Positions 1 through 35,837 of a stretch of DNA of 35,837 nt are shown one piece after another. Source of the DNA: Thermoanaerobaculia bacterium (GTDB lineage Bacteria; Acidobacteriota; Thermoanaerobaculia; Gp7-AA8); NCBI GenBank assembly GCA_038230775.1, contig JBBRMQ010000009.1, forward strand, positions 1 to 35,837. Reading direction: 5' to 3'. Both the position numbers and the translations under genes were made by a program. Below the pieces are notes generated by a model that worked only from the letters and a program-made list of their open reading frames with translations, was not told the DNA's origin and ran no database searches. Position 1 is the stretch's first letter. Every line of letters begins with the position of its first letter.

Positions 1-2
1 CG

Positions 3-188
3 CTCGCGACCGGCGACGCGAAGCTGAAGGTGAAGATTCATGCATCGCGCAAACAAGACGACGGAACGTTCCGTCTCGAAGGTCGCCCGCTCGACATGAC
101 GCGCGAGCTGCGCGAGCGAATCGTCGCGACGATTTCAGGCCGGTCTTCGAGCACTTCGCCGCCAACCTCGCGTTCTGGGGCGCGCTGA
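3..188 (+). CDS. 3' end of an unidentified protein-coding gene that starts upstream of the window (frame 3 reads LATGDAKLKVKIHASRKQDDGTFRLEGRPLDMTRELRERIVA... and stops with TGA at 186-188)
   Basis: Only frame at the left edge with protein-like composition. The frame-2 alternative is an Arg-rich, low-complexity translation. Confidence 0.3.
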   Translation, partial: LATGDAKLKVKIHASRKQDDGTFRLEGRPLDMTRELRERIVATISGRSSSTSPPTSRSGAR

Positions 189-196
189 TTCTGATC

Positions 197-445
197 ATGA
201 ACCGCCACACGGTCGGCGCGGGCGCCGCGATCGCGATCGTTCTTGCGGCGGCCGCGATCTTCTACGGGTTTCGCGCGCGGCGCGAGTTGTTCGTGTTCTA
301 TGGATACGTCTACGGGCTCATCGCGATCGATGCGCTGATGTTGTGGAACGTCCACGACGAGCTCGCGATCGTATTGCTCCTGCTCGTTTCCACGATCGCG
401 GTAATCGTCGCGATGGTCATCACTCACCGGCGGTTCCACCCGTGA
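197..445 (+). CDS. small hydrophobic membrane protein (82 aa, 2-3 predicted TM helices)
   Basis: ATG at 197. The translation is almost entirely hydrophobic (AIAIVLAAAAIFYGF..., LLLLVSTIAVIVAMVI). Its stop overlaps the GTG of the next ORF (GTGA at 442-445), suggesting translational coupling. Confidence 0.4.
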   Translation: MNRHTVGAGAAIAIVLAAAAIFYGFRARRELFVFYGYVYGLIAIDALMLWNVHDELAIVLLLLVSTIAVIVAMVITHRRFHP

Positions 446-1320
446 TCGCAGACATCATCTTTTTCGTTCTGACGTGGTTTGCCGTCCTTGCGCTGGTGGC
501 GTTGTGCCGTCTGCTCGGACTCCCCCAGGGATGGACTCCGCTGATCCTCTGCCTGGTCACGGCGGAGATTCTGCTGCGACGGGGGCGGAAGACGGGCGTG
601 GAGGCTGCGCTGTGGATCGGCGGCCTGATCGCGTTCATCTTCTCGCTGCCACACAACGGACGGCCCGAAGCGATCCTGGTCTTCGCGGCGGCGTTCGTCC
701 TTGCCGGCTGGCGGCTGCGGAACTCGCTCTTCGGAACGGTGGCCGTCGTGCTGGGGATCGCCTATCTCGCTCAGAAGCACTGGCGATTCGAGGCGATGCT
801 GATGGGCGTCGTCATCGGCATCATCGCCGCGCTCGTGATGACCGCCGTGAAACGCGACTCGCTCTTCGCGCTGGTGGCCATCGTGTCGCCGATTGCCGGA
901 TACGTTGCCTACCATTCGCTGCGGGAGCCATCCCGTGCCGGCGTGGTGATCCTCTTCGCAGCGGCGGCTGCGATCGACCTGGCGATCGGAGTTTACTGCC
1001 GCATCCGTGCGCCTCTCATCGCCGGCGCCGTGTGCGTCGCGATCGCAGCAATCGAGGTGCAGGATTTCATTGCCCTTCCGCTCGAGGCAAGACTGATTCT
1101 TGCCGGCGCTCTGATGCTGGCGACTGCCGCCGCGATCATGCGCGCTCTCCGCCACCGCACAACGGGGATCGTCGTCACGCCGTCGAAACCGCACGAGCTG
1201 CAGCAGATCGTGCAGCTCGCGGTGACCCTGCAGTCGACGCCAACTCAGCCCGCCGAGCCAGCGTCGCTTGAGCCCGGTGGTGGGGGGTTCGGCGGCGCCG
1301 GCGCGAGCGGTCAGTACTAG
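442..1320 (+). CDS. polytopic integral membrane protein of unknown function (about 290 aa)
   Basis: Long ORF with many hydrophobic segments and a Gly-rich C-terminal tail. I placed the start at GTG 442 rather than the upstream Arg-rich extension at 343, because the 197-445 ORF occupies that stretch in another frame. Confidence 0.5.
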   Translation: MIADIIFFVLTWFAVLALVALCRLLGLPQGWTPLILCLVTAEILLRRGRKTGVEAALWIGGLIAFIFSLPHNGRPEAILVFAAAFVLAGWRLRNSLFGTVAVVLGIAYLAQKHWRFEAMLMGVVIGIIAALVMTAVKRDSLFALVAIVSPIAGYVAYHSLREPSRAGVVILFAAAAAIDLAIGVYCRIRAPLIAGAVCVAIAAIEVQDFIALPLEARLILAGALMLATAAAIMRALRHRTTGIVVTPSKPHELQQIVQLAVTLQSTPTQPAEPASLEPGGGGFGGAGASGQY

Positions 1321-1373
1321 TGTGTGGGCTGGCTTTAGCCGGCCAGTGACCGGCTGAAGCCGGTCCACACACA
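1320..1373. repeat. REP-like palindromic element (outer GTGTGTGGG...CCACACAC arms enclosing the hairpin GACCGGCTGAAGCCGGTC)
   Basis: Nested inverted repeats sit immediately after the TAG stop at 1318-1320. The same core recurs at 14497-14514 and in both arms of the element at 33410-33538. Confidence 0.6.
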
Positions 1374-1496
1374 TGGCTGATCAGCGTTTCATCATCGTCG
1401 CACCCGCCATCGCGCGATGAAATCAGCAACCCGCCACCCTGTCGAATCCAAAGATTGCTTCGGCGCACCGTGTTCCACGTGTAACAGCCCGTTGTT

Positions 1497-2429
1497 CTAC
1501 TCAGCGCGTGAGAGCACCCGACGCTCGAGTGCCAGCGCGCCTCCAGCCAGCGCGATGGACGCTGCGGCGGCCGCGAAGCCTGCAACGCAATCGATCGCGT
1601 AGTGGTAGCGGAGATAAAGCGTGGAGAGCCAGTTGCCCACGATGAAGGGCGCAACGATCCAGAAGAGCACGCGCCCGCGCTTCGCCGCATACCAGAAGAC
1701 GATCGTGGACACGGCGATGTGGAGGCTTGGAAAAACGTCGCGCGGCGCGCGAGCTCGATCCATGAAATCGATAATCGGCTGGTAAAGCGAGCCCGAGAGA
1801 GCCTTCGAGTACAGATGCGGAAACGCGATGCCTGGCCCGACCGCAGGAACCATCACGTAGCTCAGCGAGCCGATCGCTCCGCAGATCAGGATCGCGAGGA
1901 GAAACTCACGAAACGTGCGGATGCTGCGTCTGTACCACAGACCGGCTACGACTGGCGGCAGCACGAGGTGGAGCGCATAGCACAGCGAGAGAAAACTGGT
2001 GAGCCCGGGCGAGATCCAATGCTGCATCGGAACCGACGGAGTCTCGCCGAACAACCGCCTGTCGATCGCGAGAAGGTCTGCGTCGAACGTCCGCGGCTGG
2101 ATCGCCGTCCAGATCGCCCAGGTGAAAGTGGCGTAAAACAACAGGAACAGCAGAAAGGGCAACCAGTCGCGCACCACGCCGGCCACGTCGGCCATCCAGC
2201 GGCCGATCGATGACCCCTCCTCCGACTGCGCGGCGTAGCGCAGGGACGCGATGAAGATGATCACCGACATCGGCAGCGCGATGAAGCTTACGGCCCATAG
2301 GTGTTCGCCTCCACCGAAGAGCAGTCGTGACGATGTCGAAAGGCCGATATAGCCGATCAGCACCGCCGCGACGAGGACGCAAAGGACGTCCTCGACGCGA
2401 ATCTCAAGGCTGGAGGCGTAACGGTTCAT
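1497..2429 (-). CDS. PAP2-superfamily integral membrane protein (Aur1/phosphoinositol-transferase-like lipid phosphatase/transferase fold)
   Basis: 310-aa polytopic membrane protein with PAP2-like motifs PSLH and RYHYAIDCVAG near the C-terminus. Confidence 0.55.
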   Translation of the reverse strand: MNRYASSLEIRVEDVLCVLVAAVLIGYIGLSTSSRLLFGGGEHLWAVSFIALPMSVIIFIASLRYAAQSEEGSSIGRWMADVAGVVRDWLPFLLFLLFYATFTWAIWTAIQPRTFDADLLAIDRRLFGETPSVPMQHWISPGLTSFLSLCYALHLVLPPVVAGLWYRRSIRTFREFLLAILICGAIGSLSYVMVPAVGPGIAFPHLYSKALSGSLYQPIIDFMDRARAPRDVFPSLHIAVSTIVFWYAAKRGRVLFWIVAPFIVGNWLSTLYLRYHYAIDCVAGFAAAAASIALAGGALALERRVLSRAE

Positions 2430-3210
2430 AGTCGATCAGTACCTCGCCGCGGCGGATCGCTTCCATCATTCCTCGGAGCGCCGGCGCATTGGCCTCCGCG
2501 GGATTCAACCGACGGTACGATGCCATGACCTGTTCCGCCGCCGCCAGATCATGCCGCATGGAAAGAAGGCGCAACAGCCGGTAAACGGCGGGCTGAAATG
2601 TCACATCGGCCGCCAGGCTTCGCCGGAACCACGCCTCCGCGGCGGGATCGCCGCCATGCTCGGCGATGCGGCCGAGGATGTAGTCGCGCGTTGCGGCGGA
2701 ATGGAAATCGTCGGGCAACGTGGATAGCGCGCGACGCGCGTCGTCCTCGCGTCTCAAAGCGTACAGGCACAGTGCGGCGTTGAAGACGGCGTCGCTGCGC
2801 GATACCAGCGGATCGTTGCTGCTGGTCGCCGCCGCCGAGAACTCACTCAGAGCCTCCGCGATGCGTCCTTCGTGAACGAGAGCCGCGCCGCGGTCGTATC
2901 GCAGGTTTCCGTCGACGCTTCCCCCGAGTTTCTCGTAGAGATCGATGCGGTTCCTTACGACCGGCCAATCCTCGCGATCAAACGCGTAGCGGATTCCCAG
3001 GATCAGTCCCATGCGCGCGGCGTACGGCACGATGACGACGAGCCCGCCGGCGAGAACTGCGATCGCAGCCGCGGACCCGGCCATCTTGCTTCGCTGGCCG
3101 AACCGATCGTGAAGAAAACGCGTGGCGACCAGGACCGCCGAGGTCATGAGGAGCAGAGGCGCCAGGCGGGCGGCGAGAGACATCCACAACAGCATTTTCC
3201 CGCCCGCCAT
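2404..3210 (-). CDS. membrane-anchored TPR-like repeat protein
   Basis: The N-terminal hydrophobic helices (MAGGKMLLWMSLAARLAPLLLMTSAVLVA..., AAAIAVLAGGLVVIVPY) are followed by an Ala/Leu/Arg-rich helical repeat region. I chose the start at the Met before the first TM, since the longer ORF (to 3414) has a Cys/Arg-rich non-proteinaceous N-terminus. The 3' end overlaps the PAP2 gene by 26 nt. Confidence 0.45.
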   Translation of the reverse strand: MAGGKMLLWMSLAARLAPLLLMTSAVLVATRFLHDRFGQRSKMAGSAAAIAVLAGGLVVIVPYAARMGLILGIRYAFDREDWPVVRNRIDLYEKLGGSVDGNLRYDRGAALVHEGRIAEALSEFSAAATSSNDPLVSRSDAVFNAALCLYALRREDDARRALSTLPDDFHSAATRDYILGRIAEHGGDPAAEAWFRRSLAADVTFQPAVYRLLRLLSMRHDLAAAEQVMASYRRLNPAEANAPALRGMMEAIRRGEVLIDYEPLRLQP

Positions 3211-3453
3211 CAGCGCACAGAATACGCGGATCAAAACGCTGGTGCATGTCGAAAAGCCCGCTGATGACTCGATACAGTCGTTCCTCGCACGTTTTCCACA
3301 ACAGTGCGGATTCGCCTGCTGCATCCCCGTTTTTCCACGGCCGGGCTCGCTGATTCCGTTCGGAAATCTCATCCAAGAAGCTGCGGAGAAAAGGTCGCCC
3401 CTGCCGATGTGCAAAACATGAGGAAAAGGCGCGGAAAATCTGCGGAATCGCGT

Positions 3454-3502
3454 GTGGATTAGCTGCGAAAAACCGGTGGATTACCGGTGGATTTGTGGCG
3501 GA
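3454..3502. promoter_or_regulatory. tandem direct repeats GTGGATTA / CCGGTGGATTA / CCGGTGGATTT / GTGGCGG (11-bp register), a candidate transcription-factor binding array
   Basis: Exact adjacent duplication CCGGTGGATT(A/T) at 3474-3495 with a partial copy 20 bp upstream. Located in the divergent intergenic region between the TPR gene and nrdJ. Confidence 0.25.
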
Positions 3503-3605
3503 AATACCAAGGATGGCTTTCGGAGCTAAATCGCTGTAGCAACGAATACTTAAGCCGCGTTCGCTGTTCTTCTTCACACGAAAGCAGCCTTTTTATCATG
3601 TCCCC

Positions 3606-3634
3606 TTGACTTCCCGTTCTACGGGGCGTAGCTT
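3606..3634 (+). promoter_or_regulatory. candidate sigma70-type promoter TTGACT-N17-TAGCTT for nrdJ
   Basis: Consensus -35 hexamer, 17-nt spacer and a plausible -10, about 300 nt upstream of the nrdJ ATG. Confidence 0.35.
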
Positions 3635-3640
3635 TTGCGG

Positions 3641-3934
3641 AAACCAAGAAGGTCTACTGCGAGGGGGGATTGATGAAAGATTTGAAGGCTTCGCGTCTGG
3701 CCACCCGTTCTCCACTACGATCCGTTTCATTGCAGATCAGGGATTACCAGGTGACGGCTAAAGTGAAGACTCCAGTCCCGCAGGCTCCGAACACCGCACT
3801 CCGCTCCGCGGCTCGCTAAATGAAACGCAAACTGCACAAAAAGTTCGGTTGACGAACGACGGCGAATATCACGCTGTCGTTCGAAGAAGCGCCCCCTTGC
3901 GGGGCGTTTCGGTTCAGAGGAGGAGGGAAACATC
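3641..3934 (+). promoter_or_regulatory. long structured 5' leader of nrdJ. A 12-bp-stem hairpin (3854-3884) is followed by a GC hairpin plus short U-run (3889-3912), then the RBS AGGAGGAGGG.
   Basis: CGAACGACGGCG-aatatca-CGCTGTCGTTCG (11/12 paired), then GCGCCCC-cttg-CGGGGCG-TTTCGGTT, then AGGAGGAGGGAAACATC-ATG. Confidence 0.4.
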
Positions 3935-6751
<2,817 letters not shown>

Positions 6752-6777
6752 GGAGTTGCGAACGTATTGCTACGACA

Positions 6778-6806
6778 GGGGCGGCCTCGGCCGCCCCAAG
6801 TTTTTC
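6778..6806 (+). terminator. rho-independent terminator of nrdJ (GGGGCGGCC-tcg-GCCGCCCC followed by AAGTTTTTC)
   Basis: Perfect 8-bp GC stem plus T-tract 27 nt after the nrdJ stop. It sits directly against the stop of the convergent Z1 gene. Confidence 0.7.
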
Positions 6807-6829
6807 TAGGCGGAAACCTCACTATACCT

Positions 6830-9694
6830 CTACTTGTCCACGACAATAGCATCCTCTTTCGAGGGATCGTGCACGACAAACAAGAGACGCCGCGAAATGA
6901 GATTGCTCGGAAAGAGAAGCGCAAAGCCCATTGAAACGATGTTCTCGTTGCGAGTCATATCGCGAACGGGGTAAAAGAGCAGAACCGCGCGTCTTGGCTT
7001 CTTGAGTGCGACGACCGACTCAGATGGCGAGTCACCTTCGTGAATTCCAACGATATACTCAAGTATCTTCCGGTGTCGTGGCTCGCTATACGTCTTGAAG
7101 CGGTAGGGTTCGACCTGAACGCGCGCGCGATGGGCGACCGAGAACTCCGCCTTCTTGGTGCCAAGCCAGAATTCATCCCAGTCTTGCAGTTGGGGCGCGA
7201 CAAACAACCAATCATCAATACAAGGATCGCCCATTGCGCCCCGTGCGAACTCAAGAACGGGACCCAATACTCCTGGTTTCGACCATCGATACGATTCCAA
7301 AAAAGTCAGAACGTTTTGCTTATCTAAGAGCGCCCAGTGAGCCACCATCTCGCGGGTCTCGCCGTCTCGCTGGACGGAGAAATACGTCTCGGTGAGCAAT
7401 CCGGTCCCGCTTAGCATCAGTTTCGCCGCAGAATTATTGCTATTTGCACTCTTCTCATCGGTTGGTGCCAGCGTTCGTTCAACCCACTCGCCGCCAAAGT
7501 TTTGGGACTTCAGTACAGCGTTATACATTTTGTTGCGAGATGTAGGCGCGAGAAGATGTGCGGGCACGAGGGGTGGAACATCGCGTGGGGTTATGCGAGG
7601 GTCTGACTCCCGTGAGTAGCGACCCAGTCGGTCACGAAAATCTTCTTCGTCAAGGCAGATGGACTTAAACGCTTCGAGAAGATCGAAGGTTGTTCTACCG
7701 TCAGGTTCGGCCCGTCCAATGAACAGCCGGACAAGATCGCGATAACCGTAACGGTAACCAAACCATCGCCCCATTTGCATCAACGTGTCGGCGTTACGCG
7801 CCCTTCGGCGGTAGTAGCTGATAGTGAGGCCCTCAACCGTATAACCTCTCGATAACTTCGTCCCGCCAACCAGAACCTTCCAGATGGGGCCCGATTCGAA
7901 ATCCGGCGCGAGGGAAGCGTAACGCCGATCGCCGTTAACGATCGCAACCGGCGAATCGCCCAAGACGGATAGGCACCGCTCGACAAATGGAAGAAGTTCT
8001 GGAAAGGTTGGTGGTCTCGGCACGCCCTCTTCATAATCGATCAACGCGCTCGTGAACTCCTCTTCATACAGTGCCTGAAGGCGGCCTAAGGCCTGAGGAG
8101 ATCCGTATTTCGCGTCCCGGAAAACCGTCTCGACGACTCGGACATCGGCTTCATGCTCCGAAATTTTATGCGATCGATGAATGAGCATCGTGTGATGCCG
8201 AAACCGAATTGTTGTTACGCTCTGCCGATAAAGCTTTATTGCGCCACTTAGAATGAAAAGATCGAACGCGCGCGGAAGGTTAGAATCATCAGTATCGTCA
8301 CCCCAGATGCCGCGCACGTAAGTACGCTCGTTCGAAGAACCGTCGGCGAGATCAAAGAAGTCGCTCACGCCCATGTAGCGTGATGGTTTTTGAAGCGAAA
8401 TGATAAAGTCCTTTGGAAAGAGATCTACGGCGTCATCAGGATTTACGAAGACGTTTGCGACAGGCGTTGCAGTGTAGCCCACGTACTGACTGCGCGGGAG
8501 AATCCTTAGCAGTTCTACAATTGCGGCATTGGTAGCCGTGCGCTCGCCCCGGGCCTGCCGGTCTGGTGTTAGCGTATTCAAAGATGCTTGGTCGGATTCG
8601 TCGTCGATTATTAATGCCGGGATCGACGCCAGAGGGGTATGAGTAAGCCCTCGCAAGTCCTTGATGAATTTCGTGAGAATTCGACTGTTCTTCTTGATGA
8701 CAACCATGCGGGCCCGGACTTGGCGAAGATTCTCCATCGAGTTGAGACGGCGATCGGGGCGAGCGCGCTCGAATTCAAGGGCGAGCAGGCCGCGCCTGAG
8801 ACTCTGATAATCGCCTTTCGCGCCCGTCAACCTGTGCCAGTCAAAGGAGCCGAGTTCGCTGGGAATCGCACCATAGCTGATGAACTCCTCCCATTCCTGA
8901 TCATCGATATAGTCATGTGGTTCGTCGGCGGCCGTGTCCGCTAGGATCAATTCCTTCCCAATCAGTTGCTTGTCGATCCTTCGCTGGGTTTGATTTCGGA
9001 GAAGGTCTAGCGTCCCGCCTAGTACGACGATGAGCCGGTATCCAGCATCAGCCGCTTTAGCTATGACACCGATGAAGTTTGCGGTCTTCCCGCTTTGCAC
9101 ATAGCCGACGACCATCCCCTTCGTCTGGTATGCCGCTTCTCGGCTCGGCTCCGACAATTCACGAACAACGCCATCGCTGGCACGATTGAGGTCATCAATA
9201 CTGTCCTCGGGCCATTCAGCGCGGTCTCGGAGGTACTGCGAATAGGAATCCCAGTAGAACGAGGACTCCGCACGACGCGCGGGGGTATACCAATCGTCAT
9301 GCGATAATGCTATGACGGTCGGCTCTTTGCTAAGCGTCCGAGCGGGGATAAGCTCGTCGACTCTGGCCCGCTGAGCGGTGGGCAGCTGAAGAAGATCATA
9401 GATTAGCTGGCGGCGAGTCTCGGAGTTCCGTCCTGTCTCGCCGCACCATCCGGCCTCGCCGTAGTCCCATTGATGAAGATATTGAGTGAAGAGTCGACGG
9501 GCTGCCGCGTTAACGTCATCTGACAGCATCAAGTCAATGGCGTCATCCACGTCGCTATCGGCCAGCGATTTGCCTCGCTTGGAGGCGCTGTCTATGAGGA
9601 ACTCCCGTAACGGACGCGGACCAAGGTCTATCTCCGAATAACCCATCGTCCGAAGTGCGGTCGCGATGATTGGGGTGAGCTCTGATTCATTCAT
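6830..9694 (-). CDS. Z1-domain protein with P-loop NTPase / SF2-helicase-like core (954 aa), predicted restriction-like defence component
   Basis: Walker A GYVQSGKTANF and Walker B/DExx LIIDDESDQAS. The size and architecture match the Z1 family of computationally predicted restriction-linked ATPases. It is the last gene of a five-gene operon with 4-bp overlaps, and it is A+T-richer than flanking genes. Confidence 0.75.
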   Translation of the reverse strand: MNESELTPIIATALRTMGYSEIDLGPRPLREFLIDSASKRGKSLADSDVDDAIDLMLSDDVNAAARRLFTQYLHQWDYGEAGWCGETGRNSETRRQLIYDLLQLPTAQRARVDELIPARTLSKEPTVIALSHDDWYTPARRAESSFYWDSYSQYLRDRAEWPEDSIDDLNRASDGVVRELSEPSREAAYQTKGMVVGYVQSGKTANFIGVIAKAADAGYRLIVVLGGTLDLLRNQTQRRIDKQLIGKELILADTAADEPHDYIDDQEWEEFISYGAIPSELGSFDWHRLTGAKGDYQSLRRGLLALEFERARPDRRLNSMENLRQVRARMVVIKKNSRILTKFIKDLRGLTHTPLASIPALIIDDESDQASLNTLTPDRQARGERTATNAAIVELLRILPRSQYVGYTATPVANVFVNPDDAVDLFPKDFIISLQKPSRYMGVSDFFDLADGSSNERTYVRGIWGDDTDDSNLPRAFDLFILSGAIKLYRQSVTTIRFRHHTMLIHRSHKISEHEADVRVVETVFRDAKYGSPQALGRLQALYEEEFTSALIDYEEGVPRPPTFPELLPFVERCLSVLGDSPVAIVNGDRRYASLAPDFESGPIWKVLVGGTKLSRGYTVEGLTISYYRRRARNADTLMQMGRWFGYRYGYRDLVRLFIGRAEPDGRTTFDLLEAFKSICLDEEDFRDRLGRYSRESDPRITPRDVPPLVPAHLLAPTSRNKMYNAVLKSQNFGGEWVERTLAPTDEKSANSNNSAAKLMLSGTGLLTETYFSVQRDGETREMVAHWALLDKQNVLTFLESYRWSKPGVLGPVLEFARGAMGDPCIDDWLFVAPQLQDWDEFWLGTKKAEFSVAHRARVQVEPYRFKTYSEPRHRKILEYIVGIHEGDSPSESVVALKKPRRAVLLFYPVRDMTRNENIVSMGFALLFPSNLISRRLLFVVHDPSKEDAIVVDK

Positions 9695-10695
9695 GAGTCG
9701 TAGCCTAGGAATGGTGTAAGCAATGAGTAGTAAGTCGGATCGGGAGTCTCTACAACGATGCCATCGAGATTCAGGCGGTATCGAACATCTAGGATTCGTG
9801 AAGAAAGTGATTGACCCAACCCGAGATCAAGCAGAGCACGAGTGACCCGGGGGCTGCCGTCAGTGACTAACATTGCGCCGGGAGGCAGCCGAAAGTCATA
9901 TTTATCTTGGTACCGGGTGCCACTTTCGTCGCCATACCCAATGCCATGAAGTCGCTCGTTGAACGCACTCAGTAAATCCGGCCCCGGCTCGAGCATGTCG
10001 CGGACCCTCCCCACCATACCGGGCAGACTGATTCCGGCTGCACCAGAGCGTTTCAGCGTGAGCGACAAGACGATTAGCGAACATCCGGGACTGGGCACGA
10101 GCTGGTCCAGGCTATTGATAGTGTGCACTCGAGAAGCACCAATCGTAGTCTTGACCTCAAGCTCAGCATTGCCACCCCGAAAGTCATGAGCTTCGCCTCG
10201 GGGTCCGACCCACGACGTCAACGCAAGACCAGCGTTCCGGTTCGCTGCTAGCTCCAAAAACCACAGCTCGCCCCAAAGACCAATCTGTCTTTCCAGTGAC
10301 AGATCTTCGTCCCTGCGTAGCAGAAGCTCCCAAAGGTCAATCGCGCCGCGAATAGCGTCGAGCGCCGGCACGCGGTCTAGCTGTATGCGATCAGCAATGT
10401 CCTGAATTAGCGAATATAGCGGCTTAAAAAGAACACGGTTCTCGGTGGAGCATTCAACGACAGATCCTTCGGAATCGGACCGGAAAGAAACATCGACAGC
10501 ACTGAGCGGCAATGTCACGTCCCGTGGCGGTGTGACCGTTCGGCATCGGAGTCCCATCCGGCGTGCGCCGTCATCGACGAAGATGAATATAGACGGCGCT
10601 CCCCGTATGGGATGCAGCGCCGGCACCCCTGGCGCGATGAACGTCTGTTCAAAATGCTCCCAAGTGAGATGACGTTCTGGGTTTGGAACGTTCAC
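9691..10695 (-). CDS. PD-(D/E)xK-like putative nuclease (DUF4420-like), partner of Z1/GHKL modules
   Basis: 334 aa with a candidate nuclease core GLWGELWFLE ... HDFRGGNAELEVKTT (E ... D ... ExK). Start and stop overlap neighbours by 4 bp (ATGA). Confidence 0.5.
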   Translation of the reverse strand: MNVPNPERHLTWEHFEQTFIAPGVPALHPIRGAPSIFIFVDDGARRMGLRCRTVTPPRDVTLPLSAVDVSFRSDSEGSVVECSTENRVLFKPLYSLIQDIADRIQLDRVPALDAIRGAIDLWELLLRRDEDLSLERQIGLWGELWFLELAANRNAGLALTSWVGPRGEAHDFRGGNAELEVKTTIGASRVHTINSLDQLVPSPGCSLIVLSLTLKRSGAAGISLPGMVGRVRDMLEPGPDLLSAFNERLHGIGYGDESGTRYQDKYDFRLPPGAMLVTDGSPRVTRALLDLGLGQSLSSRILDVRYRLNLDGIVVETPDPTYYSLLTPFLGYDS

Positions 10696-12194
10696 CGCAG
10701 AAATCGGATCACCTCCGCCAACGACCTGTCGAGCTTCTCCAACCGCTCCTTCTGCGCTTTAGAGACACGGTTGCTATCGAAGTCGGGTTCCAAAATGAAA
10801 AACAGCAGCAGTTTGACGATAGGTGCATCCGCTGCCGAAGAGCGGCCACCCGAAAGGATAGCTTGTCGCGCCTTTACGTTAAGTCGAATGATCCGTTTGT
10901 CTCGATCGATCTCGAAGAAGGAGCCGGCGGTCAGGTGATCCCACTCAAAATGAACTTCGCGCGTGCGACTACGGCGAGGAACGATGACCTCGCGCAGCTT
11001 AGCCCGAAGTTCCTTGGCCAAGCCCCGGCCTGGTATTAATGGAAAGTCGCGTGGGTCACGCTGCGAACCTGATCGGTAAATAGCAGTTGCCGCACTACGG
11101 TAATCGGTAAAGACAGTGCCGTCCGCGGCCTTGGCCTTTCGCAAAGCGTCGGCGAAGCCGACGGGCTCGCGAATCCCTGATTTTTTCACATCAAGACTGA
11201 ACAAGTTATCTAGTGAAGTCGGAAGGTCTATCGCGACACGCGCTAAGGAGAGGTGGGGTTCCGCCGCATCTTTGCCATCGTTCCATCCACCCGCTTGGAT
11301 TAGTCTGTCGTTGCGATAAAAGTAGAGTCCTTGCCGCGCAGCGACCTTTCCGTCGAGCTTATACGAGGCACTCTCTGAATTCGGGGGCCAAACGTGGCTA
11401 TTGAGTTCGAGTCGCTGACCGTTTGGTAAGCTAACTGCGAAAGTTTTCGGATACTCTTCGTGTCCGGTGCCTTCCGCGTCGTACTCGAATGGATTAAGGG
11501 CCAAAACTTCGGTTTGCGAAACGACAGGGCCGCCAGCTTGAGTACGCGCATCGAGTAGCAAGCGAACGCGTTCGTCCTCAATGAACCGGTGAAAAAACAA
11601 ACCCAGATGCCGCCGAAGGCGGTGAAGGAGGTTCTCTGCAATTCCTTTAGCACCACGCTTGCTTTGATGAATCCTGTCCAGATCTGACCAGATCACAACG
11701 GTACCGTGCTGCTCCAATGAAAGGTGCCCGAAATCGCGGTTTAAGTCACGCTCAACGTCAGGCGCTGCGATGATGTCGTTTCTCCACTGATCTCCGATAC
11801 CTTCAACCGTCCAGCGTCGTCCAGCCACTCGCTTTGAGCGGCGTGTAAGGACCGTGAGAGTTTCGCCTTGGCTGAGGGACGCTAGTTTCAGCCCCATTCC
11901 GTACTTACCGAGTGATTCCGGATCTTGTTCCGTCTCAGAACCAAATCGCATCGCCTCTTCCAGCCGGTCTGGCGTCATGCCCTCGCCATTATCAGCAATG
12001 AAAACTCGCTCGAGAGTATCGTCCGACACTTCAAGTCTGATCAGAACGGTATTCGCGTGCGCCGCTAGAGAGTTATCGACTATGTCGGAGATGGCATTTT
12101 CAATAGAGTACCCAATGGCTCGGAGAGGCCGAACAAGCCTGGCCGGGTTTGGCTCGAGTCTAGATGAGCCCGTAATTCGAAAGTCGGAATCCAT
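10692..12194 (-). CDS. GHKL-superfamily ATPase (HATPase_c_3 / MORC-like, MutL-related) defence component
   Basis: Bergerat-fold motifs: N-box DIVDNSLAAHA, G1 box DNGEGM, G2 box GKYGMGLK. 500 aa with a C-terminal extension. Confidence 0.8.
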   Translation of the reverse strand: MDSDFRITGSSRLEPNPARLVRPLRAIGYSIENAISDIVDNSLAAHANTVLIRLEVSDDTLERVFIADNGEGMTPDRLEEAMRFGSETEQDPESLGKYGMGLKLASLSQGETLTVLTRRSKRVAGRRWTVEGIGDQWRNDIIAAPDVERDLNRDFGHLSLEQHGTVVIWSDLDRIHQSKRGAKGIAENLLHRLRRHLGLFFHRFIEDERVRLLLDARTQAGGPVVSQTEVLALNPFEYDAEGTGHEEYPKTFAVSLPNGQRLELNSHVWPPNSESASYKLDGKVAARQGLYFYRNDRLIQAGGWNDGKDAAEPHLSLARVAIDLPTSLDNLFSLDVKKSGIREPVGFADALRKAKAADGTVFTDYRSAATAIYRSGSQRDPRDFPLIPGRGLAKELRAKLREVIVPRRSRTREVHFEWDHLTAGSFFEIDRDKRIIRLNVKARQAILSGGRSSAADAPIVKLLLFFILEPDFDSNRVSKAQKERLEKLDRSLAEVIRFLR

Positions 12195-12226
12195 TCGTTT
12201 CCCTTCGAAGTTGTTTGCTTAACCGG

Positions 12227-12649
12227 TCACAATCTTGTCCCGAACTTTCGCTTGAGACTTATCGCCAGTTGACTTGGCTTGCTAGTTTGACACTCCCACA
12301 CGGTGAACACCGCCCATCCCGCACGCCGAAGAGCGCTTGCATTACGGCGATCCCGCCGAACATTGTCCTCAAACTTCTTTGACCAAAAGGAGATCCTTGA
12401 TTTCGGAACGTATGCCATCGGGCAGCCGATGTGACGATGCCAAAAGCATCCGTTCACAAACACCACCGTCTTGTGTTTGCGTAGAACAATATCAGGACGT
12501 CCGGGAAGTTTGGAGACGTGAACCCGGAACCGAAGACCCAGAGCGTGAAGAACTCTGCGGACGAGTCGTTCCGGGCCCGTGTCTCGGCCGCGGATCTGAC
12601 CCATGTTCCAGCTTCTAAGTTCTCGCGATATCCGATCGACCATTCGCAA
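12227..12649 (-). CDS. vsr: very short patch repair endonuclease (T:G mismatch endonuclease)
   Basis: 140 aa with the Vsr signature FVNGCFWHRH and conserved surrounding residues. It starts 3 nt after the Dcm stop. Confidence 0.9.
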   Translation of the reverse strand: MRMVDRISRELRSWNMGQIRGRDTGPERLVRRVLHALGLRFRVHVSKLPGRPDIVLRKHKTVVFVNGCFWHRHIGCPMAYVPKSRISFWSKKFEDNVRRDRRNASALRRAGWAVFTVWECQTSKPSQLAISLKRKFGTRL

Positions 12650-12652
12650 TTC

Positions 12653-14230
12653 TCAAAGGAGTCTTGCCTCTGACAGACAATCGAAAACAACCGCCGCTAG
12701 GCCGCGTGCGAGTATCGGAGGCACTGCGTTGCCTACTTGCTGGTATTGGGTAGTTCTGGGACCCTCAAAGAAATAGTTATCAGGAAACGTCTGCAGCCGA
12801 GCTGCCTCTCGGACTGTCAGGCTTCTGCACTGCGTTGCATCCGGATGGATGTAGTAGTGCCCGTCCTTGGAAATGTGCGCCGTTACTGTGGTTGATGGTC
12901 TGTTCCAGAGTTGAACGCGAAAACGATCCGCGAAGAGCGACCCTGTCAGCGCTCGGTCGATATTCTTATGTGCCGGCAGAAGGCGTGGCGGAAAGTCAGC
13001 GAGCGTCGGCGACCGAGAGTGACCGTTCGGGCTTGATGCATAGCATGCAGCAAAGAAATAGCGACCGAGGTCGGACTCCAAGTGACCTCGGCCGGCATGA
13101 TTGCAAACTCCCCCGAGGCGCGGATCGACATACCACTCCGCATGACACTTGGGTGCCGGCGAGCAAGGCATGAATTCGTCGCCCGCGGTTAGCTCAGCGA
13201 GCCTGATTTCGGATAGCGCCTGCCCCATCGCAGTGCGCAGATCATCGTCTAGTCGTTGGCTACGCAGCAGCGGCTTGACCTGTCTTTCAACCGCCTCACG
13301 CCAAGAACGAATAGAGTCTGGTGTCCGCGACAACATGCTTCGTATCGGAGGAAGGTCACCAATGACGGCCCGCGTGGGCACTAGAGCGGCGCCTCCGCGG
13401 AGAAACCCAGGCTCCGCGTCAAGATCGCTTCGAACGCCAAAGATCACGACGCGATGCCTACTCTGGGGAATCTCGTGCTGCTCGCACCTGATAATGTAGT
13501 CAGTGGGGTGACTGGCTTCTCGCGATGCCAGTGAGGCCCGCAAAGGTGCAACAAACGAATACAACTTGTATTCGAGATGTTCTGAGCGATTACCGAACGC
13601 TGTTGATGGTCGTCTCAGATCTTGAGTGATCCGTTCGAACATGCTGTAGTCGCTGATGGTTGAGGAGAGTAGGCCCTTCACATTCTCCATCACGAATGCG
13701 GCCGGTTTGTGTTTCGCGATAATTCGAAGATATTCGCGGTAAAGAAAATGTCGCCGGTCCGCCTCGAATTTGGCTCGGTCGATACCTCGCATGCGCGCGC
13801 GCCCAACTAGCGAATAGGCTTGGCACGGCGGACCGCCAATCAGCAACCATTCTCGCGCGTCCCCCAGAGCGGCACGAATACGTCGATCAACGAGCTTCGC
13901 GCTGGCAATCTGCTCGTTTCCCAACTCCGCATGCCAAGCCTCCGATGACGCCTTTTTCCAAGCGTCAGGGCAGGAAGCCGCCAGTTCGTGCGCGGTGATA
14001 TCGCCGCGCAGGTAGTCGTAATAAGCCGATGGAACCTTGGTTGCAGGGAACTGACGAAAAAAACTTCTGAGGCGGAGTGTCCGATGAGCGACCTCGTCCT
14101 TTTCGATCGACAGGACTACTCGAAATGGTTTGTGATCCTTCGCGGAAAAGGCTGAGAAGCCTTCGCCCAAACCTCCAGGACCGGCAAACAAGTCGACAAT
14201 CGGGATGACCGGGCGGGACACAAGTCGCAT
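12653..14230 (-). CDS. dcm: DNA (cytosine-5)-methyltransferase
   Basis: C5-MTase motifs I DLFAGPGG, IV GGPPCQAYS, VI FVMENVKGL and VIII QSRHRVVIFG. 525 aa. Confidence 0.9.
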   Translation of the reverse strand: MRLVSRPVIPIVDLFAGPGGLGEGFSAFSAKDHKPFRVVLSIEKDEVAHRTLRLRSFFRQFPATKVPSAYYDYLRGDITAHELAASCPDAWKKASSEAWHAELGNEQIASAKLVDRRIRAALGDAREWLLIGGPPCQAYSLVGRARMRGIDRAKFEADRRHFLYREYLRIIAKHKPAAFVMENVKGLLSSTISDYSMFERITQDLRRPSTAFGNRSEHLEYKLYSFVAPLRASLASREASHPTDYIIRCEQHEIPQSRHRVVIFGVRSDLDAEPGFLRGGAALVPTRAVIGDLPPIRSMLSRTPDSIRSWREAVERQVKPLLRSQRLDDDLRTAMGQALSEIRLAELTAGDEFMPCSPAPKCHAEWYVDPRLGGVCNHAGRGHLESDLGRYFFAACYASSPNGHSRSPTLADFPPRLLPAHKNIDRALTGSLFADRFRVQLWNRPSTTVTAHISKDGHYYIHPDATQCRSLTVREAARLQTFPDNYFFEGPRTTQYQQVGNAVPPILARGLAAVVFDCLSEARLL

Positions 14231-14267
14231 TTTACTCGGCAGAGTTGTTTTAGGGCAGGATGCGAGA

Positions 14268-14471
14268 ATGAGCTATTGCCGGTTCTTGATCGTGGTGGAA
14301 GACGCAGGCGCGAACTTTTCCGCGTACTCGCCTGACCTTCCCAGCTGCGTCGCCACAGGCGCGACGCGTGAGGCGGCCGAGAAGAACATGATCGCGGCGA
14401 TTCAGCTGCACATCGAAGGACTCAAAGAGGACGGGCTGCCCATTCCTTCGTCCACTGCGACGGCCGAGTAG
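14268..14471 (+). CDS. hicB: HicB-family (UPF0150) type II antitoxin, apparently orphan
   Basis: MSYCRFLIVVEDAGANFSAYSPDLPSCVATGATREAAEKNMIAAIQLHIEGLKEDGLPIP matches the HicB N-terminal RNase-H-like fold consensus. No HicA-like ORF on either side. The longer ORF from 14205 would overlap the dcm start. Confidence 0.7.
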   Translation: MSYCRFLIVVEDAGANFSAYSPDLPSCVATGATREAAEKNMIAAIQLHIEGLKEDGLPIPSSTATAE

Positions 14472-14477
14472 TAGTCG

Positions 14478-14524
14478 TTGCAGGCTAAGCGCTGTTGACC
14501 GGCTGAAGCCGGTCCATCCACGCA
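14478..14524. repeat. diverged REP-like element (core GACCGGCTGAAGCCGGTC at 14497-14514)
   Basis: The same 18-bp perfect palindrome as at 1351-1368 is present here, 7 nt after the hicB stop. Confidence 0.45.
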
Positions 14525-14851
14525 ATCGCGCGCATGTCCTCCCGTCGCGAGCTCGAGATCGTCGGCTCCATCGAGCCGCGCGCATCGCATCTGTCAATGC
14601 TCGAGGCGATCGGCGGCCGCGACACGATCGAAGAGGCATCCTCGGTTGCGTTGGAGCGCGAGCGCCTCTGGCCCGAGTTCGGGATCTGCATTGATCGTGT
14701 GAGTGAACTTCACCCGCAGCACACAAGAGAACGTTCCCCGTCACGTGAAGCATGTGTGCGCAAGCGTACCTATCATTAAGTAGGGAATTGCAGCCTTCCG
14801 CAACTCATTAGTGTAGATCGGGATCAATCCCCAATCCAAAAAGGAGCAGGT

Positions 14852-16774
14852 ATGAAGAGCTGGCGTCTGTCGGTCATGGTGGTGGTGTCTTTGTTTGCAG
14901 TGTCGCTGAGTGCGGAGACGATGCGCGACTGGAGCCTTCGCGAGAATCTCCGGAGCGGAGCGAGCAGCAGCGCGAGGATGAAGATGCGCGCCGTACAGAG
15001 TACCCGCGGCGGACGGATCCGCCCGCAGAGCGTCAGCACCTTCGATGGATTCGTCCATTGTCCCGCCGAGCTCGGAGCGCAGTGCACCGATCCGTTCGGC
15101 TCCATTCCGATGGTGGCGAACACCGCGTTTTATCGCGACGTGCTCGTCGGCGCCCTGACGTTCATATCGAGCGCAACTGATGGCGAAACCTGGAGCGCAA
15201 CCTTCACGAATCCGAAGGGCACCGCGCTGAACTTTCCCGGCTTTACGTTTCACAGCACGTTCAACGGGCAATCGGACTGCTTCGTCAGTCCTTTCCAGTC
15301 ACTGTGCGGGGGCACGAGCATCGAGATCCTCTGGTACACGAACAGTCAATGTGCGGTCACCGGCACCTGGACGGCGCAGTTCACCAATACGACGATCCCG
15401 CCGCAGACATTCGAGCTGAAGCCCCAGATCGATGCGGACCAGTACATCGCGCTCCAGTTGCAGGGGTCGTATCCCAATGCCCCGAGCGGTGTTCCGACGG
15501 CGCCCTACACCTCCGCGCCCAATCCGTACGACGAGACGTGCAGGCGCAACGTCCAGGGCGATCCAACCGTGCGTTATTGCCCGTTGAGCCTGCCGGTACC
15601 GGACGGCTTCGCGCGTTGGAGCATCTCGGCGAAGGGTTGCTACATGACCGACGTGGCGATGATCCTCTCCTATCATCACTTCGCTCTCACTCCTCCCTCT
15701 CTCAACGGCATTCTGGTCGGCATCCGAGATGCCAACGACGGCCCGGTGGGCTTCGACCGATCGGGAGGCGTCAATCCGGAAGCAGCGGCAAACTACGCGC
15801 GGCAGAATGGCGCGAAGATCTCGTATCCCATCCCCGGCACCGCGAGCCTGTCGCAGGACATCTGCACCTACGGCCCTCAACTGGTGCGCGTGCCGAAGAA
15901 CCTGCGCGCGCAGCATTGGGTGACTGCCTATGGGGTGAAGACGGACGGCACCGTTCTGGTGCGTGATCCGGCGAACCGCTTCACCACGCTGCCGAGCGTG
16001 ATTGCCATCCGCCGCTTCTCGGGCGAACAGTTCACCTTCAACGATCAGATCACCGGGATGCGCTTCACTTTCCATTCCCCGGTCGAGATCTTTGTCACCG
16101 ACCCAACCGGAAGGCGCGTGGGCATCGATCCGATTACGCAGACGACCTTCAATGAGATCCCGAACGCGTTCTATGACAACGATGCGGGAGAGATCGACGC
16201 GGAGACCGACACGCCCGATCCGAACCCACGAAAGACGCTGGAGCTCTTCGGCGACGTCGACGGCGACTATCTGCTGACGGTCACCGGCATCGCGACCGGC
16301 GTCTACGATGCGGACATCTACACGATCGATTCCGCCGGCAACATGCCGCGCACGACGATCGACCAGGTTCCCACCTCACTCAATGCGGTGCAGACGTACA
16401 CGTTCCACTTCGAGCACGCCGCCGCCTCGCGCTCCGCACTGAGCGGCGGATTCGACGGCGGTGGACAGCGGCCTAGTGACGTGAACAAGTTCCTGACGTA
16501 CGGCAACCCCGCCTCCAGCTCCACGACTCTCCCGGCGGGGACGACGAGCTTCTCTCTCTCGATCTTCTATGGGAAGGAAATCCTGCCCGCGACGTTCAGC
16601 GCAACGCTGAACGGTGCAAGCATCACCTCGCTATTCCACCCCGCTCCTGGAACGATGCAGATGGTCAATCTGACGCTCGCTCCCGGGCGCAACGTCCTCA
16701 AGCTGTCAACGGACGGCCAGCTCGCAACTCGAGTGGCGACCGACACCGACCGGCTGGTTCTCCAGGTTCCCTGA
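14852..16774 (+). CDS. secreted protein with papain-like (C39-like) cysteine peptidase domain and long beta-rich C-terminal region
   Basis: Signal peptide MKSWRLSVMVVVSLFAVSLSA with a good RBS (AAGGAGCAGGT-ATG). Candidate catalytic Cys in SAKGCYMTDVAMILSYHH, and His/Asp in AQHWVTAYGVKTDGTVLVRDP. Confidence 0.5.
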   Translation: MKSWRLSVMVVVSLFAVSLSAETMRDWSLRENLRSGASSSARMKMRAVQSTRGGRIRPQSVSTFDGFVHCPAELGAQCTDPFGSIPMVANTAFYRDVLVGALTFISSATDGETWSATFTNPKGTALNFPGFTFHSTFNGQSDCFVSPFQSLCGGTSIEILWYTNSQCAVTGTWTAQFTNTTIPPQTFELKPQIDADQYIALQLQGSYPNAPSGVPTAPYTSAPNPYDETCRRNVQGDPTVRYCPLSLPVPDGFARWSISAKGCYMTDVAMILSYHHFALTPPSLNGILVGIRDANDGPVGFDRSGGVNPEAAANYARQNGAKISYPIPGTASLSQDICTYGPQLVRVPKNLRAQHWVTAYGVKTDGTVLVRDPANRFTTLPSVIAIRRFSGEQFTFNDQITGMRFTFHSPVEIFVTDPTGRRVGIDPITQTTFNEIPNAFYDNDAGEIDAETDTPDPNPRKTLELFGDVDGDYLLTVTGIATGVYDADIYTIDSAGNMPRTTIDQVPTSLNAVQTYTFHFEHAAASRSALSGGFDGGGQRPSDVNKFLTYGNPASSSTTLPAGTTSFSLSIFYGKEILPATFSATLNGASITSLFHPAPGTMQMVNLTLAPGRNVLKLSTDGQLATRVATDTDRLVLQVP

Positions 16775-16782
16775 CGTGATCG

Positions 16783-16811
16783 GGGCGCCGGCACCTTCTG
16801 CCGGCGCCCCT
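16783..16811 (+). terminator. GC-rich terminator-like hairpin GGGGCGCCGGC-accttct-GCCGGCGCCCC (no U-tract)
   Basis: Perfect 11-bp stem 9 nt after the stop of the peptidase gene. Confidence 0.45.
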
Positions 16812-16829
16812 CCTCGACGCGCATGAAAT

Positions 16830-17035
16830 CGATCGCTGCTCGGCATGCGAATCGCCGGACGTCACGCGCATCCCCCGCATTCGCATCTTCGTAATCGCCG
16901 CCGTGACGCTGATCGCCACCAGCCTTGCCTTCGGGGCAGCGCGACCTCTTTCCGCTCGTCATCGCGATCATCGCCGGAGCGCTCGTTCTCACGCCCGCCC
17001 GTCGCTGCCGAGCCTGCCGCGAGCGATAATGGGCA
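16830..17035 (+). pseudogene. frameshifted 3'-terminal fragment paralogous to the last ~68 codons of the gene at 21214-21678 (CPAC zinc-ribbon + TM helix)
   Basis: About 80% nucleotide identity to 21480-21680 along its length. It encodes ...IDRCSACESPDVTRIPRIRIFVIAAVTLIA..., then a 1-nt insertion (GGGGC vs GGCC) shifts the frame. The upstream part of the gene is absent. Confidence 0.6.
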
Positions 17036-17038
17036 AGG

Positions 17039-17390
17039 ATGCGCCGAGCTCCGTTCCTCTGGGCCATTGCCACCGCCGCTCTAACGCTCCTCGTGAGCGC
17101 GGCCCCTCCGCGGCCCATCGACGTGGAACTGACGGCCAGGCTGCGCCAGCTCAAGTTTGCAGCGGACGTTCTTTCACAACGGAGCATTTACTCGACTGGA
17201 GGACGCGATTCGCCATCACCTCGATGTGGTGTCGGTTCCGATCGTGCTGAGCGACACGGAGTTCCGGCAGCTCGTCGACTTTGTGCGCAACGGTCTGTTG
17301 GATGATCGCGCGTGGCCGCAGAAGATGCGCCTGCTGATCCCGAAAGAGGTCCCAAGCGGCCGGCCGGTGCTGCGTTTCGAGTTTTAACGC
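17039..17390 (+). pseudogene. remnant of a di-haem cytochrome c peroxidase (CCP/MauG family) gene. The signal peptide is fused out of frame to the C-terminal ...FFHNGAFTRLEDAIRHH... segment.
   Basis: Two short ORFs in different frames: 17039 MRRAPFLWAIATAALTLLVSA (signal peptide) and 17157 MQRTFFHNGAFTRLEDAIRHHLD (conserved CCP C-terminal motif). The haem-binding CxxCH region is missing. Confidence 0.45.
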
Positions 17391-17401
17391 TGACGCTTAC
17401 A

Positions 17402-17495
17402 GTTTATCCCGAGCATAGCGAGGGATCTTCGGTGCATCAGGCTCGATCCTCGTCCGTGCGCCGAAGATCCTTCGCTGCGCTCGGGATAAACTGAA
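17402..17495. repeat. 94-bp element formed by two ~36-bp imperfect inverted repeats (CAGTTTATCCCGAGCATAGCGAGGGATCTTCGGTGCA / GCGCCGAAGATCCTTCGCTGCGCTCGGGATAAACTG) around a 21-bp spacer
   Basis: The arms are reverse complements with about 4 mismatches. It lies between the gene remnant and the stop of the Vgb-like gene, with an A-run on the plus strand after it. Confidence 0.5.
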
Positions 17496-17500
17496 AAAAC

Positions 17501-18865
17501 TCAATGCTTGACGGTGTGCCGCCGGCTCAGGTCATTCGCGATGCGGACCGTGATGATCTTGCTTGTCGAACAGCCATCGCCATCGGTGACTGCAATCGTG
17601 AAGGAATAGGTTCCGACGGCTGGGGCGACACCGCTGTCGATGATCGTGATGGCACCAGTCTGCGCGCTCCACGACGCAGGAAGACCTTGAACGCTCACGT
17701 TTAGCGGGTTTCGTCCGGTGATCGAAAACACCTGGTGGAACGTGCGCTCCACCGTGAAGTCGGATCGGCCGGCAATCGAAGGGGCGATCGCGCATTGCGC
17801 GCCGGCAAGCGACAACGTGTACACCGCTGCCGTTTCCCCAACGGGCAACATGAGGGAACTGGTGAGGTAGACGAGATCACTTCCTCCCGGAGAGAGGGGC
17901 GCAGACACGGTGATATCGAGGTTCTCCTGGCCCGGTGTCGCGATGGACTCGAACAGAGGCGGTGATGATCCGTTGAGCGTGATCCGTCCGACCCGCGAGC
18001 CTGAGGATTGCGTGTACCACAGCGTCCCGTGCGATGTGCCGACGATGCGCGCGGGAGCGGCGCCCTGAGGAAGCGGAAATTCGGTGATCACTCCGGACGG
18101 CGTGACCCTTCCGATCTTGTCGGCTCCCATTTCGGTGAACCAGAGGTTTCCATCAGAGCCGGTCGTGATGCCGAACGGGTTGGCGCCCGACCTCAGAGCG
18201 AATTCGAACATCTCACCGGACGATGTGATGTGCGCGATCTCGTGGTCGAGGACGGTGTACCAGATGCTGTCGTTCGGTCCGACGGTGATCCCGCCAGGCT
18301 GCTCGGGCATCTCGAGTGGATACTCGGTAAAGGAACGGGTGGACGGCGTGAGCTTGCCGATTTTGAAAGCCGCATGCTCCGTAAACCAGACAGTTCCGTC
18401 CGAGGCGAGGGCCAGCGATGAATGGCCGGTGGGGACAAGTTGCGTCGCCTCTTTCGTCGGGATCTCGAAAAACGTGAATTGGCCACTCGCAGTCAGGTGC
18501 CCGATCGAACTGTCGATCGGCGTGCCACCGCGTTTCGCGTGACGGTCGATGAACCAGACGCTGCCGTCAGGATCGGCGGCCAGATCCCAGATAAAGATGG
18601 TTTCGTCGCCGTTCGCGCAGTTGTTGCAGGGAACCGGAAAATTCACGACGTGACCCGCGGGAGTGAAGAAGCCGATCGAGCCAGGCAGATTGCTCTGCTG
18701 CAAGAACCAGACGTTTCCGTTCGAAGCCGCGACGACGACTTGTGGATGAACCTCAGCGTCGAGGATCGGAGTGCTGACCACGAGACCAGGAATCTCTGCG
18801 CGCAGCGCCTCGCCCGAAATCAGAAAGAGAACAAGCAGCGCAACCGGGAAGCGTCTCATGTCCAC
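17501..18865 (-). CDS. secreted Vgb-like (streptogramin-lyase-fold) beta-propeller protein with C-terminal Ig-like domain
   Basis: Signal peptide followed by six or more repeats of the GxxWFTE...KIGRxTPxGxxTEFPLP type. RBS GGAAGGTGG before the ATG. Confidence 0.6.
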   Translation of the reverse strand: MDMRRFPVALLVLFLISGEALRAEIPGLVVSTPILDAEVHPQVVVAASNGNVWFLQQSNLPGSIGFFTPAGHVVNFPVPCNNCANGDETIFIWDLAADPDGSVWFIDRHAKRGGTPIDSSIGHLTASGQFTFFEIPTKEATQLVPTGHSSLALASDGTVWFTEHAAFKIGKLTPSTRSFTEYPLEMPEQPGGITVGPNDSIWYTVLDHEIAHITSSGEMFEFALRSGANPFGITTGSDGNLWFTEMGADKIGRVTPSGVITEFPLPQGAAPARIVGTSHGTLWYTQSSGSRVGRITLNGSSPPLFESIATPGQENLDITVSAPLSPGGSDLVYLTSSLMLPVGETAAVYTLSLAGAQCAIAPSIAGRSDFTVERTFHQVFSITGRNPLNVSVQGLPASWSAQTGAITIIDSGVAPAVGTYSFTIAVTDGDGCSTSKIITVRIANDLSRRHTVKH

Positions 18866-18975
18866 CTTCCGTAAGGAGACACGAGCGTATGTGTACGCGC
18901 GTGTCGCCGATGCGGCGCCGGGAGGATGCTCCGAATCTTGTCCTTCAATTTGTTCTTACGCATGTTCCCTTCATC

Positions 18976-19009
18976 GTGAGGCGCCGGCCGCTTTCCGCCG
19001 GCGCCTCAC
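18976..19009 (-). terminator. GC-rich hairpin GTGAGGCGCCGGC-cgctttcc-GCCGGCGCCTCAC downstream of the SPFH gene
   Basis: Perfect 13-bp stem 9 nt after the SPFH stop. It shares the GGCGCCGGC/GCCGGCGCC core with the hairpin at 16783-16811. Confidence 0.45.
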
Positions 19010-19017
19010 CCGCTTCC

Positions 19018-20118
19018 CTACAGTATTTTCATGACCTTGCTGGCCAGGCCCTCGTCGCCGAGGAGCACGGTCAGGTTCGCCTTGTTGGCGACCTTTTCCA
19101 GCACCTCGAGCTCCTTCAGCTTCATCAGCGTCGGGCTCGACTCGAGGATCTTCGCCGTGTTGGCCTGCATCCGCATCGCCGCCGTCTCTTCACGACGCGT
19201 GATGAGCGACGCTTCCGCGGCCTTTTTCGCCTCGGTGACCTTGTTCATCAGCTCCTTCATCTCACCCGGCAGGATGACGTCCCTGATGCCCGCGGTGACC
19301 ACCGCGATGCCCAGCTCCGCGGCACGCGGGCGGATCCGCTCGGCGAGCTCGCTCGCGAGCGCGTCCTTGCTGACCAGCAGCGTGTCCAGGTCCTTCGCGC
19401 CGACAATCTCCCGGAGCGCAAGCTGCGCGCTTCGATACAGCGCCTGCGACGCACCGTCGACTTCCATCACCGAACGCAGTGCATCGATGATGCGATAGGC
19501 AACGAGCGCGTTCAGACGCAACGTGACCTTGTCGGCGGTCATGATGTCCTGACCGCTGATGTCGAGCACCTGCTCCTTCAGCTCTACGTCGTACAGCTTC
19601 AGCTTTCCGACGCCCTTCCAGAACGCGTACGTTCCCGATCCGAGGGTGGCCTGGTACGCGCCGTCACGGAACCAGACGGCGGCGTGACCCGGCTCGACGA
19701 TCATCGTCTCCAGCATCGCGCACGCGTTCGGCGAACGAACGATCGCCGCCAGCTCGGCGTGAACGAGCTGCATCGGACGCGCGTCCACCACTTCGACGCG
19801 CACGGTCCTCGACGTCGTCCACAGGACAGCCAGTGCCGGCTCGAGAATCTTCGCGAACCGGCCGTCGATCCAAACGAGCGCCCGCTCGCGGTCGTTCATG
19901 TCGACGACAACCACTTCGTCGCCGAGCTTTCCCGACTTCACGATCAGGTCGAGGTCCTTGTGCACCAGCCACGGATCCCGCGTCGACACCACCTGCAGCC
20001 TGAGCATCAGGAGCGGGTCGAGGTACCAGTGCACGCCCGGCCGAAGAACGGCGACGAGCTGGCCTTCACGCCACAGCAGTCCCCGCTCGTTTGCCTTGAT
20101 CTTGATTCGATGAACCAT
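19018..20118 (-). CDS. SPFH/band-7 (stomatin/prohibitin-like) domain protein
   Basis: Characteristic SPFH core and C-terminal coiled-coil (…TEAKKAAEASLITRREETAAMRMQANTAKILESSPTLMKLKELEVLEK…). I chose the start at ATG 20116-20118, which is preceded by GGAGGTACCAA. The longer ORF has an Arg-rich N-terminus. Confidence 0.75.
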   Translation of the reverse strand: MVHRIKIKANERGLLWREGQLVAVLRPGVHWYLDPLLMLRLQVVSTRDPWLVHKDLDLIVKSGKLGDEVVVVDMNDRERALVWIDGRFAKILEPALAVLWTTSRTVRVEVVDARPMQLVHAELAAIVRSPNACAMLETMIVEPGHAAVWFRDGAYQATLGSGTYAFWKGVGKLKLYDVELKEQVLDISGQDIMTADKVTLRLNALVAYRIIDALRSVMEVDGASQALYRSAQLALREIVGAKDLDTLLVSKDALASELAERIRPRAAELGIAVVTAGIRDVILPGEMKELMNKVTEAKKAAEASLITRREETAAMRMQANTAKILESSPTLMKLKELEVLEKVANKANLTVLLGDEGLASKVMKIL

Positions 20119-20364
20119 TTGGTACCTCCTTTCTTCTTCGGCGTTGATCGCCGAATCCTCAAGACTCAAAAAAGACCGGCCTCGGATCGAATCCATCGGT
20201 TGCGCCGCGGTTTCTGAAGCGGAGCGTCGCATCGCGCGGCATTGCGATCGCACCGTTCTGCCGCCCTCCGCGCGCTGCAAGGCTTCGTCGCCCGTTCCTA
20301 CTGCGCGACCGTGTTCTTTCCTCGGCCGGTGACCACTTACGGCGGTCAGTCGTCAGTACTCCAA

Positions 20365-20437
20365 GAGATGCGGCGGGAGTCGAACCCGCGACACCAGGAT
20401 CCTTAGTCCTGTGCTCTACCCACTGAGCTACACGTGC
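20365..20437 (-). tRNA. tRNA-like gene with canonical D-arm (TAGCTCAGTGGGTAGAGC) and T-arm (GCGGGTTCGACTCCCGC). The anticodon loop reads CU-AAG-GA and the acceptor stem is poorly paired. Possible pseudo-tRNA or chimeric tRNA.
   Basis: I folded it by hand from the reverse complement. 5' GCACGTG versus 3' CGCATCT gives only 3 Watson-Crick and 2 G-U pairs out of 7. An AAG (Leu-type, A34) anticodon is unusual in bacteria. Confidence 0.45.
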
Positions 20438-20540
20438 CTTGACAGGCGGCCGATAAGACACCTTCCTTCGTTCGATTCCGTTCGCGGAACGCGCGTGGCA
20501 CACGTGCAGCGCGCCGCCGGACCCGGACGGCTTTTATCGC

Positions 20541-20580
20541 AAAAACAAAAAGCCCCTTCGACGCCATGGCCGAAGGGGCT
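20541..20580 (-). terminator. rho-independent terminator on the minus strand (AGCCCCTTCG-acgccatggc-CGAAGGGGCT followed by a T-run on the minus strand), insulating the tRNA from upstream transcription
   Basis: 10-bp perfect stem. The plus-strand A-tract CAAAAACAAAAA at 20541-20550 corresponds to a U-tract after the hairpin on the minus strand. Confidence 0.5.
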
Positions 20581-20846
20581 CCATACAGAGCTGATTCTTA
20601 TGAGTCTAGCTCTCTATGAAAAACCTCCGGCGCACGCAATGCGCGCCTCTTGGCGATGAAACGATGTGCAGTTCAATTTCATAATGGGTGGCGCACCATA
20701 GCAAGCCTGTTAGACGGTGTCAAGATGAATTTGTTTACTGGATCCATTTTCTCGCGATCGCGTAAGGTCGGCCCATGCGGGCTGATGATCGCCGGCGATA
20801 CAGACCAGCGGAAGCCATCCACATAGAAGACGGCGAAGCGAAAGAA

Positions 20847-20866
20847 GGGCGGCCCTGCGGCCGCCC
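20847..20866 (-). terminator. GC hairpin GGGCGGCC-ctgc-GGCCGCCC after the small minus-strand ORF
   Basis: Perfect 8-bp stem 10 nt after the stop of the 20876-21073 ORF. The same GGGCGGCC/GGCCGCCC core occurs in the nrdJ terminator. Confidence 0.4.
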
Positions 20867-20875
20867 CGTTTGGAT

Positions 20876-21073
20876 TTACTTGCCCGCTTTGCCTGCGTCG
20901 ACGATCTGGAAGTGCTGCGTATTCACCTTCTCGTCGCCCACGAACACCTGGGCGCTGTAGTCTCCCTTCGGCCAGCCCTTCGAGGATTTCTCGAACGCCA
21001 TGAAGGTCTGTCCGGCGGCGGTGTTCTTCGTCTCGTCACCGTGTCCGCTGGGTAGGCGGTCGACGCCTATCAA
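20876..21073 (-). CDS. small hypothetical protein (65 aa)
   Basis: Protein-like composition (MIGVDRLPSGHGDETKNTAAGQTFMAFEKSSKGWPKGDYSAQVFVGDEKVNTQHFQIVDAGKAGK) with a terminator-like hairpin downstream. No recognisable domain. Confidence 0.3.
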   Translation of the reverse strand: MIGVDRLPSGHGDETKNTAAGQTFMAFEKSSKGWPKGDYSAQVFVGDEKVNTQHFQIVDAGKAGK

Positions 21074-21143
21074 ACGCTCGCGCGGAGTTGGAATCGCGAA
21101 GATCCAACGAGTTCGGGGACCTGCACATGATCGTGTGATTGGC

Positions 21144-21198
21144 GTGTGTGGGGCCAGCCCTCCGGCTGGCCTGGCCAGTCAGAGGACTGGCCCCACAC
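21144..21198. repeat. REP-like element, family B: GTGTGTGGGGCCAGCCCTCCGGCTGGCC-T-GGCCAGTCAGAGGACTGGCCCCACAC (two tandem 8-bp-stem hairpins inside an outer GTGTGGGG/CCCCACAC stem)
   Basis: A near-identical copy lies at 34833-34885. This copy is in the 5' region of the 21214 gene. Confidence 0.65.
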
Positions 21199-21213
21199 TC
21201 GCTTCGCCGTATG

Positions 21214-21678
21214 CTCGGTCCCGTGGACGTGGATCACCCGGTCGTCATCGCGGCGTTTCGCTCGGCGGAGGAAGCCGCGTATGCGCGCACGCTGCTCGAG
21301 CGGGAGAAGATTTCGGCTGCCGCGATCCAGCGGCAAAACTCGATCGAGCGATTGTGTCCCGATGCTTTCGAAGGCGGCTTCGACGTCGTTGTCGGCCGGC
21401 CAGACGCTCCGGCCGCCATCGCGCTGCTTCAGCGCGTCTTTCCGGAGGAGAAAGTGCTCGATGCGATCGTCATCGATCGCTGCCCCGCATGCGGATCGTC
21501 GGATGTGATGCGCATCCCGCGCATTCGCATTCTCGTGATCGCCGCGGTGACGCTGATCGCCGCCAACCTCGCATTTGGCCAGCGCGATCTCTTTCTACTC
21601 GTCATCGCGATCATCGCCGGAGCGCTCGCGCTCACGCCGGCCCTTCGCTGCCGCACATGCGGCGAACGCTGGTCGTGA
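21214..21678 (+). CDS. small protein with N-terminal DUF2007-like (putative signal-transduction) domain, CPAC...CRTC zinc ribbon and one TM helix
   Basis: MLGPVDVDHPVVIAAFRSAEEAAYARTLLEREKI..., then DRCPACGSSDVMRIPRIRILVIAAVTLIAANLAFG...RCRTCGERWS. I chose the start downstream of the REP-encoded extension of the longer ORF. Its 3' end has a decayed paralogous copy at 16830-17035. Confidence 0.5.
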   Translation, partial: LGPVDVDHPVVIAAFRSAEEAAYARTLLEREKISAAAIQRQNSIERLCPDAFEGGFDVVVGRPDAPAAIALLQRVFPEEKVLDAIVIDRCPACGSSDVMRIPRIRILVIAAVTLIAANLAFGQRDLFLLVIAIIAGALALTPALRCRTCGERWS

Positions 21679-23892
21679 CTACGAATCGGGCAGCCTCTCC
21701 ACCAGCAGGAACATCGTGTAGTCGCCGTCTCCGTAGTTGTGGCCATCTCTGTATCGCACATCCACCGCGCCTCGCCGCATGGTGCTGCTGTTCGTCGTTG
21801 ATTCCGATGCCGTCTGCGCTGAGGTGAACGTCAGCAGCATGACGGCGGGCCTGAACGTCGCCGGGAACGGATCCGCGGCCAGCGGATTCCAGGTGTCTCC
21901 CTCGGTACCGACGGGCCGGTCGTAGTCGTTGCGTTCAGGCATCCAGGTGAGAACCGTCTCCGATTGATCGATCAGGGTTCGCGGCGTCGTTCCGCGGACG
22001 TATCGCGCACTGTTCGCGGCGAAGTGCCGGATCCATGTGTCGACCTGACGGTTCCACGCGTTGAGCATCAACGTGATGTTGTCGTTTTCCCAGATCGTGG
22101 GGAGAAGGACGACCGCGTTCGGGGATCGGCCGCCTTGGCGCAGCTCTCCCTCCCACAGAACCATCGGAATGAAGCGGCCGCGATCCATCGGACGCGCGCC
22201 CATCGGATCGCCAGGATGGTCGAACGGTGCCGGATAGTGATCGCCTGTCACCAGTCCGCCGGTCTCGCGGCTCGCACTCCCTGCCTTGATCGTCCAGAAC
22301 GGCGGGAGATGATCGAGGCCTGTGATCAACGTAATCGGTCCGGGTCTTCCGGAGGTGTCGCCGTAGTTCACACTCTGGCGCCGGCGGAGCGCTCCGAGGA
22401 TTCGATTGGTGGGCGCGAGCTCGGCCCAGTTCACCATTGCGTAAACCTCGTCGCCGCGTCCGTCGCGCTCGAGCACCATATCGAACGTCTGGTGATTGAC
22501 GAGGAAGCCCGTCAGCGTCACGCGAAAACGGCCGCGCGTTTCTTCCTCCGTCGGATTGGCAGGCATCGGCTCGATGCCAGGCACTGCCGGCGGCGTCATG
22601 TGCGCGACCTGATCCGACGGAGGCGGGTTGCCCGTCGCGACCTTCGAGCATTCCGCTGGCGGCATTCCGCCGGGCGCGATCGAGGCCGTGATGTTGAAGC
22701 CGCCGGGCATGACGCCGGTGAGCCCGCGCGACGCGGTCCATGAGCCGTTGCTCAGCGTTCTTGGATCGACATCGATCGTCTGCTTGTCTCCGCTGTCGAT
22801 GCGCACCACGGACGGGCTCAGGTTGACGACCGACAGCGGCACGTTCTGCTTCATCCCGTCCGCACCATCGACTTTGATGGTCATCGTGGTCTTCTCGCCG
22901 CTCTTGAGATTGAGCTTTGGTGCCGACAGACTCACGCTGAGGTTGCGGTACTCGCATTGCGTCGTGTATCCCTGCTTCGCGACTTCGAGTGTGGCGACGC
23001 CGACCGAACCGGTCGGAGAGCGCGCGATGAGCTTGCGCGGAGACTCCGCGAGAACGTCGACAGCTTTGCCGGCGAGCTTGACGCTGCTCGTCGCGAAATC
23101 ACCATCGAACGGTCCGCTGATGGTGACCGGGCGCCCGGTCTGACCGCCCGAGGGCAGTTGAAATGCGGACGGTTTCGATGTCGCGACCTTTGCCACCGGA
23201 ACGTCGACCTTTCCGATCGTGCGTCCCTGCCGGTCTTTGAGAATCATCGGGATCGCGGTCACCGCTGAATCGGGCACGCTCCAGTTTCCCCGTCCGCCGG
23301 GATCGGACGCCGCGGTCTTCTGATCTTCCATCTCGACGACTACGCCGGAGAGCGAGCCCTGATTCCGCTTCACGTCTTCCGGCGTCGCGCCTTTGGCCTC
23401 CGCGATCACCGTTCCGGAGATCGTGTCGCCGGCAGCCATGTCATCAGGGAGGTTCACGGTGACTGTTCCCTGCAGCGTGTCGAACGTGACGACGTGAAGT
23501 CCCGCGGCGGTCTGCACGCCCTGGTTTGTCACGGCCAGCGGTGGTGCAAGCGCGTCGCGAACTTCGCGGATCGCGGAGAGCGCGTCCTTCGACTCGTCGC
23601 GCATCAGCGGCTCGGTCTTCTCGAGCGTGACACGCGCGTTCTGCAATTCGCTGTCTGCGCCGGTGCGATCGCCCTTCTCGCTCAATTCGGCGGCACGATC
23701 GAGTGCGCGGCGCGCGGAGCGGACGCTCGTTCGCGCATCCTCGCTCTTGATGATCTTCTCCGCATCGCGAAGCTGATCGGCAAGGCCCGTTGTGTCGGGC
23801 CCCTGCGCGGCTCCGAGCGGCCAGAGCGCAAGAAACGTCAGAATGAGGAAGGAGAGGACACGTCGGACAGAGTCGACGGAGCGAACGCGCAT
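21679..23892 (-). CDS. large secreted hypothetical protein (737 aa) with N-terminal signal peptide/coiled-coil and Ig-like beta-rich middle region
   Basis: Signal peptide (VLSFLILTFLALWPLGAAQG) and consistent high-GC3 codon usage over 2.2 kb. No catalytic motif recognised. Confidence 0.55.
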   Translation of the reverse strand: MRVRSVDSVRRVLSFLILTFLALWPLGAAQGPDTTGLADQLRDAEKIIKSEDARTSVRSARRALDRAAELSEKGDRTGADSELQNARVTLEKTEPLMRDESKDALSAIREVRDALAPPLAVTNQGVQTAAGLHVVTFDTLQGTVTVNLPDDMAAGDTISGTVIAEAKGATPEDVKRNQGSLSGVVVEMEDQKTAASDPGGRGNWSVPDSAVTAIPMILKDRQGRTIGKVDVPVAKVATSKPSAFQLPSGGQTGRPVTISGPFDGDFATSSVKLAGKAVDVLAESPRKLIARSPTGSVGVATLEVAKQGYTTQCEYRNLSVSLSAPKLNLKSGEKTTMTIKVDGADGMKQNVPLSVVNLSPSVVRIDSGDKQTIDVDPRTLSNGSWTASRGLTGVMPGGFNITASIAPGGMPPAECSKVATGNPPPSDQVAHMTPPAVPGIEPMPANPTEEETRGRFRVTLTGFLVNHQTFDMVLERDGRGDEVYAMVNWAELAPTNRILGALRRRQSVNYGDTSGRPGPITLITGLDHLPPFWTIKAGSASRETGGLVTGDHYPAPFDHPGDPMGARPMDRGRFIPMVLWEGELRQGGRSPNAVVLLPTIWENDNITLMLNAWNRQVDTWIRHFAANSARYVRGTTPRTLIDQSETVLTWMPERNDYDRPVGTEGDTWNPLAADPFPATFRPAVMLLTFTSAQTASESTTNSSTMRRGAVDVRYRDGHNYGDGDYTMFLLVERLPDS

Positions 23893-24050
23893 GGGAACCT
23901 CCTATGGTTCGGGGCCTCGGAGTATGACAGGCTGGCCGGCGTATCCCGAAGTGAACATTGCGTAGGTACGTTTCCGGCATCGCGTTTCGAGTCATAACAT
24001 GCATGCCGCAGCCATCGATCGCTTCGGCGAAGCTGATCTCCTGAAGAGTC

Positions 24051-24320
24051 CTACGCTGACGCAGCCGGCCGTGCGCGCCGGTCGAGGATGGCGCCGAGGA
24101 TGATGAGGTAGCCGACGAGGCGTAATGTGAAGGAGAAGTTGGTCCACGCGGCGTCCGTGTACGTGAACGCAAAGATCGTTCGATGCACGGACAGCACGGC
24201 GAATCCCGTGGCAAAGAAGGCGAAGAAACGGTCGCGCGTCTCGCTCCAGAACGAAACGAAGAACATGGCCACCACGAGAAGGCCCATCGAGATGGCGCCC
24301 TGCATCCAGGCGAAGATCAT
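24051..24320 (-). CDS. small integral membrane protein (89 aa)
   Basis: Three hydrophobic helices. 4-bp ATGA overlap with the upstream ORF. Confidence 0.45.
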   Translation of the reverse strand: MIFAWMQGAISMGLLVVAMFFVSFWSETRDRFFAFFATGFAVLSVHRTIFAFTYTDAAWTNFSFTLRLVGYLIILGAILDRRARPAASA

Positions 24321-24571
24321 CGGTCGCGCTCTCCCGCCAGTCCCCAGATGAACACGACGAGGCCGAGCAATGTCGGGACGCCGCGCCAGTTCGACAGGTC
24401 CGCCGCGAGACTGTTATCGATCACGTTGAGCAGATTGTTGAGAGCCATTCCGGTGAAGCCGATCGTGCTGTAGAGCAGAAGAAGCAGTTTCGTGCGACGG
24501 TAACCGCGGTACAGCAGCACAGCGCACAGCGCGCTGACGACGAAGCACAGAACATAAAGGATGCTCGTCAT
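24317..24571 (-). CDS. small integral membrane protein (84 aa)
   Basis: Two or three TM helices. 4-bp overlap on both sides, so it forms an operon with the 24568-24978 and 24051-24320 ORFs. Confidence 0.45.
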   Translation of the reverse strand: MTSILYVLCFVVSALCAVLLYRGYRRTKLLLLLYSTIGFTGMALNNLLNVIDNSLAADLSNWRGVPTLLGLVVFIWGLAGERDR

Positions 24572-24978
24572 GAGCGTCCCCGCCCGGCGGCGAACGCATC
24601 GGCAAATGCCGCGGCGCCGGTGCGCGGTCGCTGATACATCAATCGCTCGGCCGCAGCGAGCTCGCCGTCACCGAGCGCGGCGATCTGCGCCACGTTGCGC
24701 TCCTGCTTCGGATCCGTCGTCGCGTACCGATACAAGCCATCGTGGACGTCGCGTTGGACGAGGCCGCGTTCACACAAGTCGTTCAAACGAAGCTCGATGC
24801 GCTTGACGACCACCGGAAGCGCCGTCGAATCGTTCTCGATCGCGAGCTTCGCGCGGAGGTCCGCGGCGCTCCAGCCGTTCGTTTGATTCCGATAGAGGAA
24901 CAGAATGATCTTCAGCGCTTCCTCGGAAGCAATGTCGCGGTAGAGAAAACGGTGCAGCTCTCCGTCACGTTCGATCAT
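24568..24978 (-). CDS. putative winged-helix transcriptional regulator (136 aa)
   Basis: Size and helix-rich sequence with a possible wHTH (EALKIILFLYRNQTNGWSAADLRAKL...VKRIELRLNDLCERGLV). It is the first gene of a three-gene operon with two small membrane proteins. Confidence 0.4.
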   Translation of the reverse strand: MIERDGELHRFLYRDIASEEALKIILFLYRNQTNGWSAADLRAKLAIENDSTALPVVVKRIELRLNDLCERGLVQRDVHDGLYRYATTDPKQERNVAQIAALGDGELAAAERLMYQRPRTGAAAFADAFAAGRGRS

Positions 24979-25104
24979 TCTCGCGGGCGATCATACGGGA
25001 CGGCTTCCCGGTTCGGAGTCTTCCATTGGCGCCCATTGATCAATCGCGAGTGGCGAGTCGCAGTTCGGCAAGAGCGGGCACCGACCCGGAAGTGCGACAA
25101 TGGG

Positions 25105-25323
25105 ATGATGCGCGCACTCCTCATCGCCGGGGCAGTTCTCCTGATCCTCGGCATCACACTGTTGTTCGTTCCGATTCGCCATCGAGTGCGCCACGGCGTC
25201 GACGCCGGTCCGGTGTCGTTCCACGTGGACACGGTCGAGCGCGACAGAGTGCATCCCGGCGTGTCTGCAGCACTGATTGTCGGCGGGGTGGCGCTGATGA
25301 TCGCCGGCTCGCGAAAGCGTTAG
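25105..25323 (+). CDS. small membrane protein (72 aa, two TM helices)
   Basis: MMRALLIAGAVLLILGITLLFVPI ... AALIVGGVALMIAGSRKR. The upstream part of the longer ORF is antisense to the regulator gene, so I placed the start at ATG 25105. Confidence 0.35.
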   Translation: MMRALLIAGAVLLILGITLLFVPIRHRVRHGVDAGPVSFHVDTVERDRVHPGVSAALIVGGVALMIAGSRKR

Positions 25324-25331
25324 CCGACCAA

Positions 25332-26144
25332 TCAGACCTTGACCGTCCGGTAGCGTCCCTTGACGATCGCGTAGACGCCGTACGCGGCTAGACCGACGGC
25401 GATGATGAAGAGCAACACGGCGCCGTGCGGCGCGCTGCCGACGCTCTGCAGTGCGCCGCGCGTCGCGCGCGTGCGCTCGGGATTGTGGTGAATGGCGGCC
25501 TCGATGAGCGAAGAGCCGACGATGCCGACCACGATCCCGCGCGCCGCGATGCCGAAACGGCACACCGCGACAAGCAGCGCGCGACCGGGGACCGTCGCCG
25601 GAACATGCAATCGCTGGCCGAGCTTTGCCTGCCACGCGCGCCAGAGCGACGCCAGTCCATAACCGATCAATACCATCCCGGAGACCGCGACCAGCCATCG
25701 GCCGAACGGAACGTCCATCAGTTTTCCGGTCCAGTGTTGTGCGTTGCGATCGCTGCCGGAGCCTCCGCCGCGGTTGGTGAGCGCGAAGCGAAAGAGGCTG
25801 AACGCCAGCGTCGCGTGGAAGATGCCTGATGCGATGTTGCGTGCGCGGAGCGCGAGACCTTTCAAGTCATTGCCGCGCTGGTCGGAGTCGGTGAAGCCGC
25901 TGATGATGCCCCAGGCCGCGTAGCCGGTTAGACCGACGCCGATCACGATCAGGGCAAACACACCCAGGGGAGCGCGACTGACAGCCGCAATGGCCTCATG
26001 CCAGCTCGACGTGTGTCCGCCGGCGCCCGCTGCTGCCGCTGCGGTCATCAATCCACCGATGATGTAGACGCAGCCAACCGCGAAGTAACCGAGGCGCGCG
26101 GTGCGCTCGATCCATTCGGCGGGTTGTCTGCGCGGTGCGTTCAT
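25332..26144 (-). CDS. DUF1206-like integral membrane protein (270 aa)
   Basis: Six TM segments with repeated Gly/aromatic-rich helices (YFAVGCVYIIGGLMTAAA..., GKLMDVPFGRWLVAVSGMVLIGYGLASLW...). Typical DUF1206 arrangement. Confidence 0.55.
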   Translation of the reverse strand: MNAPRRQPAEWIERTARLGYFAVGCVYIIGGLMTAAAAAGAGGHTSSWHEAIAAVSRAPLGVFALIVIGVGLTGYAAWGIISGFTDSDQRGNDLKGLALRARNIASGIFHATLAFSLFRFALTNRGGGSGSDRNAQHWTGKLMDVPFGRWLVAVSGMVLIGYGLASLWRAWQAKLGQRLHVPATVPGRALLVAVCRFGIAARGIVVGIVGSSLIEAAIHHNPERTRATRGALQSVGSAPHGAVLLFIIAVGLAAYGVYAIVKGRYRTVKV

Positions 26145-26209
26145 CGGCGGCGCAGTATATCGGTGCGCCAGAAGAGTTAGAGTTCTCCTGTCAGCGCAAG
26201 GAGGACTTC

Positions 26210-26590
26210 GTGGACGACGCCAGAACTATCGGAAAGAAACTCGTCGAATATTGCCGCAGCGGCCTGAACCTCGACGCCATCAGCTCGCTCTACAGCCCGG
26301 AAATCGTGAGCGTGGAAGCGATGGGAAACCCCGGCATGCCCGCCGAGCAACATGGAATCGACAAGGTCGTGGCGAAGAACAAGTGGTGGTACGACGCCCA
26401 CGAGATCCACCACGCCTCGGCCGAGGGTCCCTTTCCGCACGGCGACCGCTTTGCGGTGATCTTCCACTACGAGATCACGCCGAAAGAAGGCCCGCAGAAG
26501 GGAAAGCGGAACAAGTTCAGCGAGGTCGCGCTCTACACCGTCAAGAGCGGCAAGATCGTTCGCGAAGAATTTTTCTACGACGTCGGCTAG
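26210..26590 (+). CDS. NTF2-like/SnoaL-like fold protein (126 aa)
   Basis: GTG start 4 nt after the strong RBS AAGGAGGA. Fold-typical sequence ...LVEYCRSGLNLDAISSLYSPEIVSVEAMG...KIVREEFFYD. Confidence 0.5.
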   Translation: MDDARTIGKKLVEYCRSGLNLDAISSLYSPEIVSVEAMGNPGMPAEQHGIDKVVAKNKWWYDAHEIHHASAEGPFPHGDRFAVIFHYEITPKEGPQKGKRNKFSEVALYTVKSGKIVREEFFYDVG

Positions 26591-26614
26591 GGAACTTTGC
26601 TCAAGTGCGCGAAA

Positions 26615-26728
26615 CCCCTCACCCGGCCTCCGGCCACCCTCTCCCCGCAAGCGGGGCGAGGGGCCACCACCCAATGTTGCCCTTCTCCCCGCGTGCGGGG
26701 AGAAGGTGCCCGAAGGGCGGATGAGGGG
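26615..26728. repeat. ~115-bp GC-rich repeat, family C, copy 1 (contains hairpins CCCTCTCCCCGC-aag-CGGGGCGAGGGG and CCTTCTCCCCGC-gtg-CGGGGAGAAGG)
   Basis: An inverted, ~85-90% identical copy lies at 28019-28144. Together they flank a 1.29-kb segment. Confidence 0.65.
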
Positions 26729-26961
26729 CGCCTGCACTCGTGCCGCGCTTCCCTGGAACCGGCGGCTGATGCCTGCGGAGACGAACACGTTCGGGACGTC
26801 CGCTCCATGCGATTCAGCGACCAGCGATCGTTCAGGTTGAAGTCCGCGGCAAGACGATGCCCGACGATCCGCGTTGATGAGGTCGTCGGCCTGCCCAAAT
26901 GCATTTGCAGCCAGCGCAAACGACAGAAGAATCCAGATTTTTCTTCACGATCGCCGGGCGT

Positions 26962-27435
26962 CTACGCCGAATTGCCGCGCATCACGCTCTTGCAGTCGAT
27001 CGTTCCCTCGAGTTTGATGCCGCCCGCGGTCGACCCGCTGAACGTGATCTTGGCGGTGTTGCCGCTGTCGGTGATCCCCACCACTCCGGTGCCGCTCCTC
27101 TTCTTCTCGCGTCGGGTCTCGATCGAGTATTCGGCGCTGCGCTTGAGGAGCGGTCCGAAGCCGACCGAGATGAAGAATTCGCTCGTCATGTTGTTCGGTC
27201 GCGGGGCGATCAACTGCAGGCTGTTGAAATGTTTGGGATCCGGATCCTTCGGGTTGGAGAGCTGGTTGCCCCAGGCGCCGGGCGCGGCCAGGCCGACGCT
27301 GCAGCCACCTTTGTCCGTTGTCGCTTCGTACGTTCCGGCGTGCGGTCCGCCGGTCACTTTGAGGTGAACGACTTCCTTCACTTGAGCGGTGGCCGTCACG
27401 GCGCAGAAGAGGGTCAGCACGAATCGACTTTTCAT
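26962..27435 (-). CDS. small secreted hypothetical protein (signal peptide MKSRFVLTLFCAVTATAQV)
   Basis: I chose the start at the Met before the signal peptide. Ser/Thr/Gly-rich mature part with no known domain. Confidence 0.45.
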   Translation of the reverse strand: MKSRFVLTLFCAVTATAQVKEVVHLKVTGGPHAGTYEATTDKGGCSVGLAAPGAWGNQLSNPKDPDPKHFNSLQLIAPRPNNMTSEFFISVGFGPLLKRSAEYSIETRREKKRSGTGVVGITDSGNTAKITFSGSTAGGIKLEGTIDCKSVMRGNSA

Positions 27436-27469
27436 GCGAGCATTATGGGCCTCGCGCAAGGAGGAATGG

Positions 27470-27955
27470 ATGAACAACCGCGAATTCTTCATGCAACGAT
27501 GGGAAGCCGAGCAGCCCGCATTCATGCGCGTGCTTCGCGCCGTCCCCGAAGGAAAACTCTCCTACAAGCCGCACGAACGCTCTTCGGCCGCGGGCTCTCT
27601 GGCCTGGCAATTGGCGGAAGAGATGAAGCAGCTGAGTGAGCTGTTGGACACCGGGGAGATCCACTTCCACGTCAAGCCGCATCCGGAGAAGGCCACCGAC
27701 ATCGTGAGCTCGTACGAGAAAGCGGCGAACGACTTCAGATCACGCGTGAAATCGGCGAACGACGCGAAGTGGGATAGCCCGGGAAAATTCTTCATGAAGG
27801 GCGAGGTCGCCTGGTCCGACACGGTGGCGAACCTCTGCTGGGGCTATCTGTTCGACATGGTCCATCATCGCGGTCAGCTCAGCACCTACCTGCGCCCGAT
27901 GGGCGGCAAGGTGCCCGCGATCTACGGACCGTCGGCCGACGACAGCGGATCGTAA
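27470..27955 (+). CDS. DinB/YfiT-like (DinB_2) four-helix-bundle metal-binding protein
   Basis: Signature ...LFDMVHHRGQLSTYLRPMGG... near the C-terminus. RBS AAGGAGGAATGG before ATG 27470. Confidence 0.65.
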   Translation: MNNREFFMQRWEAEQPAFMRVLRAVPEGKLSYKPHERSSAAGSLAWQLAEEMKQLSELLDTGEIHFHVKPHPEKATDIVSSYEKAANDFRSRVKSANDAKWDSPGKFFMKGEVAWSDTVANLCWGYLFDMVHHRGQLSTYLRPMGGKVPAIYGPSADDSGS

Positions 27956-28018
27956 GTCGCAAGTGCCGCGTGCAATCCTGACCAGCAAGCCTAGCGAAGT
28001 TCTGAACAAGTCCCGGCG

Positions 28019-28144
28019 CCCCTTATCCGCCCTTGGGGCACCTTCTCCCCGCGTGCTGTTTGGCTGGGAGAAGGGCAACAAAGGGGGTGGTGGCCCTCGC
28101 CCCGCTCTTGCGGGGAGAGGGTGGCCGAAGGCCGGGTGAGGGGG
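28019..28144. repeat. ~125-bp GC-rich repeat, family C, copy 2 (inverted relative to 26615-26728; carries a ~9-nt insertion in one hairpin)
   Basis: Its reverse complement aligns to copy 1 along the full length (CACCCGGCCTTCGGCCACCCTCTCCCCGCAAGAGCGGGGCGAGGGCCACCACCC...). Confidence 0.65.
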
Positions 28145-28363
28145 GTTCTCGCACTTGCGAGAGAGCTTTCCTACCGGTCCGACTGCTCCTGCTTCATCTC
28201 GATGACGGTCCGGTGCATCACGTTCATGAGATCCTCGATCTGCTGAGGACTCATCGGAACGCCGAAGACAGCACCGACCTCGAGAACGGCAAGAAGCAGG
28301 AGCCGCGCGAGCTTCGATCGCAACGACACGTTGACCTCCTTCGAATCTGCTGAAGAGAAGCGT

Positions 28364-28561
28364 TCAGCAGCTCGAAGGAGGGGCGCGGAGGCCCGTGGAG
28401 GATAGGAATGCGAAAGACTGCGCGGCTCGAGGGCGCTTTGCGTTCGTGACCTCCGCCGCGCGCGCCGGTGCGGCGAAGAAAACAAATCCCTCCGGGATCG
28501 CCAGCGCGATCGGAACGACCAGAAGGACCGCGATGGCGAAGATCGCGAAGCAGCGACGCAT
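28364..28561 (-). CDS. possible small membrane protein (65 aa)
   Basis: MRRCFAIFAIAVLLVVPIALAIPEGFVFF... lies 3 nt downstream of the DUF885 gene. Weak support. Confidence 0.25.
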   Translation of the reverse strand: MRRCFAIFAIAVLLVVPIALAIPEGFVFFAAPARAAEVTNAKRPRAAQSFAFLSSTGLRAPPSSC

Positions 28562-28566
28562 CCGGC

Positions 28567-30327
28567 TCAGTGTAACCGCGGTTTGACGTATTCGTTCATG
28601 ACCGCGTCGCGCAGGAGTGCGGGCGGAACGAGGCCCTGCGAGAGGATGAAGTCGTGATAGCTCTGTCGGTCGAACTTCGAGCCGAGCATGCGCTCCGCGT
28701 CCGTTCGCAGCTCCATGAGGCGCGAGTATCCGACGAAGTACGACGGCGCCTGGCCCGGTGCGCGGAACGTGTAGCGCTCCACTTCCTGGTTCGCCATGGC
28801 GTGCGAGAAGCCGGCCTCGTCCTCCAGCACGCGGTATGCGTCCTCGCGCGTCATGCGGCCTAACTGAAGCGACGGGTCGATGAACGCCCGTGCTGCTCGC
28901 AGCAGACGGTGTTGCAACGCGATGAGTTGTCCGTCCAGTGGCTCGTACGGCTTCATCTCCGCTTCGGCGTAGAGGGCCCATCCTTCGACGTTCACGCTGT
29001 TGAACGCGAAGAGCACGCGCGCCTGCGAGACGCCCTTCTCCAGGATCGACGCGAACTGCAGATCGTGTCCCGGCCGGGCTTCATGTGCCGAGAGCGTCCA
29101 CGCGGCGGCATCGAAGGTGAAGTCGTCGAAGCCCACGTCGCCTTTGCCGCTGTCGGACGGAATGCGCAACGGCAGAACGAACGCCGCCTGTTCACCGGTG
29201 TTGCCGATCAGGCGCGGCGGATCGAGATGCGGCGCCGGCTGCTGCGCTGTCTCCGCCTCCGTCGCGATTCGGAACTTCGTTTTCCGTACCGGCAGCGTGA
29301 CGATGTGATTCGCCACGATGATCTTCTCGATCTCGGCCATGCGAGCCTCGTAGCTGGGCAGGATTGCGTCGCCGGAGAACTGTTTCTTCTTGAGCTCGCG
29401 GATGACGTCGCGATAATCCGTGGCGTTGAATCCCTTCTCTTTCGCCACCAGCGGTGCGATCGCGTTCATCTCATTCTGGATCTCGCGAAACGAAGTCTTT
29501 GCGCGGCTGATCAACTCCTCGAGCGCCATGTCGTTGCCGAACTGCTCCAACGCGTTGCGATACAACTCCTCTGGCAGGCGAAAGTCGGTGGTCGTTCGCG
29601 GCATCACGTCCGACTTCAGGAACGCCTCGTACTCATCGACCTGCTTTTTCAACTCCGCGAGGGGGGCTTCGTAACCGGCGATCTGATACTTCTGAAACAA
29701 CTGCTCGATGCCGGTCATGTACCGGCCGCTGTTGGCCATGTCCTTCTCGAGGTTGTCCTTGAACGGGCCGATCAGTCTGGTGTTGCCGAGGTGAGCGCGG
29801 GTGTACGCCATGGCCTGGCGGGTGAGAGGGGTCGTCCCCGGCTCCATCCCCGCGTATTTCCGCAGGCGCACGAGCGCGGCACCGCGGCGTTCCGCCACGA
29901 CGCGGTCGTCGAGCAGCGAGCGTAGTCCCTGGAAGAACGTCTGCGGGATGTCGTAGTAGGGAAGCTGATATCTGGCGCTGAGCTGCGTGCCCGCGATGTT
30001 CAGCTGTGCAGAATTGATGAGAATCTGCAGATCCTGACGGACTGCCGGATCCTTTTCCGTCGCCAGCTTCGCCTTGAACTGTTTGATCGCCGCAGCGATG
30101 GCCGCATTCGATCGCTCGTTCACATCCGGCGGAAGCGTGGTGACGTCAGTGTCGTGCCCTTCAACCCCGAAGCGGCCCGCCGCCTCAGGCGCGAAGCGCG
30201 CCAGCACGTTGAGAAGGATGGCGGAGTTCTCGTTGCTCCTCTTCACCCAGTCGGGAGTTGCGGGCTGCGCGAGAACGGGAACGGCGACCAGGACACTGAC
30301 GGCGGCGGCACGAAGCAGAAATCGCAT
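28567..30327 (-). CDS. secreted DUF885-family protein (HExxxGH zinc-metallopeptidase-like)
   Basis: Signal peptide, then the DUF885 signature HEARPGHDLQ with the upstream/downstream conserved blocks. 586 aa. Confidence 0.7.
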   Translation of the reverse strand: MRFLLRAAAVSVLVAVPVLAQPATPDWVKRSNENSAILLNVLARFAPEAAGRFGVEGHDTDVTTLPPDVNERSNAAIAAAIKQFKAKLATEKDPAVRQDLQILINSAQLNIAGTQLSARYQLPYYDIPQTFFQGLRSLLDDRVVAERRGAALVRLRKYAGMEPGTTPLTRQAMAYTRAHLGNTRLIGPFKDNLEKDMANSGRYMTGIEQLFQKYQIAGYEAPLAELKKQVDEYEAFLKSDVMPRTTTDFRLPEELYRNALEQFGNDMALEELISRAKTSFREIQNEMNAIAPLVAKEKGFNATDYRDVIRELKKKQFSGDAILPSYEARMAEIEKIIVANHIVTLPVRKTKFRIATEAETAQQPAPHLDPPRLIGNTGEQAAFVLPLRIPSDSGKGDVGFDDFTFDAAAWTLSAHEARPGHDLQFASILEKGVSQARVLFAFNSVNVEGWALYAEAEMKPYEPLDGQLIALQHRLLRAARAFIDPSLQLGRMTREDAYRVLEDEAGFSHAMANQEVERYTFRAPGQAPSYFVGYSRLMELRTDAERMLGSKFDRQSYHDFILSQGLVPPALLRDAVMNEYVKPRLH

Positions 30328-30379
30328 GGCCGCATTCTACGAAGAGCGCGATGCAAAGTTTTGCGGATAGCATCTTGCG

Positions 30380-31195
30380 GTGCGCACGGTTGGACTGGCG
30401 ACGTCCGAAAAGTGGCCTCATCTCTCTCCTGACGATGCGCCGCTCATCCCGGAGTTGAAGCGTCTCGGAATCGAGGCGGAGAGCGTGGTCTGGTCCGACC
30501 ACCGCGTCGATTGGAGAGGGTTTGACCTCATCGTCATCCGCTCCTGCTGGGACTACCACCTTCGAATCGACGAGTTTCTGCGGTGGGTCGAAAGAATCGG
30601 ACCGCGCCTCGTCAACGACGCCGCTGTCGTTCGGTGGAACTCGCACAAGTCGTATCTGCTCGATCTCGAGTCGAAGGGCGTGCGGATTCCGAAGACGCAG
30701 GTGATCCGAAGCGGCGCTCCGTCGCTGGACGGCGAATTGATCGTGAAGCCCGCCGTATCCGCCTCCTCCTTTGAAACCCACCGCGCGGCCGGGCGTGATG
30801 CCGCGCCGATCATCGACCGGCTCCTGGCCCGTGGCGACGTGATCGTCCAGGAGTTCATCCCCGACGTCATCGAATGCGGCGAGTGGTCGATCATGTTTTT
30901 CAATCGCGTCTTCAGCCACTCCGTATTGAAGCGGCCGAAGAGCGGTGACTTCCGAGTGCAGGAAGAGCTTGGCGGAACGTCCGTGCTCGCGCCGGCGCCG
31001 GAGCACGTGATCCGCCGTGCCGGGGAGTTCCTGGCGCTCGTTCGGGGCGACGTCACCTACGCGCGAGTCGATGTCGTCGATCGCGTGGGAGGCGTTACGC
31101 TCATGGAGCTGGAGCTGATCGAACCGATGTTGTTTCTGGAGTTGGAAAAGGAGGCGCCGCGGCGGTTCGCCGAGGCGATAGCGTCACGCCGATGA
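30380..31195 (+). CDS. ATP-grasp ligase (RimK/LysX/glutathione-synthetase-like)
   Basis: Pre-ATP-grasp N-domain, then LIVKPAVSASS (ATP-binding Lys), VIVQEFIP, and the Mg-binding D...ELELIEP region. Its stop overlaps the next gene start (ATGA at 31192). Confidence 0.6.
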   Translation: MRTVGLATSEKWPHLSPDDAPLIPELKRLGIEAESVVWSDHRVDWRGFDLIVIRSCWDYHLRIDEFLRWVERIGPRLVNDAAVVRWNSHKSYLLDLESKGVRIPKTQVIRSGAPSLDGELIVKPAVSASSFETHRAAGRDAAPIIDRLLARGDVIVQEFIPDVIECGEWSIMFFNRVFSHSVLKRPKSGDFRVQEELGGTSVLAPAPEHVIRRAGEFLALVRGDVTYARVDVVDRVGGVTLMELELIEPMLFLELEKEAPRRFAEAIASRR

Positions 31196-31632
31196 GCGAT
31201 GTGTTCATGCGAGAGGCGATCGCGGAAGCGGTCAAAGGACGCGACGAGGGCGGCGTGCCGATCGGCTCGGTGCTCGTGCATCGCGGCAGGATCATCGGGC
31301 GCGGCCACAACCAGCGCGTGCAGAACGGCAGCCCGATCCGCCACGGCGAGATGGACGCACTCGAGAACGCGGGACGCCAGGCGGCTTCGGTGTACCGCGA
31401 GTGCGTGATCTACACGACGCTGTCGCCGTGCTCGATGTGCAGCGGCGCGATTCTGCTGTTCGGCATTCCCCAGGTCATCGCCGGCGAAAACCGCACGTTC
31501 ACGGGGGAGGAAGAGTGGCTTCGCTCGCACGGCGTCCGGGTGGAAGTGCTGCAGGATGCCGAGTGCATCGCGCTGATGTCGGCATTCATTCGTGAGCATC
31601 CCGGGCTCTGGAACGAGGACATCGGCGAGTAA
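31192..31632 (+). CDS. zinc-dependent nucleobase deaminase of the CDA fold, closest in sequence to yeast FCY1-type cytosine deaminase
   Basis: HGEMDAL (H-x-E) and SPCSMCSGAI (PCxxC). Overall collinear similarity to FCY1 (IGRGHN.R.Q.GS...HGE...LEN.G...Y...T.YTTLSPC.MC.GAI...GIP..V.GEN..F...E.W.....EDIGE). Confidence 0.8.
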   Translation: MSDVFMREAIAEAVKGRDEGGVPIGSVLVHRGRIIGRGHNQRVQNGSPIRHGEMDALENAGRQAASVYRECVIYTTLSPCSMCSGAILLFGIPQVIAGENRTFTGEEEWLRSHGVRVEVLQDAECIALMSAFIREHPGLWNEDIGE

Positions 31633-32246
31633 TGCTTCTCGTCACCGCGACAGCGGGGTATCGACATTCATCGATCGAGACTGCGGAAGAAGTGATGGCG
31701 GCTCTGGTACCCAATCTCGAAGTCGCTCGCGACGAACGGGCGATGAGCGATGCCTTCGGGCGACTCGATCAGGTGCACGTGACGATGTTTGCGAATACCA
31801 CCGGCGACCTCGAGGTCGAAGGCCGACAGAAGCTGCTCGAATGGATCGCGGCCGGCGGAACCTTCATCGGCGTCCACAGCGCCGCGGACACCTGGCATGA
31901 ATGGCCGGAGTATCTCGACATGTTAGGCGGGGAATTCGACCGGCACCCCGAGCAGACCACAGGAACGGTGTTCGTCGAATCGCAGGGTGATCCTTCGACG
32001 CGCGACATTGCCTCAACACATTCGCTGTTCGAGGAGTTCTACCTCTTCCGAAGGTTCGATCCGGCGCGGGTGCAGCTTCTGCTGTCGCTGCACATGAGTC
32101 CCGAAAACGGCGCGCCAGGCGTGTTTCCGCTCAGCTGGCGCAGACCGTACGGCCAAGGCCGCGTTTTCTACACCGCGCTGGGTCATCGCGAGGATGTCTG
32201 GACCTCGCTCTGGTTTCAGCAGCACCTCCTCGGCGCCATGGCGTGA
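31632..32246 (+). CDS. ThuA-like type-1 glutamine-amidotransferase-fold protein
   Basis: ThuA hallmarks GGTFIGVHSAADT and ...VFYTALGHRED.... Its start overlaps the previous stop (TAATG). Confidence 0.65.
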   Translation: MLLVTATAGYRHSSIETAEEVMAALVPNLEVARDERAMSDAFGRLDQVHVTMFANTTGDLEVEGRQKLLEWIAAGGTFIGVHSAADTWHEWPEYLDMLGGEFDRHPEQTTGTVFVESQGDPSTRDIASTHSLFEEFYLFRRFDPARVQLLLSLHMSPENGAPGVFPLSWRRPYGQGRVFYTALGHREDVWTSLWFQQHLLGAMA

Positions 32247-32272
32247 CCGGCGCGTACAATCGTTGAAGTCCA

Positions 32273-33391
32273 ATGGAACTTCTGCTGTGGCGTTGGAGCA
32301 CCGCGGTGCAGATCGTGTCCGCGTTGATCATCGCCGTCTTCTTCACGGCGTTCGCGGCTTCGGTGCGCACGACGGAAGTCCGCTGGTGGATGCGAGCGTG
32401 GCTCGCGAACCTGTCGGCGCTCAGCGTCACGTTGTTTTTCTGGTACTTCCAGCCCGCGCACCTCGACCTCCTGATCCGCATCATTTACCTCGGTTCCAAG
32501 ATGCTGTTCGCCGTCCTGATGCTCGAAGGCGCGTGGGCGATCAATCACTCGACACCCGCGCTCACGAGTCGGCGGCGGTGGCTGGCGCTGGCGACGTACG
32601 CGATTTCCGGCGGGATTCTTCTCACCACGCTGGCTTTGATCGGGGTCGTGCAGCATTCGCTGATGGCGGTGCTCTTCTTCATTGGTGGAATCGCGACCTT
32701 CCGCAGCAGGCGGCCCGGCTCGGCGTGGCTCGCCGCGGGGTTTGTCGTTCGCGCCGTGCTGGCCACGGCCGAAGCGATTGCGTACTTGTCGCCGGCGAAT
32801 CCGAAAGTCAGCCTCTTCGTCTCCGCGTCGTCGTCGTTCGACAGCGGAGCCGAGTGGCTGCTGGCCCTCGGGTGCGTGCTCGTCGCTTCGCTGCGGATCC
32901 AAAGCGAGCTGCAGTCGACGAACCGCGATCTCGTGGCGGCGCAGGATGAGCTGCGCGCCCTTGCCGATCGTGATCCGCTTACCGGACTGGCGAACCGGCG
33001 TTCGCTGCCGGCAATCTTCCGCGAGGTCTACGACACCGGCGCGACGATCCTTTTCTTCGACCTCGATGGCTTCAAGATCATCAACGACACGCAGGGGCAT
33101 CAGGCGGGCGATGAGTATCTGAAGCGATTCGCCGCCGCGCTGCGGGCGTCATTCCGGCCGTCGGATGCCGTCGTGCGTTACGCCGGCGACGAATTCGTCG
33201 TCATCGCGCGCGGGCTCGTTCGCGAAGTCGCCGAGCAGCATCTCGCCGATCTCGAAGAACGCCTCAAAGGCAAGATCGCGTTCTCCGTCGGAAGCACAGT
33301 GGTGCGGCCGGGGGAAAGTGCCGAGGAGGCGATGCGGGCCGCGGACGCGGCGATGTATCAATCGAAGACGATGCGCCGCGCTGCTGGCTAG
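32273..33391 (+). CDS. membrane-anchored diguanylate cyclase (GGDEF domain, A-site variant AGDEF)
   Basis: Five or six N-terminal TM helices. GGDEF-domain blocks DPLTGLANRR, LFFDLDGFKIINDTQGHQAGDEYL, RYAGDEFVVI and AMYQSK. Confidence 0.85.
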   Translation: MELLLWRWSTAVQIVSALIIAVFFTAFAASVRTTEVRWWMRAWLANLSALSVTLFFWYFQPAHLDLLIRIIYLGSKMLFAVLMLEGAWAINHSTPALTSRRRWLALATYAISGGILLTTLALIGVVQHSLMAVLFFIGGIATFRSRRPGSAWLAAGFVVRAVLATAEAIAYLSPANPKVSLFVSASSSFDSGAEWLLALGCVLVASLRIQSELQSTNRDLVAAQDELRALADRDPLTGLANRRSLPAIFREVYDTGATILFFDLDGFKIINDTQGHQAGDEYLKRFAAALRASFRPSDAVVRYAGDEFVVIARGLVREVAEQHLADLEERLKGKIAFSVGSTVVRPGESAEEAMRAADAAMYQSKTMRRAAG

Positions 33392-33409
33392 TGTTGTGCG
33401 TCGGAAATA

Positions 33410-33538
33410 GACCGGCCGTGACCGGCTCAAGCCGGTCCTCACACAGAAGCAATACGTAGCCCACGGACACGTTGAAAGGACTGTCGGTTTGGTCCGCTTC
33501 GGTGTGAGGACCGGCTTCAGCCGGTCACGGCCGATCGG
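33410..33538. repeat. MITE-like element: two 35-37-bp inverted arms (each a family-A REP unit GACCGGC..AGCCGGTC flanked by GTGTGAGG) around a 57-bp spacer
   Basis: The left arm GACCGGCCGTGACCGGCTCAAGCCGGTCCTCACAC and right arm GTGTGAGGACCGGCTTCAGCCGGTCACGGCCGATCGG are reverse complements with 2 mismatches. It sits between two convergent genes. Confidence 0.6.
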
Positions 33539-33561
33539 CTAAGGCCTATTTCGGACGCACA

Positions 33562-35496
33562 CTAGCGCGGAAACGCTTCTTTGACCCCGCCGTCGACGGG
33601 GAGCATCGCGCCTGTGGTCTTTGCAGAGCGTGGTCCGGCGAGAAACAGCGCCGCTTCCGCAACGTCGGCCGCGGTTACTTCGGTCTTGAGCAGCGTGCGG
33701 TTGCGATAGAAATCCGGCAGCTTCTCCGCGTCGATGCCGTAGTTCTGCGCGCGCATCTCGCGCATCTCGTCGCTCCAGAACCGCGAGTTGCCGAAGATGG
33801 CGTCGGGATTGAGCATGTTGGCGCGAATGCCGAACTCGCCCCCTTCGATTGCCACGATGCGGCAGAGCTGCGCTTCGGCTGCCTTGCTCACGCTGTACGC
33901 ACCGAACTCCTTGCCCGGCGCTGTGACGTTCTTCGATGCATTGAATACGATCGAGCCGCCGAGGGCCTGTTGTTTCATGATGCGCATGGCGGCGCGGGCG
34001 ACCAGGAAGTGGCCGCGGGCGTTGACGGCGAAGCTGCGGTCCCAATCGCCGGCCGACAAGACGTCGAGGCTTCCGAACGATGAGATGCCGGCGTTGCTGA
34101 CCACGATGTCGACGCCGCCGTAAACGAGCACGGTCTCCTCGAAAGCGCGATCGACCTGTTCCTCGCTGCTGACGTCAAGAGAGAACGCGATCGCTCGACG
34201 TAGCCCGTGCTTCAGCACGATTTCGTTCGCGACTTCGGTGGCCAGCTCCTGATCGACGTCGGTCACGACGACATGTGCGCCTTCCTCGGCGAAGCGTTCG
34301 GCGATGGCGCGGCCGATGCCGCTCGCCGCCCCGGTGACGAGCGCGATTTTTCCGGCGAGCTCTTTCTCCTTCGGCAGCAGCGTGAGCTTGTAGAGCTCGA
34401 GCGGCCAGTACTCCGCATGAAAGGCGTCGTAATCGTTCAGCGTCTCGTAGCCGCCCGCGGATTCGGCGGCGGTGATGATGCGCATCGTGTGGCGATAGAT
34501 GTCGCGAACGATGCGTGCGGCACGTGCGTCTTTTCCGGCCGTCCACATGCCGACGCCCGGGACCAGCACGACGCGCGGCTCCGGATCGAGCATCGCGAAT
34601 TCGGACGGATGCGCCGCGTACCACTTCGTGTAGCGCTCGACGTACTGCTCGAACGCGTGATCGCCTTCCAGCACGAGCGGGAACCGCTTGGTGTAGAGCA
34701 GATGATCGGGCGTGGCGGCCCCAACCTGCGAGATGCGCGCGAGATCCGGCCGATTGACGAAGGCAAGAGTCTCGGGGCTGCGATCGAATTCAAGAACTCT
34801 CTTGAGCCTCTTGCGAATCGTGAGCGCGGTGCTGTGTGGGGCCAGCCCTCCGGCTGGCCGGCCAGCCAGAGGGCTGGCCCCACACAGAAACTTCTCCGCC
34901 TCGGTGACCAGCGCGATATGCCGCTCATACGCCTCCTGCGGCGTATCTCCCCACGTGATGAGCCCGTGATTCATGAGGACCAGCCCATCAGCCTTCGCAT
35001 CGAAGGCCTCTCCCACTTCGCGACTCAACCGGAATCCGGGTCGCCTGTACGCAACGGTGGTGACGCGATTCCCGAAGCACTGGCGAACCGTGGCCTCGCG
35101 ACCGCGCGTGTTGGTGATCGCGAGAATGGCATCGGCGTGCGTGTGCAGCACGGCCTTCGCCGGGATGAATGCATGCAGCAGCGTCTCGATCGAAGGGCGG
35201 GCGCTGGAAGGATCGACCAGGCACCGCGCGAGGTATTCGACCATCTCCTGATCGGTCATGTCTTCGTCGCGATGCCGGAGCGGCTCGATGTAGTCCAGCC
35301 GCACCGCTGGAAACTGCTTCGGCACGATCGACTTCATGTCGCTGCCGCTGCTCTTGATGTACATGACGTCGATGGCGCGGCCTAACAGATCCTTCGCCGC
35401 CGACTTCATGCTGTTGTTCCCGCCGCCCCAGAGCACGAGGTCTTCGCGGGCGCCGACGAGGCGCGATTGGCTGACGAGTTGTTCGGTGACGTCCAA
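33562..35496 (-). CDS. bifunctional class II aldolase (rhamnulose-1-phosphate aldolase-like) / short-chain dehydrogenase-reductase. It carries an in-frame 18-codon REP insertion.
   Basis: N-terminal aldolase block (GGGNNSMK...HTHADAILAITN), C-terminal SDR block (TGAASGIGRAIA ... NAG ... YSVSKAA). TTG start in the ORF track. Residues LCGASPLAGRPAGGLAPHS are encoded by the REP copy at 34833-34885. Confidence 0.85.
   Translation of the reverse strand: MDVTEQLVSQSRLVGAREDLVLWGGGNNSMKSAAKDLLGRAIDVMYIKSSGSDMKSIVPKQFPAVRLDYIEPLRHRDEDMTDQEMVEYLARCLVDPSSARPSIETLLHAFIPAKAVLHTHADAILAITNTRGREATVRQCFGNRVTTVAYRRPGFRLSREVGEAFDAKADGLVLMNHGLITWGDTPQEAYERHIALVTEAEKFLCGASPLAGRPAGGLAPHSTALTIRKRLKRVLEFDRSPETLAFVNRPDLARISQVGAATPDHLLYTKRFPLVLEGDHAFEQYVERYTKWYAAHPSEFAMLDPEPRVVLVPGVGMWTAGKDARAARIVRDIYRHTMRIITAAESAGGYETLNDYDAFHAEYWPLELYKLTLLPKEKELAGKIALVTGAASGIGRAIAERFAEEGAHVVVTDVDQELATEVANEIVLKHGLRRAIAFSLDVSSEEQVDRAFEETVLVYGGVDIVVSNAGISSFGSLDVLSAGDWDRSFAVNARGHFLVARAAMRIMKQQALGGSIVFNASKNVTAPGKEFGAYSVSKAAEAQLCRIVAIEGGEFGIRANMLNPDAIFGNSRFWSDEMREMRAQNYGIDAEKLPDFYRNRTLLKTEVTAADVAEAALFLAGPRSAKTTGAMLPVDGGVKEAFPR
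34833..34885. repeat. REP-like element, family B, copy 2, lying inside the aldolase/SDR coding sequence
   Basis: CTGTGTGGGGCCAGCCCTCCGGCTGGCC-GGCCAGCCAGAGGGCTGGCCCCACACAG. Near-identical to 21144-21198. The reading frame stays open through it. Confidence 0.7.
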
Positions 35497-35512
35497 GCCG
35501 CGCGATCGTAAC

Positions 35513-35837
35513 CTACACGCTGCGGCCGACGTAACCCGCCGCGACCGGCACCCGCCGTCCGGCCAGCGCGGTCGCCGCTTCGAGATCCGGCGTCTCGACG
35601 AGCGGTCGCAGGTAATCGCCTTCCATCACCGAGACGGCGATGCCGTCGCGATACGCGATGCGATTCGCGGCGATCGAGCGCACCCGCTCACTCGACGTGA
35701 GGACGCCGGTGAGGTTGAGCGGATCGGTGGCGCTGACGACCACGAGGCGCCCGTCGGGTCCTTCGCGCCGCATCTCGCGCAGCCGCTCGACCGCTTCGGG
35801 CAGCGCAAACTGTTCACCCGACATCCCGTGCACGAAG
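35513..35837 (-). CDS. 3' end of a gene continuing beyond the right edge (C-terminal domain, possibly Lhr-type helicase C-terminus-like)
   Basis: Open frame to the window edge. Protein-like composition (...GRLVVVSATDPLNLTGVL...). It lies 16 nt upstream of the aldolase/SDR start, so the two are probably co-transcribed. Identity uncertain. Confidence 0.35.
   Translation of the reverse strand, partial: FVHGMSGEQFALPEAVERLREMRREGPDGRLVVVSATDPLNLTGVLTSSERVRSIAANRIAYRDGIAVSVMEGDYLRPLVETPDLEAATALAGRRVPVAAGYVGRSV

Follow-up and report, generated by a model that had tools for sequence, protein, structure and literature searches.

An in-frame REP-type palindrome in a spacer loop of a Thermoanaerobaculia aldolase/dehydrogenase, and unrelated palindromes in the same loop of its orthologues

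The gene for a rhamnulose-1-phosphate aldolase/short-chain dehydrogenase contains, in frame, a 56-nt palindrome with a near-identical copy elsewhere in the 35,837-nucleotide stretch of Thermoanaerobaculia DNA analysed here (the window). The palindrome encodes a loop at the end of the aldolase domain, and the same loop in orthologous genes holds palindromes of quite different sequence. The element is probably a young, dispersed REP copy residing in an unconstrained spacer loop, which behaves as a slot that is recurrently refilled in this lineage.

The palindrome and its sister copy

The features concerned are the following.

33562..35496, minus strand: rhamnulose-1-phosphate aldolase / short-chain dehydrogenase, 644 aa, TTG start; Aldolase_II at residues 6-201, SDR at 383-638
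34832..34887, unstranded: in-frame REP dimer, a 56-nt palindrome coding L204-S222; the 53-nt core shared with the sister copy is 34833-34885
34834..34859, plus strand: REP unit 1, GTGTGG tag with GGCCAGCC CTCC GGCTGGCC; 0 mismatches to 21146-21171
34860..34885, minus strand: REP unit 2, inverted; 1 mismatch relative to unit 1
21145..21198, unstranded: sister REP dimer, 54 nt with a 1-nt spacer and a compensatory change in unit 2; apparently intergenic

The palindrome at 34832-34887 is made up of two 28-nt arms, 96% complementary (one mismatch), that abut without a spacer. Folding of the mRNA strand gives a predicted energy of -66.7 kcal/mol (z = -7.9), a value equalled by none of 200 shuffled sequences. 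Its architecture, overlooked in the preliminary description, is that of a dimer in which two 26-nt units are inverted relative to each other; each unit combines the GTGTGG tag with an 8-bp stem and a 4-nt loop of its own (GGCCAGCC-CTCC-GGCTGGCC). These units, with their G+C-rich stem-loops, lie within the 20-40 nt size range of REP units, and their inverted pairing creates the longer hairpin that is characteristic of REPINs. Within the window there are four occurrences of the 26-nt arm GTGTGGGGCCAGCCCTCCGGCTGGCC, namely both arms of 34834-34885 and both arms of 21146-21198, the number expected by chance being zero.

The two dimers are 94.4% identical over 54 nt in a BLAST-type comparison of palindromes. 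The preliminary description of a REP-type palindrome with a near-identical intergenic copy is thereby borne out, the coordinates that it assigned, 34833-34885, corresponding to the 53-nt core. In unit 2 of the sister copy (21173-21198) a compensatory double change (GGCCAGTC...GACTGGCC) retains the small stem. The sister copy is located 3' of a tRNA (20365-20437) and 13 nt 5' of the ATG at 21211 of a small ORF; the copy is apparently intergenic, though this ORF is supported by no database match. The idea that 21145-21198 might be left over from a duplication of the aldolase gene was ruled out, since its flanks are unrelated.

Two copies of the GTGTGG-tagged family are visible within the 35.8 kb window, together with related elements having GTGTG...CACAC ends at 1320-1372, 14496-14521 and 33395-33536. 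An exact-pattern scan for the REP unit GTGTGGGGCCAGYCCTCYGRCTGGCC gave no matches among GTDB representative genomes, a set to which the source genome does not belong. Direct reading of the unit gives the tag as GTGTGG, and the GTAG or CGTC tags of described REP superfamilies are absent from it. The element lies outside known RNA families, a tRNA being the sole match in the window to Rfam at gathering thresholds. It is not of MITE type either, being palindromic throughout rather than having terminal inverted repeats around a core. No target-site duplication was seen in the sequences bordering the gene copy (GGTGC and AGAAA) or the intergenic copy (TGGCG and TCGCT); an empty-site allele was likewise not found for the 34832-34887 element, and the insertion event itself is unseen. 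None of the 29 window ORFs scanned against Pfam gave a hit to Y1_Tnp, the transposase domain of RAYT proteins.

Host enzyme and spacer loop

The reading frame remains open across the repeat, where it reads LCGASPLAGRPAGGLAPHS, with codon 204 beginning exactly at base 34887. The encoded protein matches TIGR02632 over its full length (residues 5-644) with 648.7 bits, for a cut-off of 567.75, and is 84% identical to its closest orthologue, P0002. The repeat therefore lies in frame and wholly inside a conserved, intact gene, as first described. Since the ORF is intact, identity to orthologues reaches 84% and the motifs HTHAD, NHG, TGxxxGxG and YxxxK are all present, the enzyme probably remains functional; a pseudogene reading was rejected on the grounds of the open frame, uniform conservation and intact catalytic motifs.

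The repeat-coded stretch L204-S222 comprises 19 residues at the C-terminal end of the aldolase domain (Pfam Aldolase_II 6-201), and a standalone 222-aa aldolase-like protein, 3m4r, aligns with host residues 5-204. In an AlphaFold2 model of moderate quality (mean pLDDT 69.6), coil is predicted at residues 205-219, with pLDDT values below 50 at 207-217, flanked by helices at 186-204 and 220-231. The model is consistent with a surface loop or linker that leaves the fold undisturbed, the outcome that the preliminary description had suggested looking for. That description also placed the repeat between the two enzymatic domains, before the SDR Rossmann fold. Its position at the exact end of the aldolase domain stands, whereas the second part is loose, since around 160 conserved residues (222-380) separate the loop from the SDR domain.

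Comparison with orthologues altered the picture of what the repeat does to the protein. It had been thought to add 18 residues. Variable sequence occupies this position in all orthologues, and an empty site is seen in none; the linker of the window gene, at 32 aa, is among the shortest, while outgroups have 47 aa, and the medians within the clade are 37 aa for linkers with a strong palindrome and 36 aa for those without. Furthermore, the length of the shared core, 53 nt, is not divisible by three, so that 18 codons cannot simply have been inserted cleanly. The peptide coded by the repeat takes the place of the spacer, and there is no net lengthening of the protein. The expectation that the block would be missing from orthologues thus holds for its sequence, which was found at this site in none of 147 orthologue loci and none of the 29 orthologous proteins of alignment A1, but not for the segment as such, which all of them possess. 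Relatives at 81-84% identity, such as P0002, P0003 and P0004, are too distant to hold the empty site of a young element.

Palindromes in the same loop of orthologues

An inverted-repeat score of at least 12 was obtained for the linker at 41 of 148 orthologue loci, compared with 5 of 2388 same-size segments elsewhere in the genes; with the threshold raised to 16, 31 linkers and not one segment elsewhere remain. A stricter scan was based on 107 unique Thermoanaerobaculia-type orthologues, 22 of which have a strong palindrome in the loop. The 12.2 kb of linker sequence thus contains 22, the remaining 210.8 kb of gene none, and the 808 kb of flanks 34. The corresponding densities for linker and flanks are 1.8/kb and 0.042/kb, a 43-fold excess (binomial p ~1e-25). 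For comparison, strong palindromes are present in 6 of 92 cases in the 250 nt that immediately follow the gene (0.26/kb; Fisher p = 0.007 against the 22 of 107 for the loop), and per base the loop palindromes reach 5-10 times a generous estimate of intergenic density. The excess hints at something beyond tolerance, such as targeting or protection from deletion. The inverted-repeat score, DNA clustering and neighbour-joining tree employed here are our own rough measures, and all comparison sequences derive from metagenome or MAG assemblies.

The 22 loop palindromes fall into at least 12 unrelated DNA clusters. The three genes closest to the window gene in the core-protein tree (loci L001, L008 and L082, core identity 83-84%) carry a different element each, and GTAG-tagged dimers fill the same loop at L060, L072, L096 and L045. 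Stop codons are missing from all six reading frames of the G+C-rich window element and, when the strong palindromes are pooled, from 144 of 186 frames. The clearest examples begin no more than around 13 nt from the ...AE(E/K)F codons, and the spacers of the window gene and L060 are filled almost entirely by the palindrome. No junction or target-site signature common to the different palindrome families was found.

Many of these palindromes have relatives outside the loop. For L068, L035, L072, L045 and L060, copies occur in flanking DNA, either of the locus itself or of a sister locus; those of L001, L043, L051 and L069 match an intergenic family of the window at 26615-28143. These matches came from BLAST of whole palindromes against all loci, which was more informative than searching for the outer 16-20 nt of each linker palindrome in its own flanks, where few copies were seen. 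Four contigs (L077, L138, L140 and L143) start inside the linker palindrome, in keeping with assembly breaks at a repeat. In one family, characterised by SGVGS...PTPxP, a decay series can be followed in which the score falls from 21 to 3 with the gene intact throughout.

The 27 outgroup genes, from Chloroflexota, Armatimonadota and others, have a conserved native segment at this position and no palindromes in it (Fisher p = 0.007). Their flanks contain palindromes at 0.045/kb, the same density as flanks generally. Three flank palindromes seemed to lie deep inside ORFs; two were dismissed, one being in a spurious antisense-type ORF and the other upstream of the likely start, and the case in FeoB, at L102, alone is real, which makes it a second example of an in-frame palindrome.

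Explanations and relation to known repeats

In the explanation that we prefer, the element would be a young copy of a dispersed REP-type repeat, a REPIN-like inverted dimer of 26-nt stem-loop units, occupying what appears to be the sole segment of the enzyme without sequence constraint in this lineage, the spacer that follows the last aldolase helix and leads to the helix after it. Since the loop would have to do no more than bridge two helices, and the frames are stop-free, the repeat would be translated as a disordered Gly/Ala/Pro/Arg-rich loop. It would take up the whole spacer, displacing the earlier content and leaving the length unchanged. In Thermoanaerobaculia-type orthologues at large the spacer acts like a slot into which at least 12 unrelated repeat clusters have come independently, decaying by point mutation and probably giving way to others. 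Mobilisation may be through single-strand transposition by a RAYT/IS200-like Y1 transposase, by analogy with what has been proposed for REPs; the coded peptide would be neutral, and replacement would proceed via insertion plus deletion.

The loop may do more than tolerate repeats. It could be an active hot spot, at which resident REPs, or the single-stranded DNA or hairpins that they form, draw new REP integration or recombination, so that REP replaces REP at one place and the protein is not lengthened. We consider this unlikely, although the density in the loop, set against that downstream and in the flanks, speaks for it, as do the different families held by the closest relatives at constant length, the starts near the ...AE(E/K)F codons, the nearly filled spacers of the window gene and L060, and the fact that REPs cluster and are known IS insertion targets (PMC3733652, PMC3184786). 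Against it, the families have no junction or target-site signature in common, intergenic density was estimated only crudely, and selection for a minimum spacer length could shield resident repeats from deletions that clear intergenic ones. The palindrome-free outgroups with their constrained segment fit mere permissiveness equally well. A historical form of the proposal, which we hold to be similarly doubtful, is that the native function of the spacer was lost in the Thermoanaerobaculia lineage and that hairpins then became self-perpetuating recruiters of REPs. Unrelated REP families may in that case follow one another at a single codon-level site, at a higher rate per base than in intergenic DNA, with length held by selection.

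Selection for an mRNA hairpin at the domain boundary, which might pause translation while the aldolase folds or serve as a signal in mRNA processing or stability, could be suspected from the stability of the fold, its location at the exact end of the aldolase domain, and the strong palindrome found here in 20-28% of the clade and nowhere else in the gene. It is nonetheless improbable, the hairpin being missing from most clade members and from the outgroup enzymes, decaying in one family while the gene stays intact, and having sequences that match ordinary intergenic repeats. Assembly error, with gene halves joined through the repeat or a repeat path inserted into a gene that really lacks it, has to be considered for a single, apparently metagenome-type contig whose protein cluster has no other member, at a site where four other contigs break and which is evidently a trouble spot for assemblers. 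The halves, however, belong to the same orthologue, in frame and uniformly conserved; the phenomenon is seen in dozens of independent assemblies, including the 5-Mb contigs L115 and L146; and a de Bruijn path through the repeat needs reads in which repeat k-mers adjoin gene sequence. We regard such an error as very improbable. Finally, every orthologue has some variable sequence here, as would a native linker that was palindromic by chance and not repeat-derived; yet this sequence is common to no orthologue, an unrelated locus at a distance of 13.7 kb matches it with 94% identity over 54 nt, and the number of chance matches expected is zero; this last account is scarcely credible.

Under the preferred explanation, the tolerated REP copy invites comparison with several known systems. 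REPINs are defined as extragenic and consist of paired inverted REP units with dispersed near-identical copies; they and REP-RAYT systems were reportedly treated by Bertels and Rainey in 2011 and by Nunvar in 2010. The window element resembles them in that two inverted units form one long hairpin, of which a near-identical second copy is seen in the window, and differs in its intragenic copy, in the absence of the GTAG tag and in that a RAYT gene was not seen within the window. Rickettsia palindromic elements (RPEs) are A+T-rich, add a segment of 35-50 aa, and are usually common to species by descent. Like them, the window element is a palindromic repeat in frame in a protein gene; unlike them, it is G+C-rich and 53-56 nt long, fills a pre-existing spacer and is quickly replaced. 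RPEs are 105-146 nt long (PMC3184786) and, as Ogata et al. (2000) is cited in PMC3733652 and PMC3184786, are in-frame, translated and tolerated. In-frame MITE insertions also involve a small non-autonomous repeat fused into coding sequence (PMC3184786), a property shared here; in the window element, however, the whole is a hairpin, without terminal inverted repeats around a non-palindromic core and without visible target-site duplication.

The nearest precedent is provided by Di Nocera, De Gregorio and Rocco (2013; BMC Genomics 14:522, PMC3733652), who described intragenic GTAG/CGTC REPs lying in frame in known proteins. More than half of these are dimers or groups, coding 20-30 aa, and neutrality was proposed by virtue of their position in flexible linkers or loops. 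The window element is similarly a short G+C-rich stem-loop dimer, in frame and in a linker; unlike those REPs, its unit is tagged GTGTGG and its host is of Acidobacteriota/Thermoanaerobaculia type. Coding-sequence insertions that preserve frame had been called rare in the preliminary description, and this needs qualifying, since a catalogue of intragenic linker REPs appeared in 2013 and such repeats are common at this loop. In-frame intragenic REPs in linkers being already described (PMC3733652; Rickettsia RPEs), the window case alone is a footnote. Different REPs at about the same site have also been reported for recB of Xanthomonas campestris and X. oryzae (PMC3733652); compared with those two species, the present loop shows far more recurrence, with at least 12 unrelated clusters in around 100 orthologues, turnover among them and a length that does not increase.

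Further interest comes from the overwriting of one loop of a conserved enzyme by so many unrelated repeats within a single bacterial class. The series from perfect to decayed palindromes, together with outgroups that keep the native segment, constitutes a replicated natural experiment bearing on the frequency of REP movement, on a possible preference for sites already holding hairpins, and on the extent to which arbitrary peptide is tolerated at a domain boundary. Were hairpins indeed to recruit further REPs, nature would have provided in this gene family a reporter, replicated across the phylogeny, of REP mobility and target choice, and of the way in which selfish palindromes introduce new peptide sequence into proteins. 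In practical terms, repeat-derived peptides (GERVRVRG, AAALQ, GLKPDL and similar) occur in real proteins as well as in spurious ORFs, and loops of this kind break metagenome assemblies, four contigs ending exactly there.

A palindrome in the aldolase/SDR gene

The palindrome at 34832-34887 reads CTGTGTGGGGCCAGCCCTCCGGCTGGCC followed directly by GGCCAGCCAGAGGGCTGGCCCCACACAG, that is, two 28-nt arms with one mismatch and no spacer, and is the sole intragenic one among the strong palindromes of the window. The window contains four instances of the 26-nt arm, two in this element and two at 21146-21198, whereas zero are expected in shuffled sequence; BLAST aligns the element to this sister copy (21145-21198) with 94.4% identity over 54 nt. 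Each arm is a small REP-like unit of its own (GTGTGG tag, stem GGCCAGCC, loop CTCC, stem GGCTGGCC), so that the element is an inverted dimer. In the second unit of the sister copy a paired change, GGCCAGTC...GACTGGCC, leaves the small stem intact. The coding-strand RNA of the element region yields -66.7 kcal/mol, compared with a shuffle mean of -37.6 kcal/mol (z = -7.9). The host gene and its domains are as follows.

33562..35496, minus strand: host gene, an ORF of 644 aa
Residues 6-201 of the host protein: Aldolase_II domain
Residues 383-638 of the host protein: SDR domain

Against the TIGR02632 model (bifunctional rhamnulose-1-phosphate aldolase/short-chain dehydrogenase) the host protein scores 648.7 bits, above the curated cut-off of 567.75; it has thousands of homologues, the nearest (77-84% identical) coming from Thermoanaerobaculia/Acidobacteriota MAGs. 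Since base 34887 is the first base of codon 204, the palindrome codes L204-S222 (LCGASPLAGRPAGGLAPHS). The AlphaFold2 model (mean pLDDT 69.6) places a helix at 186-204, coil at 205-219 and a further helix at 220-231, with pLDDT below 50 at residues 207-217, and the standalone aldolase-like protein 3m4r (222 aa) aligns to host residues 5-204. As the modelled coil and the end of the aldolase domain fall at the same place, the repeat-coded stretch is probably a disordered loop precisely at the domain end. The preliminary description of a REP-type element in frame within this gene is upheld by the palindrome, its near-identical copy and the open reading frame. Its placing of the element between the enzymatic domains holds only in a loose sense: the loop does end the aldolase domain, but some 160 more conserved residues separate it from the SDR fold.

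The element had also been said to add 18 residues. An alignment of 30 proteins, however, shows no net insertion: a non-conserved, length-variable segment is present at this position in every orthologue, and that of the window protein is among the shortest. With the linker delimited by conserved anchors (from NHGLITWG + 26 aa to 27 aa before ATPDH), its length is 32 aa in the window protein, a median of 37 aa (range 30-58) in clade members with a strong palindrome, 36 aa (27-51) in those without, and 47 aa (38-64) in outgroups. The similar lengths, together with a shared repeat core of 53 nt, which is not divisible by three, indicate that the repeat occupies the spacer and did not add 18 residues to a continuous protein. 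The original observation holds, its interpretation only in part.

Palindromes in the orthologous loops

The comparison drew on 161 loci carrying the gene (one from contig look-up, 80 from metagenomes and 80 from named GTDB genomes). The best inverted repeat per linker was scored as matches minus 2 x mismatches (loop limit 12), and same-size windows tiled across the remainder of each gene served as background. Both anchors were present in 148 loci, and in 41 of these the linker scored at least 12, compared with 5 of 2388 background windows; at a score of at least 16 the figures were 31 and 0. A second scan of unique sequences, under stricter criteria, covered 107 Thermoanaerobaculia-type genes and found 1.80 palindromes per kb in the linkers (22 in 12.2 kb) and 0.042 per kb in the flanks (34 in 808 kb), a 43-fold excess of linker over flank (p ~1e-25); the remaining 210.8 kb of the genes contained none.

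The linker palindromes are mutually unrelated in sequence, those scoring at least 14 forming 12 single-linkage BLAST clusters. Examples are:

GTAG-tagged GTAGGTCGGGCTTCAGCCCGACC dimers
CCCTCTCCCCGC...GCGGGGAGAGGG
GGGTGTCGGG / CCCGACACCC runs
CAATGGGAC runs
AGTCGTCG / CGAAGACT runs
GGTTGCGAGG runs
GTGG-tagged GACAGGC elements

In a core-protein NJ tree the three nearest neighbours of the window are L001, L008 and L082, at 83-84% core identity, and each has a different element. Where the case is clearest, no more than about 13 nt separate the ...AE(E/K)F codons from the start of the palindrome, and in the window's gene and orthologue L060 it takes up almost the whole spacer, as far as the ...IRGAL helix.

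Judged by their matches elsewhere, the linker palindromes are evidently dispersed repeats. Those of L068, L035, L072, L045 and L060 recur in flanking sequence of the same locus or of sister loci, and BLAST matches those of L001, L043, L051 and L069 both to an intergenic family of the window (26615-28143) and to flank copies in L033, L048 or L068. Four independent contigs begin inside a linker palindrome (L077:1-60, L138:1-60, L140:1-70 and L143:1-40), which fits assemblers breaking at repeats; in-frame repeats thus break metagenome assemblies and split the aldolase/SDR gene. An artefact of short contigs is ruled out by loop palindromes in the 5-Mb contigs L115 and L146.

Tolerance, possible preference and decay

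The window element has no stop codon in any of its six reading frames, and 144 of 186 frames are open for the strong palindromes as a group; the filter on loop repeats is one of length and frame only. Strong palindromes are nevertheless commoner in the loop (22/107) than around the gene start (2/91) or in the 250 nt that follow the gene (6/92; Fisher p = 0.007). Newcomer repeats may favour sites with a resident hairpin; alternatively, selection for a minimum spacer length may shield repeats already in place from deletions of the sort that remove intergenic copies. Both explanations fit the present data.

Within the SGVGS...PTPxP family, inverted-repeat scores run from 21 down to 3 among related genes, so that the palindrome erodes after installation, which counts against the hairpin being selected. 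In the outgroup, 27 genes from Chloroflexota, Chthonomonadaceae/Armatimonadota and others (54-68% core identity) retain a recognisable native segment, ...R.GK.VFGG..V..L.E..RR.VAA.IAP.LRGA..., and none has a palindrome in the loop (Fisher p = 0.007), with a flank density (0.045/kb) the same as in the clade. On the simplest reading, sequence constraint on the native spacer was lost in the Thermoanaerobaculia lineage, turning the spacer into a place that tolerates repeats. One outgroup gene, L148 (Chthonomonadaceae MAG DASRGL010000020.1), encodes about 17 additional residues (MAPHPQPLPPRTGGGEQPALRM) following the LRGAI helix, with a small palindrome, CCCCTCCCCCC...GGGGGAGGGG, inside the segment; it may have been inserted independently, at a site next to the loop.

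The window element is of the same kind as known intragenic repeats. Di Nocera et al. 2013 (PMC3733652) described REPs wholly inside genes for known proteins, more than half being dimers or groups coding 20-30 aa, proposed that, in flexible linkers or loops, they are neutral, and pointed out that recB of two Xanthomonas species has different REPs at nearly the same place. The Rickettsia palindromic elements are the classic in-frame case (Ogata 2000, cited in PMC3733652 and PMC3184786). The present element shares the REP unit and the dimer architecture of REPINs but not the tag, GTGTGG here as opposed to GTAG or CGTC, and lies in another host phylum; it is a plausible candidate for the RAYT-mobilised REP/REPIN class. 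Site reuse is also far larger than in the described intragenic REPs, with turnover and without length gain, and the host loop is an unusually clear case of a REP slot refilled recurrently.

Across some 780 kb of flanking coding-like sequence, the only other genuine in-frame case is FeoB in L102, a second such repeat in a Thermoanaerobaculia MAG: a REP dimer at L102:2391-2433, AGGGCAGGCTTCAGCCTGCCC joined to CGGACAGGCTGAAGCCTGTCCT, codes AGQASACPGQAEACPT in the cytosolic helical domain.

Other repeats and genes in the window

A third palindromic family, CCCCTCACCCGGCC...CTCTCCCCGC / GCGGGGAGA..., is intergenic in the window (26615-26728 and 27993-28143); its homologues lie in frame in the aldolase loop of the four orthologues matched by BLAST, L001, L043, L051 and L069. 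Another REP family, of GTGTGTGGACCGGCTTCAGCCGGTCA type (1320-1372, 14496-14521, 33395-33445 and 33496-33536), shares the GTGTG...CACAC ends of the main element; one pair is located where the aldolase/SDR and GGDEF genes converge, between their 3' ends.

The sister copy is 13 nt upstream of a small-ORF ATG (21211), with a tRNA on its other side, the sister copy lying downstream; the tRNA gene (20365-20437, minus strand) is about 700 nt away. A segment of about 213 nt is duplicated at 16813-17025 and 21457-21668 (81-86% identical), which suggests two paralogous small genes, neither with a Pfam match; the second is this small ORF.

At 6830-14230 (minus strand) no ORF passes the GC3 gene filter. 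The block holds four genes, matching MzaC (Z1 domain), MzaD (DUF4420, PD-(D/E)XK), MzaB (HATPase_c_3) and a C-5 cytosine methyltransferase, and looks like a Mza-type defence island; it is adjoined by a HicB-like antitoxin ORF (14136-14471, plus strand).
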